Shown: in pieces, positions 1 through 64,000 of the stretch | How positions within the stretch are numbered: position 1 is the stretch's first letter | Layout: every line of letters begins with the position of its first letter | Sequence record: MN871451.1 | Reading direction: 5' to 3' (one strand) | DNA length: 64,000 nt | Notes under the pieces: generated by a model | The model's input: only the letters and a program-made list of their open reading frames with translations | Told to the model about the DNA's origin: nothing | The model's database searches: none | Program-made: the position numbers and the translations under genes

Positions 1-1004
1 ATTTCCACTTTAAACATGACATTGCCCATACGATGACGTATGATGTCAAAACATTTCTTACTTGACTTCCCGTATAGTTTCTTAAAGGCTTCCATGGCCT
101 CTAACGTCATCATCTTATCAAACGTCGCCAGCATTGGGATAGCTTCTGAACCATACGCTTTGATCGGTGTTGCGGAAGCCCATAACGTTGTAACGGGTTG
201 TATACGCTTACAAAATTGTAAAATATCTTGAGTGCGCTGAGAACTAAGCTCATTCAGTTTGTGAGATTCGTCGAGGATTAATGCAATTTTCTTACCAGTG
301 AATCGCCCGGAATCTTCCAGTAATTTACCAATGGCTTCCATATGGTAGATTAAATACTTCGGTAAAGTTCCCGAGGGCAATGATCCATCTCGTGCCTGAA
401 CCCAGTACTCAGGTGTCTTTTTGTAATCATTTTGCATCGCATCTTCCCAGACACGATAAATAGACGCTTTTAATGATACCATGATAATGATATCAACATT
501 GAGCATTTCTGCGATCATTAACGAAGACAAGGTTTTCCCGGACCCAGTATTCATAGCCATACAGTAACCGCTGAGCTGCCATTTAGGAACAACAGTATCG
601 TAATGATCGATGAATTCCATTTGATGGCGCAGCGGGCTTTTGGTAAACAGACTCAGTTTACTACGATCTAGAATAGGGTCGTGATCTACCTGAGTAGACC
701 GCATCCAAGTATTAGTGAGAATACCTTCTTTCACTTGTTTCAATGTTTTCTTCGCAATCATACTTCGCCCCTGTTTGGCGATAATCTGATCGAGAATGTA
801 AACAAACTCTACCGCGAAGAAACTGTAAAATTCGATACTGTAAGGCGTAATCTTAGTGAACATACTTTGTTCGATACGAGAGGTACGCCAGGTATTATAA
901 ATTTCCCCTAAAGCGTCCTTAGAACGAATAGCGGTGACCTTAATCTTTCCGTTCGCTTCTTCTACTTCAACCATTCCAAATGCGGCTTTGGCAAAATTAA
1001 ACAT
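1..1004 (-). CDS. Superfamily 2 DExH helicase, truncated by the window edge (phiKZ gp75-like position)
   Basis: Absent from the ORF track because it is open at the left edge. My translation from the ATG at 1004 gives MFNFAKAAFG..., Walker A CMAMNTGSGKT, Walker B IALILDESH and motif III ATGTP. SD-like GAAGGG lies upstream. Confidence 0.88.
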   Translation of the reverse strand, partial: MFNFAKAAFGMVEVEEANGKIKVTAIRSKDALGEIYNTWRTSRIEQSMFTKITPYSIEFYSFFAVEFVYILDQIIAKQGRSMIAKKTLKQVKEGILTNTWMRSTQVDHDPILDRSKLSLFTKSPLRHQMEFIDHYDTVVPKWQLSGYCMAMNTGSGKTLSSLMIAEMLNVDIIIMVSLKASIYRVWEDAMQNDYKKTPEYWVQARDGSLPSGTLPKYLIYHMEAIGKLLEDSGRFTGKKIALILDESHKLNELSSQRTQDILQFCKRIQPVTTLWASATPIKAYGSEAIPMLATFDKMMTLEAMEAFKKLYGKSSKKCFDIIRHRMGNVMFKVE

Positions 1005-1106
1005 AATCTGACCCTTCGTGATAAATTGATCTCATAACAAAAAATACGTACCCACAGCTACTATGAGCCCGCTAGGAGGCTCTAACAAAGAAAAGGTACG
1101 GTCAAG

Positions 1107-2063
1107 ATGAACCATCAAGTAAAAATTGTAAGTAACGACTCCATGATCGTTTATTTCTCATTGCAGGATGTTGCTAAAGCCTGCCTGCTGCCCATTGATA
1201 AAGTAGCCCAGGTAATAAGCGCCGTAAAACAAACTACTCCGCCTATTTTGGCTTATGTTTCCGTTGTGTCTCGTGAAGAAGCTAAAGATAAAAATAACCA
1301 AATGGATTATTTCCCTTCTTTATCCGAAGCCAAATTCACCCTAAATACCCATCAGCTTCAGGGCGATCTTTCCGGAACAATTTATTCGGTCAAAATCACA
1401 TTACTGAACCCCAATACCCCACACGAACATTTCCTCCAGTATGCAAACGGATTACGTGACGGTGAATTCAGTTTTTATCCACGTTTATCCGTCAATGGGC
1501 GTTATATTTATCCTACATTAGACACGAGTAAAGAAGCCGAGGGAAATAATGGTAATGTTAACATTACCGGATTCGATCTTATTTTTAATGGATATATCAA
1601 CGACCAATTGGAAATTGCCCCTCAGCCAACCCATGAAGAACATATTACTGAAAAAATCAATGATATTTTTGGTAAATGTAAATCCCCAGATCTTTCATCG
1701 TATCGCACACCGCAATTCACGGTAACTGGGTTAATGCCAAACGACCGCCCTGATCCGAGTTTTACACCCACCCCAGTAAATGAAAGCTCGCGAAATAAGT
1801 ATGTGATAGATCTTAATGACCCTGCTGAACTGAATTTTTTGACAGAAAAATTCATTAATATCAATTCACCTCTTATTGACCTCTCTCTGACTAATCCAGA
1901 TGAGATAAAACGTCGTGTCGCTCTCCTCGCCCCTGATTACGATAATAAAAAAGAAGTCGTCGTAAAAGACCTTATTTATTTCTTTTTGGGAGATGGTCTT
2001 AACCAGACCCAAAAAGAAAAGTTGGTAGACCTTATTCTGTTGGAATGGGATAAAACGAATTAA
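1107..2063 (+). CDS. Hypothetical protein
   Basis: 318-aa ORF, AAGG upstream, ends just before a strong hairpin. No motif recognised. Confidence 0.75.
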   Translation: MNHQVKIVSNDSMIVYFSLQDVAKACLLPIDKVAQVISAVKQTTPPILAYVSVVSREEAKDKNNQMDYFPSLSEAKFTLNTHQLQGDLSGTIYSVKITLLNPNTPHEHFLQYANGLRDGEFSFYPRLSVNGRYIYPTLDTSKEAEGNNGNVNITGFDLIFNGYINDQLEIAPQPTHEEHITEKINDIFGKCKSPDLSSYRTPQFTVTGLMPNDRPDPSFTPTPVNESSRNKYVIDLNDPAELNFLTEKFININSPLIDLSLTNPDEIKRRVALLAPDYDNKKEVVVKDLIYFFLGDGLNQTQKEKLVDLILLEWDKTN

Positions 2064-2080
2064 TTGAAATAACATATATT

Positions 2081-2114
2081 CTCCCCTCTTCCCGTAAACA
2101 CGGGAAGAGGGGAG
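2081..2114. terminator. Perfect 15-bp hairpin between convergent genes
   Basis: CTCCCCTCTTCCCGT-aaac-ACGGGAAGAGGGGAG. TATG lies 4 nt beyond the stem on the minus strand (2073-2076). Confidence 0.8.
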
Positions 2115-2121
2115 TTATAAC

Positions 2122-2760
2122 TTAACCGCTGATCGCCTTCACGAATTCAATCAGACGCTCACGATATTCCGGTTTAGCGAATTCTGCCGCTCGTGCCAGG
2201 TTGTAGCGTTGAATGATAGTTTTACGCACTGCGGGAGTAGCAAAGGCGCAAACCATGTCGACGAACGCGATGTATTTATCGAGTTGTTTATCACCCTTCG
2301 CTAAAAGGCTCAGGCGACGAAAACGCATATTGGGCGCAAAGGCTCCGTCTTCGTATTTGCGAACCAGCGCAAACAGACGTTTCATGCAGACCGCAAAATC
2401 CGCAACATTGTCCAGATTAACCAGTTGCTCCAGTGTCCGATAGAGCACGCTCTGATTTTCTTTCAGTGAAGATTCAGTCTGCGCTTTTTCTGGCGCCATT
2501 TTCAGAACGTAGTCTTCGAGGTGTGCAATGATCAATTTGACCGCATCGCTTTCTCCAGCGTAAACATCAGCTGAAGTCTTAGCCGCAGTTTCAGAGACCG
2601 TGCTTACTTTCACGCTGCCGCCTACCGCAGACTCGGTTGCCACGGTTGCTGCAACAGGAGCGTTGTCGTTCTCACCCGAAGCAGCCGTTTCTGCTACCGC
2701 ATCTGCTGCGTCAGAGAGTTCCTGAGATTTCTTTTGGATTTTATCAAACTTATTGGCCAT
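2122..2760 (-). CDS. Hypothetical protein with an Ala-rich N-terminus
   Basis: 212 aa, SD GAAGGA, low-complexity N-terminus containing ATES, helical C-terminal domain. Confidence 0.75.
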   Translation of the reverse strand: MANKFDKIQKKSQELSDAADAVAETAASGENDNAPVAATVATESAVGGSVKVSTVSETAAKTSADVYAGESDAVKLIIAHLEDYVLKMAPEKAQTESSLKENQSVLYRTLEQLVNLDNVADFAVCMKRLFALVRKYEDGAFAPNMRFRRLSLLAKGDKQLDKYIAFVDMVCAFATPAVRKTIIQRYNLARAAEFAKPEYRERLIEFVKAISG

Positions 2761-3136
2761 GGCCTTTTTCCTTCATCATTTGAACGTTAGGGACCGTAAT
2801 ACCCTGTTGGGAAAGTTGTGCCTCTAACTCTTTCGTTTCTTCCGATTTAGCATTGACTTCTCGTTCACGCCACCGAATAGAAGTGTTGATTTGCTTTTCA
2901 ACCATATCATTAGGTTGACTCACCCAATCTGTAAACGTAAAGTTGAAGTAATCTTTAATCTGGTGCGTGTGATATTTTTCGAGTAACTCATCCCATTTCC
3001 CTTTGTTTGCAGCCGCTTCGGGTTCATGCATCGCAATAAGAGAGAATGGGACTTTGGCATCTACTGCTTCAGAGTAAATCCCGTTATCGAGGTCGTACGC
3101 CCTGCGCAACGCCACTTTGGCGGAAAGGTTCCCCAA
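2750..3136 (-). CDS. Hypothetical protein
   Basis: 128 aa, TTG start, overlaps the next gene by 11 nt within a minus-strand operon. Confidence 0.65.
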   Translation of the reverse strand: MGNLSAKVALRRAYDLDNGIYSEAVDAKVPFSLIAMHEPEAAANKGKWDELLEKYHTHQIKDYFNFTFTDWVSQPNDMVEKQINTSIRWREREVNAKSEETKELEAQLSQQGITVPNVQMMKEKGHGQ

Positions 3137-3153
3137 TCCGCCTGTCTTCTCAA

Positions 3154-4878
3154 TTAACCCTGAGCCTCGCTGGCCGATACCTTGGATAGCAAACCGGTCA
3201 GACCTAACGTCATTAAATTCGTCAGTGGCTCCGACCCCGCTTCCGTAATCTTGTGTTGCGCAAGGATAAAAAAACCCACAGCAGGGTTAAACGGAACAAT
3301 GATTGTCGCTTCCCCGGTCTTCGAGAGATAGAATTTACCACACGCCGGGCAATTGACGTTAGGGAAACCAATGATAGTGCAGATGGCGTCATTGATGAAA
3401 TCATTGATTGCCACGATTAAACCGTCACTGGCTTCGAAGTCACCCGAAATATAACGCATGATATCGAGGATAGCATGGGAATCGGTAACAATCCCGTAGT
3501 TATCCGGGTTACCTTTTTCGTTGGTGTTCGGGATACGAATCTCACGAATGAAGTGCATGAACCGCGCTGTCTCTTCCGTGTTAAGGATTGACTTCATGCT
3601 CTGACCACGACGATAGTCATCGGTGATATCATCGCGTAGCGTTTCTGTTAACGCACGGGAAACCGAAGTGATATACTCTCGACCTGACGTTAAGTACTCT
3701 TCGATTGTCGGCGAACGGAAGGTGAAGGTACGTTTGTTCCATTCCCATTTCTGGGTATTGAGGATTTGGAACTCTTCTTTGTATTTCTTCAATTCTTCCA
3801 GCGTTGTCTTATGGCTAATCCCTTTGGCCATCTGACGGATTTGAACTTGTGTCAAACGCGACTCATCAACGAAACGCATACGGAGAAGGTTTGCTTTGAC
3901 GTGACTCACACCACGGCAGCTCGGGCACGGAATGGCGATCTCACAACCGTCCGGGAATGCTGCTAATGCCATTCCCCAGATCAGACTGTCGATATCGAAG
4001 AAGTCAATAACCTCTTTTAATTCCATCGGCGATTTCGCAATCGGAATGTTGGCCTCTACAACGAGTTTCAACGCGGCGTCAACGAGAATCTCGTCAAAGA
4101 TCAAACGGTCATTGGCCCCGATCGCCCCGAAGACTTCCAGTCCGAGCTCTTCACGTGAAAAGGCTAAGGCACGGTCGATATCCGCTAAGAATGCAGCCGA
4201 CGGTGCACGGAGTTTCACCCAGAAACCAGAGTGCCACAGCGGTACCGTGACAGGACGACCCAAGTTAGTCCCGGCCGTGAACATATCGATTGCATCAATA
4301 CCCGAAATTTTGGTAGCCGGTTGATCAAAGATCTTATACGCACTGCGGTAATCACAAAGCGGGATCGGTGTCGCCGGGTTCTCGATCTGAGTCTTCCACT
4401 TTGCTCCGTTACGGATCGCCGCTTTCAGAAGACCGTTTCCGGGATACGCTGAATCCGTCGCGTTACGAGTCGAGAGAATCCATTCAAGGTCTTCGTTAGT
4501 GACGTTATTCAAACTTTCTTCAAACGTCTCTGCGTCAGCACGCGTCGTGGGTAATACACTTAACGCTGCAATGCCGCGTTGATTAGGATCGATCCTGACA
4601 AAGATAGGGCGAGTCGGATCAATCACGATTTTATTCGGTTCGACGTCAAAGAGAAGATGTTCTTCTTCTTCTTTCTCTTCCGTCTCTTCTTCCGGTTTGG
4701 TTTCTTCTTCCGCCGGAGTGACAGTGTCTTCCTGAACAGTCTCATCGGAGACTGCTACCGGTGCTTCCTCAAACACGTCGTCAGTGATAACGTGTTTGGT
4801 GACCGGAATACCTACACCCGTGGTAGGGATAGTAGGGGTTTCTTCAGTACCGGACTGTTCGTTTTCAAAATCAGACAT
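3154..4878 (-). CDS. Conserved jumbo-phage protein with two CxxC motifs, possibly a T4 gp26-like baseplate hub assembly protein
   Basis: 574 aa, acidic N-terminal tail, CPSC and CPACG motifs, VKLRAPS and FTFRSPTIEEY segments that recall gp26-type proteins. The ORF is solid; the function is inferred. Confidence 0.5.
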   Translation of the reverse strand: MSDFENEQSGTEETPTIPTTGVGIPVTKHVITDDVFEEAPVAVSDETVQEDTVTPAEEETKPEEETEEKEEEEHLLFDVEPNKIVIDPTRPIFVRIDPNQRGIAALSVLPTTRADAETFEESLNNVTNEDLEWILSTRNATDSAYPGNGLLKAAIRNGAKWKTQIENPATPIPLCDYRSAYKIFDQPATKISGIDAIDMFTAGTNLGRPVTVPLWHSGFWVKLRAPSAAFLADIDRALAFSREELGLEVFGAIGANDRLIFDEILVDAALKLVVEANIPIAKSPMELKEVIDFFDIDSLIWGMALAAFPDGCEIAIPCPSCRGVSHVKANLLRMRFVDESRLTQVQIRQMAKGISHKTTLEELKKYKEEFQILNTQKWEWNKRTFTFRSPTIEEYLTSGREYITSVSRALTETLRDDITDDYRRGQSMKSILNTEETARFMHFIREIRIPNTNEKGNPDNYGIVTDSHAILDIMRYISGDFEASDGLIVAINDFINDAICTIIGFPNVNCPACGKFYLSKTGEATIIVPFNPAVGFFILAQHKITEAGSEPLTNLMTLGLTGLLSKVSASEAQG

Positions 4879-5299
4879 TGACAGTTTCCTTTTGGTTAAT
4901 GCGTTTTTCTACAATCTCCGCGATCTCTGCCATCGGCGCAATCACGTCTTCAGTGATCATTGAAATAAATTCAGCAGCACGTCCAACCAAATCGGCGAAG
5001 TGCTCTTCTTCCTTTTTACCCGGTGTCGCAACCAGCGTTTCGAAATCGGTTTTCAGTTCTTCGAGCGTCGTTCGAATAGAGGGTGCTTTCTCTGCGATCT
5101 TCTTGATCTCTTCTTTCCCTTTCAGGATTTCCCCTAAAGAAAGAGTTTTTTCATCTAAGGCGTCGAACTGCACTACTATAGTGGCGGCTTCGGAGAGTAA
5201 CTTCGGTGATTTCCGAATAATGTCATTGATGTATTGAAACCCGTGTAACTTCATGTAACCGGGCTTTTTAGTGGGTTTCTTCTTACGTGCTTTAGACAT
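4871..5299 (-). CDS. Hypothetical protein with a basic N-terminus
   Basis: Start moved from the TTG at 5335 to the ATG at 5299 (MSKARKKK) because GAGG precedes it. Confidence 0.7.
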   Translation of the reverse strand: MSKARKKKPTKKPGYMKLHGFQYINDIIRKSPKLLSEAATIVVQFDALDEKTLSLGEILKGKEEIKKIAEKAPSIRTTLEELKTDFETLVATPGKKEEEHFADLVGRAAEFISMITEDVIAPMAEIAEIVEKRINQKETVNV

Positions 5300-5377
5300 G
5301 TCATTTGCCTCAGTTAGAAAAAGATTTTCATTCAAATTACGCTTACTGTGAATTAAAATTTACATAAGGGCTCAATA

Positions 5378-6217
5378 ATGCTGATCGACAATTTACTCAA
5401 CTATCTGACACGTACGGTGTCAGAAGCCAGAGTTTCAACATATAAAGTTGTACTGCCGTTTTTGTATCGTTTAGACCCGGGTACGTTCGAGCTACAATTT
5501 AACCAGTTTACCACCTACCTCGATGAGTTTACGACGGTAGACAACGTCGCGCAATTCGATCAGATCGTCACCGACCTGTTGGCAGAAGGCATTGAGGAGT
5601 TCGGTCTATATCTAAGCGACGACCAGCCGCTTTACGGTAAACTCGAGCTCCTCGCAAAGATTTGTCAAGCGTTATACCACGTCGATTCACACGAGGATCT
5701 TCAGTCGGTTAAATACGCATTAGAAATCGCTGAAGACCCCAAAGAAAAAATCGCCGAAGTACTGCACGTGGTGGATAATACACTTGATCCTAATCAGATT
5801 CTTGAACTTACCGCCGAAGTCTCACCTTCATTGCTTTATCGCCTCCGAGATTATCTCAACGAAATGACCTATCGCTTCCCCGAAGACGATTCGATTGACA
5901 CCGCTCTGGTTGAAAGAACAAAGAACGCCCTGAATTTCTACGGAATCGAACGAGCAGTGCGTTTCTTCAAAGACGGCGGTAGTGTAGGTGAGCCATTAAC
6001 TAATTTCCTGGATTATTACTTTTCAGAGGAAAAGAATACACCGGAGGTTATCGGTAAGTTAGCGGTTTTCTCTGCGATTGCTGCTGGTATTCCGAACGAT
6101 AAAATCAAAGAGCGTATTGGCGAAGAACTGCCGCATTATTTCATCGACCCAAAAACGCTATTAACAATTTCAAGAATTGTGACTAAATTACCACTCCCGG
6201 AGTTTGACCATGCTTAA
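5378..6217 (+). CDS. Conserved virion-associated protein (phiKZ gp79-like position)
   Basis: 279 aa, SD AAGGG, immediately upstream of the virion RNAP subunit as in phiKZ. Confidence 0.6.
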   Translation: MLIDNLLNYLTRTVSEARVSTYKVVLPFLYRLDPGTFELQFNQFTTYLDEFTTVDNVAQFDQIVTDLLAEGIEEFGLYLSDDQPLYGKLELLAKICQALYHVDSHEDLQSVKYALEIAEDPKEKIAEVLHVVDNTLDPNQILELTAEVSPSLLYRLRDYLNEMTYRFPEDDSIDTALVERTKNALNFYGIERAVRFFKDGGSVGEPLTNFLDYYFSEEKNTPEVIGKLAVFSAIAAGIPNDKIKERIGEELPHYFIDPKTLLTISRIVTKLPLPEFDHA

Positions 6218-7577
6218 ACGCGATTATTTATTAACTGCTCTGAACTACGGCAGTTTCCTTTATAAAGGATGGGTCATCGATGCTTTTGGTATCGTCAACT
6301 ACCCGGAGAAAGACCCTGAGCGCAGACCGAACGGGAAGTACCCGCTTTACTTTAAAGATGAACCCCGTCGCGAAGATTTCGAGGAATACCCCTTTCAACT
6401 TTTCCAGGAAGACGGTCAGGTAGTCTTCTTTAATCCCTTCAGTAAAGAATGGGAAGTTCTTCAAGGTGCTGAACCAGGTATCGCCCCTTTCCGGTTCAAA
6501 GACAAAATTGATTTAGAACCAGGCGACCTCGTCAACGTAAAAGAGAAAGTCACTACGCTTGTAGGGAATGTCATGGTTAACCAAACGGTACTTTGTTACC
6601 CTTTCAAAGACCGTATTCCTTTTATAGCGGGTGAGATCAAAATAGGCAAGATCGAAGATAAGATTGCTGAACTGTTAGAAACACCCCCGGAAGACCCCAG
6701 TGAACGCGATCCACAGAAGATCTATACTGATGAACTGGAAAGTAAATACTATCCGGCCGCTTTCTCTTTAACGGGCTGGTGTCAGCTCGCAACACCCGCT
6801 GCAACACCCTACACGATCGTTACTGCCCCTGACATGGCAAAACGCCGTACGGCACTGTACGAACAGTATAAGGACCAACTTGACGATCCTGCGATTGTCG
6901 CCAAAATCATGTCCGAACTGATCAAGTACGATATCGAATTCCAGTCCCAAGACCCCGAGAAAGGATTCCTGAGACCCGGTTCTAAAGACTTCGATGTCGT
7001 CCGTGCTAAGGCTTATATCTCCCACGCTATCGAATACGACTTTGAAAACCGAAACAAAATCACGGTTATTCAAAACCCGCTGTCAGAGCAATGGGATATC
7101 AATAAACTTCCGGAGATGGCGAACTCCCTTATCGACGGTTCCTTCAACCGAGGCGCTATGACCGCCTTAGGGGGCGAGGCCGCTAAGTTCATTGGTCGCT
7201 TCTTCATGAACACGGCTATTGCAGAAGACGATTGCGGTTCCAGACTTGGGCTGGAGCACACGGTAACGAAAGAGAATGAGGAAGGTTTTCATTGGTCTTA
7301 CTTCTTTGATGAGAAGAACGTACTCACTCTCATGACGCCAGAGATCGCTGCTGCCTCACACGGGAAACGTTATTTGTTCCGCTCACCGCTTTTTTGCCAC
7401 ACGACCGACGGTAACTTCTGCGTGAAGTGTATCGGGAAACGTTTCGAGAATACGAAGACCGCTTTAGGGGCATTGGCTACGGAGGTCGGATCGATAATAA
7501 TGGGTATCCAGATGAGTGCGATGCACGGTCGATCTTTAAAAGTGGAGAAGTTTGACTGGAAGAGTGCATTGAAGTAA
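6210..7577 (+). CDS. Virion RNA polymerase beta'-like subunit, C-terminal part (phiKZ gp80-like)
   Basis: RpoC-type motifs: IAEDDCGS, RSPLFC...FCVKCIG (Zn site), and ALATEVGSIIMGIQMSAMH (trigger-loop region, cf. AAQSIGEPGTQLTMRTFH). ATG at 6210 follows GGAG. Confidence 0.9.
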   Translation: MLKRDYLLTALNYGSFLYKGWVIDAFGIVNYPEKDPERRPNGKYPLYFKDEPRREDFEEYPFQLFQEDGQVVFFNPFSKEWEVLQGAEPGIAPFRFKDKIDLEPGDLVNVKEKVTTLVGNVMVNQTVLCYPFKDRIPFIAGEIKIGKIEDKIAELLETPPEDPSERDPQKIYTDELESKYYPAAFSLTGWCQLATPAATPYTIVTAPDMAKRRTALYEQYKDQLDDPAIVAKIMSELIKYDIEFQSQDPEKGFLRPGSKDFDVVRAKAYISHAIEYDFENRNKITVIQNPLSEQWDINKLPEMANSLIDGSFNRGAMTALGGEAAKFIGRFFMNTAIAEDDCGSRLGLEHTVTKENEEGFHWSYFFDEKNVLTLMTPEIAAASHGKRYLFRSPLFCHTTDGNFCVKCIGKRFENTKTALGALATEVGSIIMGIQMSAMHGRSLKVEKFDWKSALK

Positions 7578-7623
7578 ACCCGCAATAGAAAGACGATTCT
7601 TTGTCGATACTAAAGACACAATC

Positions 7624-7655
7624 GCTACTGGAACCCCGTTAAGGGTTCCAGTAGC
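7624..7655. terminator. 13-bp hairpin between convergent genes
   Basis: GCTACTGGAACCC-cgttaa-GGGTTCCAGTAGC, with a T-run further downstream. Confidence 0.75.
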
Positions 7656-7686
7656 CTCTCTGTGCCGTTACTTTTCTTTTTTGATA

Positions 7687-9423
7687 TCAATCCTCAAGTT
7701 TAATTCCCTTCGCCTTACAGAAGCGCTGAAGCATCTGTAATTGAGTAGGCGCTTTACAGAGCTTTGTCACAATTTCGACGGAGTTGACCCTCCCTGCACA
7801 CAAGTTCAACCCTGCCCGTCTTTGTTCCTCGAAATCGACCCCAATGATTTTACACATCGCCCGTTTCGTGGTTTCTTGCGACAGGTTCATCCATACCCCA
7901 GTAGAAGGATAGGAAGACTTAACGTCGATGTCCAATACCCACTTAACGATCTTAGTGAATGTACCCGGGTGCTCTTTAAGGACTTTGTTCCCCATCTCTT
8001 CGTGGATAAGATGCGCTGCTAACGTAGAGATCCAACCATCGAGTGGAACCAGATGCTTGTCGAGCTCTTTCTCCATCTTATCGGACGTACCCGTTAAGAC
8101 GTACCCTTTCTCTAAGAGATCAAAGTAAAAGTCATCAGCAAGTTTACGACCTTGAGAACCGTACGACTGCAGTTCACTGAATCCGCATTGAGCAGGAAAC
8201 GTAGAACGTAAGTCTTCTGTTTTCTCGTCGAGGAGTTGGGCACCGATGTTATCGAACATGTTGTAAACGCAGTAGAAAACTTTTTCTTCGCGCTGCATGT
8301 GTTTGTGCCAGTCGATCCCGGTGGAACGAACGCCCTTATCGCCTTTCAACTTACCAAAACCCAATTCCTTGTACAGAATGTCGCCTAAGGCATAAGAGGG
8401 TTCTTTGTTCAGGTGTTTACGAACAGCACGACGAACAGACATCTGGTCAACCCAGAAGAAGTGCCCTGGAGATTGAACACGGTGCCAACGGTCACATGGG
8501 TCTTTTGATTCCCCTACGCCGTTCGCGTCAAAGATCTTCGCTTCGCCTTCTTTGAGGTTAAAGAACTTAAACTCGTCAGGGATAGAAGGATCATTGAAAA
8601 CGTACTCACGTGGGATATTCCTCCGGTCTAATGCCTGCATCATCTTTTTGGTATCGTAAGGTAGGTTCCAAATCGATAGCATATCAGGTTTTAAGACATT
8701 GTGGAGAATATTAAAGATCCATTGTACCGCATCAGCTTCGTCAGCGGCTTCGTAGATTTCGAGGTCAAAATGGTGATGAATCTTTTTATCTTTAAACTGC
8801 TTTATCTTCTGATCGACTTCGCGAAGGATAGGGACAACTTCCCTTTCGTAGCACTGTTTGACTTTCTCAACGAAATCAATACTCGTTCCGATATAGGCTT
8901 TAGTGATCGCTTGAAAGACACGGTCACCACAGGACACCGAGATCATGTTGATACTGTTCGTTCCGTCGACCACGTCAAATTCAATATCGAGATGCGCGAC
9001 ACGGTATAAACTTTTAAGGTGCGGGAATTTCGTCATGTACTGATGTTTGATCAGAACAGAACTAGTGATATCAGTACCAAAAAGATATGGGTTGCGATTG
9101 AGTGTTTTTACGCCGCCTCTACCAGTTTTTAATTTGCGTTGAATATCAGAGGCTAAGGATGATTGCGTGCACTCGTAACGGCGCAGATTATCAAGGCTTT
9201 CCCAAACACGTTTTTCTTTGTACTTACGTTGGCTCTCACGAGTAACGTAATAAGGACGTTTAAAATCTTTGATAAAACGAAGATTAGGGACTTGTTCTTT
9301 ATTTTTAAGATGAATAATTTCTTTAACGACTAATAGGTCGCTTCCAGGCGTATTGGCAGACTGAACAAAAAAGGAGTTTTTAAACTCATAACCTTCAATG
9401 TCATCGCGCTTAATATTTTTCAT
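7687..9423 (-). CDS. Family B DNA polymerase, N-terminal/3'-5' exonuclease half of a split enzyme (phiKZ gp82-like)
   Basis: ExoI HLDIEFD, ExoII WNLPYD, ExoIII YNMFD and polymerase motif A DIDVKSSYPS. The protein ends ~70 aa later without motif B or C. Confidence 0.88.
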   Translation of the reverse strand: MKNIKRDDIEGYEFKNSFFVQSANTPGSDLLVVKEIIHLKNKEQVPNLRFIKDFKRPYYVTRESQRKYKEKRVWESLDNLRRYECTQSSLASDIQRKLKTGRGGVKTLNRNPYLFGTDITSSVLIKHQYMTKFPHLKSLYRVAHLDIEFDVVDGTNSINMISVSCGDRVFQAITKAYIGTSIDFVEKVKQCYEREVVPILREVDQKIKQFKDKKIHHHFDLEIYEAADEADAVQWIFNILHNVLKPDMLSIWNLPYDTKKMMQALDRRNIPREYVFNDPSIPDEFKFFNLKEGEAKIFDANGVGESKDPCDRWHRVQSPGHFFWVDQMSVRRAVRKHLNKEPSYALGDILYKELGFGKLKGDKGVRSTGIDWHKHMQREEKVFYCVYNMFDNIGAQLLDEKTEDLRSTFPAQCGFSELQSYGSQGRKLADDFYFDLLEKGYVLTGTSDKMEKELDKHLVPLDGWISTLAAHLIHEEMGNKVLKEHPGTFTKIVKWVLDIDVKSSYPSTGVWMNLSQETTKRAMCKIIGVDFEEQRRAGLNLCAGRVNSVEIVTKLCKAPTQLQMLQRFCKAKGIKLED

Positions 9424-9549
9424 AACGGGCTGGTTCCTGAGTCAAACTTTCAAGGTCTACAGGAATAGATAGCGTCTTCTTTTTGGAGCGTGTCGCTTTC
9501 TTGTGTAACCCTTCCTTTATGGTAGCGCTTTCCCCTGAGGAGCCACGAA

Positions 9550-10851
9550 ATGTTAGATGAAAAAATTACCCGACTCTCACTGCCTGCATTTGAGTCAATT
9601 GACTTTCAGGGCTACGACCCTGTTTGTAAGAAACTGATCATTACGATAGAAGACTACCGTACAGAGAGTAACGGTGAGGTAAATGAAAAAGTAAACAAAG
9701 CATTCTGCACGATTTTTCAACGAATCCTGAGAGACCGTTTCAAACTGAAAGGACTCACGTTCCAAATAATCCCGGAAAGAGGTTTCAACGCCATCGCCCA
9801 AACCCCGTCTATTGTTAAAAACAGCGTGATGGTCAGAACGTACAGCAATCAACTTGGTCACGCGGGTGCCGGTAAAGCCGCAATAGATAAGAACCTCAAT
9901 AATGGGGTAGGTTGGGTGAACCGTGCCACAGCGACAGTAGGCGGGTTTTTCCAGGAAATGCCGTGTTCGGTGATGGTGACCCAAGAGTTAATCTCTAGCC
10001 CGGATGTTAACCCAGACGAAGTGGTCGCTATCATTCTCCATGAAGTCGGTCACATCTTTACGTATCTCGAGACCCTGGCTTATACTTTCAGTACCTGCTT
10101 TATCCTTGTTGATACAGTTAAACGTCTTGAGAAATCGAATTCACCAGAAGAAAAAGTCAAAATTCTGATGAGCGTGGAAAACTTCTCCGGGATTAAAATC
10201 AGCAATCTTGATGTCGTCGCCGAGGAAGACATCAATCCTGACGTATTGGCCATTTCGATTTTCTCTGATATTTACGACCAAACGAAGTCTGAATTCGGTG
10301 CCAGCATTTACGACATGCGATCATGGGAGAGTCTGTCCGACCAATTTTCTTCCCGTATGGGTTTGACCGTACCGCTGGCCACTGGGTTGGATAAAATCCA
10401 AAAGAACATGACCGAGAAAACACTCAAAGATCATTTCCAGTTATGGGGAATGAAAATTATTCGGTTCTTCTTCATTCTTGGTTTTGCGGTAAACAAGTTC
10501 GGTTTTAACTTCCGTAAATACATTGAACTACTGGTACTTTTAATCAAACCCGTAGATCGCGTTTACGATAAAGCAGACGAGCGTTTAGAAAGGCTACGTC
10601 AGGATATTATCCAACGGATGAAAGAACCTGGTCTTCTGCCTGAAGAACGTGTGGAGCTGAGTCAGAATATCGATGTTATTGCCAATCTGAAAAGTAATCT
10701 CGATGAAGAAAGCTATTATGAAAAACTCTGGTTGTTCTTCTCGAGTAAGTTACGCGACCAAAAAGAAAAACGTATCTTACTGCAAGATCTCCAAGCCGTG
10801 GCGAATAACAATCTCTTCGCTGCTGCGAATTTACTCAACACGTTGAAATAA
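9550..10851 (+). CDS. Putative head protein with a zincin HExxH motif (phiKZ gp83-like position)
   Basis: AIILHEVGH, N-terminal AFES protease-type site, SD GAGGAG, hydrophobic stretch near residues 300-330. Confidence 0.65.
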   Translation: MLDEKITRLSLPAFESIDFQGYDPVCKKLIITIEDYRTESNGEVNEKVNKAFCTIFQRILRDRFKLKGLTFQIIPERGFNAIAQTPSIVKNSVMVRTYSNQLGHAGAGKAAIDKNLNNGVGWVNRATATVGGFFQEMPCSVMVTQELISSPDVNPDEVVAIILHEVGHIFTYLETLAYTFSTCFILVDTVKRLEKSNSPEEKVKILMSVENFSGIKISNLDVVAEEDINPDVLAISIFSDIYDQTKSEFGASIYDMRSWESLSDQFSSRMGLTVPLATGLDKIQKNMTEKTLKDHFQLWGMKIIRFFFILGFAVNKFGFNFRKYIELLVLLIKPVDRVYDKADERLERLRQDIIQRMKEPGLLPEERVELSQNIDVIANLKSNLDEESYYEKLWLFFSSKLRDQKEKRILLQDLQAVANNNLFAAANLLNTLK

Positions 10852-10857
10852 GGATTA

Positions 10858-11319
10858 ATGATGAATCGTCAATTCGTCCAAGACATCGTTGAACCGCTGA
10901 CTAAAGTGGTTGGTGTCGACAAAGTCAGACTTTCTCTGGCACTGGCTATCGGTTTGGGGTACGCCTTACCTTTACCTAATGCCGCCGTTGAAAACCCGGC
11001 AGTTTGGTACCAGGAACAATACCGTTGGAAGGTCACCCAGTTTGTTTCTGAATTTAACGAACGTTTCTTGGTGGATATTAATCTGGTACAGGCCGGCGTT
11101 CACGAAGTGTGGTTAGGACGCTACCGTGCCTGTCATGTCCATACCCAAGCCGAGGTGGAAGCGGTACTGACCGGTAATACGCCTGCTGCGGTATTCCTGG
11201 CGCAATACGCAGGTGACGGGATGGACTACTCGGTTGTTGCAAATGCCGCCTTCTTATTGAAGGACAAGATCACCCCGGTTATTCTCGATATGTCGCGTCC
11301 GGGAGCGGCAGTGAAATAA
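10858..11319 (+). CDS. Hypothetical protein, probably virion
   Basis: 153 aa, SD AAGGA, within the head-gene operon. Confidence 0.65.
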   Translation: MMNRQFVQDIVEPLTKVVGVDKVRLSLALAIGLGYALPLPNAAVENPAVWYQEQYRWKVTQFVSEFNERFLVDINLVQAGVHEVWLGRYRACHVHTQAEVEAVLTGNTPAAVFLAQYAGDGMDYSVVANAAFLLKDKITPVILDMSRPGAAVK

Positions 11320-11331
11320 GGGTTTAAAAAG

Positions 11332-12351
11332 ATGACCATCACTACGTTGGAATATCAGCGCCCGCATTTCCCTCCTGGTCTTCGTTGTCGAATCGCGGAG
11401 ATGGTCAGTGATAAATCTACGGATACTGAAGCGCAATCGAGCGCTTCAGTGCTCGATGTCTTTTTACCGAAGATACATTACGTAGATGAGGGACTTGCGT
11501 TATTCTTTAGCGCCAAGAAAGCACTCGATAATCTTATCGAACAGAATACCTTAATCAATGATTGTCTGGTGTACATGCGAACGGTTCGCCCGCATACGCC
11601 GATTGATGATCCGGGTTTAAAAGTTGCGATTCAGGCACTCAATGCGAAACGCACTGGGTTCACTGATCAATTTTATCGTAACGGTGTTTTGGTTGAAGAG
11701 TATTTTTCGGCCGTTAAAACGATCTACATGGATCTCCCTGACCTTATTCAAGGAACACGAAGTTTTTCTTCCGGGGTAATCCATCCGTTACTCGATAACG
11801 ACCCAGAACTCATTGCGGAAACCTTCTCGAATTTAGAGAAATGCCGCGACCAGAATTACCACAAACATTTTGATTTACATTGCCGTCAATTACGGAACCG
11901 TGACGTCAGCGAATCGCTTCTCCCTACTATCGAAGAAAACTTCATCCCAACCTCAGGTAACGAAGTCTGTTGGCCAAACAGTTATTTGACCAATGACCCT
12001 ATTCAGAACCTCAGAGAGTTTATCCCGGAAGTTATTCGAGAAGGCGTAGATGAAGTTAAATCCCAGGTTTTGGCGCTTCGTTTCAATATTGTAAAAAACA
12101 CGCTAATTAAAACTTTACTGGCCGAAGCGAAAACACCGTTGCTCCAAGCTTGGACACGGACAGCCGAACAGATTCGTCTTTTAATGTTCCTTTTGGATAC
12201 GCACCTTTCTGTCCAAGAGAGCGCTCTAACGATCCAGCGTCAATATCTAAAATTACAATTAGATGCAGAGAAAGATACCGCTCTAAAAGCCGTCATTATG
12301 ATTAAGCTGAAACCCATTTTAAGCGAGAACCAAGACAATGGAAACGAATAA
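11332..12351 (+). CDS. Hypothetical protein, probably a head protein
   Basis: 339 aa, SD AAGG, N-terminal TLEY protease-like site, overlaps the next gene. Confidence 0.65.
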   Translation: MTITTLEYQRPHFPPGLRCRIAEMVSDKSTDTEAQSSASVLDVFLPKIHYVDEGLALFFSAKKALDNLIEQNTLINDCLVYMRTVRPHTPIDDPGLKVAIQALNAKRTGFTDQFYRNGVLVEEYFSAVKTIYMDLPDLIQGTRSFSSGVIHPLLDNDPELIAETFSNLEKCRDQNYHKHFDLHCRQLRNRDVSESLLPTIEENFIPTSGNEVCWPNSYLTNDPIQNLREFIPEVIREGVDEVKSQVLALRFNIVKNTLIKTLLAEAKTPLLQAWTRTAEQIRLLMFLLDTHLSVQESALTIQRQYLKLQLDAEKDTALKAVIMIKLKPILSENQDNGNE

Positions 12352-13573
12352 TCAAATTGTGAAGCCGGTACCCGGCGTATTCACGTTTGTCGGTGAGGAC
12401 GGTAAAAATCTCCGCGATATCGTCATGGAGTTAAATAACCAGTGGTCGTTTTACATGGTGAAACGTGTGGGTGACGATGCGCAACTTGAGGCACTGGAAG
12501 AGACACTCGAAGATGTGGAGAAGAACGGTGTTGATCGTGCCAGTATGGCGGCAGTGGAAGCTCTGAATATTCTCCCCTTCCCCGATCATTACCCGACTAA
12601 CTCTTATACCCTGAAGCGTTCCAAAACACAACAGAACGTCGCCTGTGAAGAGATCATTAAACAGATCGGTCATTCCATTTTAAGCATGATCAAACGGGCG
12701 TTAAAATGGGTGGGTGAGAAAATCAAAGCCTTTGGTGAATTTTTTAACAAGGCAATCGGGAAGGTCAAACGGGAAGAGACTGATGCGTTTCTGAAAAAGG
12801 TTGACGAACTGGGCTTCCAATTTAAGATGCGCAGCAAAGAAGAAATCGTTAACGACGAAAAGCTTTCCCCTATCGCTGCTGCCATCAACGATAACTACAG
12901 CCAATATAGCGCCAGGGCGATCACGGATACAAACTTGCACAAAGCACTCGGTGCCTTTATTAGACATCCGGGTAAAATCGTTGACTATCTCGAGACGAAC
13001 GTGGACCGCCTTGAAGCGTTAGTGAAGGCTGTAGTAACTGGGAAGTGGGACGAGGGTCACGAGATCACTTCCGCAGAGAGCACCGGGTTTAAGTCAACGG
13101 ATCTCGAGAAGATCTTTAAGTTGTTGAACGCAGAAGGCGACAGCACACTGGAAAAAATCAAAAGTGGTTATCAAACATTGGCCGATCTTAAAGAAGTCGC
13201 CGTCAATAATGATATTGCTTTTGACAGCACCAAGATCGCCGACCTTTGTAAACATGCGTACGATAACTTAAAAGTCGAAACCTCCCTGTTACTGTTCAGC
13301 GATGCCGATGGTGATCGAATCATTGCGGTTTCAAAGCGGGTACATGCTTCATTGTCAGCGACCGAGAAGTTAGTTGAGCAGTCGAAATATAACGACCGTG
13401 ATAAAACCGTTGTTCAGCAGATCCGTCACGTCAGTGAACACGTCCATGAATGTTTGACCATTCTGCAATTTGTGACGGACGTCTCGCTGGACTTTTACGA
13501 TGACAACCGCCGCTGGTTGAAACGACTTTACATCTACATGGTTAGTGCACAACCCGAATCTACCGATGCGTGA
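12338..13573 (+). CDS. Internal head protein of the phiKZ gp93-type paralogue family
   Basis: Propeptide with ALEE and AVEA sites, then VACEEIIKQIGHSILSMIKRALKWVGEKI, an amphipathic helix pattern shared with the array at 20460-26776. Confidence 0.65.
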   Translation: METNNQIVKPVPGVFTFVGEDGKNLRDIVMELNNQWSFYMVKRVGDDAQLEALEETLEDVEKNGVDRASMAAVEALNILPFPDHYPTNSYTLKRSKTQQNVACEEIIKQIGHSILSMIKRALKWVGEKIKAFGEFFNKAIGKVKREETDAFLKKVDELGFQFKMRSKEEIVNDEKLSPIAAAINDNYSQYSARAITDTNLHKALGAFIRHPGKIVDYLETNVDRLEALVKAVVTGKWDEGHEITSAESTGFKSTDLEKIFKLLNAEGDSTLEKIKSGYQTLADLKEVAVNNDIAFDSTKIADLCKHAYDNLKVETSLLLFSDADGDRIIAVSKRVHASLSATEKLVEQSKYNDRDKTVVQQIRHVSEHVHECLTILQFVTDVSLDFYDDNRRWLKRLYIYMVSAQPESTDA

Positions 13574-13576
13574 TAA

Positions 13577-13609
13577 ATAGACTGAGAGGCGAATGCCTCT
13601 CAGTCTATG
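13577..13609 (+). terminator. 14-bp hairpin with an overlapping TATG
   Basis: ATAGACTGAGAGGC-gaat-GCCTCTCAGTCTAT, TATG at 13606-13609, no U-tract, convergent genes. Confidence 0.75.
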
Positions 13610-13613
13610 TGCT

Positions 13614-16520
13614 TTAGTTACTTACCGTATGGTTTTTAAACAGAAACTCAATGTTTTCTTTCACGGCGTATTTACCGTCCTCGGTGTATTCAATCACCCG
13701 ATCAATGGTAGGTTGAACCGATGCGTCAGAAAGCGTGAAGGTGGTCATCTCCGTCCCTTGTGCGTACATGTTGATATCAAAGCCGACTACGTTCTCATCG
13801 AGCTGTGGTTTCAACAACGTAACCAGTGTTGAGACAGAAACGGTTTCGTTTCGGATACCATCGTTCAGAATCTTCGCGGCCAACGTCTGCAACGCAGCCC
13901 GATAGTCCATATCACGATACGCCGTCCCAGTTAAATAGAACTTCACGGAAAAGGTCAGTGACGAGTCAATAACTTTCTCCACCCCGTCATCAACGACAAC
14001 CGAAATTGGACCGAAGCCGCGTTTCGGGTAGAGGTAGATATTGGTTTTCTCCAGGACTGCGTTTCCTAATTCCGCTAATTTCTCGAGTTGCGTATTAGCC
14101 AGATTATTTGCTGTCCATTTCAAATCTGTTAAATCCGTATCCTGAGAGACGTAGGCGTAGTTACCGTCAAAGATCAAGAGATCGATGAGACGAAGTACCG
14201 GTCTTGCGGATACGGGAACCGGATTACCGCCACTGTCTAAAACAGGGTCGCCTGCCTTATGTAAGACAATCGGGTTACCCGAACCATCCACTTTTTGATC
14301 CCCTGATTTGTGAGCATAAGAGATCACCGGTTGACCATTTTCAATGACAAAGACCGGGACACCGTTTGCATCGTATTCCGGGATGTCTGCGGTGTAATAA
14401 TCGTAGACGTCACTTGCGTAGGTCTGATAAACGTAAGAACCGGCTACGTTACGTGCACCGTGCCAGAGTCGTTCTAACGCTGTACCAAATTTCAGCGTAA
14501 CAAACTCTTGCGAGATCCCTTTCGTGTCGTCAGGGAGTAAAAACTCACCGAGCAATCCGTCGATCGCCGAATACTGATAACCGTCGTCAACATCACCGCT
14601 GACCGCATGTAATAACATAAACTCCGTTTCTAACGGTAATGCCAGTTTACGCGGCTCTTCCTCAAAGATACTGAAGTTGGTGATAATGAGATTGTTGTCA
14701 CTGTCCAGATCGAAGTTGGTTTTAAAGTCAAACGCCCAGACTGCCGTTTTCCCGGTAATCCCCATAAAGGTTCCGTTCAGATAAGCATAAGCGTTTTCCC
14801 CGGCAGGGATAAAGGCCAACTGAACATGACGGTTACTTGCCTCGATGTTTAAGTAACTCTGCCCCACTGTGCAAGCAATGGTCAGTCGGTAGCCTGTTGT
14901 CGTACGGGTGATGTTGAAACCGGTTGTACTGACGTCAATCAGGAGCGTGGCGTTGTCACGGATAAAACGGCGTTTGGTTTGTTCCGGGTTTTGCAGGTAA
15001 TACGGTCGTAATGAGAACGCATTCGAACTCGTATCTAATACGTAATGGAACGGAGTAAACGCGTAGTTCGCTTGGTTGATTCCATTGACAAATGTTTCCG
15101 GGGTTTTATACAGTACTTCCGGTCGCATGTTATTATCGACCAGTGATAACACCCCGTTAGTTAACGAGAAGAGCACTTCCGGCGATAACGTAATACGATC
15201 ACCGTTATCGTAAACACCCTGGACTTTCGTTAACTTTTCAATACTGGTTTGAAGCGTCGTCATCGCTGCGGGAATCCCTGCATTGAGAATTGATTCCGGT
15301 GCAGTAGGCATATTCGTGGTCGCCAGATAAAGACGATCAACAATGTCATCTCTGGATTTGACAATATCAAACCCTAACAAATTCAAGCGTGCAGAAATTT
15401 GTGCCGGAGTAATAGGAGTATTATCTACGCTATTAGAAACGTTAAAAATACTTCTTTCACGAAGTTCCTCAAACGTCAAACCGTCTGATCCCCCAGTGAT
15501 CGCTTCTGTCGACGTCCACGCATAAGGGAGGTTAGGAATACTCGATGAGTAGTTGTCGAGATCAGGAATCTCGGCGTCTTTTCCCCAGGTGATCTGAAAC
15601 TTCTCGGTTGCGAAGTTAGTCAGGTCTTCGTAGATCTCGCCTTGCGTAGTATAAACGTCGATACGAAGGTTACCAGAGACTAAGCCCGCTGTGTAATAGA
15701 TAGGCGGGATCGTAACGTTAAGAACCCCGTCGCCTACTTGCAATACCGCCGTGGGAGACGATGCGTCGTAAACCTGAAGAGAGTGCGTAGTACCGAGTTC
15801 TTTCCAATTTCCGCTTGTTCCCTGGAAAACACGGGCGTAGTAATATTTGTCAGTGAACGGTACCGCGAAACGAGAATTACCGTCGGAGATCTGTTCGATG
15901 ATACTGTTCCTGGCCAACTGGAACATGGGGATCTCAATCTGCAAATAAGTTGCTTGATCGCTCGTGGCGTCTTTTAAGAACTGCCAGTTCAGAACGTTAT
16001 CAGTCAAAGTTTGAATCGGACTGGTCTCGTCGGTGTTGAACACCACTTGTAAACCGTCATGCGGGAGCTGTCGAATCTCAATCGGGTAGAGAAGCGTTAA
16101 CGGGTAATCACCGCCTGGTCTGACTTCAGTGTAACGCGGAATCACCACGCGTTTCAGGTTGGTGTCAGGGACCTCGATCATGCTGGCAATAATGTCATCG
16201 TAGCTCACAGTGTACCGCATGGTGACTTTCCCCGGTGAACTAAAACGACCGAGGTAATCAACGTCAGAAAGATGGCCATAAAGGTCCATGTAGTTCTGCG
16301 CAAGTAAACGATAATGGCGACGGTCTAACGCAAAGTTTTCTTGGATATGATAAGCCGCCATCGAACTGCTCGCTTCGAGCAAGTGAATAGCGGGCGCATT
16401 TACATCCACTAACGAGTCACCGTTCAATTTGCTCGTCAGGAATTCGATCCCTACACGCTGAAAGGATTCCGGGTTAATCGGTGCGCGCGCTAACGCCGCA
16501 CTAACGTCGTAATCAGACAT
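13614..16520 (-). CDS. Baseplate wedge protein, T4 gp6 / P2 gpJ-like (phiKZ gp87-like)
   Basis: 968 aa containing the baseplate-J signature TGGSDGLTFEELRERS followed by ITPAQI. Confidence 0.75.
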   Translation of the reverse strand: MSDYDVSAALARAPINPESFQRVGIEFLTSKLNGDSLVDVNAPAIHLLEASSSMAAYHIQENFALDRRHYRLLAQNYMDLYGHLSDVDYLGRFSSPGKVTMRYTVSYDDIIASMIEVPDTNLKRVVIPRYTEVRPGGDYPLTLLYPIEIRQLPHDGLQVVFNTDETSPIQTLTDNVLNWQFLKDATSDQATYLQIEIPMFQLARNSIIEQISDGNSRFAVPFTDKYYYARVFQGTSGNWKELGTTHSLQVYDASSPTAVLQVGDGVLNVTIPPIYYTAGLVSGNLRIDVYTTQGEIYEDLTNFATEKFQITWGKDAEIPDLDNYSSSIPNLPYAWTSTEAITGGSDGLTFEELRERSIFNVSNSVDNTPITPAQISARLNLLGFDIVKSRDDIVDRLYLATTNMPTAPESILNAGIPAAMTTLQTSIEKLTKVQGVYDNGDRITLSPEVLFSLTNGVLSLVDNNMRPEVLYKTPETFVNGINQANYAFTPFHYVLDTSSNAFSLRPYYLQNPEQTKRRFIRDNATLLIDVSTTGFNITRTTTGYRLTIACTVGQSYLNIEASNRHVQLAFIPAGENAYAYLNGTFMGITGKTAVWAFDFKTNFDLDSDNNLIITNFSIFEEEPRKLALPLETEFMLLHAVSGDVDDGYQYSAIDGLLGEFLLPDDTKGISQEFVTLKFGTALERLWHGARNVAGSYVYQTYASDVYDYYTADIPEYDANGVPVFVIENGQPVISYAHKSGDQKVDGSGNPIVLHKAGDPVLDSGGNPVPVSARPVLRLIDLLIFDGNYAYVSQDTDLTDLKWTANNLANTQLEKLAELGNAVLEKTNIYLYPKRGFGPISVVVDDGVEKVIDSSLTFSVKFYLTGTAYRDMDYRAALQTLAAKILNDGIRNETVSVSTLVTLLKPQLDENVVGFDINMYAQGTEMTTFTLSDASVQPTIDRVIEYTEDGKYAVKENIEFLFKNHTVSN

Positions 16521-17695
16521 TAATTGTCTCCTGATTTCGTGAGGTCAAGGGTATCCCAAACATTAGACTGATAACCGGTATAAGTGTCATCAGTATCGTT
16601 AGGGAGTGCGTTATAGTCGTAGTTAGGAACAGCGTAATTGTTCGCCATGATTAAGTCGTAAATCGGTTTCTCGATAAACCAGCAGAGTTCTCGAGTATAC
16701 GGATGAATGAGAGGGTAACAATAATAGTTCAGGTATTCTCGTTGATCGGGAGTGACACGATAATAGTTGTTACTCTTCACCGCGATATTACTTTTGTTTA
16801 AACTGGTTTCATTGATGATACGCAGATCCGGGTTAAACATGGCCACGACTTTATTAAATTGACGAATCAATAACGGATCGTCATAAATCGCACCGTAAGC
16901 GTCAAACTGAATGGAAATCAGATCCGTACTGCGGTCGTAGTTATCGTCCGCATCAAAGTTCATGACACCGCCACGTGGGTTAGTGATAGGGAACGCATAA
17001 CCGGTGGCTCCAATCTGTTGAACAAAGCGCCGACCGGGGTCCAATATCAGACGATAAATACGTGTGGTGTAATCCATTCGATTACGGTAAATATTTCGGC
17101 TCCACGGCTTCATCTTTTTGGTGCGGATATTTTCCATATAGCGTTCCCAGACATCGAAGAGTCTGAGAACCGGGGAACCGTCAACGTTAGCGAATGAAGC
17201 TGTCAATTGATAGTTACCACGGATGTTGTAATAGCCGTCTGCCATCCCCCATTGTTCACCGGCAATCCCTTCATTACTGGTGTATTTACCAATGGCGTTG
17301 TCAGGGAAACCTGAAACGCTTTTTAAGGTATTCGTTAAAACGCACATGAAAGGGTTACGTGGATTGACCAACTTACAACTGTAATCAAAGTTAGGATCAC
17401 TTGAGCCCACGGGGTCGAGAATCGCACGAATCGCACGAGGATACGTGATCTCGTCAGTGGAAATCAAATCGGTCAGCGTCCTATCTTGTGTAACGTTGTC
17501 CCTGTGTAAGTTCAGGTCTGGACGAGTAAAAAATGTGAGACCTACCTGATCTCGTTGCGCCGGAACGACCTGTCCTCTTGCTCGATAATTTAACCCGAAC
17601 AACATTTCATAGGCCGCAGCACGACGAGAACCCAGACCACCCGCACGAAAAACGAGGTCCAGGTTGTCTTGCATGATTTGGTTATATGAAGCCAT
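16520..17695 (-). CDS. Tail-tube-fold baseplate protein, T4 gp48/gp54-like (phiKZ gp88-like)
   Basis: LTASFANVDG...LFDVWERY and AFPITNP...MNFD...ISIQFD resemble tube-protein motifs. Translationally coupled to the wedge gene. Confidence 0.65.
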   Translation of the reverse strand: MASYNQIMQDNLDLVFRAGGLGSRRAAAYEMLFGLNYRARGQVVPAQRDQVGLTFFTRPDLNLHRDNVTQDRTLTDLISTDEITYPRAIRAILDPVGSSDPNFDYSCKLVNPRNPFMCVLTNTLKSVSGFPDNAIGKYTSNEGIAGEQWGMADGYYNIRGNYQLTASFANVDGSPVLRLFDVWERYMENIRTKKMKPWSRNIYRNRMDYTTRIYRLILDPGRRFVQQIGATGYAFPITNPRGGVMNFDADDNYDRSTDLISIQFDAYGAIYDDPLLIRQFNKVVAMFNPDLRIINETSLNKSNIAVKSNNYYRVTPDQREYLNYYCYPLIHPYTRELCWFIEKPIYDLIMANNYAVPNYDYNALPNDTDDTYTGYQSNVWDTLDLTKSGDN

Positions 17696-17730
17696 TACTC
17701 CACTCCTTTATTTAACACAGAGGAAACTAG

Positions 17731-18981
17731 ATGAAACTGTCAGTAGAAAGTATTGCCATTCCTACTATGACCGCGGTGATGACTGCAGTGGGTGCAGCGG
17801 GTAGTAACTGGAAGGCAGAAGCCAAAAATAACCGAGCCAGTGATGTTTTTTCTGATTCACTCATTGAATACACTCAGCCGACCCGTATTGAGCCACTCAC
17901 GTTAGTAGAACAAAATCTATGGCGTGAACCGTATATGGAAGATCTGATGCAGACCCTGCTCAACATCTTCTCTGGGTATTACATGCAGGCTGTCGCCCTT
18001 GCTGCCGAAATCAAAGGGATCTCGGTCACTAAACGTTTAGAACGTTTTAATCCGAAACGTGATCCGTTGAACAACCTTGCTGACGCCGTCATCGGTGCCG
18101 TCGCGCTTGAGGACGGTACCAAGTTTGGTTTGCCGTCTTTAGAGAACATGAATGTCTTGGCTAAGGCCAATCAAGTCGGGGCCATTAACTGGTCGGTTCA
18201 TAGTACCGAGGCAATGCGCGTCGGTCACAACCCTAATCCGATGAGTAATGAGGGTATCGACGAACAAAACGACAAACCAGCCCGCGGCGCTAAACCGATT
18301 TCCGCTGAACTGGTATCGAAAGAAACTCTCCAGGCGTTACGTGACAACAGTAACCTGGCAGTGGGTAAAATGCTCGAAGTCACTGTGGCAGTTGACGAGA
18401 GCCAAATAAAAGTTCCGGTCAACGTTCGTCTGCAGACTGTCCCGGTCCCCACGCGCAGCATGACTCTCTTCCTGACCGCTGGCGCTCAGAACCGCAACCT
18501 CAAAGAACGCTGGTACGAATTCAAAGCGGATAAACTGACTTTCTTCGCTGACCTGATTGGCGTCCGCGATCTGTTAGACGAGCACCGTAAAAACATCATT
18601 AAAGATGAAACCGGCCTTTACCTGAAACAGATTCAGCAGAAGCGTAAGAACACCCTGGCTGGTCTGATCTCCGGTCGTCCGTCCGTTGCCTCCGCTTCAA
18701 ACATCGTGGTCATCACAGAGGAACAGCGCGTAATCCTGGAACGCGAACTGAACATTAAACTCTCCACTTTAGCAGGTCGCCGTACGCTCGAACGTAACTC
18801 CGGTATTATGTTATTGGTCGTCGTTGATCGGAGTTTCGAACAAGTTGAAATCTTCCACCGCGGGATTGAAGGGTCTACTGAGCTGTCAATCAACGCCATG
18901 AAAAATGCCTCGAAGAATACCGGGCCAGACGTCATGAAGATTTTCGAGATGTACAAATCAATGAAAGCGCCTACTTTCTAA
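17731..18981 (+). CDS. Head protein with a cleavable propeptide (phiKZ gp89-like position)
   Basis: 416 aa, SD GAGGA, SVES/ALED/SLEN/STEA sites, highly-expressed codon bias. Confidence 0.65.
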   Translation: MKLSVESIAIPTMTAVMTAVGAAGSNWKAEAKNNRASDVFSDSLIEYTQPTRIEPLTLVEQNLWREPYMEDLMQTLLNIFSGYYMQAVALAAEIKGISVTKRLERFNPKRDPLNNLADAVIGAVALEDGTKFGLPSLENMNVLAKANQVGAINWSVHSTEAMRVGHNPNPMSNEGIDEQNDKPARGAKPISAELVSKETLQALRDNSNLAVGKMLEVTVAVDESQIKVPVNVRLQTVPVPTRSMTLFLTAGAQNRNLKERWYEFKADKLTFFADLIGVRDLLDEHRKNIIKDETGLYLKQIQQKRKNTLAGLISGRPSVASASNIVVITEEQRVILERELNIKLSTLAGRRTLERNSGIMLLVVVDRSFEQVEIFHRGIEGSTELSINAMKNASKNTGPDVMKIFEMYKSMKAPTF

Positions 18982-18995
18982 GGGAGAGCAAAATC

Positions 18996-19901
18996 ATGTT
19001 GAAAGATTTTTTCAGATCACTGGTCCCTAACTTCGAGCGCTCGCGCATTATCGAAGAATATGAGCTGGCCAGAAAGAGCCTTATTGAAGAAACCCTGCCG
19101 CCGTATAAAACAGCCGCAGAGAACAAACTCTTCATCGGGAACAACCCGTTTAAATCACCAGCGATCAAACGTATCAACGCTTTGTACGTTCGTGAAACGG
19201 GTGCGCGTTCTAATTTCGTGAATTCACTGGCGATGGTTATCAGTAACCTGGCTGAAGGGATGCCGAATTTAGAGGCTGCTTTAGATTCGTCGTTTAAAAC
19301 CGAAGCCATTATGAAAAATGGTCTGACGTACAACAAGATCTCGTTGATGCGCGTTGTCAGTCTGATCAATTTCTTCAGTCTCTACTCGCGCCGGGTACTG
19401 CTGTACACTTACGGTAAAGAGATTCCGGAGCTGGGTAAAGATTATGGTGCTACGGTTGAACCGTTTACCAAAGGCGAAGTGAAATGGCTCGAAGATCACC
19501 TAGTGAACTTCTGCCGTTGTGCGAAAGTCTTTGCGCAACCTATGCGCCAGGTTCTGAACACTCTTGAGTCTGTGCCTGATATCGTTTACGATCCGGGTAA
19601 AGAAGACGACGTGAATGCGATGGTCGGGAAACAGAAAGTCGACCCGCTGCGCATGGGATTCGTTCCTGTTGTCTCTGACATCATCTGGTTCATCGGTTCC
19701 CATTACGTTGAGTACCAGGCCGAGAGCTTCAAACGTGCCAAAGAAGAACGCCGAGCACTGGAACTTCGTCTGGCACAGATGATGGCAGCAAAACAAGGTC
19801 AAGGCGACGCTGCACAGGATAAAGTCATTGAAGTCACCGAACAACGGCTCCGTGACCTTAACTATAAGATTTCCAAATGGGAACGCGAATACGGAGTGTA
19901 A
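18996..19901 (+). CDS. Head protein (phiKZ gp90-like position)
   Basis: 301 aa, SD GGGAG, C-terminal coiled coil (KRAKEERRALELRLAQ...). Confidence 0.65.
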   Translation: MLKDFFRSLVPNFERSRIIEEYELARKSLIEETLPPYKTAAENKLFIGNNPFKSPAIKRINALYVRETGARSNFVNSLAMVISNLAEGMPNLEAALDSSFKTEAIMKNGLTYNKISLMRVVSLINFFSLYSRRVLLYTYGKEIPELGKDYGATVEPFTKGEVKWLEDHLVNFCRCAKVFAQPMRQVLNTLESVPDIVYDPGKEDDVNAMVGKQKVDPLRMGFVPVVSDIIWFIGSHYVEYQAESFKRAKEERRALELRLAQMMAAKQGQGDAAQDKVIEVTEQRLRDLNYKISKWEREYGV

Positions 19902-19906
19902 GTACG

Positions 19907-20434
19907 ATGAACATTCAGTCTTACCAATTCAGTCCGATTGGCTTCCGCTCCCCCCTCTATGAGGGGGGTAAAACCGAACCTGAGCCGGATGACCTGATTA
20001 CTACCGCATGGGAAACGTTGACGACTGACCCGAAAGGTGACGCCAGCTCCTGGGAGTTTCGTCGTAAGGTTATTAACCGGGCGATGGATCTGTTCCGTTT
20101 CTTCCCTGAGTGGTTACAGGCGCAAGAAGAAAACCCAAAACTCACGCCCCATATGCGCGCCTTTTTAGAGGATACACTTTCCTTTATTAATACAGGCCGC
20201 CGCCGGATGGCAATCGTCTCTCGCGCTTACTGTCTACAGGCAGAACGAGAGTTACCGAACAAACCAAAATATCGTCGTGGTCGTTCAACACCAAAACTTA
20301 AAATGATGTTGAATATCGACGGCAAAGATTATATGTATCATTGGTTGAAGCACGATAACGGCTTTGAAGACCTCTTGGCGACCGTCAACGTCATCTTCGG
20401 CGAAATAAGTCACGTCGCCGGTAGTAGCCGGTAA
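19907..20434 (+). CDS. Hypothetical protein, probably virion
   Basis: Start placed at ATG 19907 (MNIQSY) after GGAG rather than at 19877, which overlaps the upstream gene. Confidence 0.65.
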   Translation: MNIQSYQFSPIGFRSPLYEGGKTEPEPDDLITTAWETLTTDPKGDASSWEFRRKVINRAMDLFRFFPEWLQAQEENPKLTPHMRAFLEDTLSFINTGRRRMAIVSRAYCLQAERELPNKPKYRRGRSTPKLKMMLNIDGKDYMYHWLKHDNGFEDLLATVNVIFGEISHVAGSSR

Positions 20435-20459
20435 ACCCCCTCTCCAGGAGAATTTGTAA

Positions 20460-22718
20460 ATGAAATTATCTTACACTCAACGTGTTCTTTCACGTAAAGC
20501 AAGCCCAGCGCTTGAGAATGAGAACACGGAAGAAGTCGTCGATCAAGCAGTTATCGATGCCCAGCCGTCTGAAGATATTCCGGTATCCGATGACGTCACC
20601 GTTGATGAAACGGTTGTTAGCGAAGACCCTGCCGAAGAAGTTGTGGAAGAAACCATCGTAGAAGAGCCAGTAGCGACTGATGTCCCGGTAGACGGTATTG
20701 AGCCGATCGAACCCCCGCAGGTGGTTCCGGTAACTGACTCAGGCGAAGCCACAGTTGATCAGGTTGAAGCCATCGCCGCAGGCGACCCAGAAGCAGCTGC
20801 TGAAGTTGTTGCAGAAGTCGACAACGCAGAAGGTGGTGACACCACTGCTGAAGAAGTGATCGAGGAAGCAGAAGAAGTCGAAGCGGAAGCACCGGCGGAA
20901 ACCGACGAAGTCGATGTCACCCCAGAAGCCACCGAAGAACTGACCGAAACCGAAGAAGCTCCAGTTGACGTTGCTGACGTCACTCCAGAAGGCGAAGTCC
21001 CTTCAAGTGACGAAGTGGTTGGCGATACCGAAGAAGTTGTGGAAGAAGTTTCCTCTGAAGATTGCGCGTGTGAATCTGACGGCACTAATCCGCCGAATGA
21101 AGGCGGTACCGGTCCGGGTGAACAGCATCTCCCGTCTGAACAGGTTGCAGTCGACGAAGGTAAAGGCGAAGAAGTTAAACCCGTCCAGGAAAAACCGGTA
21201 GACGAAGGCACCGGCGAATCCGATATCGAAGTCGACCAGGAAAAACCTGCCGCAGAAGGTAAGGGTGAAGAAACTCTGCCGTGCGAAAGTGAAGTGGTGG
21301 ACGAAGGTAAAGGCGAAAACACGCACGATGGCGAAATTGTTTCCGCTGAAAGTGCTGAGGTTGTGGAAGAGCAGGTTGTTGACGCGCCGTCTGAAAACAC
21401 CCCAGAAGAAGTTGCCGCTGTTGTGGAAGGCGAAGTCCCGGTAGTTGAAGAAGTCGTCACTGAGACCCCGGAAGCAGAGGCACCGGCAGCAGAAGCGCCA
21501 GCAGAAGGTGTTGTCGAAGCGGTTGCGGAAGAACCCGTTGATCTGTCACCGGAATCTGACGACGGCGACCTGGTGATTGAAGATTTCACCACCGGCACCG
21601 AAGATGAAGAAAGTATCCTGACCGAAGCGCTGGACACCTATCCTCAGGTGGTTGACGTCCTGGAAAAATCCCTCGACGGTAAGGGTGTTTCTGTTGAAGC
21701 CATGATGATTCTGAACATCTTCATGAAACGCGACGGTAACCCGCTGCAGTCTGATGTCTCCCTGGAGAACTACAACTTCACTTCTCGTACCCAGACTCGC
21801 TTAGCGGTTGAGTCGATTCAAGAAGACATGAAAGTGTGGTTCGAACGTATTATCGCGTTCATCAAAGACAAAATGGCCAAAGGGAAAGAATTCATCCGTT
21901 CCGCCTTTAGCCGGACTGACATCCTGATTCGTAAGGCAGAAGCGCTGAAAGGTCTCGACCAGGGTAAAACACCGAACGGGTCTGTTTCAGGCGAGTTCCT
22001 TTCTCAGTTAACTACCGGCGGGAAAGTCGACGGTAACTTCGCTAAAGCGTTCAATGAGTTCAAAAACAAATCAACCGGGATGATCGATACCGTAGGGTTT
22101 GTTATTGACGCATCGAACGAAATCCACAAAGCAGTTCGTCAGAACGTTCTTGATAAAGTCATGAACGGTGAAGACTACAGTGGTAATGGCGGTACACGCG
22201 AAGTCCTGAGCTCTCTTTACGAGAAATACAGCAACGTACTTAAACGCGGACCGTTTGATGTCGATGGCGAAGGGTTTAAATACAGCGCTAATCTGTTAGG
22301 CGGTAACGTGTTTACTGTCATCGTCACCGGTCACGAGTGGGCGAAAGAACCTGCTTTCCGTGTCGCCACTGAAAGTAGTGAAGTCAAAGAAGCGCCAGCG
22401 CTTTCTGCGGCTGATATCAACGCCGTTGCCGAGAGCGCTATTGAGATTCTGAAGAAAATCAAAAACTCTTCTCTGGCAGACGATATCAGCAAAACTGAGA
22501 GTGCGCTGCTCCCCGACCTCGATCGTTTACTGAAACTGTCGAACAACGTTGAAGGCACCGGTGAAAACGTTAAACAGGAAATCACTGCGCTGCGCGCATA
22601 TTTCCAAAACACCGTGAGTTTCTTGAACGCGTTCAGTTCTAGTACGGTCTCTCTGTCTATTCGTACTGTGAATGCAGCACTGAATTATGCTGTAGCCTCA
22701 GCGAAAACCGCTGCGTAA
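20460..22718 (+). CDS. Major internal head/ejection protein (gp93-97 family) with a very long acidic propeptide
   Basis: 752 aa, SD AGGAG, ~400-aa E/D/V/P/A-rich N-terminus, SVEA/SLEN/AVES sites, family helix LAVESIQEDMKVWFERIIAFIK, and C-terminal RTVNAALNYAVAS. Confidence 0.8.
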   Translation: MKLSYTQRVLSRKASPALENENTEEVVDQAVIDAQPSEDIPVSDDVTVDETVVSEDPAEEVVEETIVEEPVATDVPVDGIEPIEPPQVVPVTDSGEATVDQVEAIAAGDPEAAAEVVAEVDNAEGGDTTAEEVIEEAEEVEAEAPAETDEVDVTPEATEELTETEEAPVDVADVTPEGEVPSSDEVVGDTEEVVEEVSSEDCACESDGTNPPNEGGTGPGEQHLPSEQVAVDEGKGEEVKPVQEKPVDEGTGESDIEVDQEKPAAEGKGEETLPCESEVVDEGKGENTHDGEIVSAESAEVVEEQVVDAPSENTPEEVAAVVEGEVPVVEEVVTETPEAEAPAAEAPAEGVVEAVAEEPVDLSPESDDGDLVIEDFTTGTEDEESILTEALDTYPQVVDVLEKSLDGKGVSVEAMMILNIFMKRDGNPLQSDVSLENYNFTSRTQTRLAVESIQEDMKVWFERIIAFIKDKMAKGKEFIRSAFSRTDILIRKAEALKGLDQGKTPNGSVSGEFLSQLTTGGKVDGNFAKAFNEFKNKSTGMIDTVGFVIDASNEIHKAVRQNVLDKVMNGEDYSGNGGTREVLSSLYEKYSNVLKRGPFDVDGEGFKYSANLLGGNVFTVIVTGHEWAKEPAFRVATESSEVKEAPALSAADINAVAESAIEILKKIKNSSLADDISKTESALLPDLDRLLKLSNNVEGTGENVKQEITALRAYFQNTVSFLNAFSSSTVSLSIRTVNAALNYAVASAKTAA
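21150..21317 (+). repeat. Four-copy coding repeat (V/A)(D/A)EG(K/T)GE with a 48-51 nt period
   Basis: GTCGACGAAGGTAAAGGCGAA at 21150, with related copies at 21198, 21249 and 21297. Confidence 0.85.
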
Positions 22719-22735
22719 TTAAACATGCATACTTC

Positions 22736-22772
22736 CAAACCTACCGTCCCTGGTGGACGGTAGGTTTGTATG
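22736..22772 (+). terminator. 14-bp hairpin immediately followed by TATG
   Basis: CAAACCTACCGTCC-ctggt-GGACGGTAGGTTTG then TATGAC (22769). Confidence 0.75.
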
Positions 22773-22817
22773 ACTTTTCTTCCTAACACGCCTTCTCCTG
22801 GGAAAGGAATACTTAAA

Positions 22818-24257
22818 ATGACCAAGATTAAAAACGTCCTCGCGCGACGTCCACAGGTCTCGATTGAGTCCGCCGTTGTAGAACCAGAAAAACAATCCGT
22901 CGAATCGTTCGACGAACGTCCTATTGGCTTCGACTCCAATGAAAGCGAACTACCTGACGAAATTGATAACGCCCTTGATCCGGTAGATGCCGACATCATG
23001 GGTTTGACGTCTTTGACTGAGACCACGAATAAATATCAGGCGGTTTATGACGCCATCGCGCCAGAGATCAATGCAGGACAATCTCTCTCTACCGAAGCCG
23101 CTGTGATTCTGAATATTTTCTCGAACAGCATTGGTATTCAAACTGCCCGTGCCTTTGTTGCCAATGAGTCTGCGTCGCATATCTCGCTGTACGAATCAAA
23201 AGTTGCGCTAGAAGGGATTAAAGAAGTCCTTCGTGAATGGTGGCAGAAATTCTCCGCCTTTTTGAAAGAAGCCCGCAGTCGGTTCGGTCACTGGCTTGAA
23301 AACGCATTTAACGGCGCTGAACAGCTCAAGAGTTTAGCTGAACAACTCAAAGAAGAAGTCACCCACGCCAGGCCCGGCTCGGGTGACATTGAATTCTCGG
23401 AGAAAGGCAAACTACTCATTGAAGGCAACTGGCCTAATGTACCGAATGAAATGATGCGTCTGGGTCGTATCTCCGATATGGTATTGAACAATGTCATCGA
23501 GGATACCTACAGCAACGCACAGGCGGTAGCAAGCGCAATTGGTAGCTACCAGCCGGGCGGCGAAGCTTCGTTCAATCAACTGTTTAAAACGCTCGCCGAA
23601 AGCGTAAAACATCCGTCCGAAGCGATTGCGGGTGAACTCACCATTCGTTTACCGGGCGACGCTAATGAAGTGTTACTCAAAGGCGACGATTCTGTTAATG
23701 CCGTCGTTGAAGCGTCCGAACCTTTCTTAGGTAATGCGCGATTAGCGGCAGTTGTGGTCACCGTTAACCCGACAGAAAATCCGATCGAAGGAATCAGAGC
23801 GCTGGAAAAGGCGTATAAGTTCTCCAAGGTTATCGTAGTCGATCTGTCGGCAGAGAATAAACTCTGGAATTCACGTAACCACCAGGTTGAGGACAAAGAA
23901 GTCTCACGCTGTTCCCCGACAGACGCCGCGAAGATCGCAGACGGTGCCTTGGCGGTAGCGAACGCGATGTTAAAACTGAAGAACTCGGGAAGTAAGAAGT
24001 CCCAAGTCGATCGCGCTGTTGATCAGGCTGGCCAGAACATCGCTAACATGAACATTAACGAAACCAGCGAAGGCGGCGGCAGCATTTCCTCAGCGTTACG
24101 TTCCATTGTTTCTACCGTTGCAAGTATGCCATCCTCAGTGACCAGTAGCTTAGTGAGTTTCTTCGGCTCCACTTCGCGTGCTGCGTTGAAATACGCTAAA
24201 GCTTCCCTTGAAGGCGAGAAGCAAGACGAAAACGAAAATAGCCAGAAACCAAATTAA
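22818..24257 (+). CDS. Internal head protein, gp93-97 family paralogue
   Basis: Start placed at ATG 22818 (MTKIK) after AAGGA. Contains VSIES, VALEGIKEVLREWWQKF, FLGNARL and STSRAALKYAKAS. Confidence 0.8.
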   Translation: MTKIKNVLARRPQVSIESAVVEPEKQSVESFDERPIGFDSNESELPDEIDNALDPVDADIMGLTSLTETTNKYQAVYDAIAPEINAGQSLSTEAAVILNIFSNSIGIQTARAFVANESASHISLYESKVALEGIKEVLREWWQKFSAFLKEARSRFGHWLENAFNGAEQLKSLAEQLKEEVTHARPGSGDIEFSEKGKLLIEGNWPNVPNEMMRLGRISDMVLNNVIEDTYSNAQAVASAIGSYQPGGEASFNQLFKTLAESVKHPSEAIAGELTIRLPGDANEVLLKGDDSVNAVVEASEPFLGNARLAAVVVTVNPTENPIEGIRALEKAYKFSKVIVVDLSAENKLWNSRNHQVEDKEVSRCSPTDAAKIADGALAVANAMLKLKNSGSKKSQVDRAVDQAGQNIANMNINETSEGGGSISSALRSIVSTVASMPSSVTSSLVSFFGSTSRAALKYAKASLEGEKQDENENSQKPN

Positions 24258-24274
24258 TTCTTAAGGTAGAAAAA

Positions 24275-25534
24275 ATGAGCGAACAACTTTTAAAAGACTT
24301 AGCGGTTTACAGCGAAGTAAAGGCTTCTTTGGAATCCTGTCAGGTTATTCCTACCGATGCCCAAAAAATTCTGGGTATTTTCATGGGTGAGCGCTCAGAG
24401 GTTTCCGTCGAAGCCGACCGTGAATCCGTGACAATCGACGGGGATAAAAATAGCACGCTTGGTAAAATTTCGAGTAGAATCAAAGAAACACTCAAAAACC
24501 TCATCGAATGGGTCATGGAACGTTTCCGTGATTTCAAAGAGTGGGCCAGAACGTATCTGATTGGCGTAGAGCAGGCGGAAAAAGAAATTGAAGCCGCAAA
24601 AGGTCTGCTGTCAGAGCATCGTAACTTTAAAACAGAAAAGATTACGTTATTGCCAACAGTGACAGGGGCGTTAGCTGTGCAGGGCTCTTTAGATGAAAAC
24701 TTCCCGAATAAGTTTGTAAATCTTCGCGGCGTACTTGAAATGATGGTTAACGTTCGCGATGGTTTGTCCGACTTGGCCGAGAACGCGATGGCGGTCGCTG
24801 AAAAATGGATTAACGCAGAGGATCATTTCACGGGCCAGGAATCGAAAGAAGCCGCCGCAGTCATTCAGAGCTACGCCAAAGTCGCTGAACCTATTTCGAG
24901 AGTGCTGACTCAACCTAATGAATCAAAAACATTTTCGGGCCCTAATCGCGCACATAACGAAGCTATCTTCGGCGGTAGAAACTTTGAAAAAGTACAAGAC
25001 GTCGCATCCCTCCCATTACCGGGTGGTTATGCAGTGACTTCTATTTTAGTTAAAAAGATCAACGGTCAAGGTTTTATGGGCATGGACGACTCTTTCGTTA
25101 ATGCTGTTGATACATTAATAAAAATGCTCGATGGGCTCTCACCTAACCTTGTGAAAGTATATCAAAGTGGAATTACTTTCTCCGGCGCACCGTTGAACGC
25201 CGCCAAAGCAAAAATTATTATTGACGAAGGGGTAAATTTACTCAATATCGTAAAAAACAGCCGCGAAAGTTCAGGTAGCTACGATAAAGTAGAAAAACAG
25301 TTTAAAGCTATTATTCAGACTCTGGAAGACAAGAAAAGTCAAACCAGTATTAATATCTCTCGACTGGGTTCTTTAATGCGTTCTTCGGTGAAACTGATCG
25401 AAGGCGACCGTTTTAAAACCTACCGTTACGTTGTTAAAACAGTAAGGGCTTCGCTCCGGTATATTTCTGCCTCTGTTGAGTCTACTGCCCCAGAGGCGGT
25501 CCCATCTTCGATGCGTCTGAACGCGCCAGCGTAA
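24275..25534 (+). CDS. Internal head protein, gp93-97 family paralogue
   Basis: 419 aa with ASLES, VSVEA, LKNLIEWVMERF, LPGGYAV and KTVRASLRYISAS. Confidence 0.78.
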   Translation: MSEQLLKDLAVYSEVKASLESCQVIPTDAQKILGIFMGERSEVSVEADRESVTIDGDKNSTLGKISSRIKETLKNLIEWVMERFRDFKEWARTYLIGVEQAEKEIEAAKGLLSEHRNFKTEKITLLPTVTGALAVQGSLDENFPNKFVNLRGVLEMMVNVRDGLSDLAENAMAVAEKWINAEDHFTGQESKEAAAVIQSYAKVAEPISRVLTQPNESKTFSGPNRAHNEAIFGGRNFEKVQDVASLPLPGGYAVTSILVKKINGQGFMGMDDSFVNAVDTLIKMLDGLSPNLVKVYQSGITFSGAPLNAAKAKIIIDEGVNLLNIVKNSRESSGSYDKVEKQFKAIIQTLEDKKSQTSINISRLGSLMRSSVKLIEGDRFKTYRYVVKTVRASLRYISASVESTAPEAVPSSMRLNAPA

Positions 25535-25543
25535 TCGGGAGGT

Positions 25544-26776
25544 ATGATGCAAGATCAATTTAGCGCTCCTTCTCTTGAGGAGGAGATCACCGCTGCCGAA
25601 GGCAGTGTTGAAGCTCGCCGTGATCTTGATGAGATTGATTCTGAAATAAGCGAAATCCGTGAACGCGAAGAACTGGGTCAACGTTATTTGACCCAGGAAG
25701 AACAGAAGGGGCGATTACAAATCGCCCCTGAGGAAATTACCCAAGAAGAAATGGATATTATCCTCGCATTCACTGAATCCCTTGCTGAAGGCACCGGTGC
25801 ACAGTACGCCGCCGTGATGCCTTCTTCAGAATCGGCGTTATCGGGTCACCCTGCATTAGAGTCACTAAATTCATTGCTTTCGGAGCTCTTGAAAGCCGCT
25901 GCTGCTTTACTCGATACGCTCTGGGGGAAACTCACAGACTATTGGGAACACCACCGTATTCGTATTCGCGGTATGATTAACCTCTCCACCGCCATTCGTA
26001 ATATGGCGGAAGAGAAGATCGGTCGACCTTACTCTAATAAGAAATTGTCGATTGTTTCCGGTAAAACAATCCGTCACCTTTCTGTTGGCAATAATACGGT
26101 TAAGGATTTCGGTGCTGTCCGTAAGCAGTATAGTACCCTCCAAAAAACCGTATTGGATATTCTCAAAGGGTGGTGTAAGGACGTTGCTGACCAAGGTGAA
26201 AAGTCTGTTGAAAAAATCACCAATGAAGGCCACGAGAACGTACTGAACGCAATTGAGCACCAGAACGAACTCGCTAAGGAACTCTGGAAGAAACTCCCAC
26301 GTGAACTCCAGACGCCACTCTCGCTCTTAGGGGGTGTTTCGTTAGCCGTAGACCGAACGGATGTTGTGGCCGCCTCTACGCTGGAACTCGCAAAAGAACT
26401 CCAACGACAAAAAGTGACCATGATCTCCGACCCCGATTATATCGATAAAGAAAAGATCGCCTTTACGCCTTTCCAGCCGCAAGAGGTAATCGATTTGATG
26501 GACGACGTGAAGTCGGTTGGGTTATCGGTACTCGGTTTTATCGAGGATCAACACTTCACTGGGTTAGAGCGTCGCGTGAAACAATTCACGAAAGACGCGT
26601 ACCGGAAACTAGACGGTCTTCAGGAACCGAGGAACATTCGGCTAAGTACCCTGATCGATTATCCGATCGCTTATAGTCGCTGGGTCAAAACGCCGGCTGT
26701 AGAACTGTCGAGTTTACTGCTCGATGTTTCCCGCACCTTGCAACAGCTTGCAAAAGAGTCACTATTAAAAGCATAA
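25544..26776 (+). CDS. Internal head protein, gp93-97 family paralogue
   Basis: 410 aa, SD GGGAGG, with PSLEE, PALESLNSLLSELL...W and LLGGVSL. Confidence 0.75.
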   Translation: MMQDQFSAPSLEEEITAAEGSVEARRDLDEIDSEISEIREREELGQRYLTQEEQKGRLQIAPEEITQEEMDIILAFTESLAEGTGAQYAAVMPSSESALSGHPALESLNSLLSELLKAAAALLDTLWGKLTDYWEHHRIRIRGMINLSTAIRNMAEEKIGRPYSNKKLSIVSGKTIRHLSVGNNTVKDFGAVRKQYSTLQKTVLDILKGWCKDVADQGEKSVEKITNEGHENVLNAIEHQNELAKELWKKLPRELQTPLSLLGGVSLAVDRTDVVAASTLELAKELQRQKVTMISDPDYIDKEKIAFTPFQPQEVIDLMDDVKSVGLSVLGFIEDQHFTGLERRVKQFTKDAYRKLDGLQEPRNIRLSTLIDYPIAYSRWVKTPAVELSSLLLDVSRTLQQLAKESLLKA

Positions 26777-26777
26777 G

Positions 26778-26809
26778 CAGAAGGACCTAACGGTCCTTCT
26801 GTTATTTTT
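26778..26809 (+). terminator. Intrinsic terminator
   Basis: CAGAAGGACC-taac-GGTCCTTCTG followed by TTATTTTT. Confidence 0.85.
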
Positions 26810-26856
26810 GACTTTTTATCAGTTTAATTTGACACGTCGTTCAATAAGGAAACACT

Positions 26857-27756
26857 ATGTCTATTGTTATTCACTTTATCGCCGCTCCCTTTGAGCAATC
26901 GTTTTCCTACGAAGGTACCATCGAGGAATTCCAAAGGGGGATTTACACTATCCGTAATTTGGTCAACGTCGACAAAGCCGGGGAAAACATCTTTAACGTT
27001 ACTCCGTCAGGTATCTCCACTGAGTTTGGTGTGAGTGGGTCGGCGCTGTACAAGAAACTGTTCGACCTGGTCAGTAAAGCTGATCCTCGTCTTCTTCGAA
27101 TTAAGAACGACCAGTTCGAAGGAAACACCAGCGTAGATAACGGTCTTTATACGTACCAGTTCAAAGTTGGCGGGATCGATTCATTTACCTGTCAAGTCAA
27201 TTCGCAGAACTCTGTCGATCATGTCCTGAATTATATCAGAGGTTCTCGAGCGATGTTTGAGATCTTCGAGCAATTCCTGATCTCCGTTCGTAACGATTTC
27301 CCTGCGGACACCGCTGTGGTTCCGGCACCAAAAGAAGCACCGGCAGCAGAACCTCTCTTCATTCCTGAGACTGAAGTCGCACCTCGTGTGCCGGTGGAAG
27401 TAAAAAACGGTCGCCCTGTTGTCGCCGCTCAACGCGAAGAGAAAATGCAGGAATTAGGGATTCTGGTTTGTCGGATCGGAAACCCTATCATTGAAGTTGT
27501 GCTGCGTTCCCCTATCGCACATCGTCTTCAGACCACTGCATTCGCTGAGACACTAAAAGGGTATCTCGATCAGAACGGTATTCTCACCACGGCCGATAAC
27601 GGACGTCGTCTGTTGGCAGTCTCTGAGGCACAAGCGTCCCGTTTCGAGGACCTGATTCGTTCCGCAGTACAGGACCACAACGCGCTGGAAGGCACCGAGT
27701 TTGGTCGGGAAGAATATCTCCCAGGAAAAGAAGTCCCAGGCCGTATCTACCTCTAA
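26857..27756 (+). CDS. Hypothetical protein, own transcription unit
   Basis: 299 aa, SD AAGGA, flanked by hairpins, two domains joined by a Pro/Ala/Glu linker. Confidence 0.75.
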   Translation: MSIVIHFIAAPFEQSFSYEGTIEEFQRGIYTIRNLVNVDKAGENIFNVTPSGISTEFGVSGSALYKKLFDLVSKADPRLLRIKNDQFEGNTSVDNGLYTYQFKVGGIDSFTCQVNSQNSVDHVLNYIRGSRAMFEIFEQFLISVRNDFPADTAVVPAPKEAPAAEPLFIPETEVAPRVPVEVKNGRPVVAAQREEKMQELGILVCRIGNPIIEVVLRSPIAHRLQTTAFAETLKGYLDQNGILTTADNGRRLLAVSEAQASRFEDLIRSAVQDHNALEGTEFGREEYLPGKEVPGRIYL

Positions 27757-27763
27757 GAAACCC

Positions 27764-27796
27764 GGAATGCAAGGCTTCTGGCCTTGCATTCCTATG
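27764..27796 (+). terminator. 12-bp hairpin immediately followed by TATG
   Basis: GGAATGCAAGGC-ttctg-GCCTTGCATTCC then TATGAC (27793). Confidence 0.75.
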
Positions 27797-27824
27797 ACTT
27801 TTTCGGGCCCCAGAGGGAAGAATA

Positions 27825-29366
27825 ATGCCACGTTTCACATATGAGTTACCTGACGTTGACGTCATGATTACCCGCCCAATCGTGATGGCGGTCACTCGCT
27901 CGATCATCGGTGTAACCGGTATGCCCGAAGACACCTTTATCGAATACGCGGGCGATGAGCGAGGAATCCCCACTTGGCGAACCACGCTCAACCAACAAGA
28001 ATGGGATCCTACCGATACTGCAAAGTTTGGGTTCTACGGGAAGGTAAAGGTCGCCTACAGCGAAGAACCAGAACCAGATAACATTCTAACCAGTGCGTAC
28101 TATTACCCGGACAACAACATTGTTTGGGCGGATCCCAAAATCAACACGTACCTGACCACCTTCCGTGAACCGGTTAAAGCACGCCTGACGTTTACTTACC
28201 GAACTAAAGATAAAAACGAAGCCAAGAATTGGCAAAGTAGAATGCGTAAGTTAATGCGTAACCATTTTATCGATCAATCGTTCTACGCCGATTTTAATTA
28301 CGTATTACCGTACACACTGTTTGACTTCTTCGATCTCTTTTACAAAATGCGAGAAAGAGTCGAAGGTTACGGCGACAGCTTTAGCGAGTGGTTCAAACAA
28401 GGACTACTGGCTGACAACACCGTACTGGTTACGCAAGGGGCTGAAAAACCTCAGTTCGTTTTCCGTGAGACCCAGCTCGATATCTTAGGGAACTTTGAGT
28501 TTGATACCCCACCCATTGAAGATAAGGTCGATGACGGTACCGCGTACGAAATCGAGTTCAGTTATCGATTTGGTTTTGACCGCCCTATCGGCTTTATGAT
28601 GAAACACCCGTTAGTTATCCACAATCAAATTGTTCCGAGAACCCATCGGACTCAAACTTCGTGGTATGACGCAGATCCTCTAACGGGTCGCGGGTCAATC
28701 AGTTCGACGCGTTACCGCAAATTGTTCCAGGAGCAGTATTTCTACAAGAATTTAAACAGAGGGAACATTGTCCCTTCGTTTGACGACTGGATGCCGACAC
28801 AGGTGGCTGCCGATACCGCGAACCTGACCCAGTTCCTGATTCAAGTCGATACCACGAATCGGAAGAAGGTTTTGTCACTCACAGATCTCCCTAAGATGTC
28901 TTTTGATCCGCTACTGGTCGAATACATGAAGGAAACTCGTGCGTATTTAACCAAACGTACGGGTAGTTGGGTCCATGTCGCTGTCTATCAAAACGACCGC
29001 CCTTTAGATCCTCGTTCAATAACGATTGATGAAGACCTGACTATCTGGGTAGACACAGACCTTGATTTAAGGTCCCTGTATCACGTCAGAATCGGTTTAT
29101 TTACACAGTTGATGTCATTACAGCCTTTTGCTGTAGATCTTCTTAGAAAACGTCCTGAGTACCTTAAAATGGCCATTGATGGCCTTGACCCAGAGTACGG
29201 TAAGAAATATAGCTACCCGACGGCAAAACCGGGGAGATTGGTATCGAAACTGGACTACGTTGACGCCGCCCGTAATTTGGCCGTCACCGCCAGAAGATTC
29301 TACTCGCCAAAATACCGGTACATTCTTCTCCCGACTCAACTCAACACTTTATTCACAGTTCAATAG
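27825..29366 (+). CDS. Virion structural protein, possibly a T4 gp15-like tail terminator (phiKZ gp98-like position)
   Basis: 513 aa, SD GAGGGA. EPVKARLTFTYRTK recalls gp15-type strands, and the gene sits next to a neck gene. Function inferred. Confidence 0.5.
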   Translation: MPRFTYELPDVDVMITRPIVMAVTRSIIGVTGMPEDTFIEYAGDERGIPTWRTTLNQQEWDPTDTAKFGFYGKVKVAYSEEPEPDNILTSAYYYPDNNIVWADPKINTYLTTFREPVKARLTFTYRTKDKNEAKNWQSRMRKLMRNHFIDQSFYADFNYVLPYTLFDFFDLFYKMRERVEGYGDSFSEWFKQGLLADNTVLVTQGAEKPQFVFRETQLDILGNFEFDTPPIEDKVDDGTAYEIEFSYRFGFDRPIGFMMKHPLVIHNQIVPRTHRTQTSWYDADPLTGRGSISSTRYRKLFQEQYFYKNLNRGNIVPSFDDWMPTQVAADTANLTQFLIQVDTTNRKKVLSLTDLPKMSFDPLLVEYMKETRAYLTKRTGSWVHVAVYQNDRPLDPRSITIDEDLTIWVDTDLDLRSLYHVRIGLFTQLMSLQPFAVDLLRKRPEYLKMAIDGLDPEYGKKYSYPTAKPGRLVSKLDYVDAARNLAVTARRFYSPKYRYILLPTQLNTLFTVQ

Positions 29367-29377
29367 GAGCACGGTAA

Positions 29378-30751
29378 ATGTCCTTGTTTAACGAAGAAGA
29401 CGATGCACCGTCACAGCCCCTTCCCCAGTTTAAAGCGAACAAAACCCCGTATCGGGATATTGCCATCGATACCGCCTATACGCCCGTAGGAACAATCCTG
29501 ACGACGATAGAAGGGAAACGTTGGCCGGTGACGTGGTACAGTCAAATTCTGAACGGCGATAACGCGCCAGCGGGCTTACAGGTTTCTCGTCTTGAAATCA
29601 ACCAACAGTACAAGAAGATCAATAACCTTGAACTGAAAGTAACAGAAACTATTCAAGTCAGTCCAGAATTCCGACCAGAAATCCAGGAATTCACTGTTCG
29701 TGGTGGAGCGAACATGTACCCGGGCGTACGGCCAAACGTGGGAGACCTTTTCACGGCAACCCTGTTGGACGGGCGTGTAGGGATTTTCCAGGTGTCAGCG
29801 CCACCGGAGCAACGCTCTATCTACATGCAGTCCACGTACCGCATCGAATACGTCATGCGGGATTTCCTTAACGCTGATTACGCAAAGAAACTCGCTGACA
29901 AAACGGTAGAAGAATACTTCTTTATTCCCGGCTTCCTGGATTCCGGGATTAACCCCGTTATTTCAGATTCTGCGCATGGCGACTACCAAAACCTGATGGA
30001 ATGGCGAGAAAAGATCCCGATGTTCCATCTCAGTAAGTTCTACGATAAGGAATACGCCACGCTGACCTTACCGGGTCAAGGACGGAATATCATTTACGAT
30101 CCTTTCCTGACCACCTTTGTAGCGGCGCTCTGGTCCCATGAAAATATCGGCTCGTTTCATGGGATGGCTTTCCTTAACGTGATGGACGGTACTATCAGAG
30201 AGATCAAAACCGTATTCGATGCGCTATTAGATCAAGAAGATATCATGATGGATATCGTCGAGACGAAGATCCCTGCCGTCGCTTCAAACTTCTTTTTGAA
30301 TGATCCGTTCTTCCGTGGCCCACAGTACATGGGTATCCCGTATGTCTGTTTCCCTAATCGGTCTGACCGGTATCGGAACAGTTGGGAGGTGAAACCGAAA
30401 GCAGTTTCGTTGAAACAAGGCTACCGTACCCGACCAAAAGTACGTTATACCCTTGAGCAGTATTTCCCGGAAGGGGTGCTCATTCCGTATTCCCAGGGAT
30501 GGAACAAAGGGATCAAAGACGTTACGATTGACGATTACTACATTTTTAGTGAAGACTTCTACGGACGTCGGACAGGGGAACTTTCCGTTCTCGAAACGTT
30601 AGTTTGGCAGGCCATCGAAAAAGGACAAGTATCGGCACAGGACGTTATGGCGTTGTTTAACGACGCACGCAATTGGGACGACTTGAACCAGTTCTATTAC
30701 TTGCCGATCCTTTACGCGTTGATCCCTGCCGCTTTAAGAGGGTTATCGTAA
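29378..30751 (+). CDS. Virion neck/head-completion protein, T4 gp14-like (phiKZ gp99-like position)
   Basis: RPNVGDLF...GRVGIFQV resembles the gp14 PxEGDLI...LFEI motif. SD AGGAG. Confidence 0.55.
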   Translation: MSLFNEEDDAPSQPLPQFKANKTPYRDIAIDTAYTPVGTILTTIEGKRWPVTWYSQILNGDNAPAGLQVSRLEINQQYKKINNLELKVTETIQVSPEFRPEIQEFTVRGGANMYPGVRPNVGDLFTATLLDGRVGIFQVSAPPEQRSIYMQSTYRIEYVMRDFLNADYAKKLADKTVEEYFFIPGFLDSGINPVISDSAHGDYQNLMEWREKIPMFHLSKFYDKEYATLTLPGQGRNIIYDPFLTTFVAALWSHENIGSFHGMAFLNVMDGTIREIKTVFDALLDQEDIMMDIVETKIPAVASNFFLNDPFFRGPQYMGIPYVCFPNRSDRYRNSWEVKPKAVSLKQGYRTRPKVRYTLEQYFPEGVLIPYSQGWNKGIKDVTIDDYYIFSEDFYGRRTGELSVLETLVWQAIEKGQVSAQDVMALFNDARNWDDLNQFYYLPILYALIPAALRGLS

Positions 30752-31374
30752 TGACGACAACCGTGGTCATTGAAACCGTACGCACCAAACCAAAAACTGC
30801 AGGTCAAATTATTTTTGACAAAATGTTTAGCGTGAGGATGTCCGTTGTGGATGCCATGGACGAAAACGATGTTCATTCACGCGGGATGTTTACAACCGGT
30901 TATGCGGATATTGATGCACAGGCAGCAAAACGTCCTACCGTGGTCTGGCGAACGATTGCGGAGATGGTGGAGTTATGGCATGACGGCGTGGCGATGGAGT
31001 TGGTCAACGGTATGGTTGATGCCGAGAAGATCAACAAAATCATACAGGAACATTTAGCGGATTGTACGCGTTGGCACCAATCGCAGCAGTACGGTCTTCG
31101 CAGAGAAGACCCGAGTGTCACACAGCAGCGTTTAGAAGATCTTCGTAAGATGGACGAATTCGCTCGCCAGATTTACAACAAAGTCCGTCAACACGGCAAA
31201 GACGATAACGTCACTGGATTGGCTAAGGTTATCAAGAGTGCTGCACCCGCGATTGGTCTCGATCCTTTCGGTCAAAAAGCGGTGGTCTCTAAACGCAGTG
31301 CGGCGGATTATATCCCTATCGAAGAACGTATCGATTACGACGTCCTCAAGAAACGTAAGAGGTACCGTTCATGA
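30751..31374 (+). CDS. Conserved hypothetical protein
   Basis: Start placed at ATG 30751 (TAATG coupling with the upstream stop, SD GAGGG). Basic C-terminus KKRKRYRS. Confidence 0.7.
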   Translation: MTTTVVIETVRTKPKTAGQIIFDKMFSVRMSVVDAMDENDVHSRGMFTTGYADIDAQAAKRPTVVWRTIAEMVELWHDGVAMELVNGMVDAEKINKIIQEHLADCTRWHQSQQYGLRREDPSVTQQRLEDLRKMDEFARQIYNKVRQHGKDDNVTGLAKVIKSAAPAIGLDPFGQKAVVSKRSAADYIPIEERIDYDVLKKRKRYRS

Positions 31375-32714
31375 ATACCCAATTACTTCGCCAGCAAATC
31401 ATGACATTGGCGGCGAGTGGCGCCAACCCTCGTTACCAACTCCGGGCAATCTTTACGGTGCAAGGCGTTCAGTACCCCGTAAAGGCTGTTATCGGGAAAC
31501 GAATCCGATCGGAGTACGGTGAGCGTTTTTGTTCGAATATCACCCTTGAGATTGCCATGATTACAAAAGACTTTAATCAGCTCTTTGCAGTCAGAGACAA
31601 TCTCTACCTGACACTGTTCCAGGAACAGGTGGATGCGGTGTCCGAAGTGAAGTTCAGTAATGGCCTTACCATTCAGACGACATACCGGGCATTCTTTTCG
31701 AATAACGAAATCGCCTCATTAGGCGGGACACCCGGATTACAATCGACGCCTTACACAGACGGTTCTGATGATCTCCGAATCTTTCACGTACAGTTAGTCG
31801 ACCCGATCGCATTGAGCATGTCGGCTAAATCGGCACAGGGTGTATTCCGCTTCAGTACCGCCAGTGACGTCCTACGGGCGTATATCATCGCGAAAACAAA
31901 CGAGGACAAGCAAGCGGGTCTTCCGCCGCTCTTAGGGCTGGAGATGGTTGATGCTGACGTCACCGGAGAAAGCGCGATCCGTGAACAGATCATCGTTGAC
32001 CATCAAGTGAAGATGACGAGTTTACCGCATTATCTTCAGGCGAAAGAGGGCGGGTTGTATAACCACGGTATCGGTTCGTTTATTGAGAATCAGCGCTGGT
32101 TTATTTTCCCGTTGTACAACACGCAACGGTTTACTAAAACCGAAAAACGCCTCTCGGTCTTTGTGGCGGATTCGCTAAAACTCCCCACGGCAGATTGCAC
32201 GTATAAGTGGGAAGGGTCAACGTTAAAGGTCATCGCCACCGGCGGCGCAAAGACGCAAGATATCTCTGTCTCCGGTAACGTGTCGTCTGGTAACGGTGTT
32301 CACTTCCAGAAAGCCAGTAATTTCTTTGAGAGTCCGGTGGTGGTTGATGGCGATAACCGCGCGGTTTACAACCGTGAAGCGGTCTCTGTCGATATCATGC
32401 GCAAGCCCCGTAGTGACGGGTTAACAATTGCTCATGTTTCAGATAATCCTATTACGGATAACCTGGCGAGAGAACAATCGCGTATCGCTGCGTACGACGG
32501 GCTGATCATGGCAGTGAAATGGGAGCGGTCTGACATCCGGTTACTTACCCCCGGAATGCCAGTTCGCGTTTACTACGACAATGGGTCAGTGACAACGATC
32601 CTTGAAGGTACACTTATACGGGCAGAAGAACAGTGGAACACGGAAACTCCAGGACTGATGCAAAAATTACAAGTATCAGCCGCTTTACTCACCTTTTTCC
32701 TGGCGAAACCTTAA
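31371..32714 (+). CDS. Baseplate hub-like protein (T4 gp27 / Mu gp44 / GpD fold; phiKZ gp101-like position)
   Basis: 447 aa, ATGA overlap. C-terminal IRLLTPGMPVRVYY...LEGTLIRAEEQW is typical of hub proteins. Confidence 0.55.
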   Translation: MNTQLLRQQIMTLAASGANPRYQLRAIFTVQGVQYPVKAVIGKRIRSEYGERFCSNITLEIAMITKDFNQLFAVRDNLYLTLFQEQVDAVSEVKFSNGLTIQTTYRAFFSNNEIASLGGTPGLQSTPYTDGSDDLRIFHVQLVDPIALSMSAKSAQGVFRFSTASDVLRAYIIAKTNEDKQAGLPPLLGLEMVDADVTGESAIREQIIVDHQVKMTSLPHYLQAKEGGLYNHGIGSFIENQRWFIFPLYNTQRFTKTEKRLSVFVADSLKLPTADCTYKWEGSTLKVIATGGAKTQDISVSGNVSSGNGVHFQKASNFFESPVVVDGDNRAVYNREAVSVDIMRKPRSDGLTIAHVSDNPITDNLAREQSRIAAYDGLIMAVKWERSDIRLLTPGMPVRVYYDNGSVTTILEGTLIRAEEQWNTETPGLMQKLQVSAALLTFFLAKP

Positions 32715-33268
32715 CCGAACTACAGGTAGAGCACAGGGTAATAAATCCAGACGAAGAATTTAATTTAAACGGGAGTGAACTCGCCCAGCTGAATAAACTC
32801 ACGTCGGAACTACAACAGCATCTTAATAAAGTCAATTGTCATCGGTTACAAATCCAGACGTTTACTGAAGCCGTACTTGAGGTGATGGACGTCCATCAGA
32901 AATCGGTTGAATTATGGCTACTGCGCGATGGCGGAAGAGTCGTCGGGTATGCAGTCAGTTTGATTGATCAACACCCCGTCATCGACACATTGATCATCGG
33001 TCAAAAATATCGAGGACAGGGATTAGGAACTAAATTACTCCAATCGATTCGAGCGGCGAAAAAGAATCACGCAATCAAGTTAATCGTTGTGCGCAAAGAC
33101 AAGGTTGCTTTAGGGTTCTATCTCGCCCAAGGTGGCTTCGTTGACTTTGATCATCTTTCTCGTTTTACGCACTTAATCATTTTCCCGCCTTTGTCGTCAG
33201 ACAGGAGTCTTTATGCTTTATCCCGAGAACCAGAAATGGGTACCGAAGGTCAAGGAATGGATTACTGA
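32633..33268 (+). CDS. GNAT-family acetyltransferase (start uncertain)
   Basis: Motif A IDTLIIGQKYRGQGLGTKLL, upstream GGRVVGYA, and motif B VALGFYLAQGGF. The GTG start overlaps the upstream gene by 82 nt. Confidence 0.75.
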   Translation: MEHGNSRTDAKITSISRFTHLFPGETLTELQVEHRVINPDEEFNLNGSELAQLNKLTSELQQHLNKVNCHRLQIQTFTEAVLEVMDVHQKSVELWLLRDGGRVVGYAVSLIDQHPVIDTLIIGQKYRGQGLGTKLLQSIRAAKKNHAIKLIVVRKDKVALGFYLAQGGFVDFDHLSRFTHLIIFPPLSSDRSLYALSREPEMGTEGQGMDY

Positions 33269-34040
33269 CTCCTTGGCCCGAACCAAGACGTACAATCAAC
33301 GCCAGCTTCTCACTATCGACGAAGTACTGAATCCGTGTTTTAGCGACCCGTGGGGACACAACACGATCAATTACGCGATTTCATTAGTCGATGGCTATAT
33401 CATGCCGAAGTTTCCAAAGGACGGGGTCTACGAACCTTTACTTGATCGTTACCCTATGGCTATCGAAGCCACGCAAGAAATTGTTAACTTTTTGGAGACC
33501 GTCAGTTTTGATACCGATCAAAGCGATGAACTCATTCGTACCCATATTCAAAAACTCTTTTCATGGCTCTATGCGTGGAATACGGAGTTGATCTGGGTAG
33601 ACAAAGTTCATCCGGAAGATATCTGTGTCAAAGTGCTATTCGGTAACGATCCGCCCACTTACGCGGAACGTGCCGCGTTAGTGAATAATGAATCCCCGGA
33701 TTTCTTTTTACGCGGGAAGGATTATTATGAAATTGAAACGTGGTTAACGAAGATCGATGATTGGTCGGCTTTTGCCGTCAATCGTTTCCCGTATCAGGAA
33801 GAAAGCTTCAGTCTTTACTTCCCAGGACAAGGTTATAGTTTCGGTAAAGAACGTGCTGCATTTGAAATGCAGTCGCAGGCCAGAGGCATCGCTTATTCGC
33901 TTTATGGGGTAATGGCGAAAGCCTTAACCGATAAAACGAAATTGACAAAGCAATTCTGGTCACGGCGTTTAGCAGTATTGACCGATGCGGCAGTTTACTG
34001 CAATCCTGTTCTGTCGTATATCCTACGTTTCGACTTCTGA
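33213..34040 (+). CDS. Hypothetical protein
   Basis: 275-aa ORF overlapping the GNAT end by 56 nt, followed by a terminator. Confidence 0.65.
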   Translation: MLYPENQKWVPKVKEWITDSLARTKTYNQRQLLTIDEVLNPCFSDPWGHNTINYAISLVDGYIMPKFPKDGVYEPLLDRYPMAIEATQEIVNFLETVSFDTDQSDELIRTHIQKLFSWLYAWNTELIWVDKVHPEDICVKVLFGNDPPTYAERAALVNNESPDFFLRGKDYYEIETWLTKIDDWSAFAVNRFPYQEESFSLYFPGQGYSFGKERAAFEMQSQARGIAYSLYGVMAKALTDKTKLTKQFWSRRLAVLTDAAVYCNPVLSYILRFDF

Positions 34041-34063
34041 TGAGATTAGAAACCATTTGGTTA

Positions 34064-34098
34064 CACTGGTGAGGGTTTCCTCACCAGTGGACTTTTTA
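34064..34098 (+). terminator. Intrinsic terminator
   Basis: CACTGGTGAGG-gttt-CCTCACCAGTG followed by GACTTTTTA. Confidence 0.8.
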
Positions 34099-34121
34099 TT
34101 TCTTAATGAGGAATCACGAGA

Positions 34122-34295
34122 ATGAGCGATAATAAGGTATCTTACCATATCGACGCTGGCGGTGAGGTTGAACTCTCTCCACGTGCCTACCAGGAAACCG
34201 TGTTACAGTATCGCTTCGGTTATACCGAAGCTCAACTGGCCAATATGTCTGACAATCAAATCGCACAACGGTATGCAGAACTAACTGAAGGATAA
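34122..34295 (+). CDS. Small hypothetical protein (57 aa), below the ORF-track cutoff
   Basis: My translation: MSDNKVSYHIDAGGEVELSPRAYQETVLQYRFGYTEAQLANMSDNQIAQRYAELTEG. SD GAGGA, and it fills the gap between the terminator and the next gene. Confidence 0.7.
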   Translation: MSDNKVSYHIDAGGEVELSPRAYQETVLQYRFGYTEAQLANMSDNQIAQRYAELTEG

Positions 34296-34298
34296 TCT

Positions 34299-34661
34299 AT
34301 GGCTGACTTGATTAATCTTGGCGAACGTCGTATGGAACGTATGACAACAACAGAACAGATAGAACACGTCTACCGACTCATCGATAAAATAGATCATTTC
34401 GTGATCAAGTCGGCCAGTGAAATGTTAGAACTGCTCAAATACAAACATCAACAGCAGGACAGTACCGCCGCTATCTGTCTCCATCTGATCTACGTCGGTT
34501 TCTTTACGGGAGACGAAGGTGCGGACTATACCGGCGATGAATTACTGAAGTTGGTGGAGGATAACCTGACACGGTATAAAGGATGTCTTTACCGCAAGCT
34601 CAAACAGCAGTACCCGTGTAACCCCGAAGTAGACAAACTGAATCCGCTAAAAAGCGTATAA
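34299..34661 (+). CDS. Hypothetical protein
   Basis: 120 aa, SD AAGGA, 3 nt after the preceding stop. Confidence 0.7.
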   Translation: MADLINLGERRMERMTTTEQIEHVYRLIDKIDHFVIKSASEMLELLKYKHQQQDSTAAICLHLIYVGFFTGDEGADYTGDELLKLVEDNLTRYKGCLYRKLKQQYPCNPEVDKLNPLKSV

Positions 34662-34671
34662 GCTAAAAAGC

Positions 34672-34713
34672 CTCCCATGGATAGCTTTCGCTATCCATGG
34701 GAGCGGCACTATG
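34672..34713 (+). terminator. 14-bp hairpin followed by TATG, between convergent genes
   Basis: CTCCCATGGATAGC-tttc-GCTATCCATGGGAG, TATG at 34710-34713. Confidence 0.75.
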
Positions 34714-34743
34714 CCGTTATTGAGTGAAAAGGTTATGAATGAA

Positions 34744-36303
34744 TTAGTTGAGTACGAAATCGTTGAGTTGGTCGTTAGTCTGGAACCAAGCTGCACCCCC
34801 ACCCTGTCCTGCGGTCTGGGCACCTGGTTTTTTCATCGATTGGTCTTCGGTGTAAATGTCATCAGGAATCCCAATGTCCGTAAAGCGGTAGGTACAACGT
34901 TGATCCTGAATTGGTGTGTTATCTACCCCACGGTGTTTACCGCGCCCCAAGTTTAAATACGCGACGCCATCGACAATTTGTTTTTGGATATTGACTTCAA
35001 AGTCTACTTCCTGAGCGATGGTTTTACATTCGTTATAGTAAGCTCGGTTAAGTATCTCATTAAGGAACTGCCCAGGGCGATCACGTTCGATGCTCAAGGC
35101 TTCAGTTGACAACTGGTGAGGCGTGATAAACAGAACATGACGCATGACCATAAAGTTACGGGTGCGTTTAAACATGGCTTGTTTCTCACGTCCAGTGATT
35201 CCACCGTTATCAAAACCTTTACTGGACATCATCGCCAAATAGTCGAACGTCATGACGACAATTTCGTAACCGTCTGCTTCGAGACCTAACGTCAACGATT
35301 GCAGTGAAGAGAAAGTGAATTCATCCGGGTTAATGCGGAACATCAAGAAATGCCAACCATTCTCGGCAAACTTCTCTTTCATGAACTGTGCTGCAATATT
35401 AGGATCAATTTCGTTCTTCTTAATCTGACGTCCTAACGTCGGTTCAACACATTGCTTATACATGGTTTGCATGTTGATCGGCAGGTCGTTCTCAGACGAT
35501 ATCAGTACGATTGCCGGTTTCTTCGTCGGGTCTTTTAATTTAGGGATATTATAAAGTGCTGCGCCCCGAGTCATCATCATTGTCAGACCCGATTTGAAAT
35601 GGTGTTGTAAACCACCGACTAAAACCATCTCACCACGACGACCACCCATTTGCTCACCAAACATCCGATTGAGTCCCTGAAGACCAAACTTGATAATCTC
35701 GTCCGGAGAGATCTGATCACGAGCTCGAGTGAAGATTGCTTTCAGGGATTCTTCATCGTTGAAGTCAACGAAATCCATAACGCCTGGCGTATGTTCAGGC
35801 TTATCGCTTTTATCGTGCGCATAACCTTCAAAATGTGTGATCATGCTTCTGGCGACTTCGTTCAGCTGAAATTCTCCGTCGCCGTAAAGCACATCTTTAC
35901 TGAATTCCTGGAAGCGTTTGCGAAACTCTGCTTTACGTATGACGTCGTTTAACTCCTGAATCAGGAGACGACAATGGTTTTTGATGGCGGCTTCATCTAA
36001 GTGTAAATCGAGTGCTCCTTCAACAATGTCGACAACGTAAGGTTCATCCGCTGCAATCATTCTGACGTTCTGTACAATGAGTTCTCTATTCTTACAAAGA
36101 TCCTGACGTGACGTCATCTTAAGAATGAGAACTTGTAACCCTTCGTAAATTTCTTTTACTCTGTCACTGTCGGTGGAGTTTTTACCGGGGTTAGCATACT
36201 GCATGATATTCTTGACGAGTGCCTTACTATCGCTTCCTGAACTAATCTGGTTTTCCCAGAACAACAGCGCCAAGGCGTTCACAATCGTCATTTTATAATT
36301 CAT
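34744..36303 (-). CDS. dnaB: DnaB-like replicative helicase (phiKZ gp118-like)
   Basis: GGRRGEMVLVGGLQHHFKSG (P-loop region), IVVMTFDYL (Walker B), LFITPHQLS and GRGKHR (Arg finger). Adjacent to the capsid gene as in phiKZ. Confidence 0.85.
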   Translation of the reverse strand: MNYKMTIVNALALLFWENQISSGSDSKALVKNIMQYANPGKNSTDSDRVKEIYEGLQVLILKMTSRQDLCKNRELIVQNVRMIAADEPYVVDIVEGALDLHLDEAAIKNHCRLLIQELNDVIRKAEFRKRFQEFSKDVLYGDGEFQLNEVARSMITHFEGYAHDKSDKPEHTPGVMDFVDFNDEESLKAIFTRARDQISPDEIIKFGLQGLNRMFGEQMGGRRGEMVLVGGLQHHFKSGLTMMMTRGAALYNIPKLKDPTKKPAIVLISSENDLPINMQTMYKQCVEPTLGRQIKKNEIDPNIAAQFMKEKFAENGWHFLMFRINPDEFTFSSLQSLTLGLEADGYEIVVMTFDYLAMMSSKGFDNGGITGREKQAMFKRTRNFMVMRHVLFITPHQLSTEALSIERDRPGQFLNEILNRAYYNECKTIAQEVDFEVNIQKQIVDGVAYLNLGRGKHRGVDNTPIQDQRCTYRFTDIGIPDDIYTEDQSMKKPGAQTAGQGGGAAWFQTNDQLNDFVLN

Positions 36304-36360
36304 GGTTCCATCTCACTCAAATTTTATGTTAAAAAATATTTTTCACCCACAGGGGCCGTT

Positions 36361-36921
36361 ATGAAGATCACACCAATAAAACGTCTTCGTGTCGCGGTGG
36401 TTCCGAGTTGGTTGGATGAGGTAGTCACCGCATCCCCGGACCTCAGCTATCAAGATCTTCTTTGCTTTTCTAAATTGTTGGAGACGAAGTCTTCTATATT
36501 ATCAGAGGAGCAAGTCATTATTTATGCGCTGACGCAGAATTTCGTGAATGCCTTCACGGATCGCGCTTTCGAAGATATTCCTTCTATTGCTTCGACCGAT
36601 GCCAACGCACTGTTCCTCGCCGATCGCAGTAAAAAGGTTGAGAACGTGCGTATCTCTGTTAATGTGTCAGACGCTCTAGCCGAAAAGAACGAATCGCCGC
36701 TCTCATTCCAGGCAACGGGTTTGATGGCGAAAGAGTATTACCTGCCGTTACTGGTGGATTCCGATACATTAGTTCTTATAGGGAGCCGTGTCCCGGTTTT
36801 TCAGGATGAGCGTGCTTTCTTCAATGCTTTATTGGAAACCGTCGGTGGTAAATTGGAGTACGGGGAATTCAAACAATACGAATTCTTTAAACGTTACCTT
36901 CGTGTAGCGGTATCCGGCTAA
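36361..36921 (+). CDS. Conserved head-associated protein (phiKZ gp119-like position)
   Basis: 186 aa between DnaB and the capsid gene. TATG at 36325 and SD AGGGG upstream. Confidence 0.6.
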   Translation: MKITPIKRLRVAVVPSWLDEVVTASPDLSYQDLLCFSKLLETKSSILSEEQVIIYALTQNFVNAFTDRAFEDIPSIASTDANALFLADRSKKVENVRISVNVSDALAEKNESPLSFQATGLMAKEYYLPLLVDSDTLVLIGSRVPVFQDERAFFNALLETVGGKLEYGEFKQYEFFKRYLRVAVSG

Positions 36922-37035
36922 TTGTAGTATATTATGAAACATTACTGCATTCGTGTTTATTGAATCATATGACAATTTCTTGACAGCGCTGTCGAGAGAG
37001 TTTCTAAAATAACGTTATTAAAGGAACGTAATAAA

Positions 37036-39321
37036 ATGGCACGTCCTAAAAAAGGTCTACTGGGCGCCGGCGCTGCTGGTGCTATTAAATCACTGGTCGA
37101 CAGCGTTCGCCAGTCCGTTGAAAAGAACCACACCCTGCTGCCGCAGGGCGCTGCCGCTGGTGTCATGTCTGTTGCGCTGGAAAGCTACGGTGAACTGGGC
37201 GTAAACCCGGAAGAAGTAGAATCCACCCTGGAAGCGGTCAAAGAGTCCCTGAACGACGCGGTCGATCAGATCAGCTCCATCACCGAATCTGCTGATGCAG
37301 TAGACGGCGAAGGCGAAGGCTTTGTTGACGGCGGTGAAGAACTGCGTGAACACCAGAAAGAAGTTGCGGTTGAAGCAGCTGCTGTCCTGGCGATGTCTCA
37401 CAACGCACCGCGCGCTTACTACCGTGACGGTTACAGCATTCCGTCCTTTGAAAACGACGTTCGTGTTAACGAATTCGTTTCTGCGGGTGCTAACGGTTCC
37501 ATTGCGACCCTGCCGGCCGGTTCCCTGCCGTCTCTGGAATCTTTCGACGAGAAAGAAACCGAAAAATGGCGTGAACACTCCTACGCGATCAACATGATCG
37601 TAGCGAAACAGCACGAGTTCGCTGAACTGTTCTATCGCACCTATATCGTGACCCCGGACCAGGCTGGCTTCCAGCTGTCTATCCGTCGTAACATGGTGTG
37701 GGAAGGCTGGACCGGTGAAGGTCTGGGCGGCGAGAAACAAGAAATCATCAAGCGTAACATCCTGCAGGGCCTGCTGGATTACACCACTCTGGAAACCAAC
37801 AGCACTGAGCTGATCCCGGTTATCCAGTCTGGCGAAAACGACGACCAGTTCATCGCCCCGTCGGTTCTGGCTGCGCAGACCGTGAAACAGGGTAAAGACA
37901 CCTTCGATACCAACTTCCTGAAATTCAGCGAAAACGGCGAAGGCTTCAACCTGCTGATGCTGGCGCAAACGCCGTCCCGTCTGAAAAAAGGTTCCATGAC
38001 CTTTACCGACTCCCTGGACAGCCGTATTGCCCTGAAACAACTGCTGGTCTCCGTCACCAAAGGCGGCACCACTGAACTGCTGGCGCTGGACGTTAACCAG
38101 AACCAGTACGCTGCGTACACCGCGACCCGCGAATACAACTTCCGTCAGATGCAGCTGAAATTCCATACCGCTATCGGTCTGGGCGATCAGACTCGTCTGG
38201 TGAACGGCGCTGAATCTACAATCTTCGGTTCTCTGTTCGATCAGGGTTATCGCGTTGAGCTGGACGTGAAAATCGACGGCGAAATGAACGTTGAAAACGG
38301 TAACGGCGACACCTCTCTGCGTTCTCTGCGCGTTGCTCGCGTCTTCGACAAAGACGGTAAAGAAATCGCGCTGACCGATTCGCGCGTTGCTGCGGTACTG
38401 TCCGGTCTGGAAGTGAAAGGCGAAGGCTATAGCCTGGAAGCTCGTCTGACCAACATCAACCAGCTGGAAATGGGTCTGCTGATTGACTCCGACGTACAGA
38501 AACAAGGTTTCATGATCCCGACTCTGCCGCCGCTGGTTATCGTTAAACCGGCCATGGTTGAAGACGACAAAACCTATCCGCGCCTGGAAGCTCTGACCAC
38601 CGCGTATCGTATCCAGATGCGTAACAACGCCGTAACCACCCTGCTGAACCGCGCAGACACCCTGAAGTCCTATCTGGGCGTTGGCGTTCCGCACCCGATC
38701 GAGTCCAACCTGGGTCTGGAAGGTGTTGGTCAGTACTACGTGCGTCCGTACTTCAACGAAGCGACCATCGATGTTCTGAACGATCTGAACAGCCTGACCT
38801 CTGCTGCAAAACAGAGCGATATTCAGGGCCTGATCGTGTCCAAGATCAACGAAATGGTTTACACCGCAGATCAGCTGACCGGTTACACCGCTGCTCTGGA
38901 AGCTGCCTTCTCTGGCCGTTCTCCGAAGCCGCACGTAGCTATCGGTACTGACATGCGTCTGCCGCAGTACATCCAGATCAACGGCGACGACCGCACCGTG
39001 GGTATCGGTTACGATTACACCATCGCGCGTATCTCCGATCTGCGTATGAAAGACAAGATCGTCATGACTTTCATCCTGCCGAACGAGTCTGAACCGCATC
39101 CGCTGCAGCACGGCGTTCTGGGCTTCATCCCGGAATACCTGGTTGATTTCAACATGATCCGTAACCAACGTATCGGTAAAGAAATCCGCCTGACTCCGCG
39201 CTACCGCTATTTCAACTTCCTGCCGATCATGCTGGTCATCAACGTGATCAACCTGGAAGAAGCGATCGCACAGCGTACCTCGCTCGACGTTAACGAAACT
39301 CAGGTTGTTCCTGCGTCCTAA
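37036..39321 (+). CDS. Major capsid protein precursor (phiKZ gp120-like)
   Basis: 761 aa, extreme highly-expressed codon bias, ~168-aa propeptide ending PSLE/SFD, C-terminal ...LTPRYRYFNFLPIM, SD AAGGA, followed by a UUCG hairpin. Confidence 0.92.
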   Translation: MARPKKGLLGAGAAGAIKSLVDSVRQSVEKNHTLLPQGAAAGVMSVALESYGELGVNPEEVESTLEAVKESLNDAVDQISSITESADAVDGEGEGFVDGGEELREHQKEVAVEAAAVLAMSHNAPRAYYRDGYSIPSFENDVRVNEFVSAGANGSIATLPAGSLPSLESFDEKETEKWREHSYAINMIVAKQHEFAELFYRTYIVTPDQAGFQLSIRRNMVWEGWTGEGLGGEKQEIIKRNILQGLLDYTTLETNSTELIPVIQSGENDDQFIAPSVLAAQTVKQGKDTFDTNFLKFSENGEGFNLLMLAQTPSRLKKGSMTFTDSLDSRIALKQLLVSVTKGGTTELLALDVNQNQYAAYTATREYNFRQMQLKFHTAIGLGDQTRLVNGAESTIFGSLFDQGYRVELDVKIDGEMNVENGNGDTSLRSLRVARVFDKDGKEIALTDSRVAAVLSGLEVKGEGYSLEARLTNINQLEMGLLIDSDVQKQGFMIPTLPPLVIVKPAMVEDDKTYPRLEALTTAYRIQMRNNAVTTLLNRADTLKSYLGVGVPHPIESNLGLEGVGQYYVRPYFNEATIDVLNDLNSLTSAAKQSDIQGLIVSKINEMVYTADQLTGYTAALEAAFSGRSPKPHVAIGTDMRLPQYIQINGDDRTVGIGYDYTIARISDLRMKDKIVMTFILPNESEPHPLQHGVLGFIPEYLVDFNMIRNQRIGKEIRLTPRYRYFNFLPIMLVINVINLEEAIAQRTSLDVNETQVVPAS

Positions 39322-39355
39322 GTTAACGCGCGTAAGTTAGTTGACTAACTCTTAG

Positions 39356-39391
39356 CCCAGTCTCCCGCTTCGGCGGGAGACTGGGTCTATG
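39356..39391 (+). terminator. 13-bp UUCG hairpin after the capsid gene, followed by TATG
   Basis: CCCAGTCTCCCGC-ttcg-GCGGGAGACTGGG, TATG at 39388, no U-tract. Confidence 0.8.
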
Positions 39392-39418
39392 TCCGTCAAA
39401 TCGAAAAATGTTCAGACC

Positions 39419-39426
39419 TATATTAC
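39419..39426 (+). promoter_or_regulatory. phiKZ-type early promoter motif TATATTAC
   Basis: Exact match to the phiKZ early (virion RNAP) promoter consensus, in an intergenic gap 90 nt upstream of the operon encoding an nvRNAP subunit, which must be expressed early. Confidence 0.65.
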
Positions 39427-39515
39427 CTTATTGAGAGTGTATAGAAGGATCCTTGAGAAAGATCCAAACTGACCGGAACGAAAGTTCCATTTCAATTCAC
39501 TAACAGGAAGTACGG

Positions 39516-40514
39516 ATGGTCTATAAGAGAGATAATCCTCGAAAAGAAAAGATGCCCCATGAGTTTCTAGTGATGGCAAATGATTACCGTACAGGGAATT
39601 GTGATTTATCCGTTACCATGGAGATCACTAACAACTATCGGTACGATCTTGCTGTACAGAAATCCGATGGGACTGACAATGTTGTATTTTCTCACGGAAC
39701 GGCAAAGTTACGTGGGTATTTGATCATCCACCTTACCGTACTCTATTGCACTGATACGGTCAATATTGACGACCCGAAGAATAATTATGCTGAGGCGAGC
39801 TTCGGCCTTTATGATGCTGTCAAAGGTAACTGCATGGTGCACTTTGACGAGGACCTACGTTGTTCGAGAAACCATTACAAATACCGTATGGTGTTCTTGA
39901 TAGACGAAAGCGATTTCGATACGTTAGGGTCGGAGATTAGCGTCCCGGGTTTAGGGATGCGGATTTCTAAAGCGTCATTGGTTGATCGTGAAGAAACCAT
40001 TCACGATATTGTCCAGGATGATATCGGGTGTAAAATCAGTAAGGTGTCAGGTATTGTCGTGAGTGCTGTCGACAAAGAACGATTTGTCGAAGGGCTTTAT
40101 TATACCATCGGTAACCAGGTATTGAAAGTCAATATCTCTCGTGCGTCTAACGAGCCCGATGGCGTCACTGTTCAAAACTACGGCAAAATTAAGGAGGGAC
40201 TTCGCTTATTAGCGACCAAAAACTTCTTTTCTTTCGAAGATGCAATATCGGGAAACAATCCGTTAGGGATTAAGTTCCATACGTCCCGAGAAGCAGCTTT
40301 GAAAGAACTTGAGATGGAAAAGGCGTCGTTAAAGGAAGGGAAGCAAAGCGAAGATAAAGAGAAGAAAGCGAAAGTGGTCTCAGCCTGGATTAAAGCCGGC
40401 GGAGAATTTATTAAATCCATTCTACCGACTATGATGAAAGCCGGAAAATGGTTACTGTCTTTCTTGACGAAGAAGGCGGTGTTGGGTGCGACCGCGGCCG
40501 CGGTTGTGTTATAG
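39516..40514 (+). CDS. Conserved hypothetical protein with an amphipathic/hydrophobic C-terminus
   Basis: 332 aa, SD AGGA, ends ...AWIKAGGEFIKSILPTMMKAGKWLLSFLTKKAVLGATAAAVVL. Confidence 0.75.
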   Translation: MVYKRDNPRKEKMPHEFLVMANDYRTGNCDLSVTMEITNNYRYDLAVQKSDGTDNVVFSHGTAKLRGYLIIHLTVLYCTDTVNIDDPKNNYAEASFGLYDAVKGNCMVHFDEDLRCSRNHYKYRMVFLIDESDFDTLGSEISVPGLGMRISKASLVDREETIHDIVQDDIGCKISKVSGIVVSAVDKERFVEGLYYTIGNQVLKVNISRASNEPDGVTVQNYGKIKEGLRLLATKNFFSFEDAISGNNPLGIKFHTSREAALKELEMEKASLKEGKQSEDKEKKAKVVSAWIKAGGEFIKSILPTMMKAGKWLLSFLTKKAVLGATAAAVVL

Positions 40515-40537
40515 TTGATTGAAATAAGGATGCATGT

Positions 40538-42154
40538 GTGGCTGATATAGCATTGTTTAATGACATTGTTGAACCGTTACCCAAGTTCAACAAAGACATT
40601 GCCGGTGGATTTGCTGTTAAGGATTTAGAGGATGCCGAACAGTATATCGATCGAATTGCGCATTGTGCGGCACAGGACTTTCCTCCCGATGTCGAATACC
40701 TGGGGATGCGTAGACTGACGCCCTACGAAGAGTCTCAGGCGATCATTAAAGGGAATGAAAAGGCGGAACGTCGTGGGGAAGTTGATATTGCGCAAACTGA
40801 CGCGGTGATGTCGGAAATGAAACTGCGTTTTCAGAAAATCCACATCCTACCACGGAACATCAATATTCCGTTTGTCAGGGAAGCAGGGACGTTATGGTTA
40901 GGCGGCTCACGTGCAACAATTCATCCGATCCTGGCGGATTTGGTTTTCTCGGTCGCCGGGAATGATTTGTTCACAATCCTCTTCCGAGCGAAGTTCACCT
41001 TGAAACGGAGTATTTACAGTGTCCTACAAGACGGCGAATCAATCCCGTCCTTTGTAGTCTACGGAAATATCTATCAAGGTAAAACAGGGAACGAAGGGAA
41101 GAAATCGTCGTTTAACTCGACGCTGGGTCATTACCTGTTCTGTAAGTATGGCGTAACGGAAACCTTTAAACGTTTCTACGACATTGACGTCGTGATCGAA
41201 GAGAACCGCCACAACTTACGTGAGGATTACCCAGAACAAGACTACGTGATCTTTACCACGCAAGGGTTACCGCCGCCGGAACGCCGCCGCGCTATCAGCG
41301 ATTGGAAACCCACGAACCTGGCGTTGATCATTCCGCGTGAAGCGGTGTTGAACAATATCGGTGTTCAGTTACTGGCGACGCATTTCTTCTACGTCGTCGA
41401 TCGTTACCCGCAACGCTTCAATTTGCAGTACATCGATATGCCAGACACGTGGCGCATTATCATGGGCTTTATTCTGCATCAGGGGAACGAGAACGAAGGG
41501 AAACTGCTCAACAAGGTTGATCTCCATCTTAAGTCGCTCGACTCTTACGTTGATGGCGAGACGAAGAAAAACCTTCGTCAAGAAGGGATCATGGCCAATG
41601 ACCTTTACGAGTTGTTTATCCATATCCTTGAGACAATCCAGGATCGACTGAAAGACGATAATTCGGGTAACATGTGGGGGAAATATCTCCTGGTGAAACG
41701 GTATGCGTTATCGGGCATCACGGAGAGTATCTTTAACTTTACCTGGCAGTTAGAAAAAGAACAGAAAACGCTGCGACTGAAGCGGTTAACATGGAAGCTG
41801 TCCAGTTTCCTAACCACTAACGCATTCCTCGGTATCCAACGGGGACACGGCGAACTTAACTCTGTTCAGTACCCAGGCGATAACATGATTTTCAAACATA
41901 CATGTATCGCTATCCGTCAAGTCAATGCTGTTATCGGTAAAGGTAAGACAAAAAGTTTCAAACCTAACGAAACGGCTTACCACCTGCATTCAAGTATCAT
42001 GGAATGTGGTTCAGTGTGCAACTTTGCGAAAGGTATCCCCGACGGCCGTGGACGTCTAAACGTTTACGCCCACACCGACGACGCCGGGAAATTTATTCGT
42101 AATCCGAAAAACATTGAACTCCTCGATATGGTACAGCGGGAAATTACCGAATAA
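40538..42154 (+). CDS. Non-virion RNA polymerase beta-like subunit, N-terminal part (phiKZ gp123-like)
   Basis: [24 protein letters not shown] matches RpoB [51 protein letters not shown] matches the RpoB HPTHYGRVCP...GLINSLSVYA region. GTG start, SD AAGGA. Confidence 0.88.
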   Translation: [538 protein letters not shown]

Positions 42155-42196
42155 ACCATTTTAAATAATTAACTAATCTCGCAGGAGTAATTCTAC

Positions 42197-44416
42197 ATGT
42201 ATAACCGTCGTCGTAATGAGATGGATTTTAACGATCGCAACCTGGCTGCTTTCCTGGATGAACGCATCAGCGAACTGTCCCGTGACGATCCGTTCTTCGA
42301 ATACCTTGACGATGCGATTCGTCGCAGTCGTCAGACCCGTGAAAACTTAATCAACTTCGTTTTCGACTCCATGGAAATGTTAGTTGACCTCCGTAAAGAA
42401 CCAGATGACCTTTGGGAAGGAGCAATTGAACTCGCCTCATTTTTTGCCGGGGCGCTGATCAAAGAAGACCGTAGTGTCGATATCCCCGATCGCCGTACAG
42501 AAGACGACATGCTGTTTTTGGCTGACAATGCTAATAAACTGCGTCGTGCACTGGAAGAGTATGCGGAAGAAGCTGATCGTGGTCGCCGCTTTGGTGACCG
42601 TGGACGCGACGACCGCCGTGGTGGTTTTGGTCGTAGCAGTGGCGGCTTCGGCCGTGGGCGCGAAGAAGAGCGTCGTGGGCGTTATGAAGGCCGTGGTCGT
42701 GATGAACGCAGAGGTCGTTACGAAGATCGCGATGATCGTGGACGGAATTCCGGTGGTTTCGGTTCTCGTCCAGGCCGTTACGAAAGCGCTATCCCTACTC
42801 GTGGTCGTGCTGACTCTCGTCGGGAACCTGCGGTAGATATTAATGCTGCCCGTAACAATCGTCGTCGTGTTAACCCGTATGTCGCCACCGCCCGTATGCG
42901 CGAACAAGCAAACGGGAATGAAGTGAATCGTGACGAACGTGACGATTTCGAAATGCCAGACCCACGCACCGCGAACGCCGCGCCGGCGTACGAGCGAGTA
43001 GAACCGCATGAAGTCACTCGTCCCGCTTCATTCAGTAAAAAGAAAGCCGCGCCGGCTGAACCTGCACCGGGTTACTCGTCAAAAGGTAACCGCTTAGCGA
43101 ATCGTCCTATTACCCGTGAAGACATTGAATCGGGTCTGATCAAATTAGACGATTACGAAGTGGTCATGTCTATCCCGCTCCATCCGAACGAAGTGAATAA
43201 CCACCGTCCAATCGCATGGGAAGTGGACTCTGTTCGCCCTGTATGGGACATCACCAGTGACGGTTATCGTTACATGGCGTTTGAACCGTTAACCGCTGAA
43301 GAGGTAAAAGAAGTGGATCGTAAAATTCACGAACTGAACGTCATCGGCGCAAAAGAAGCCGATAATCGTTATCACCCGAAAAACGCCGAGATCCGTAAAG
43401 CGATCGCCGGCCCACGTTTTAACGTGAAAGCTAACCGCGAACTTCGTGACCAGGACCGTCAGGAGTACGAAGCCGTGGTTGCCAGTATCAAGGAAGAAAA
43501 CAGCGCACTGCCGCCGGAAGAACAGAAAGTGGTTCCTGAAGCCCCGAACGCGGGAACAATCTCGTTCGAGAATATTCTCCGTTCAGATGAAACGGTGAAG
43601 GGGTTCGGTCTGGGTCATATCCGTATGCAGGAAATGTCTCGTACCGAAGAAATGACCAACGATCAGAACGGTCACCTGCACACCAACTTCAATGCGTTCC
43701 AAACCGCCGCGGAATCCTACGAGCCGATTTACACTTGCGCTACGCCGGAAGAAGCACGGTTCACGCTGCGTCAACTGGAGATGACGGGTCTCAACTTCAA
43801 TGACAATATTGAACTGAGCTATATTCAGGATATCCACGATAACCTGAAGCGTGTCATCGATCGTGTTCCTGTTGCGCTGGTAGTGGCTGCGAAACGCCAT
43901 ATCGTCGAACTGGTGAACTCTATCTTCCGTCTGGAAATGGGTTGCGGTCTGCGCATTGAAAGCTTTGAAGATCTGGCGACGTTGGCGGATGACGTCACTA
44001 AAGCACGTGGCGCTGAGTTTGCGAAGAAACTGGCTGGCGCGTTCTCGTTCCACCTGGCTAACTTCCAGATGTTTAAATTGGGTTCAGGGATTATTGGTGC
44101 CGGTGTCAACGAAACCACCGATGCGCGTACCATCTATGTGGTAAAACGTATCAATATGGTTATCGCCCCGATGCTGGTTAACGACCTGAAACTGAGAATC
44201 AGTGCTGATGCTCAGCCGGGTGAAATCTTCTTCGTGTCCCAAGAAACCTCACCTAAACTGCATAACGCGCTGAAAGCCATGAACTTTAATGCCGGTAGCG
44301 ATATCGCGTGCCTGAACTATATCTGGTTCGCCGATAACAGCTGGTTAGAAGTCCGCAAAGATTATCAGGATGCTAAATCCGATAGCTTTGTACTGGCTCT
44401 GCGTCGTCAAGACTAA
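42197..44416 (+). CDS. Large conserved protein with an Arg/Gly/Asp-rich low-complexity insert
   Basis: 739 aa, SD AGGAG. RG/RGG/GRY-rich tract at about 42578-42810. Confidence 0.8.
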   Translation: MYNRRRNEMDFNDRNLAAFLDERISELSRDDPFFEYLDDAIRRSRQTRENLINFVFDSMEMLVDLRKEPDDLWEGAIELASFFAGALIKEDRSVDIPDRRTEDDMLFLADNANKLRRALEEYAEEADRGRRFGDRGRDDRRGGFGRSSGGFGRGREEERRGRYEGRGRDERRGRYEDRDDRGRNSGGFGSRPGRYESAIPTRGRADSRREPAVDINAARNNRRRVNPYVATARMREQANGNEVNRDERDDFEMPDPRTANAAPAYERVEPHEVTRPASFSKKKAAPAEPAPGYSSKGNRLANRPITREDIESGLIKLDDYEVVMSIPLHPNEVNNHRPIAWEVDSVRPVWDITSDGYRYMAFEPLTAEEVKEVDRKIHELNVIGAKEADNRYHPKNAEIRKAIAGPRFNVKANRELRDQDRQEYEAVVASIKEENSALPPEEQKVVPEAPNAGTISFENILRSDETVKGFGLGHIRMQEMSRTEEMTNDQNGHLHTNFNAFQTAAESYEPIYTCATPEEARFTLRQLEMTGLNFNDNIELSYIQDIHDNLKRVIDRVPVALVVAAKRHIVELVNSIFRLEMGCGLRIESFEDLATLADDVTKARGAEFAKKLAGAFSFHLANFQMFKLGSGIIGAGVNETTDARTIYVVKRINMVIAPMLVNDLKLRISADAQPGEIFFVSQETSPKLHNALKAMNFNAGSDIACLNYIWFADNSWLEVRKDYQDAKSDSFVLALRRQD

Positions 44417-44426
44417 TCGGTAATAA

Positions 44427-44489
44427 CCCTCCCACAGAGAGCTTTCGCTCTCTGTGGGAGGGAAGAGGGTTTGTGCCCTCTTTTTTTTA
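44427..44489. terminator. Tandem hairpins between convergent genes (bidirectional terminator)
   Basis: 16-bp CCCTCCCACAGAGAGC-tttc-GCTCTCTGTGGGAGGG, then AAGAGGG-tttgtg-CCCTCTT and a T-run. Confidence 0.85.
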
Positions 44490-47282
44490 TTCAGGTCCGT
44501 TTGTTTCTTCTGGTGTAGCGAAAGGATCTGCTTCCTCTTCAGTGGAAGTTTCTCCTCCTTCTAACTCGTCCGTGGCGAAAGGATCTTCCTCGGTATCTTC
44601 GAAGGAACCGAAGTCGCCACCGCCAAAGGCGTCGCCACCACCGGAATCGTTGTTGTCCCAATCGTTTCCGGAACTGCCATTGTCCCAACCGCCGCCAGCG
44701 TCATTATTGGCTGTAAGGATCTCATGCTGTTTCGGGTTCTCTACTTCCATCCGTTTCAGTAACGCGTCACGGGTGGCCGCCAATGCCGAGCTGAAATCGC
44801 CAAAGTTATGCAGCATATTGACAATGTCGGTAGTAAAGACTTTGATCATATCCAGCGACGGATCTTCTTCCGTGACCGGCGACAGGATTTTCACAAAGCC
44901 CATATCGAAGCCTTGACTCTGTAACCAGTCGCGTTTCAGGTACGCTGTCATGTGTGCCCTGAGCATATCGATCTTAGATTGATCTTCCGGTGCAAATGCC
45001 CCCAGAAGTTCGCTTGAGATATAACAGTCGACAATGTCGTCAATCATATCTTTCACTTTGTCGAATTCTTCTTTTTGTTTCTCAATCCGGTTATTTTCCG
45101 GACGAGGTAACTCAAGGTAGAATGCGTCAAAATAAGCGTCGATCGCATCGAGGTATTTTAAATCTTCCGGGATATGACTTTCTTTATCGAGACGATATTC
45201 TTCAGGGAGTTTATCGTTGTTCTCGGCAAAGATCTTCTGAATACGCCCGATTAAAACACCGTCCGAGTTCACGTATGATCTGACGAGCTTCTTCCCGTGC
45301 TTACAGGTGTCGTCTTGAATCATCATGATACGTTTAGCGTAGAGCTGGTTAGACGTCCAACGGGTGATAGCAAAGTCTGCCTCGTCAGTCATGTCCACCA
45401 TCGCCGGTGTAACAAAGAGACCCATATACTGTTGACGACGAAGATCATTGGTAAAGTTCTCATCAATGATCTGTTTCTGAGATTGGTACTCATTAATGTC
45501 CACAGTAGTATTCGGGATACGTGGGTTACCCTGTACTTCAATCGTCGTCCCCATCATTCTGAGTACGCGGAACATTTCCGCCGAAGAACTGACATCCGTA
45601 GGAGTAACGGTGCTGGTCATTCGTTGATACTCATCAATCAAGATCGCATAAGCTTTCTCGGGGTCAGGTGTACGCGGGTCGATGTTCATCGTTACTTTGG
45701 TTCGTCCTACCGCATTCTTCACGCCCGCCATAAAGTTAGCGAAGGTGGTCATGGCTCGCAGTGCAGAGACCTGTTTGATGTCATCAAGCAACGATTTCCC
45801 CATCCCGTTACTGTCGTAGTCGTAAGCGAAATACGCGACTTGTTCAGCAGGGACAAAGACGAGGTTAGTACGTTGGTTCGCAAACTGACGGAACATCATG
45901 ATACGCATGATATCTTCGTTCCAGGCCATCTTCACGTTACGACCGATCAAACCGTTTTTAATACGGTTGAGGATGTTTTCCTCTAAGACCTGGTTATAGA
46001 CGCGAATACGTTCTTCCGCCGCCATTTTGTCGGTATCCATACAGATACCGTTCTGCGCAATGCGGGTTTGCTGGATCAAACTGGAGGTCATGTCCAGTTG
46101 TTGCTGAGCACCCATTGTACCGATCTGACCATTAGTGGCTGCCTGGTTCAGTTCATCGGTTAAGTTGATCGGGTTACCCAGCTCATCCAGGACAATGACG
46201 TAACCGATGTGGTTTCGCTCATCGCCTTTCGGGTAACACGGAATCACCGATTCTGAGGGACACTTAATGACCAGCGGATGACCAATACTGCTTCTGCTGG
46301 CTTCTGAGGCCGCAGGAATGACTTTAACAGGGTTAACGCTAGTTTGACCAGACCGTGAGTTGTAAAGCGTTCTCGCGACCGTCGAGACGTTGTTATGACC
46401 GTTTCTTGACCGGTACGCCTCCATCCCTGCTCCGCTACGTCCGTAGCGGTATTTGTTTCTCAAACGCTCTTCATTAATCTGGTTACGGATATGGCTCAAA
46501 CCCATAATTCCGAGGTTATCGGTGATGGTGGCACTGTCATTAATACGAACCTGATTAGGGTTCATAACCGGCATGGAGAACATGCTTTCTAAAGACGGTG
46601 CCGGTGCACTACTGCGAATGTTCTTTTTACCTTTATTCGCATCACGGATTTCCTGATCGGTAATTCCTGGGTCACCTAAGATCCCGACAGACTTTAAGGT
46701 TCCGTCAACGAAATGCGTTTTCAGTTTCTCATTGAAACTTTCCGTGGCCAGATAACTGCCGACTTCGCGAAGGTTGATGATGTCATCGATAACAGCTTCC
46801 GGGACAATTACACCGACCCACGCACCTGTTTCAAATAACGCCTCTCCGATGATCTCAGGGAGTTTATCGCGTAAGGGGTAGTATGACTCAAAATGATCCC
46901 GTATGACCTCTGTGACTTGATTGAGGACGCTTGGCGGGATCTCTGACGCCTCGGTTTTAAATCCTAACTCTCCTTGGGTCATATCGACCGGAGAAAGGGT
47001 AGTGGAAACAATCATCTGTTTAATCAATTTAATGTCGGGCGCTAAAGAGATGATTGTTTCTGCGTCCAGGTTCTTTCTGGCGCGACGACTGACGAGACGG
47101 TCGAAAATCGTTGGGTCGGGAACATCGACACCATTTCCAGGTGTAGTCGTACGATGTACCGCATCCTGAACCAGTTTCGACATAATTGCCGTAGCCGAAG
47201 GGGTGCGTTGGAGCCAATCCTGTGGACGACTGGAAACTTTGATCCCGGTAGGATTCACCGTTTTCTTTTCGTAACTATTCAT
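44487..47282 (-). CDS. Portal protein (phiKZ gp129-like)
   Basis: 931 aa in the position conserved in phiKZ-like phages. T4 gp20-like segments (SVIPCYPKG...IGYVIVLDELG; GMGKSLLDDIKQ), acidic C-terminal tail, internal ATES/SLES sites. Confidence 0.75.
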   Translation of the reverse strand: MNSYEKKTVNPTGIKVSSRPQDWLQRTPSATAIMSKLVQDAVHRTTTPGNGVDVPDPTIFDRLVSRRARKNLDAETIISLAPDIKLIKQMIVSTTLSPVDMTQGELGFKTEASEIPPSVLNQVTEVIRDHFESYYPLRDKLPEIIGEALFETGAWVGVIVPEAVIDDIINLREVGSYLATESFNEKLKTHFVDGTLKSVGILGDPGITDQEIRDANKGKKNIRSSAPAPSLESMFSMPVMNPNQVRINDSATITDNLGIMGLSHIRNQINEERLRNKYRYGRSGAGMEAYRSRNGHNNVSTVARTLYNSRSGQTSVNPVKVIPAASEASRSSIGHPLVIKCPSESVIPCYPKGDERNHIGYVIVLDELGNPINLTDELNQAATNGQIGTMGAQQQLDMTSSLIQQTRIAQNGICMDTDKMAAEERIRVYNQVLEENILNRIKNGLIGRNVKMAWNEDIMRIMMFRQFANQRTNLVFVPAEQVAYFAYDYDSNGMGKSLLDDIKQVSALRAMTTFANFMAGVKNAVGRTKVTMNIDPRTPDPEKAYAILIDEYQRMTSTVTPTDVSSSAEMFRVLRMMGTTIEVQGNPRIPNTTVDINEYQSQKQIIDENFTNDLRRQQYMGLFVTPAMVDMTDEADFAITRWTSNQLYAKRIMMIQDDTCKHGKKLVRSYVNSDGVLIGRIQKIFAENNDKLPEEYRLDKESHIPEDLKYLDAIDAYFDAFYLELPRPENNRIEKQKEEFDKVKDMIDDIVDCYISSELLGAFAPEDQSKIDMLRAHMTAYLKRDWLQSQGFDMGFVKILSPVTEEDPSLDMIKVFTTDIVNMLHNFGDFSSALAATRDALLKRMEVENPKQHEILTANNDAGGGWDNGSSGNDWDNNDSGGGDAFGGGDFGSFEDTEEDPFATDELEGGETSTEEEADPFATPEETNGPE

Positions 47283-47346
47283 AAATTCAGAATCCTTCTC
47301 TCACTCTGAAAAGGGGAATCGATTGTTCTATTGAGGAGACTGCTCG

Positions 47347-49791
47347 GTGGATACCACGCAGAAGTTATATTTAGATAGCGTTATGGCATTGGCACAGACA
47401 TTGACGATTAAATTTCCTGCCGCCGCCACGATGCGTAACGAATACCTTTCACTTATCGGGTATAACGTCGACCCAAGTGCACCTAGCACATGGGCGTACT
47501 ATATGAATCTGGCAGGACAATACCATGCCAGCGATACCCCAATGACGGTTGTTTCTTTAGATACACTCGAGACGATCGAGTTCACATATGATAACTTACT
47601 ATTACACCGCGCCACGCGTAAAGCCTACGCGTACGGGACAAGTTATTATCAGAATCTGCTCTCCCGTTACCCTAATCAAGAAACGCTGATACGTGGGATT
47701 CTCAACCCGGTTCCCATGGAGACGATTCTGAGCGCGAAGAGTTGGGAAATCCTCTATTACGATTCAGAGCACGTTGAGTCACAAGAGGTGTATTTAATCA
47801 GCGACCTGCAAGAGTGGATTAATAATTTTACCAACCGCTGGTACATGCCGCTCCCTGCTCGTGTACAACTGCAATATCCGGCGACCTTTTTTGGTTTAAT
47901 GTTTTCTCACCTTCCTGGCGAAATTATTAATATCCGAAATCGGTACGTAAGAACGCCCCAAGTGCACAGTTATCATCTTTGGTGTTATCTGGGGTCGCAT
48001 GACCGACTCAATAAATTCAAAGACTACACGAGTCTCAAACAGGCGCTGTATCTGTACCGTAACATTGAATACATCGAGGCGCACGCCGGGAAAACCAGTA
48101 CCTTTGTTGATCTTATCGCGAATATCCTGACGGAGCGACGTATCCCGCTCACCGCGTACGAATTACAACAAGATACGTCAAGTATCGGCGAAGGGATTTA
48201 CAGCACTGGTACCGTGGCTAAGATCCCGCAGAATACCTTGGCTGAATCTGTCAGCGGTATTCAGTATATCACGATCGAAGACGCGTTAGAGAATGAAGTC
48301 GACTCTGCAAAAGATAATGCCGATTATCTTGAGACGCAAAAATCTACCGTGCCGGATATGGTTAAAAACGCGATCACCAACATACTCCCCACGAAAGTAC
48401 TCGAATCGGTTATGGTCGACCAGTCTGATGCCATGCCGCGGAAGCTGACCGATACGTTATTAACGGAATGGATCTACCTCGCCTCTCACGGGAAGTACAC
48501 TGCCAATATTATCTTAACTGACCCTATTTCGCAGGAAGCGATGTCAATGTCAGTGAAGGAGGCATTGGTACTTTGGGTCTACGCGGTGATGCAGCAGTTT
48601 GAAATAACGCTCACGGACATTCCTAAACTGACCGCTTTCTTCGCGCAACGTATTCCAAGTCCAACGTTCTCAGAGCTGCGTAAAGCAACGCAGAAAACGT
48701 ACGTGACAGAACTCGGGATACAAGTGGCAATGACAGAGACGACCTCAGTAAGTACGATCATCTCTACGGAAGCCTTTTATTCCACGGCAGTCGCTATACA
48801 AGGGAACTTGTCAGCCCACCGGATGATGTATACGTCAATGGAAGATCTTTACCAACGTGGTGAGTGGGAAGTCCTCTGTCGGAAATTCTATTGTGACGAA
48901 CCTTGTACACTGGTCGATCAACCGACAACATACGCGACGTGGTTTAAAGAAAAGAACTGGACATTGTCCATGTCAACCCCGCAGGAATGGTCAGATTTTG
49001 CACTGAGTATATTCACTATTGCGACAGGTTCAGATCTCCGGTCGACAATCAGTATCTCGGATATTCACAGCGCAATGATCGGGATCATGACTCAACTTTC
49101 TTCTTACGGCGTTCAGTACGTCCACAAAACGATCGCTGCTCCAGGTATTGTTTTAGACAACCTGGCGGTCCGTTACGGTAAAGTGGAAAGTAAGGGGTAC
49201 GGTAAAGTTCAGCTGCCTTCGCGTGTAGAGGTCATTGACCAAAAACAGAAAGGAAAAAGTAGTACGGTGCTCCCGCCGTTTAAAGCGGTTGATCTCAACG
49301 TTAAAGAGATCTACGCTAACTACTATTACCGACTGGATTGGGGTATCGGATTACTTTGCGATACAGCGATCAAAACGATTCATCGAATCCCGATTGCCGA
49401 GGTACGCTTTAAAGGAAGTCTGACAGAAGATATCACTATTGACGTGAAGAACACCGAACTCAATGGGTTGTGGCTGTACCACGTCGATTACCGTCCTCTT
49501 GACGACATCATTAAAACATTGGCGCTCCCCGGTCTTTGGGTTTACCCACCAGAAGCCGACGACCTGCTTCAAACGGAAGTCCTCGTTCGAAATCTGGACG
49601 GTCTCTGGGTGAAAAAGATCGAACGTGATCCTGAGATTGTTTTAGGGGAAACGACTCTCGACGGTATATGGGTAAGGAAGATCCCGCGTGTTCAGTTGTG
49701 GCAAGTTATGCCAGATAGACTCTTGGGGTTCACTGAGCCGCTGTTACTTAATGAGTTTTTCCCGACGTCGGTTTTATTGCCTTTCGAATAA
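47347..49791 (+). CDS. Baseplate wedge-like virion protein (P2 gpI / T4 gp7-like core) with C-terminal LxG(L/I)W repeats
   Basis: 814 aa, GTG start, SD GAGGAG. YLYRNIEYIEAHAGKTSTFVDL resembles the gpI-type YxxKGT motif. About five LNGLW/LPGLW/LDGLW/LDGIW/LLGF repeats. Confidence 0.6.
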   Translation: MDTTQKLYLDSVMALAQTLTIKFPAAATMRNEYLSLIGYNVDPSAPSTWAYYMNLAGQYHASDTPMTVVSLDTLETIEFTYDNLLLHRATRKAYAYGTSYYQNLLSRYPNQETLIRGILNPVPMETILSAKSWEILYYDSEHVESQEVYLISDLQEWINNFTNRWYMPLPARVQLQYPATFFGLMFSHLPGEIINIRNRYVRTPQVHSYHLWCYLGSHDRLNKFKDYTSLKQALYLYRNIEYIEAHAGKTSTFVDLIANILTERRIPLTAYELQQDTSSIGEGIYSTGTVAKIPQNTLAESVSGIQYITIEDALENEVDSAKDNADYLETQKSTVPDMVKNAITNILPTKVLESVMVDQSDAMPRKLTDTLLTEWIYLASHGKYTANIILTDPISQEAMSMSVKEALVLWVYAVMQQFEITLTDIPKLTAFFAQRIPSPTFSELRKATQKTYVTELGIQVAMTETTSVSTIISTEAFYSTAVAIQGNLSAHRMMYTSMEDLYQRGEWEVLCRKFYCDEPCTLVDQPTTYATWFKEKNWTLSMSTPQEWSDFALSIFTIATGSDLRSTISISDIHSAMIGIMTQLSSYGVQYVHKTIAAPGIVLDNLAVRYGKVESKGYGKVQLPSRVEVIDQKQKGKSSTVLPPFKAVDLNVKEIYANYYYRLDWGIGLLCDTAIKTIHRIPIAEVRFKGSLTEDITIDVKNTELNGLWLYHVDYRPLDDIIKTLALPGLWVYPPEADDLLQTEVLVRNLDGLWVKKIERDPEIVLGETTLDGIWVRKIPRVQLWQVMPDRLLGFTEPLLLNEFFPTSVLLPFE

Positions 49792-49807
49792 AAAGATTGT
49801 GTTACGG

Positions 49808-49845
49808 AAAAGGCGGGTCACCGCCTTTTTTGTTATGACATAACA
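49808..49845 (+). terminator. Terminator hairpin followed by a palindromic TATG site
   Basis: AAAAGGCGG-gtca-CCGCCTTTT then TGTTATG-a-CATAACA (TATG on both strands). Confidence 0.75.
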
Positions 49846-49865
49846 GTTTTCACTTGGAGTCTATA

Positions 49866-50708
49866 ATGGCCACACCGAACGGTTACTACAATAAACCCAC
49901 CGACGAACTCGTCTTTGATTTGATCAAAGAAGCGAACCCAGAAAGCGACTTTACGCAAGATCAGGTGCGCCTGACCAATTTTACCGAAAATACAAACGGG
50001 GATCCCAAGCGCAACACCGCGGGTAAACTCGTTGCGATCTTAGGGATGGGCCGCGAAGGGGAAATCGCCCTGACCTGGAACCGTCCAGATATCGCTGAAA
50101 TCTTTGCTGAAGTTGACGTTTATGTCTCTGCCAGCAACAAGTTTAAGAAATCCGATCTGTTAGCGGAGATCAATCTTAACTTTGGTTTTCAATTAGCCGC
50201 AGAAGACATTTACGACGAAGTACTCAACCTCAGCATCGTTCCGACTGTGACCCAGATTCGTATTCGCCCAACCTGTCCGGCGTTTACGGGGATTCTGGAA
50301 GTCAACATCGGCGATCCGAAAAAGGCCATCGATACGGTTATTCGGAACAAAGACCTCGACGGTTTAGCTTACCCGACAAACCAGTCGGTGAAGATTCAGG
50401 GCCCGCTCTACCTCTATGCTCAGGATTACACTTACGACGCCGATAACATGCAGCGGTTTGGCTACGGTGATTTGATCGAGGGGGAACTCCTCACTATCCT
50501 CAACCGTAAGTCTCCAGAAGCCTGGATTAATACTCCAACCCCCGCCGCATGGAACATGGCTGGCGCCACCGTGTACTTTAACGGACTAACAACCTCTGCT
50601 CCCGTTTACGTCAACACTAACTACGAGCGTTGCGTCGTGATCCATTTAGACAGTACCTTATGTACTAATGTTGCAGGACATTTAATTCTGCACTACAATT
50701 TAAGTTGA
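49866..50708 (+). CDS. Tail/baseplate-associated protein, phiKZ gp131-family-like
   Basis: Start placed at ATG 49866 after GGAG. LVFDLIKEAN..., W.RPDIAEIF, one LDGLAYP motif. The N-terminal domain pattern is shared with the next genes. Confidence 0.6.
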   Translation: MATPNGYYNKPTDELVFDLIKEANPESDFTQDQVRLTNFTENTNGDPKRNTAGKLVAILGMGREGEIALTWNRPDIAEIFAEVDVYVSASNKFKKSDLLAEINLNFGFQLAAEDIYDEVLNLSIVPTVTQIRIRPTCPAFTGILEVNIGDPKKAIDTVIRNKDLDGLAYPTNQSVKIQGPLYLYAQDYTYDADNMQRFGYGDLIEGELLTILNRKSPEAWINTPTPAAWNMAGATVYFNGLTTSAPVYVNTNYERCVVIHLDSTLCTNVAGHLILHYNLS

Positions 50709-50727
50709 TCAAAGAGGAAAATAAACG

Positions 50728-51264
50728 ATGGCGGTCTCATTAGATTTAACGAAAACCCCCAAAGCGGCCTTCTATGATTTATTGACTAAATCAACCACTG
50801 CTCTCCCTGAGGGTGAAGTATTCACTGACGCCGATTTGACCGCGTCCAATATCACCGCCGTTTCTGGACGTGAAGATGGCGCGAACACATCAGTACTGTT
50901 AACCCCGGTGGCCAGTTCAACGCTGGTTTACGGTGAAGCGAAAACGGTGTATTACCTCCGTAAAGATATCGCGGGTTACGCTATTGAAAAGGCGATCACT
51001 GATGACCTGGCTAATTGGGACGAAGCTGATGCCGCCGCCAGTGCGTTAGCGTACCTGGTCGATAAATTTTCCTCTTCAATGGTAGCGAGTGACATTGTCG
51101 TCGACGCGCCGGTCACCAATGAAGATAGTACCGTTTCCGTTAAAGTGACGATGGCTGAAAACCACCTGACCCTTTTCGGTACGATCACTCTGACCATCAC
51201 CGCCGCTGAAACGCGAATGAACACCACCGACATCCCTGGTACCCAGGATGGCTTTGGTAGCTAA
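50728..51264 (+). CDS. Tail/baseplate-associated protein (same N-terminal domain family)
   Basis: 178 aa, SD GAGGA. FYDLLTKS...NTSVLLTP...YYLRKDI parallels the 49866 protein (NTAGKL...TWNRPDI). Confidence 0.55.
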   Translation: MAVSLDLTKTPKAAFYDLLTKSTTALPEGEVFTDADLTASNITAVSGREDGANTSVLLTPVASSTLVYGEAKTVYYLRKDIAGYAIEKAITDDLANWDEADAAASALAYLVDKFSSSMVASDIVVDAPVTNEDSTVSVKVTMAENHLTLFGTITLTITAAETRMNTTDIPGTQDGFGS

Positions 51265-51280
51265 TTAAGAAAAAGATACG

Positions 51281-51316
51281 GAAGGAGAGCGCTTAGCGCT
51301 CTCCTTCGCTTTTTAT
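51281..51316 (+). terminator. 12-bp hairpin followed by TATG
   Basis: GAAGGAGAGCGC-tta-GCGCTCTCCTTC, then GCTTT-TATGAC (51313). Confidence 0.75.
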
Positions 51317-51380
51317 GACATTCGCCGTCCTGAGTCGGCGTACCTTCTTCTCGATTGAATTTTTCGCATAGGACTTAAAC

Positions 51381-52298
51381 ATGAGTGCCAGCACAAATAC
51401 GAATCTCATCGCCCGGACGGCGTTAAGCGGACTGCTCCAGACCCATCTGTTAGCGGGCCTGCCGTTGACTGCATTAAAGTACACCACGCTAAACGAAAGA
51501 CTCGCGGTAAATAGCGATGCCCAAATTGCTACCACTGATCGTCCTACGTTTGCTTACTACTGTATCGGTGATAAAGGACATTATAACGTCCCGACCGCCG
51601 ATAACGAAATCATTATCGAACCTGCGCAACACACCGCCGCCGACTTTGGGCCGTTCAACATGATCCCGTTTGTCATGCGTCTGGAAACCAATGATCTCTC
51701 TGTTGCTGAACGGGCGAACTACGGTCTCCGTAAATTAGAGAATCTGAACGGCGTGAACTATTTTTCTTACTATTTGAAAAAGGTTGATCTCTCTGCTGCG
51801 AAACCGACCTTGCGCCATACCGTTGTAGTGGACGGGGAAGCAACCACTACCGAATTTGTCCCGAACTCATCGAACCTGTTCCCGACCCGCCCAACGCTGA
51901 CCTCTGCCCAGGCGACCACAACGAACTCTGAGTACCTGACTGCCAGTATGGAAGTTGACGTACCTTTCGACGAGAACGATGTTGCGGAACTGAATAATGT
52001 CGCCAGCATTCTCTACGGTTCACAGAAGCGTGCGATTATCTCGGAGATCGGTTTGGTTTCCGCTATCCAGCGTACTGTACAAGCGGTGGGTCCGGGCGGC
52101 GCGCAAATCAACATGAATGAAGCGATCTACGCCCAGGTATTGACCTGGCTGTCGACGTATCGCCAGCTGTCCTTCGATAACCAAGGCTTTGTTATCACGC
52201 TGGAAATGGGCGCTAACGAACCGATGCTGACCTCGAATAGCGTAGCGACCCTGTCTACAACATCCAGCATTACGGCCACCATCCGTTCACTGGCTTAA
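51381..52298 (+). CDS. Baseplate/tail-fibre attachment protein (tail-collar/gpH N-terminal-like; phiKZ gp139-like position)
   Basis: 305 aa. YYCIGDKG and IISEIGLVS resemble the aiGdG...iREiGLf motifs of fibre-attachment domains. Confidence 0.55.
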   Translation: MSASTNTNLIARTALSGLLQTHLLAGLPLTALKYTTLNERLAVNSDAQIATTDRPTFAYYCIGDKGHYNVPTADNEIIIEPAQHTAADFGPFNMIPFVMRLETNDLSVAERANYGLRKLENLNGVNYFSYYLKKVDLSAAKPTLRHTVVVDGEATTTEFVPNSSNLFPTRPTLTSAQATTTNSEYLTASMEVDVPFDENDVAELNNVASILYGSQKRAIISEIGLVSAIQRTVQAVGPGGAQINMNEAIYAQVLTWLSTYRQLSFDNQGFVITLEMGANEPMLTSNSVATLSTTSSITATIRSLA

Positions 52299-52311
52299 CA
52301 GGAGGTGACCA

Positions 52312-53457
52312 ATGAGTACCGTTTTTGGTTACCCTACGATTGAAGCAGAAATTGTTGGTCTCATCAACAAAGCTAACGCGGATCACGGCGCAGCGTTCAC
52401 AGTTGATACGTTATCAATTGAAAGGGGCGAATACGATAGTTTCGAGGCACGTCAGAAGTTCATCGTTAAAGACACCTCGGGCAAGTATTACGGTGTCCGT
52501 GATGATATCTCGTTGTTTAAACGTAACTTCCAAACGTTGTTCAAAGGGATTGAATTACACGTTCAGGCAGGCTCAGGATTAAATAACCGGAAAATCCTCG
52601 CGTCGCTCTGTGAAACGTATGGTCTACCACCATTTGAGGACAGCGATTTCGCCGCCGGCTTGTTGGATCTGAACACGGATGCCGGAGATGAAGAAATCTT
52701 TATCTCGTGGCCGATTGCAGAAACCAGCTGGAGTTGGACAGGCTCTGTCGAGTTTTACCTCCGTAATACGAAAACTTCTCTCAGCAGCATTATTACCGAT
52801 AATCTGGATGCCTTCAAAGGCAATAGTTTCTCGGGCATTACGTGGTCAATTCGTCAGACGGCGATGGAAGGGTTATACTACCCGTCGATCTTTGATCTTG
52901 ACAAGGTGATCGTTGAAACCGATCTGAACGGTCTGGAGTACCCAGGAAGTCAGGACCTCAATACATTAATCACGGTTACAGAACTTAATGGCCTTGAGTA
53001 CCCAAGTGACATCGCCCTGAATAATTTCACTTCCGAACTCAATGGCTTGGAATACCCGCCGGTGATTGACCTGAGCAGCCTGCGCACGGGTGCGTTGGTA
53101 GGATTTGATTATCCGACTGGTGTCGGTACCAATCGTTACTCGGCCTTGGTCTTGACTCGCCCTCTGGATTTCTCGGATTATCAGAATGCGATTCAGCAGT
53201 TCCGTGTAGGTAGTGAAATCACGGACGCTAGTCTGGTTAAAGCAATTGTGAACATGATTGCCGCAAACTGGGCTACAATGAATACCGAAGCGAACAAAGC
53301 GAAATTGACCACCGCGTTCACTAACGCCAGAGTCACCTCGATCACGCGTAAACGGTCTATTCATGGATGGACAGAGACAGTCAACGTGACGCCGTCTACG
53401 GTGTCGTTTGTTGTCGGTCAGGCTTCACTGCGTTACGATATCGAAACCGAAGAATAA
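52312..53457 (+). CDS. Tail-associated protein, gp131-family-like, with LNGLEYP repeats
   Basis: 381 aa, SD AGGAGG. IVGLINKAN...FKRNFQTLF N-domain, and five ~18-20 aa repeats ending in GLxYP/GFDYP. Confidence 0.65.
   Translation: MSTVFGYPTIEAEIVGLINKANADHGAAFTVDTLSIERGEYDSFEARQKFIVKDTSGKYYGVRDDISLFKRNFQTLFKGIELHVQAGSGLNNRKILASLCETYGLPPFEDSDFAAGLLDLNTDAGDEEIFISWPIAETSWSWTGSVEFYLRNTKTSLSSIITDNLDAFKGNSFSGITWSIRQTAMEGLYYPSIFDLDKVIVETDLNGLEYPGSQDLNTLITVTELNGLEYPSDIALNNFTSELNGLEYPPVIDLSSLRTGALVGFDYPTGVGTNRYSALVLTRPLDFSDYQNAIQQFRVGSEITDASLVKAIVNMIAANWATMNTEANKAKLTTAFTNARVTSITRKRSIHGWTETVNVTPSTVSFVVGQASLRYDIETEE
52864..53115 (+). repeat. Coding repeat, five copies of L-N-G-L-E-Y-P
   Basis: MEGLYYP, LNGLEYP x3, LVGFDYP. 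The DNA core CTGAACGGTCTGGAGTACCC / CTTAATGGCCTTGAGTACCC / CTCAATGGCTTGGAATACCC differs at synonymous sites. Confidence 0.85.
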
Positions 53458-53464
53458 CAGACAA

Positions 53465-53498
53465 AAGAAAGGGGGCTTCGGTCCCCTTTCTTATTTTA
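53465..53498 (+). terminator. Intrinsic terminator with a UUCG loop
   Basis: AAGAAAGGGGGC-ttcg-GTCCCCTTTCTT followed by ATTTT. Confidence 0.85.
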
Positions 53499-53539
53499 TA
53501 GACCATGTATTTATTTTGAAATAGTGTTAAGGAACGACA

Positions 53540-54121
53540 ATGAATGACCAATTTTTTAGAATCATGGGTATTGACCCAGGGAGTCGTTGTTTTGGGATTT
53601 CGATTTTAGATTACGATCTCGATACCGGGAAAGTTTACCTCCGCCACGCTGAGACTTTCCACGCTGATCGCTTCTTAACTGACGTTAGTCCGGAATTGGT
53701 CTTAGGGGACCGAGGTGCGCGACATGCAAAGTGCAGAGAGTTCCTTATCGAACGTTTGCATTATTTTAACCCTGTCTTAGTCTCTTGCGAATCGGCGTTC
53801 ATGAAATTGAAATTTGTCTCCGCTTTCCAGTCTCTGGTAGAAGGGATTGTGATGGCCCGTGAGGCAGTCTGGGATTTTAAAAACACATTACCATTATTTT
53901 TAGTTGATCCACCCACGGCAAAAAAGGCGGTTGGTGCGCCAGGTAAAGGTGGGGACAAAGAAGCCGTTCGTAAAGCGGTGAAAAAATTGATTACAGAAAA
54001 GACGTTGTATGTTGATAGCGAATTAGATATCGATGAACTCGATGAACACAGCATCGATTCAATCGCCATCGGGTATTGGTTGTTCCTTAAATGGAAACGG
54101 GAATTAACGGGTATAATTTAA
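53540..54121 (+). CDS. ruvC: RuvC-like Holliday junction resolvase
   Basis: IMGIDPGS, VSCESAF, PPTAKKAVG...GDKEAV and DEHSIDSIAIG supply all RuvC catalytic motifs. Confidence 0.92.
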   Translation: MNDQFFRIMGIDPGSRCFGISILDYDLDTGKVYLRHAETFHADRFLTDVSPELVLGDRGARHAKCREFLIERLHYFNPVLVSCESAFMKLKFVSAFQSLVEGIVMAREAVWDFKNTLPLFLVDPPTAKKAVGAPGKGGDKEAVRKAVKKLITEKTLYVDSELDIDELDEHSIDSIAIGYWLFLKWKRELTGII

Positions 54122-54131
54122 GAAGGTAAAC

Positions 54132-54752
54132 ATGGCAAGAGCAAAACTATTAATCATTGAAGGACTCGATGGCGCAGGGAAAACAGAAGCGGTCTCATTA
54201 CTCCGACAGGCGTTGAAAGAACGTGGTGAATCTGTCGTGGTGTTTCGTGAGCCTGGCGGCAATGTCCCTGCAGAAAAAATCCGCGAATTAACACAGTCGT
54301 CAGATCGCCCGTCTTCCCCCGCTGCTCGTGCTCTGTTGTTCGTCTCGGCACGTAAAGAGATCTTCGACAGTCAAGTTAACTTTGCTCTGGAGGGTGGACA
54401 TACCGTTATTCTTGACCGCTCATGGCCTTCGACTTTCGCCTATAGCCCGAAAGAAGAATGGGATTGGATTTTCAATCTCCACGAAGGATTAGGACTCTTC
54501 GATCACCACCACTCAATCTTTTTCTTGGATATCGATTACGCCACCCACGTTGCTCGGTTAGGGCGCCGCAAAAAAGATGTCATCGAAGAAGAATTGGCGA
54601 CCCAATTTGATTTCTACCGTGACCGTTACTTAACGGTTTTGAATGACCTTGCGCCAGAGGCTAACGGAAAGGTCGCTCTCATTGATGCCACCCGTCCGTT
54701 GTCCGAGGTCTTTCTTCAACTGATGGCAAGTTATGATGAGGTCTATCAATGA
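54132..54752 (+). CDS. tmk: Thymidylate kinase
   Basis: IIEGLDGAGKT (P-loop), FREPGG, VILDRSWPSTFAY. Confidence 0.92.
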   Translation: MARAKLLIIEGLDGAGKTEAVSLLRQALKERGESVVVFREPGGNVPAEKIRELTQSSDRPSSPAARALLFVSARKEIFDSQVNFALEGGHTVILDRSWPSTFAYSPKEEWDWIFNLHEGLGLFDHHHSIFFLDIDYATHVARLGRRKKDVIEEELATQFDFYRDRYLTVLNDLAPEANGKVALIDATRPLSEVFLQLMASYDEVYQ

Positions 54753-55345
54753 CATTAAATGAACTCTTGTCACTCCCTGACGATACCGTCCTGGGTAATT
54801 ACGTTGATAAGGATGGTATCTCGCTTGCGGATCGCGCGCATCTTTTTGCGCCCGCTATTCACCCAGAAACCGCCACCGTGAAAGACCTGCGGGAATACCT
54901 GGACAGTCATCCCGATGACGATAACAAGACAATATGGTTAGAAATGGAAATCGCACCTTTACCGGAACAAGGAAAAGAAGAGCCTGTTAATGACCAAACA
55001 GATAAGACGGTACCCGGTATTCATCCAGAAGTGATTGGTGCGATCGCTAAACCGGATAAATACGAAGTCAGGTCACGGCGTTTGGTTGGTGCTATGTTCG
55101 CAATGGTACTGGCCTTCACTATTTTGATCTTCACCTCAGTAGTGGCCGTGGTGTGTATCGATAGAAAAGAACTCCCCTCGGCGACGTTAGCAGGGATCAT
55201 TATCTTACCGACGATGATGGTGACGTGGTATTACATGGGCATCATTAACCGAGAGCGCCGAGATATCCTTTCGGCAGTGGTAGGCGATAAGATCAACAGC
55301 AGTGTAGTAGCAGACGTTATCACCGCGTTACGTAGCAGACGATAA
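54749..55345 (+). CDS. Membrane protein with two C-terminal TM helices (holin candidate)
   Basis: Soluble acidic N-domain, then LVGAMFAMVLAFTILIFTSVVAVVCI and LAGIIILPTMMVTWYYMGII, then a basic tail. ATGA overlap with tmk. Confidence 0.55.
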   Translation: MTLNELLSLPDDTVLGNYVDKDGISLADRAHLFAPAIHPETATVKDLREYLDSHPDDDNKTIWLEMEIAPLPEQGKEEPVNDQTDKTVPGIHPEVIGAIAKPDKYEVRSRRLVGAMFAMVLAFTILIFTSVVAVVCIDRKELPSATLAGIIILPTMMVTWYYMGIINRERRDILSAVVGDKINSSVVADVITALRSRR

Positions 55346-55351
55346 AATATA

Positions 55352-55389
55352 AAAGGTAGAGGGTCAAACCCTCTACCTTTATTTTATTT
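55352..55389. terminator. Bidirectional terminator
   Basis: AAAGGTAGAGGGT-caa-ACCCTCTACCTTT with A-rich and T-rich flanks, between convergent genes. Confidence 0.85.
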
Positions 55390-55983
55390 TGTCTTACCAT
55401 CAAGTTGGCCGGCGTTAAGGTAAACTTCCACGAGTTCCTGGTATTTTACAAACGCCCCTTTATACTGAACGATGACCTGCTGCGCAGCGTTTAATCGCAC
55501 GGCGCATTGATCTGCTCTAAAGGCTTCCCCTTTAAGAAATTGCACATTCTCAGCTGGAAGTTTGGCGTAATAGGTTCCATCACTTCCTCCCGAACTTCCG
55601 GGAGTTTGACTTCCGGTACCTTGAGCGTTACCGATGTGTTTTTGGTCGGTACGTACTCTTTCGACGCGCAACCACACATCACCAATACCATCAAGCTTAG
55701 ACTGAGTATTTTTAATCGCTTTTTGTTGTTCATCGAATTTACCATTGATTGAAGACAAGTTATTATCCAATTCGTTTTGTAACACGCCCATGTGCTCATC
55801 AAGCGACTGTTGCAAATTCTTTTGGATGGTTTGCGTCATTTGGTTCGTGACGTCGGCGATTGTTTCAGTGATCTTTTTCTGTGCGTATTCCCCGGCTTTA
55901 AATACACCGTAGATAAAGAGCAAAATAGAGAGAATGACCAGAAGCCACCTAACTAACTTGTTGTTGAAAAATGAAGTCCACAT
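55384..55983 (-). CDS. i-spanin (Rz-like inner-membrane spanin subunit)
   Basis: N-terminal TM LVRWLLVILSILLFIYGVF, periplasmic coiled coil, Gly/Ser linker, and Rz-type C-terminal helix GEAFRADQCAVRLNAAQQ. SD AAGGTGG. Confidence 0.8.
   Translation of the reverse strand: MWTSFFNNKLVRWLLVILSILLFIYGVFKAGEYAQKKITETIADVTNQMTQTIQKNLQQSLDEHMGVLQNELDNNLSSINGKFDEQQKAIKNTQSKLDGIGDVWLRVERVRTDQKHIGNAQGTGSQTPGSSGGSDGTYYAKLPAENVQFLKGEAFRADQCAVRLNAAQQVIVQYKGAFVKYQELVEVYLNAGQLDGKTK
55491..55733 (-). CDS. o-spanin (Rz1-like outer-membrane lipoprotein) embedded in the +1 frame of the i-spanin
   Basis: From ATG 55733: MNNKKRLKILSLSLMVLVMCG-C(22)ASKEYVPT..., a basic n-region, hydrophobic h-region, lipobox-like MCG-C, Ala at +2, and a Pro-rich mature part with two further Cys. 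80 aa. Confidence 0.8.
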   Translation of the reverse strand: MNNKKRLKILSLSLMVLVMCGCASKEYVPTKNTSVTLKVPEVKLPEVREEVMEPITPNFQLRMCNFLKGKPLEQINAPCD

Positions 55984-55985
55984 AC

Positions 55986-57230
55986 TCAGGCCACCTTTTT
56001 AATCAAGAGAAACCGCGCTTCAGAAGAGAACGTCGGTCTATACCCGTAACGTTGGTTCTGAACCAATTGACGTTCATTCATCGGAATAGTTTCGTAAAAC
56101 CAACGACTGACCAACGAATGCGGGAGACGAAGTGCATAGAACCCATCTTGTTTCCACAAGGTATACTCCGCCAGATACCCGTTACCGATCTGTGCCGGAA
56201 GGTCAGGTAAAGTCTCGCCCGGTGAGAGATAAGTCCCGTCAATCAATGTCCGTTTCAAACTGAGGTATTCTTTCTCGAGGTTCACGCTGTCGATCACCAC
56301 CAGGAAAGAATAAACCGAAGTCATAAACGCTTTGATCACTGCGTCAGCGATGAACTGATTTGCAACCACCTGTTCTGTTTCATTCTCATCTTTAGAAAGC
56401 GGAATGTCACTGTAGTCCAAATATTGGTGCGTTTCAAAAAAGTGGTTGATCAGGTTGATATTCTGCATATGGACTTGGATACGGGTTTCCCCAGTAACAG
56501 AGACTTCTTTATCGAGAAGATACAGTTTCCCCGCTACTACCAGACCAACGGTTTTCCCGGTCAGCGCCACCGGAGAACGTAAGTAAAACCCTTTAGCTAA
56601 TGGTAACGCTTCCCCACCGCCCTGAATCATACTCGCCGAAATAGGGTAAGTCTCTACTTTCCCAATTGAACTAAAATCCAGAATCCCTACACGTAAGTCG
56701 TTAAACTTGGACGCAAACTTACCAGCGTGGTTCAGTGTAATCCCTTCGCCATCAATCGGCCATGCTCGGAAACAGAGTCCGTTGACTGTCCAAAGAGATT
56801 GGTCAACAATGGTACTGTAATCGGTAATCCCGTCCCGTTGCACCAGAAGGTCAATACGTTGATCTGGTAACAGGTTTTCGTCGGTACTGAAATTAGCGTT
56901 AGTCCCTTTAAAGGTGAACTTGTACGCCATTGCATTCAGAAAGCGAACGTAACTGTCACCGCGTTGACCACGAGGGTCGTCTTCCACCAAAGTCAGACCA
57001 GATGCTAATTCAAGGTATTGATTTAACGTGGCGACAGAATCGCGCACCGACACCGGGAGACTATAGAGATCCAGCCACCCGTTCTTCTCGTTAGTCGCGT
57101 CGAAGAGGTAAACCAGAACATTGCTGTACAAAGTGAAGATGGTAATCAGTCGTACTTCACCCAGTGCCTTTTCTTCCCAATCATTAAAACTGCCTTTCGT
57201 TCGTGTTTGTGCCTGAATAAGCTGATACAT
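55986..57230 (-). CDS. Virion structural protein, probably tail-associated
   Basis: Start placed at ATG 57230 (MYQLIQ) after AAAGGA. Beta-rich, with LWTVNGLCF and GLVVAGKLY repeats-like strands. Divergent from the tail-fibre genes. Confidence 0.6.
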   Translation of the reverse strand: MYQLIQAQTRTKGSFNDWEEKALGEVRLITIFTLYSNVLVYLFDATNEKNGWLDLYSLPVSVRDSVATLNQYLELASGLTLVEDDPRGQRGDSYVRFLNAMAYKFTFKGTNANFSTDENLLPDQRIDLLVQRDGITDYSTIVDQSLWTVNGLCFRAWPIDGEGITLNHAGKFASKFNDLRVGILDFSSIGKVETYPISASMIQGGGEALPLAKGFYLRSPVALTGKTVGLVVAGKLYLLDKEVSVTGETRIQVHMQNINLINHFFETHQYLDYSDIPLSKDENETEQVVANQFIADAVIKAFMTSVYSFLVVIDSVNLEKEYLSLKRTLIDGTYLSPGETLPDLPAQIGNGYLAEYTLWKQDGFYALRLPHSLVSRWFYETIPMNERQLVQNQRYGYRPTFSSEARFLLIKKVA

Positions 57231-57295
57231 GTCCGGTCCTTTTTGATGAGTATTGGTATGTTGATCCATCGGCCGATGGTACATTGAGGATAATC

Positions 57296-59527
57296 ATGAG
57301 CGACGAAATTGTATTCCCATATGACTTCGATCCTTACCAAGAGAATGAAAGTAACCAGATCTCAGGTGAGGCTCATACGATAACAGCAGCTAACGGAACC
57401 GACTTTAACTTTATTGTCCCGCGTTACGCGCCGTTTTTCCGTCGCGGCTTTGTCTGCCGCAATACGACCACCGGCGTCACCTTACGTCCTGACGTCGATT
57501 ATTTCTTTGGTTTCCGTTTCGACCAAATTACGGTTTCTGGAAGTCAGTTACCGGTCTACGGTGCGATTGTCTTTAACGATAAATCACTCAGCGCCAATAT
57601 CGAAATTGAATACCACACCCTAGGGGGAGAATTCTGTTTAGACGAGAATAAAATTCTCCAGCTCATGGCGAACAAAGCGCAAGACCCGCGTTCCTTGCAA
57701 TGGGGTGCCGTGGTTGATCTCCCAACGGAATTCCCGACTATCGCCCACCGTCATGACGTTGATGACATGACGGGCTTCAGCGAAGTGATTTCTGCGATCT
57801 ATTCGCTTTCTGATGCACAATCTGCCGGCTTTAATAAAGCCATGCAATCTTTGCTAGAACACATTGCCGACCACAACAACCCACACAAAATCACATTGGC
57901 CGATTTGGGTATTGACGATCTGGGTAATCTGGTTCCGGCGAATAAAGAGCAGGCAGAAGGCGGTACAGATAATACGTACTACATGACGTCTTTAAGAACG
58001 TCTCAGCAATTCCAGGCAATTTACTTGCCGTTACTGGAAGCGCACGAGAACGACGACAGTAACCCGCACAAGGTGAATAAAGCCCAAGTTGGGTTAGATC
58101 TGGTACAAAACTACCGTGTTGCGAACACCCTCGAATCTTCGGCAGGGGTAGCGGATAACCTGTACCTGACCCCGTCGGGCGGCAGGATTCTGGCAAACGC
58201 GCTGGTTCCGGGTATCATGGAGTTCCACACCACGAACACTAATAACCCGCATGGCGTCACTAAAGCACAAGTGGGCTTGGGGAATGTCCCTAACTACACC
58301 ACAGCAACGGAAGAAGAAGCGTTAGCGGGTGTGAGTAAAACGACTTTACTGACCCCGTATCTGGCCAACCTGATGTTGACAAACTCAACTGACCAACCGC
58401 TGGCAGCGCACTTACTGGATAAAAATAATCCGCACAGTGTGACCGCGGCGCAAGTCGGGTTAGGTAACGTTCAGAACTACGGAACGGCAACGAACGACCA
58501 AACCGTTTTAGGGACTGCCGCCAACCTCTATACCACTCCAGCGGGAATTGCGTATTGGTGGACCAATGCTGCGAAAATTTATGTCGACCAAGCGATTGAA
58601 CAAGGGACTAACTTAACGGCAGCGGATGTAGGCTTAGGAAACGTGGTTAATGCCGGCTTTGCCTCAAGTGCAGAGAACGCCGCCGGTACCGTCACTCAGA
58701 AATACGTCGATCCCGCAGGTGTGGTGACGGCTATTAAGAACAACGTAATCGTTCGTGATTATTCCTGCCAGCCGAGTTATATCGCTAAACTCACGGCCGG
58801 GTTCCCGGCCGGCGGGCTACTCGATGCGGCGGTAACGCATTCAACGGGGATTAACAAAACGTGGGATGCTACCCTGCGTACGTTGACTTCTCCGTTACAG
58901 GCCGCGGATAAAGTATCGGCATTGTTGATTGCGGCGCCTTCTACTTACTCCCAGAAAGGGTATGTCGATGTGGCGACGGGTACTTCAGTACCTGGGTTTA
59001 TTTTCGGTTACTATCAAGACACTAGCGGTAATGATAATTACGCCGGTATCTTCTTTAAAAACGGTGCGGTCTATCTCGGTACGTATATCGCCGGTACTTG
59101 GACCAAAGGAAGTGACGTTGCAATCGCGGCGTTAACGGGTTCCTCTATTCAGGTTACCTGTACGAAATCCGGGACCAGTATGTCCGTGACCGTAGCCTCT
59201 ACGACCGTCACGGTTGACGTGAGTTCGGTGACCTTCAGTTCATCCGCTTTTGCGAACATGGGTGGGTTTATCGTCAATGGTAAAGATTCGCTGATCTTTA
59301 CGCCTACTACCTTCGGTGGTTTGGTTTATAGTATTGTCGATGTGATCTCTCGTCAAAGTTATAAATATTCCGGTTCCGCTTGGGCGATCGACGAAACCGC
59401 TGACATGACTACGTTGGACACCGATCTGCGCGTAGGACGTACTATTTGTAACTTAGGGTCCAAAGAAGTTTTCATGCCTTTACCCAACAATCAATTTGCG
59501 GTCCTGAATCCACCGACTTCCCTTTAA
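57296..59527 (+). CDS. Tail fibre protein
   Basis: Start placed at ATG 57296 after GAGGA. Four H-x5-NPH-x-(V/I)-...-(Q)VGLG-type repeats plus a partial copy, and a Ser/Thr/Gly-rich beta-sandwich C-terminus. Confidence 0.82.
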   Translation: MSDEIVFPYDFDPYQENESNQISGEAHTITAANGTDFNFIVPRYAPFFRRGFVCRNTTTGVTLRPDVDYFFGFRFDQITVSGSQLPVYGAIVFNDKSLSANIEIEYHTLGGEFCLDENKILQLMANKAQDPRSLQWGAVVDLPTEFPTIAHRHDVDDMTGFSEVISAIYSLSDAQSAGFNKAMQSLLEHIADHNNPHKITLADLGIDDLGNLVPANKEQAEGGTDNTYYMTSLRTSQQFQAIYLPLLEAHENDDSNPHKVNKAQVGLDLVQNYRVANTLESSAGVADNLYLTPSGGRILANALVPGIMEFHTTNTNNPHGVTKAQVGLGNVPNYTTATEEEALAGVSKTTLLTPYLANLMLTNSTDQPLAAHLLDKNNPHSVTAAQVGLGNVQNYGTATNDQTVLGTAANLYTTPAGIAYWWTNAAKIYVDQAIEQGTNLTAADVGLGNVVNAGFASSAENAAGTVTQKYVDPAGVVTAIKNNVIVRDYSCQPSYIAKLTAGFPAGGLLDAAVTHSTGINKTWDATLRTLTSPLQAADKVSALLIAAPSTYSQKGYVDVATGTSVPGFIFGYYQDTSGNDNYAGIFFKNGAVYLGTYIAGTWTKGSDVAIAALTGSSIQVTCTKSGTSMSVTVASTTVTVDVSSVTFSSSAFANMGGFIVNGKDSLIFTPTTFGGLVYSIVDVISRQSYKYSGSAWAIDETADMTTLDTDLRVGRTICNLGSKEVFMPLPNNQFAVLNPPTSL

Positions 59528-59539
59528 GCGAGGTTTAAA

Positions 59540-60895
59540 ATGACAGTAAGTACGGCAGCTTTGAAATACCCGCTTGATCGGACAGGCGCCGCAGCGAGTA
59601 ATAAAATTATCAACGAGGCACGTACGGTAGGGCGCGAAGTTTATCGCGCCATTGCGCCTTACGCTGGCGCATTCTTTACCAAGAGCATGGTTGTGGTCGA
59701 TCAGGCCACGGGCGCAGTGTTGACCCTGAATACCGATTATAAAATCCTTTATCCGTACCAAGAAGCGGAATTGGAAATCGGTAAACCTATTTGTACGATC
59801 GTACAAATTCTCAACGCTAACGTGACCGCAGTCTATCTGACTTACCAATGTGTAGGGGGTCCCTACACCACTGCCCGCGATGTCCTTGTTCAGTTGATCT
59901 CTGATCTACAGCAGGACAACCGTGCGGTGACGTGGGACGCCATTCTCGGTAAACCGATTGAGTTTAACCCGTCTAAACACCTTCACTCCGCGACTGACCT
60001 TTACGGTCTTGAGTACGTGGTGTTGGCCTTAGAAGAATTGGTTCAGGCGGCCTATACCGGTGACGTTTCTTCGCATGATGTTCTTTACAACTACATCGAC
60101 CGTATCAAAGCGTACCTCGACGATAATCTCGATGCCCTGCACCAGACCGATACAGATCTTTACGCAGAAATTGAGCGTTTAGATAATCGGATTGACGGGG
60201 TGATTAACAGCATCAATGGTGTTCAAACGAATTTGACCACGCATATCGACGATGTTAGCAATCCCCATAAAGTTACCAAGGCACAAGTGGGGCTGGGGGC
60301 AGTTGAGAACTATCGTCCCGCGACGCAGGATGAGGCGGAAGCTGGCACAGCACTGAACGTGATTATGACCCCTTTACGCGGGATCCAGCAGATCACTAAG
60401 TACATTGCGACCAACGTCACTCCAACCATAACGAGCCACGTACAAAACACCAGTAACCCGCATAACACCACTGCCGCCCAAGTCGGGTTAGGTAACGTGA
60501 CGAATAATGCGCAGGTAATTCGTGGTGGCGGCACGAACATGTTAACCAACACAATTCGTATTGGGTGGGACGGCACGCAAATTTTAGCGCAGGTTGACAA
60601 CACCTCAATGGGTCGCGTACACACCACGAATCAACCGGATCCGAATATTGCCTCGCACGCGAATAATAAGTCTAACCCTCACAGCGTTACTAAAGCGCAA
60701 GTGGGTTTAGGAAGTGTCCCGAACTGGCGAGAAGCTACCGATCAGGAAAACTATGATGGTAACGCCGGGAGCGTCTTCGCCACGCCGTACAGTATTCGAC
60801 GTTACACAGATGGTTACCGTACGTTCTCTTACAGCACCCCGCCTGGTAGTACATCGGGATATCGTGAAGGCCACATCTGGTATAAACTTTTCTAA
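59540..60895 (+). CDS. Tail fibre protein, paralogue of the upstream gene
   Basis: Shared N-domain (APYAGAFF vs PRYAPFF; YQCVGG vs YHTLGG; VTWDAILGKP vs LQWGAVVDLP), coiled coil, three NPHxVTxAQVGLG repeats. SD GAGG. Confidence 0.82.
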   Translation: MTVSTAALKYPLDRTGAAASNKIINEARTVGREVYRAIAPYAGAFFTKSMVVVDQATGAVLTLNTDYKILYPYQEAELEIGKPICTIVQILNANVTAVYLTYQCVGGPYTTARDVLVQLISDLQQDNRAVTWDAILGKPIEFNPSKHLHSATDLYGLEYVVLALEELVQAAYTGDVSSHDVLYNYIDRIKAYLDDNLDALHQTDTDLYAEIERLDNRIDGVINSINGVQTNLTTHIDDVSNPHKVTKAQVGLGAVENYRPATQDEAEAGTALNVIMTPLRGIQQITKYIATNVTPTITSHVQNTSNPHNTTAAQVGLGNVTNNAQVIRGGGTNMLTNTIRIGWDGTQILAQVDNTSMGRVHTTNQPDPNIASHANNKSNPHSVTKAQVGLGSVPNWREATDQENYDGNAGSVFATPYSIRRYTDGYRTFSYSTPPGSTSGYREGHIWYKLF

Positions 60896-60908
60896 GGGGG
60901 TAGAGTAA

Positions 60909-61439
60909 ATGCGTAGTTACCCTAGATTAGTCAATGGTGGCGGCTGGCGTGGTGTTGATCTTCCGTGGATCGTTAACGGCGGAAGTTGGCATCGTGTTGA
61001 TAATGCCTGGGTAGTTAATGGTGGCGTGTGGCAACCGCTGTGGGATAAGATTGATCTTCCGCAGAGTTTCTGGAACAGCACGCACGAAGGTGGACGAAGC
61101 GGTTCTATCGGCGGGGTTCTTTGGGGTAACTCGGTTTACTCCACGTATTGGGATCTCCCGACAGCGAAACGAGTCGTGGGCGTGGTCATCGATATTACCC
61201 TCGACGGTAACCAGGGTGGTTGGCATGGTTCCGGTGGTAAGTACGGTGCGAACCAAACTCGGCCGGGTGATTGGTCCTGGGATGCCCCGTCGGGTTCCGG
61301 GGTAAAACGTTCCCCTGTTTTACCGTGTTCATTCGCGGCCGGTGAAAGAATCACAGTCTGGGCATACGGCGGTGGATCTGACAAAGGTGACGGAAAGAAC
61401 TTGCGTAACATTACATTAGTGGATGTGATTTACGGTTGA
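60909..61439 (+). CDS. Small Gly/Trp-rich tail-fibre tip/adhesin-like protein
   Basis: Three N-terminal VNGGxW repeats, then a Gly-rich beta domain. Last gene of the fibre operon. Confidence 0.6.
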   Translation: MRSYPRLVNGGGWRGVDLPWIVNGGSWHRVDNAWVVNGGVWQPLWDKIDLPQSFWNSTHEGGRSGSIGGVLWGNSVYSTYWDLPTAKRVVGVVIDITLDGNQGGWHGSGGKYGANQTRPGDWSWDAPSGSGVKRSPVLPCSFAAGERITVWAYGGGSDKGDGKNLRNITLVDVIYG

Positions 61440-61445
61440 CATCAC

Positions 61446-61482
61446 AGACTGGAGGACTTTCGTCCTCCAGTCTCCTTTTATG
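61446..61482. terminator. 12-bp hairpin between convergent genes, followed by TTTTATG
   Basis: AGACTGGAGGAC-tttc-GTCCTCCAGTCT. Confidence 0.8.
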
Positions 61483-62467
61483 CTGTTGGTACCGGTGCTC
61501 CCGATTCGTCGTTACCTCTTTCCACGCCTTTGTGCGGGTGTTTAACCAGACTCACGCCCGCGGCAATAACGTCCACAGTGGTGGTCACAGTACCTTTCAA
61601 CGTTGCATCGTAGTTACTGTCTGTCGTTTCTTGACTGATCGGTCCGTTTAATTGGATAGCGCCGTTCAAGGCAATAATCGGCGCAGTTGTATCAAACCGC
61701 TCCCCGGCAGTCAACGCGATCCTTTTTCCTGCCTCTACTTCCAAATTCTCCGTCGCCTCAATCAGAATATTTTCCGCTTGCATGATGATTTTTTCTTTAC
61801 CAACCAGAATCAAATCCTCTAAGCAAAAGACGCCAATTTTCTTGTCACTCATCTCCACCATTGATCCTGAGCTGTTTCGGGTACGAATAAGCTTCTCTTT
61901 AGTCTCAAGATAAAACTCGTTCCCTTCATCATCACCAAGACTAATCGCACCCCCCGCCCCATTCAAAGTGATATGGTATTTACTGATCTCGCCATTGGCT
62001 TTTGAGGTGGTGATATTGATCGCGCCGGTATGACCGGAGATTTCAATCATGTAATGGGTGTCAGGACTAGGGACACCTGCTTCTCGATTCGCAGAGACCA
62101 ACAGCCGTTTGGTTTCGAGTCGTCTGGCAACCGCACCGTCACCACGTTCACGCCAGTAGTAGGTATTCATGTCTGCGTAACGAATCAGTTCTACTACCTC
62201 GCCACGCTGAACATCAGGGGCAGTACTCCAACTGCTGTCCACTGGTCGCCACTGAGCTTCGATCGCGGTGTCGGTCACCGCAGTAGCTTCAATCTTTTTC
62301 CCCGAAGCATCGACGCTCTCAACAGTAAGTTTCTGTAACTGGCTTTGTACGTCCCCTTGCATCCACGGTGTCTTCTGGTGAGCCCAGACTAAAATGTTGT
62401 TTTGTCCTAGGGGTTTATTCTCGGCAACGATGCCAAACGTCCTCTCGACGATATCGTGGTTGTTCAT
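61478..62467 (-). CDS. Baseplate central spike, P2 gpV / Mu gp45-like
   Basis: N-terminal OB-fold-like region (APDVQRGEVVELI), beta-helix-like repeats, and C-terminal AAGVSLVKHPHKGVERG matching the gpV apex HxH metal-binding motif. Confidence 0.82.
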   Translation of the reverse strand: MNNHDIVERTFGIVAENKPLGQNNILVWAHQKTPWMQGDVQSQLQKLTVESVDASGKKIEATAVTDTAIEAQWRPVDSSWSTAPDVQRGEVVELIRYADMNTYYWRERGDGAVARRLETKRLLVSANREAGVPSPDTHYMIEISGHTGAINITTSKANGEISKYHITLNGAGGAISLGDDEGNEFYLETKEKLIRTRNSSGSMVEMSDKKIGVFCLEDLILVGKEKIIMQAENILIEATENLEVEAGKRIALTAGERFDTTAPIIALNGAIQLNGPISQETTDSNYDATLKGTVTTTVDVIAAGVSLVKHPHKGVERGNDESGAPVPTA

Positions 62468-62538
62468 TAAGTCCCCTTATTATTTTTCACTTTTCCGGCT
62501 ATTGTAATAGAGTCCACTTTTTGTTACGGTACGAATAA

Positions 62539-64000
62539 ATGATCAAAGTGATTGAAACCGAAATTTCTCATAACAAGCGCCTGCGATCCGGGTTGATTGA
62601 GCGTATCCTTTACAAACCAAAAAGTCCTTATCAAATTATCATCGGCCCCAACGGTTTTGGGAAATCTGCACTCTTGGACGAAATCACGGCTTTCCCTTCT
62701 GCGTCTAACATGTTCGATAAAAATGGTTTCTCTCGCCTTTTGTTAGAAACTGATCACGGGTTAATTGAAACGAAAACCATTGTCGGCAGTGATGTTAAAC
62801 ACGAGTTTTGGTTGAACGGGGAAAACCTGAACGATGGCGGAACTTCTACCGTTCAAAAAGATCTGGTGCAGAAATATCTGGCGGTTGATAAACTCTCCGC
62901 GATGATCCAGGCAGGACAGTTCTCATTCTCTGGTGCCGGTGCGGCAAAACGTCAGGAAGTATTAACTGCCTTGGCCGATTCCGATATGTCGTTCGCTAAC
63001 TCATTATTCGGTAAAGCCAGAAAGAAACTGTCACACTCTATCGGTGCAGTTAATGCGCTGGAGGAGTCGTTAGCAGAAAAAGAAACCCAACGAATGTCTG
63101 ACGACGAGAGAGCCACTCTTACCGCTCGTCTGACGGAATACCAAAGTATCGTTACTGAGGTATTAAAGGATTACAATGAGGAGCAAAACCGCAGTCAAGA
63201 CTCCGCCGGAATCCAGTACCAGTGGCAACAATTGCCCCAACAAATAAAAGAAACCTTAAAACAATTACCAGATACCCCGTTAAACGCCACCAATCGCTCT
63301 CTGTGGCTTGAAAAGATCAATAAGCTAAAAGAGTATGTCTTTGGTTTAGAAACGCGTAAGAAGGCATTACAGGAAGAATATGACGAACTGGAACTGATAC
63401 TAAAACGGAATGCTGACGCCAGTGAAGAAAACTTAGCACGGTTGCGTAACGAAGTGAATCATTGGGATCGGCAGTTTCAACAGGCATCACTGGAGAAACT
63501 TTACGCCCCAGAAATGGTCATCGAAGAGACCACTCTGGAAATGGCGTTAGAGCAACTCGCCATGATCTTCCCGGAGTGGTCAAAAACCCTGACGGAAATT
63601 CAACCTGACCCAGAAGGACGGTTTACTCGACAAGGCTACGAAATACTCTTGAATAACCGCCAACGTTTCCAGGAGCATTACAATAGCCTCTCTGCTAAGT
63701 ACGCGCAAACGTTAGAGCAGATTGACCACATCAACCAAGGGAAAGAAGTTCAGTGTCCACAATGTCGTTTTCAGTTTATCCCTGGAGTGTCTTCGGACTC
63801 TCGTCCGCGGTTAACTAAGCAGGCAGAGGAACTCAAGGAGAGCATGATACAGGGTGAAAAGGCCATTGCCGAAAACCAACGGAACATTGAAGAGGTTGAA
63901 CAGTGGTTGTCCCAGTACCGTAATTTGATAGGACTGCGGAACCAAGCCCCTGCCGCCAAAGGTCTTTTTGCTCAATTGGATAAACAAGTCACGTTAAAAG
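62539..64000 (+). CDS. SbcC/Rad50-like SMC ATPase, truncated by the window edge (phiKZ gp165-like)
   Basis: Absent from the ORF track. My translation from ATG 62539 gives MIKVIETEIS..., Walker A IIIGPNGFGKS, a long coiled coil, and in-frame zinc-hook CPQC at 63754-63765. Confidence 0.88.
   Translation, partial: MIKVIETEISHNKRLRSGLIERILYKPKSPYQIIIGPNGFGKSALLDEITAFPSASNMFDKNGFSRLLLETDHGLIETKTIVGSDVKHEFWLNGENLNDGGTSTVQKDLVQKYLAVDKLSAMIQAGQFSFSGAGAAKRQEVLTALADSDMSFANSLFGKARKKLSHSIGAVNALEESLAEKETQRMSDDERATLTARLTEYQSIVTEVLKDYNEEQNRSQDSAGIQYQWQQLPQQIKETLKQLPDTPLNATNRSLWLEKINKLKEYVFGLETRKKALQEEYDELELILKRNADASEENLARLRNEVNHWDRQFQQASLEKLYAPEMVIEETTLEMALEQLAMIFPEWSKTLTEIQPDPEGRFTRQGYEILLNNRQRFQEHYNSLSAKYAQTLEQIDHINQGKEVQCPQCRFQFIPGVSSDSRPRLTKQAEELKESMIQGEKAIAENQRNIEEVEQWLSQYRNLIGLRNQAPAAKGLFAQLDKQVTLK

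Follow-up and report, generated by a model that had tools for sequence, protein, structure and literature searches.

A very probable Rz/Rz1-type spanin pair, with one gene wholly embedded in the other, in a phiKZ-like jumbo phage of the genus Siatvirus

The window analysed here, a stretch of 64,000 nucleotides from sequence record MN871451.1, belongs to a Siatvirus, a Klebsiella/Serratia jumbo phage of the phiKZ family. KpLz_1_41 and KpYy_2_45, phages of ~300 kb, match the region at 100% identity; the value is 97–99% for KpLz-2_45 (genus Siatvirus), LPKP23 and MJ359 and about 75% for FBKp24/Centimanus (Maaswegvirus), with the Moabitevirus group more distant; Siatvirus and Moabitevirus both lie within Chimalliviridae. 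The assignment to a phiKZ-like jumbo phage made in the initial annotation is borne out by this complete identity to Siatvirus phages and by the homologues of phiKZ gp130, gp131, gp139 and gp140 found in the window, which also encodes a split RNA polymerase, a 761-aa major head protein and internal head proteins. The sequencing runs that hold the window sequence are metagenomic or virome runs only.

Amid tail and virion genes lies an open reading frame (ORF) of 199 aa on the minus strand (55384–55983), which wholly contains, in its +1 frame, a second ORF of 80 aa (55491–55733, minus strand), coordinates and lengths being exactly those first assigned. For the reading argued below, we call their products the i-spanin and the o-spanin. 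The outer gene starts with the ATG at 55983, behind a Shine–Dalgarno sequence AAGGTGG read at 55991–55997 (minus strand), and 2 nt past the stop of the same-strand gene directly upstream, which encodes a homologue of the virion protein phiKZ gp130 (55986–57284, minus strand). Because the i-spanin start abuts the virion-gene stop, the gp130-like gene is probably co-transcribed with the spanins, and the pair is probably expressed late. On the other side, a bidirectional intrinsic terminator with a 13-bp stem and U-tracts on both strands (55352–55380) lies between the spanin gene and a convergent gene for a 198-aa protein with two transmembrane domains (TMDs; 54749–55345, plus strand), and the equivalent terminator is annotated in the record of phage Moabite.

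The sole hydrophobic segment of the i-spanin, aa 10–28 (55900–55956, minus strand), is the one N-terminal transmembrane segment noted at the outset: it is the 19-residue Kyte–Doolittle maximum (mean 2.45), is helical in an AF2 model, is flanked upstream by K9/R12 and keeps its position in all homologues. We infer a type II protein of the inner membrane whose only TMD is N-terminal, in a predicted N-in/C-out orientation. The AF2 model, which is of low confidence (mean pLDDT 58) and was used for secondary structure alone, has helices at residues 9–98 and 144–192 and a disordered Gly/Ser linker at 108–137, and the predicted secondary structure fits a succession of TMD, helix, linker and helix. 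The coiled coil first read into this protein agrees with such long predicted helices, within the limits of that low-confidence model. The C-terminal helix, aa 144–192 (55408–55554, minus strand), carries invariant columns in the motif F-L-K-G-E-A-x-R-A-D-Q-C; the window has E-A-F-R-A-D-Q-C-A-V-R-L, which is the A-x-R-A-D...L helix of the initial annotation. R156, A157 and D158 are invariant or near-invariant across 31 remote homologues, and C160 is invariant in the family. From what is known of lambda Rz/Rz1, this helix is presumed to be the region that contacts the o-spanin C-terminus.

The o-spanin gene occupies nt 251–493 of the 600-nt i-spanin gene and is fully embedded in it, running from the ATG at 55733 to the stop at 55491. 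A second possible start is the ATG at 55745, the choice between 55733 and 55745 being ambiguous, and the open +1 frame reaches upstream to a TTG at 55802. The 80-aa precursor begins with a predicted signal peptide and lipobox (aa 1–22; 55668–55733, minus strand, with the Cys22 codon at 55668–55670), in which four K/R among residues 1–8 precede a hydrophobic core and the lipobox V-M-C-G-C22, which passes the PROSITE PS51257-type rule and is followed by Ala at +2. Cleavage there would leave a mature lipoprotein of 59 aa with seven Pro and another pair of Cys (C64, C79), and hence the lipoprotein signal MCG-C22, the Ala at +2, the Pro-rich body and the two extra Cys had all been described correctly. 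We aligned the locus across ten lineages, comprising three viral genera and metagenomic contigs found through the protein. All ten satisfy the PS51257-type rule with G21–C22 invariant, most carrying M-S-G-C, and the +2 residue is Ala in all save lineage L013, which has Glu; the distant lineages L018, L019 and L020 also fit the rule, and the inner ORF of Serratia phage PCH45 has the lipobox S-L-V-G-C, read from its sequence. Relatives have Ser or some other residue in place of C20, whereas G21–C22 is invariant, so that C22 is the Cys expected to be acylated. C64 and C79 are found in eight of the ten lineages and are lost jointly in the other two, and the tail V-M-E-P-I-T-P-N-F-Q-x-R-x-C-N-F-L-K-G-K-P-x-E-Q-I-N-A-P-C is near-invariant throughout the ten.

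Family searches connect both proteins with Rz/Rz1 spanins, for the most part remotely. The i-spanin matches the unnamed phrog_37839 at 5.9e-39 and phrog_2466 ('Rz-like spanin') at 9.8e-6, and the o-spanin matches phrog_3198, also 'Rz-like spanin', at 6e-4, a family matched by eight of the ten o-spanin orthologues (best 4e-8). Against Pfam and NCBIfam, neither window protein reaches threshold, the matches being just coiled-coil noise and weak lipoprotein-signal hits: the i-spanin gave no match to PF03245 (Phage_lysis) at E up to 0.1 and did not reach its gathering score, and the o-spanin gave no Pfam match to the Rz1/RzoQ lipoprotein families (PF06085, PF28595). A profile from eight outer proteins matched 39 proteins among 1.84 billion representatives, mostly of 170–210 aa, aligned end to end and with the common motif L-S-x(5)-F-L-x-G-E-A-x-R-A-D. 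Thirty of these 39 and the window i-spanin form an alignment of 31 full-length proteins (A2), from which we left out one close relative (P0007, the Moabite i-spanin), three short-stretch matches (P0040, P0042, P0053) and the long multi-stretch matches P0047, P0051, P0052, P0054 and P0055. Its members match phrog_2466 in 19 cases, phrog_1327 in 16 and Pfam PF03245 (bacteriophage Rz lysis protein) in 11. When ten members were scanned separately, PF03245 was matched by nine of them at E up to 0.001, and four lie above its 25.4-bit cut-off (P0049, 60.4; P0025, 59.8; P0038, 47.3; P0044, 36.2 bits). The link of the i-spanin to PF03245, as traced through these profile matches, is transitive, via remote homologues; direct alignment of the i-spanin profile with lambda Rz is weak (hhalign 22%, and 0.3% with a narrow profile). 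The profile of o-spanin orthologues aligns with lambda Rz1 at 89% (hhalign, E 2.4e-6, 50 columns, partly signal peptide), pairing V-M-E-P-I-T-P-N-F-Q-T with lambda I-M-Q-P-P-P-D-W-Q-T, and a language-model atlas, taken as a lead only, puts the o-spanin nearest to RzoQ/Rz1 clusters (feature scores 0.92–0.93). Our reading is that the pair are remote relatives of Rz/Rz1 which would work alike, outside the membership defined by Pfam.

This homology bears on whether the two proteins serve in lysis or are instead a membrane protein and a lipoprotein with some other role, as in superinfection exclusion, receptor masking or tail/virion assembly. Such a role would suit a locus flanked by virion and tail-fibre genes, in which the i-spanin start abuts the gp130-like gene and near which no endolysin was found in a relative's annotation and non-exhaustive Pfam scans of the neighbouring ORFs. 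We consider it unlikely, since the families to which the two proteins are related are specifically those of Rz/Rz1 spanins and embedding in the +1 frame is a hallmark of such pairs (PMC6139136), and since spanins distant from the endolysin are common, the endolysin of Moabite being distant too. Moreover, the homologue in PCH45, gp54, is listed as 'Rz lysis/spanin' and is essential according to a Tn-seq preprint (10.64898/2025.12.19.695335), unlike typical exclusion lipoproteins; we equated gp54 with QFP93176.1 by CDS order, anchored on the preprint's gp50 as thymidylate kinase.

Whether the inner ORF is a gene at all can be asked of its frame, its conservation and its pattern of substitution. 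When the outer gene was resampled with synonymous codons drawn from the codon usage of the window, 27% of 5000 resamplings contained a +1 ORF of 80 codons or more that begins with ATG, and in 6.6% of the same number the +1 frame was open over 114 codons or more. The open +1 frame is not significant on this measure and was rejected as evidence by itself; because the resampling showed that such an ORF is not unusual alone, comparative tests took the place of this argument. The frequency of chance ORFs would also fit an inner ORF that is untranslated, its openness due to chance and the low variation of the overlap to selection on the outer protein or on the structure of the mRNA or DNA, and so would the weak Shine–Dalgarno sequence before the inner ATG (GGU, about −3 kcal/mol) and the good conservation of the overlapped part of the outer protein itself. 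The comparisons, however, make this very improbable. In 14 lineages, down to about 20% identity of the outer protein, no stop interrupts the inner frame, and its start, signal peptide and lipobox Cys are present; they include Siatvirus, Maaswegvirus, Moabitevirus, seven metagenomic lineages and PCH45, with i-spanin identity down to 19–23%. In the ten aligned lineages the frame begins with Met at the aligned position, and an embedded lipoprotein with the motif P-N-F-x-x-R-L occurs in three further lineages (~23–37% outer identity) and in PCH45 (~19%). Across the 14, the start, n-region, h-region, lipobox G-C and P-x-x-P-N-F-x-x-R are kept, and the inner protein has the profile similarity to Rz1 families described above.

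The substitution pattern points the same way. Constraint on the outer protein would spare its third positions, yet in ten of 11 pairs compared the outer-frame third-position divergence falls from 0.52–0.70 in the flanks to 0.07–0.33 in the overlap, and in the closest pair from 0.22 to 0.03 (codon-position test, 11 pairs, Fisher p 6e-20 to 5e-5). The residual variation shifts to the third position of the inner frame: against FBKp24, the closest informative pair, the overlap varies most at i-spanin codon position 1, which is o-spanin position 3. The inner protein is also better conserved than the outer one, with 85% against 67% identity to FBKp24 and 67% against 43% to the Moabite group. Contigs of four unrelated metagenomes have no indel in the spanin gene and seven SNPs; the sole SNP inside the 243-nt overlap, at 55635, changes the outer protein (I117V) and is silent in the inner one, and of the six outside the overlap five are synonymous third-position changes in the i-spanin frame. 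These comparisons, made at the sequence level, show that both reading frames are under purifying selection, and the conservation pattern and the homology exceed what chance would give. That the pair is a decaying remnant, the outer membrane being disrupted by a second spanin or by a membrane-active endolysin, such as was once proposed for phiKZ, in a genome of ~300 kb of which the analysis covered the window, is scarcely credible given purifying selection on both frames across a deep clade, zero frame breaks in relatives or metagenomic variants, and the essential homologue in PCH45.

Altogether, the locus very likely encodes a functional two-component spanin of the Rz/Rz1 type, fully embedded, a function that we assign from homology and architecture. 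The architecture proposed in the initial annotation is upheld by the lipobox conserved in relatives, the depressed synonymous variation and the remote homology to Rz/Rz1. The comparisons of sequence came out in its favour, with outer-frame synonymous variation strongly lowered in the overlap, the inner frame uninterrupted and the lipobox kept in all relatives examined; neither a broken inner frame nor a missing lipobox, either of which would have counted against it, was found. Of the features that serve as spanin criteria in Kongari et al. (2018), the locus shows a single N-terminal TMD, an outer-membrane lipoprotein signal free of the Lol-avoidance Asp at +2, embedding and periplasmic Cys, and the low-confidence AF2 model predicts a helical periplasmic domain with a central linker.

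A mechanism can be drawn up on this basis. The N-terminal TMD would hold the 199-aa i-spanin in the inner membrane, with a mostly helical periplasmic domain of two helical blocks joined via the flexible Gly/Ser linker. The o-spanin prolipoprotein would be lipidated at Cys22 and then cut by signal peptidase II, and with Ala at +2 the Lol system would carry the product to the outer membrane, where it would sit in the inner leaflet. If the pair behaves like lambda Rz/Rz1 and phiKZ gp141/141.1, the C-terminal regions of the two proteins would bind each other across the periplasm, probably with disulfide links via C160 of the i-spanin and C64/C79 of the o-spanin. After the endolysin has removed the peptidoglycan, the spanin complexes would fuse inner and outer membranes and so complete lysis. 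The places of the two proteins in the membranes, their complex, its disulfides and the fusion step are all inferred from the better-known systems.

The convergent neighbour may belong to the same process. Its 198-aa product has a variable soluble N-domain of ~110 aa, two TMDs and a basic C-tail, with an invariant W..M-G-I-I-N-x-E-R-R-D motif, and its gene stands beside the spanins in all relatives for which the downstream flank is available, PCH45 included (hhalign 97.1%). It falls in no named family, its one assignment being a PHROG family of unknown function; a language-model atlas search gave unnamed viral clusters at chance-level scores, and it lacks similarity to the phiKZ holin gp142. 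Topology, position and the fact that no holin has been identified in the clade make it a candidate holin, and a concrete one that is conserved.

The closest annotated counterpart of the pair is in Moabite, whose i-spanin and o-spanin (CPT_Moabite_142/143; QDB71172/QDB71173) are orthologues. The o-spanin gene is embedded in the +1 frame there too, and the synteny is shared, with a gp130-like gene upstream, the convergent 2-TMD gene, Tmk and the RuvC-like gene. Common to both phages are the lipobox, P-I-T-P-N-F-Q, F-L-K-G-K-P and, in the i-spanin, R-A-D-Q-C; Moabite differs in its genus (Moabitevirus) and host, in sequence (42–43% identity for the i-spanin, 67% for the o-spanin) and in the lipobox, A-M-S-G-C against V-M-C-G-C in the window. 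Its genome announcement of 2019 and GenBank record (Center for Phage Technology) give i-spanin and embedded o-spanin as a bioinformatic assignment; according to the announcement no holin was identified and the endolysin lies far from the spanins. Because this orthologous pair was already annotated and published, a claim of novelty fails. The statement in the initial annotation that phiKZ-like lysis beyond the endolysin is poorly defined is likewise out of date, in view of the Moabite annotation, a 2018 catalogue and the 2026 phiKZ cassette experiments. The expectation that gene callers miss such embedded genes fared better: among eight annotated relatives the inner gene is listed by Moabite only, although the outer gene is labelled 'Rz-like spanin' or 'putative spanin' in MJ359 and FBKp24, and the sole member of the inner-protein family in a collection of 5.8 billion proteins is the hand-annotated o-spanin of Moabite. 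As only Moabite lists it, a real gene under selection is missing from the records of Siatvirus, Maaswegvirus, PCH45 and many metagenomic jumbo phages. The spanin pair is an ordinary feature that was correctly read and leaves the understanding of spanins unchanged, and the main value of the finding is for annotation.

Towards the other end of the range, PCH45 gp54 is a homologous i-spanin of ~19% identity (hhalign 99.6%, E 7e-24), accompanied by an embedded lipoprotein (hhalign 95.3%) and the homologous 2-TMD neighbour in the same synteny; it is 'hypothetical' in GenBank and its inner ORF is unannotated. In lambda Rz/Rz1, the founding two-component spanin (PF03245, PF06085), the o-spanin gene is likewise embedded in the +1 frame. 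Both systems have a short Pro-rich outer-membrane lipoprotein and periplasmic Cys, and the order TMD, helix, linker and helix of the lambda i-spanin is also predicted for that of the window. The window proteins are longer (199/80 aa compared to 153/60 aa), the mature o-spanin has two Cys where lambda Rz1 has one, and the gene, unlike that of lambda, lies outside any holin–endolysin cassette.

Comparison with phiKZ itself brings out a difference within the family. Overlapped two-component spanins have been catalogued for phiKZ, EL, 201phi2-1, OBP and Ea35-70 (Kongari et al., 2018; PMC6139136), and the phiKZ cassette has been defined by experiment as the spanins gp141/141.1, the class IIIb holin gp142, the regulator gp143 and the endolysin gp144, with gp141/141.1 complementing lambda Rz-am Rz1-am (Manohar et al., 2026; PMC12894885). 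Those two proteins belong to the same virus family as the window pair and form the same kind of system, an i-spanin with a lipoprotein o-spanin, and the sites are syntenic: in the window, the gp140 (RuvC-like) homologue (32% identity, E 7e-30) is followed two genes downstream by the spanin locus, where phiKZ has genes 141–144. We nevertheless rejected the window pair as homologues of gp141/141.1, as no relationship emerged by BLASTP (E 36), by hhalign (2%) or by tblastn of gp141 and the extended gp141.1 against the window (nothing at E up to 1); phiKZ gp142, gp143 and gp144 also have no detectable homologue in the window. The phiKZ spanins are overlapped, with the lipobox L-N-G-C, and co-directional with gp142–gp144 in their cassette, in contrast to the window pair, which is embedded and on the opposite strand. 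From the lack of homology and the different architecture, two branches of Chimalliviridae carry unrelated spanins in syntenic positions, and nucleus-forming jumbo phages hence have no one common spanin, the enterobacterial ones carrying an embedded Rz/Rz1-type pair where phiKZ has an unrelated overlapped pair. As a tentative proposal, which we hold to be possible though doubtful, the enterobacterial Chimalliviridae (Siatvirus, Maaswegvirus, Moabitevirus and PCH45-like phages, all infecting Enterobacterales) may have swapped the phiKZ-type lysis genes beside the gp140 RuvC-like gene for the embedded Rz/Rz1-type pair and a 2-TMD holin; the latter would be of class II topology, its long N-terminal domain lying in the cytoplasm, and would be an unrelated analogue of the class IIIb holin gp142 of phiKZ.

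The i-spanin (199 aa, 55384-55983, minus strand) has a homologue in Serratia phage PCH45, CDS 54 (L022:4772-5308), which is annotated as hypothetical and inside which we found an unannotated embedded lipoprotein ORF (L022:5013-5279). PCH45 gp54 is an essential Rz/spanin gene according to a Tn-seq preprint. Near-identical copies of the phage occur in metagenomes from food, fertilizer, wastewater, surface and gut; compared across window positions 54700-57300, they differ by 7-25 SNPs over 2.6 kb and by no indels. Among the most conserved stretches of both the i-spanin and the o-spanin (the embedded 80-aa lipoprotein precursor, 55491-55733, minus strand) is the site of the 13-mer TTTCTTAAAGGGG (55527-55539, minus strand), where F-L-K-G is encoded in both frames, as Q-F-L-K-G-E-A in the outer and N-F-L-K-G-K-P in the inner one.

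In two distant lineages, the o-spanin orthologues (L018:2299-2568 and L020:6227-6499) lack both C64 and C79 of the mature o-spanin while the i-spanin Cys is retained, and this joint loss suggests that C64 and C79 work as a pair. The Shine-Dalgarno sequence ahead of the o-spanin start is weak in all lineages (GGU-type, about -3 to -4 kcal/mol; window region 55733-55760, minus strand). Because a second in-frame ATG at 55745 lies 12 nt 5' of that at 55733, the o-spanin start is uncertain (55733 or 55745).

Convergent with the spanin gene is a plus-strand gene (54749-55345) whose 198-aa product combines a soluble N-domain (~110 aa) with two TMDs (at about residues 113-137 and 145-166), and also carries a basic C-tail and an invariant motif, W160..M-G-I-I-N-x-E-R-R-D. 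The gene is kept together with the spanin gene in all relatives with flank sequence, PCH45 included. Its product matched no named family and shows no similarity to the phiKZ holin gp142; it could serve as the holin in a clade that lacks a known one. On the other side of the spanin gene lies a gp130-like virion protein gene (55986-57284, minus strand), whose mechanical ORF has 432 aa; its true start is probably a downstream Met, since the protein is annotated as 414-415 aa in relatives and the PHROG match starts at residue 19. It is followed by two adjoining plus-strand genes (57284-60895; 747 and 451 aa), both matching the phiKZ tail protein gp131, with the match repeated internally; as judged from these matches, they are paralogous tail-fibre-like genes adjoining the lysis locus.

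We compared synteny between window positions 51381-55983 and phiKZ (L011:13010-17071). As in phiKZ, gp139-like and gp140-like (RuvC-like) genes lie ahead of the spanin locus, but the window has an inserted thymidylate kinase gene and the spanins are inverted, and phiKZ gp141, 141.1, 142, 143 and 144 lack detectable homologues in the window. At the sequence level, the syntenic site holds predicted spanins in the window that are unrelated to those of phiKZ.
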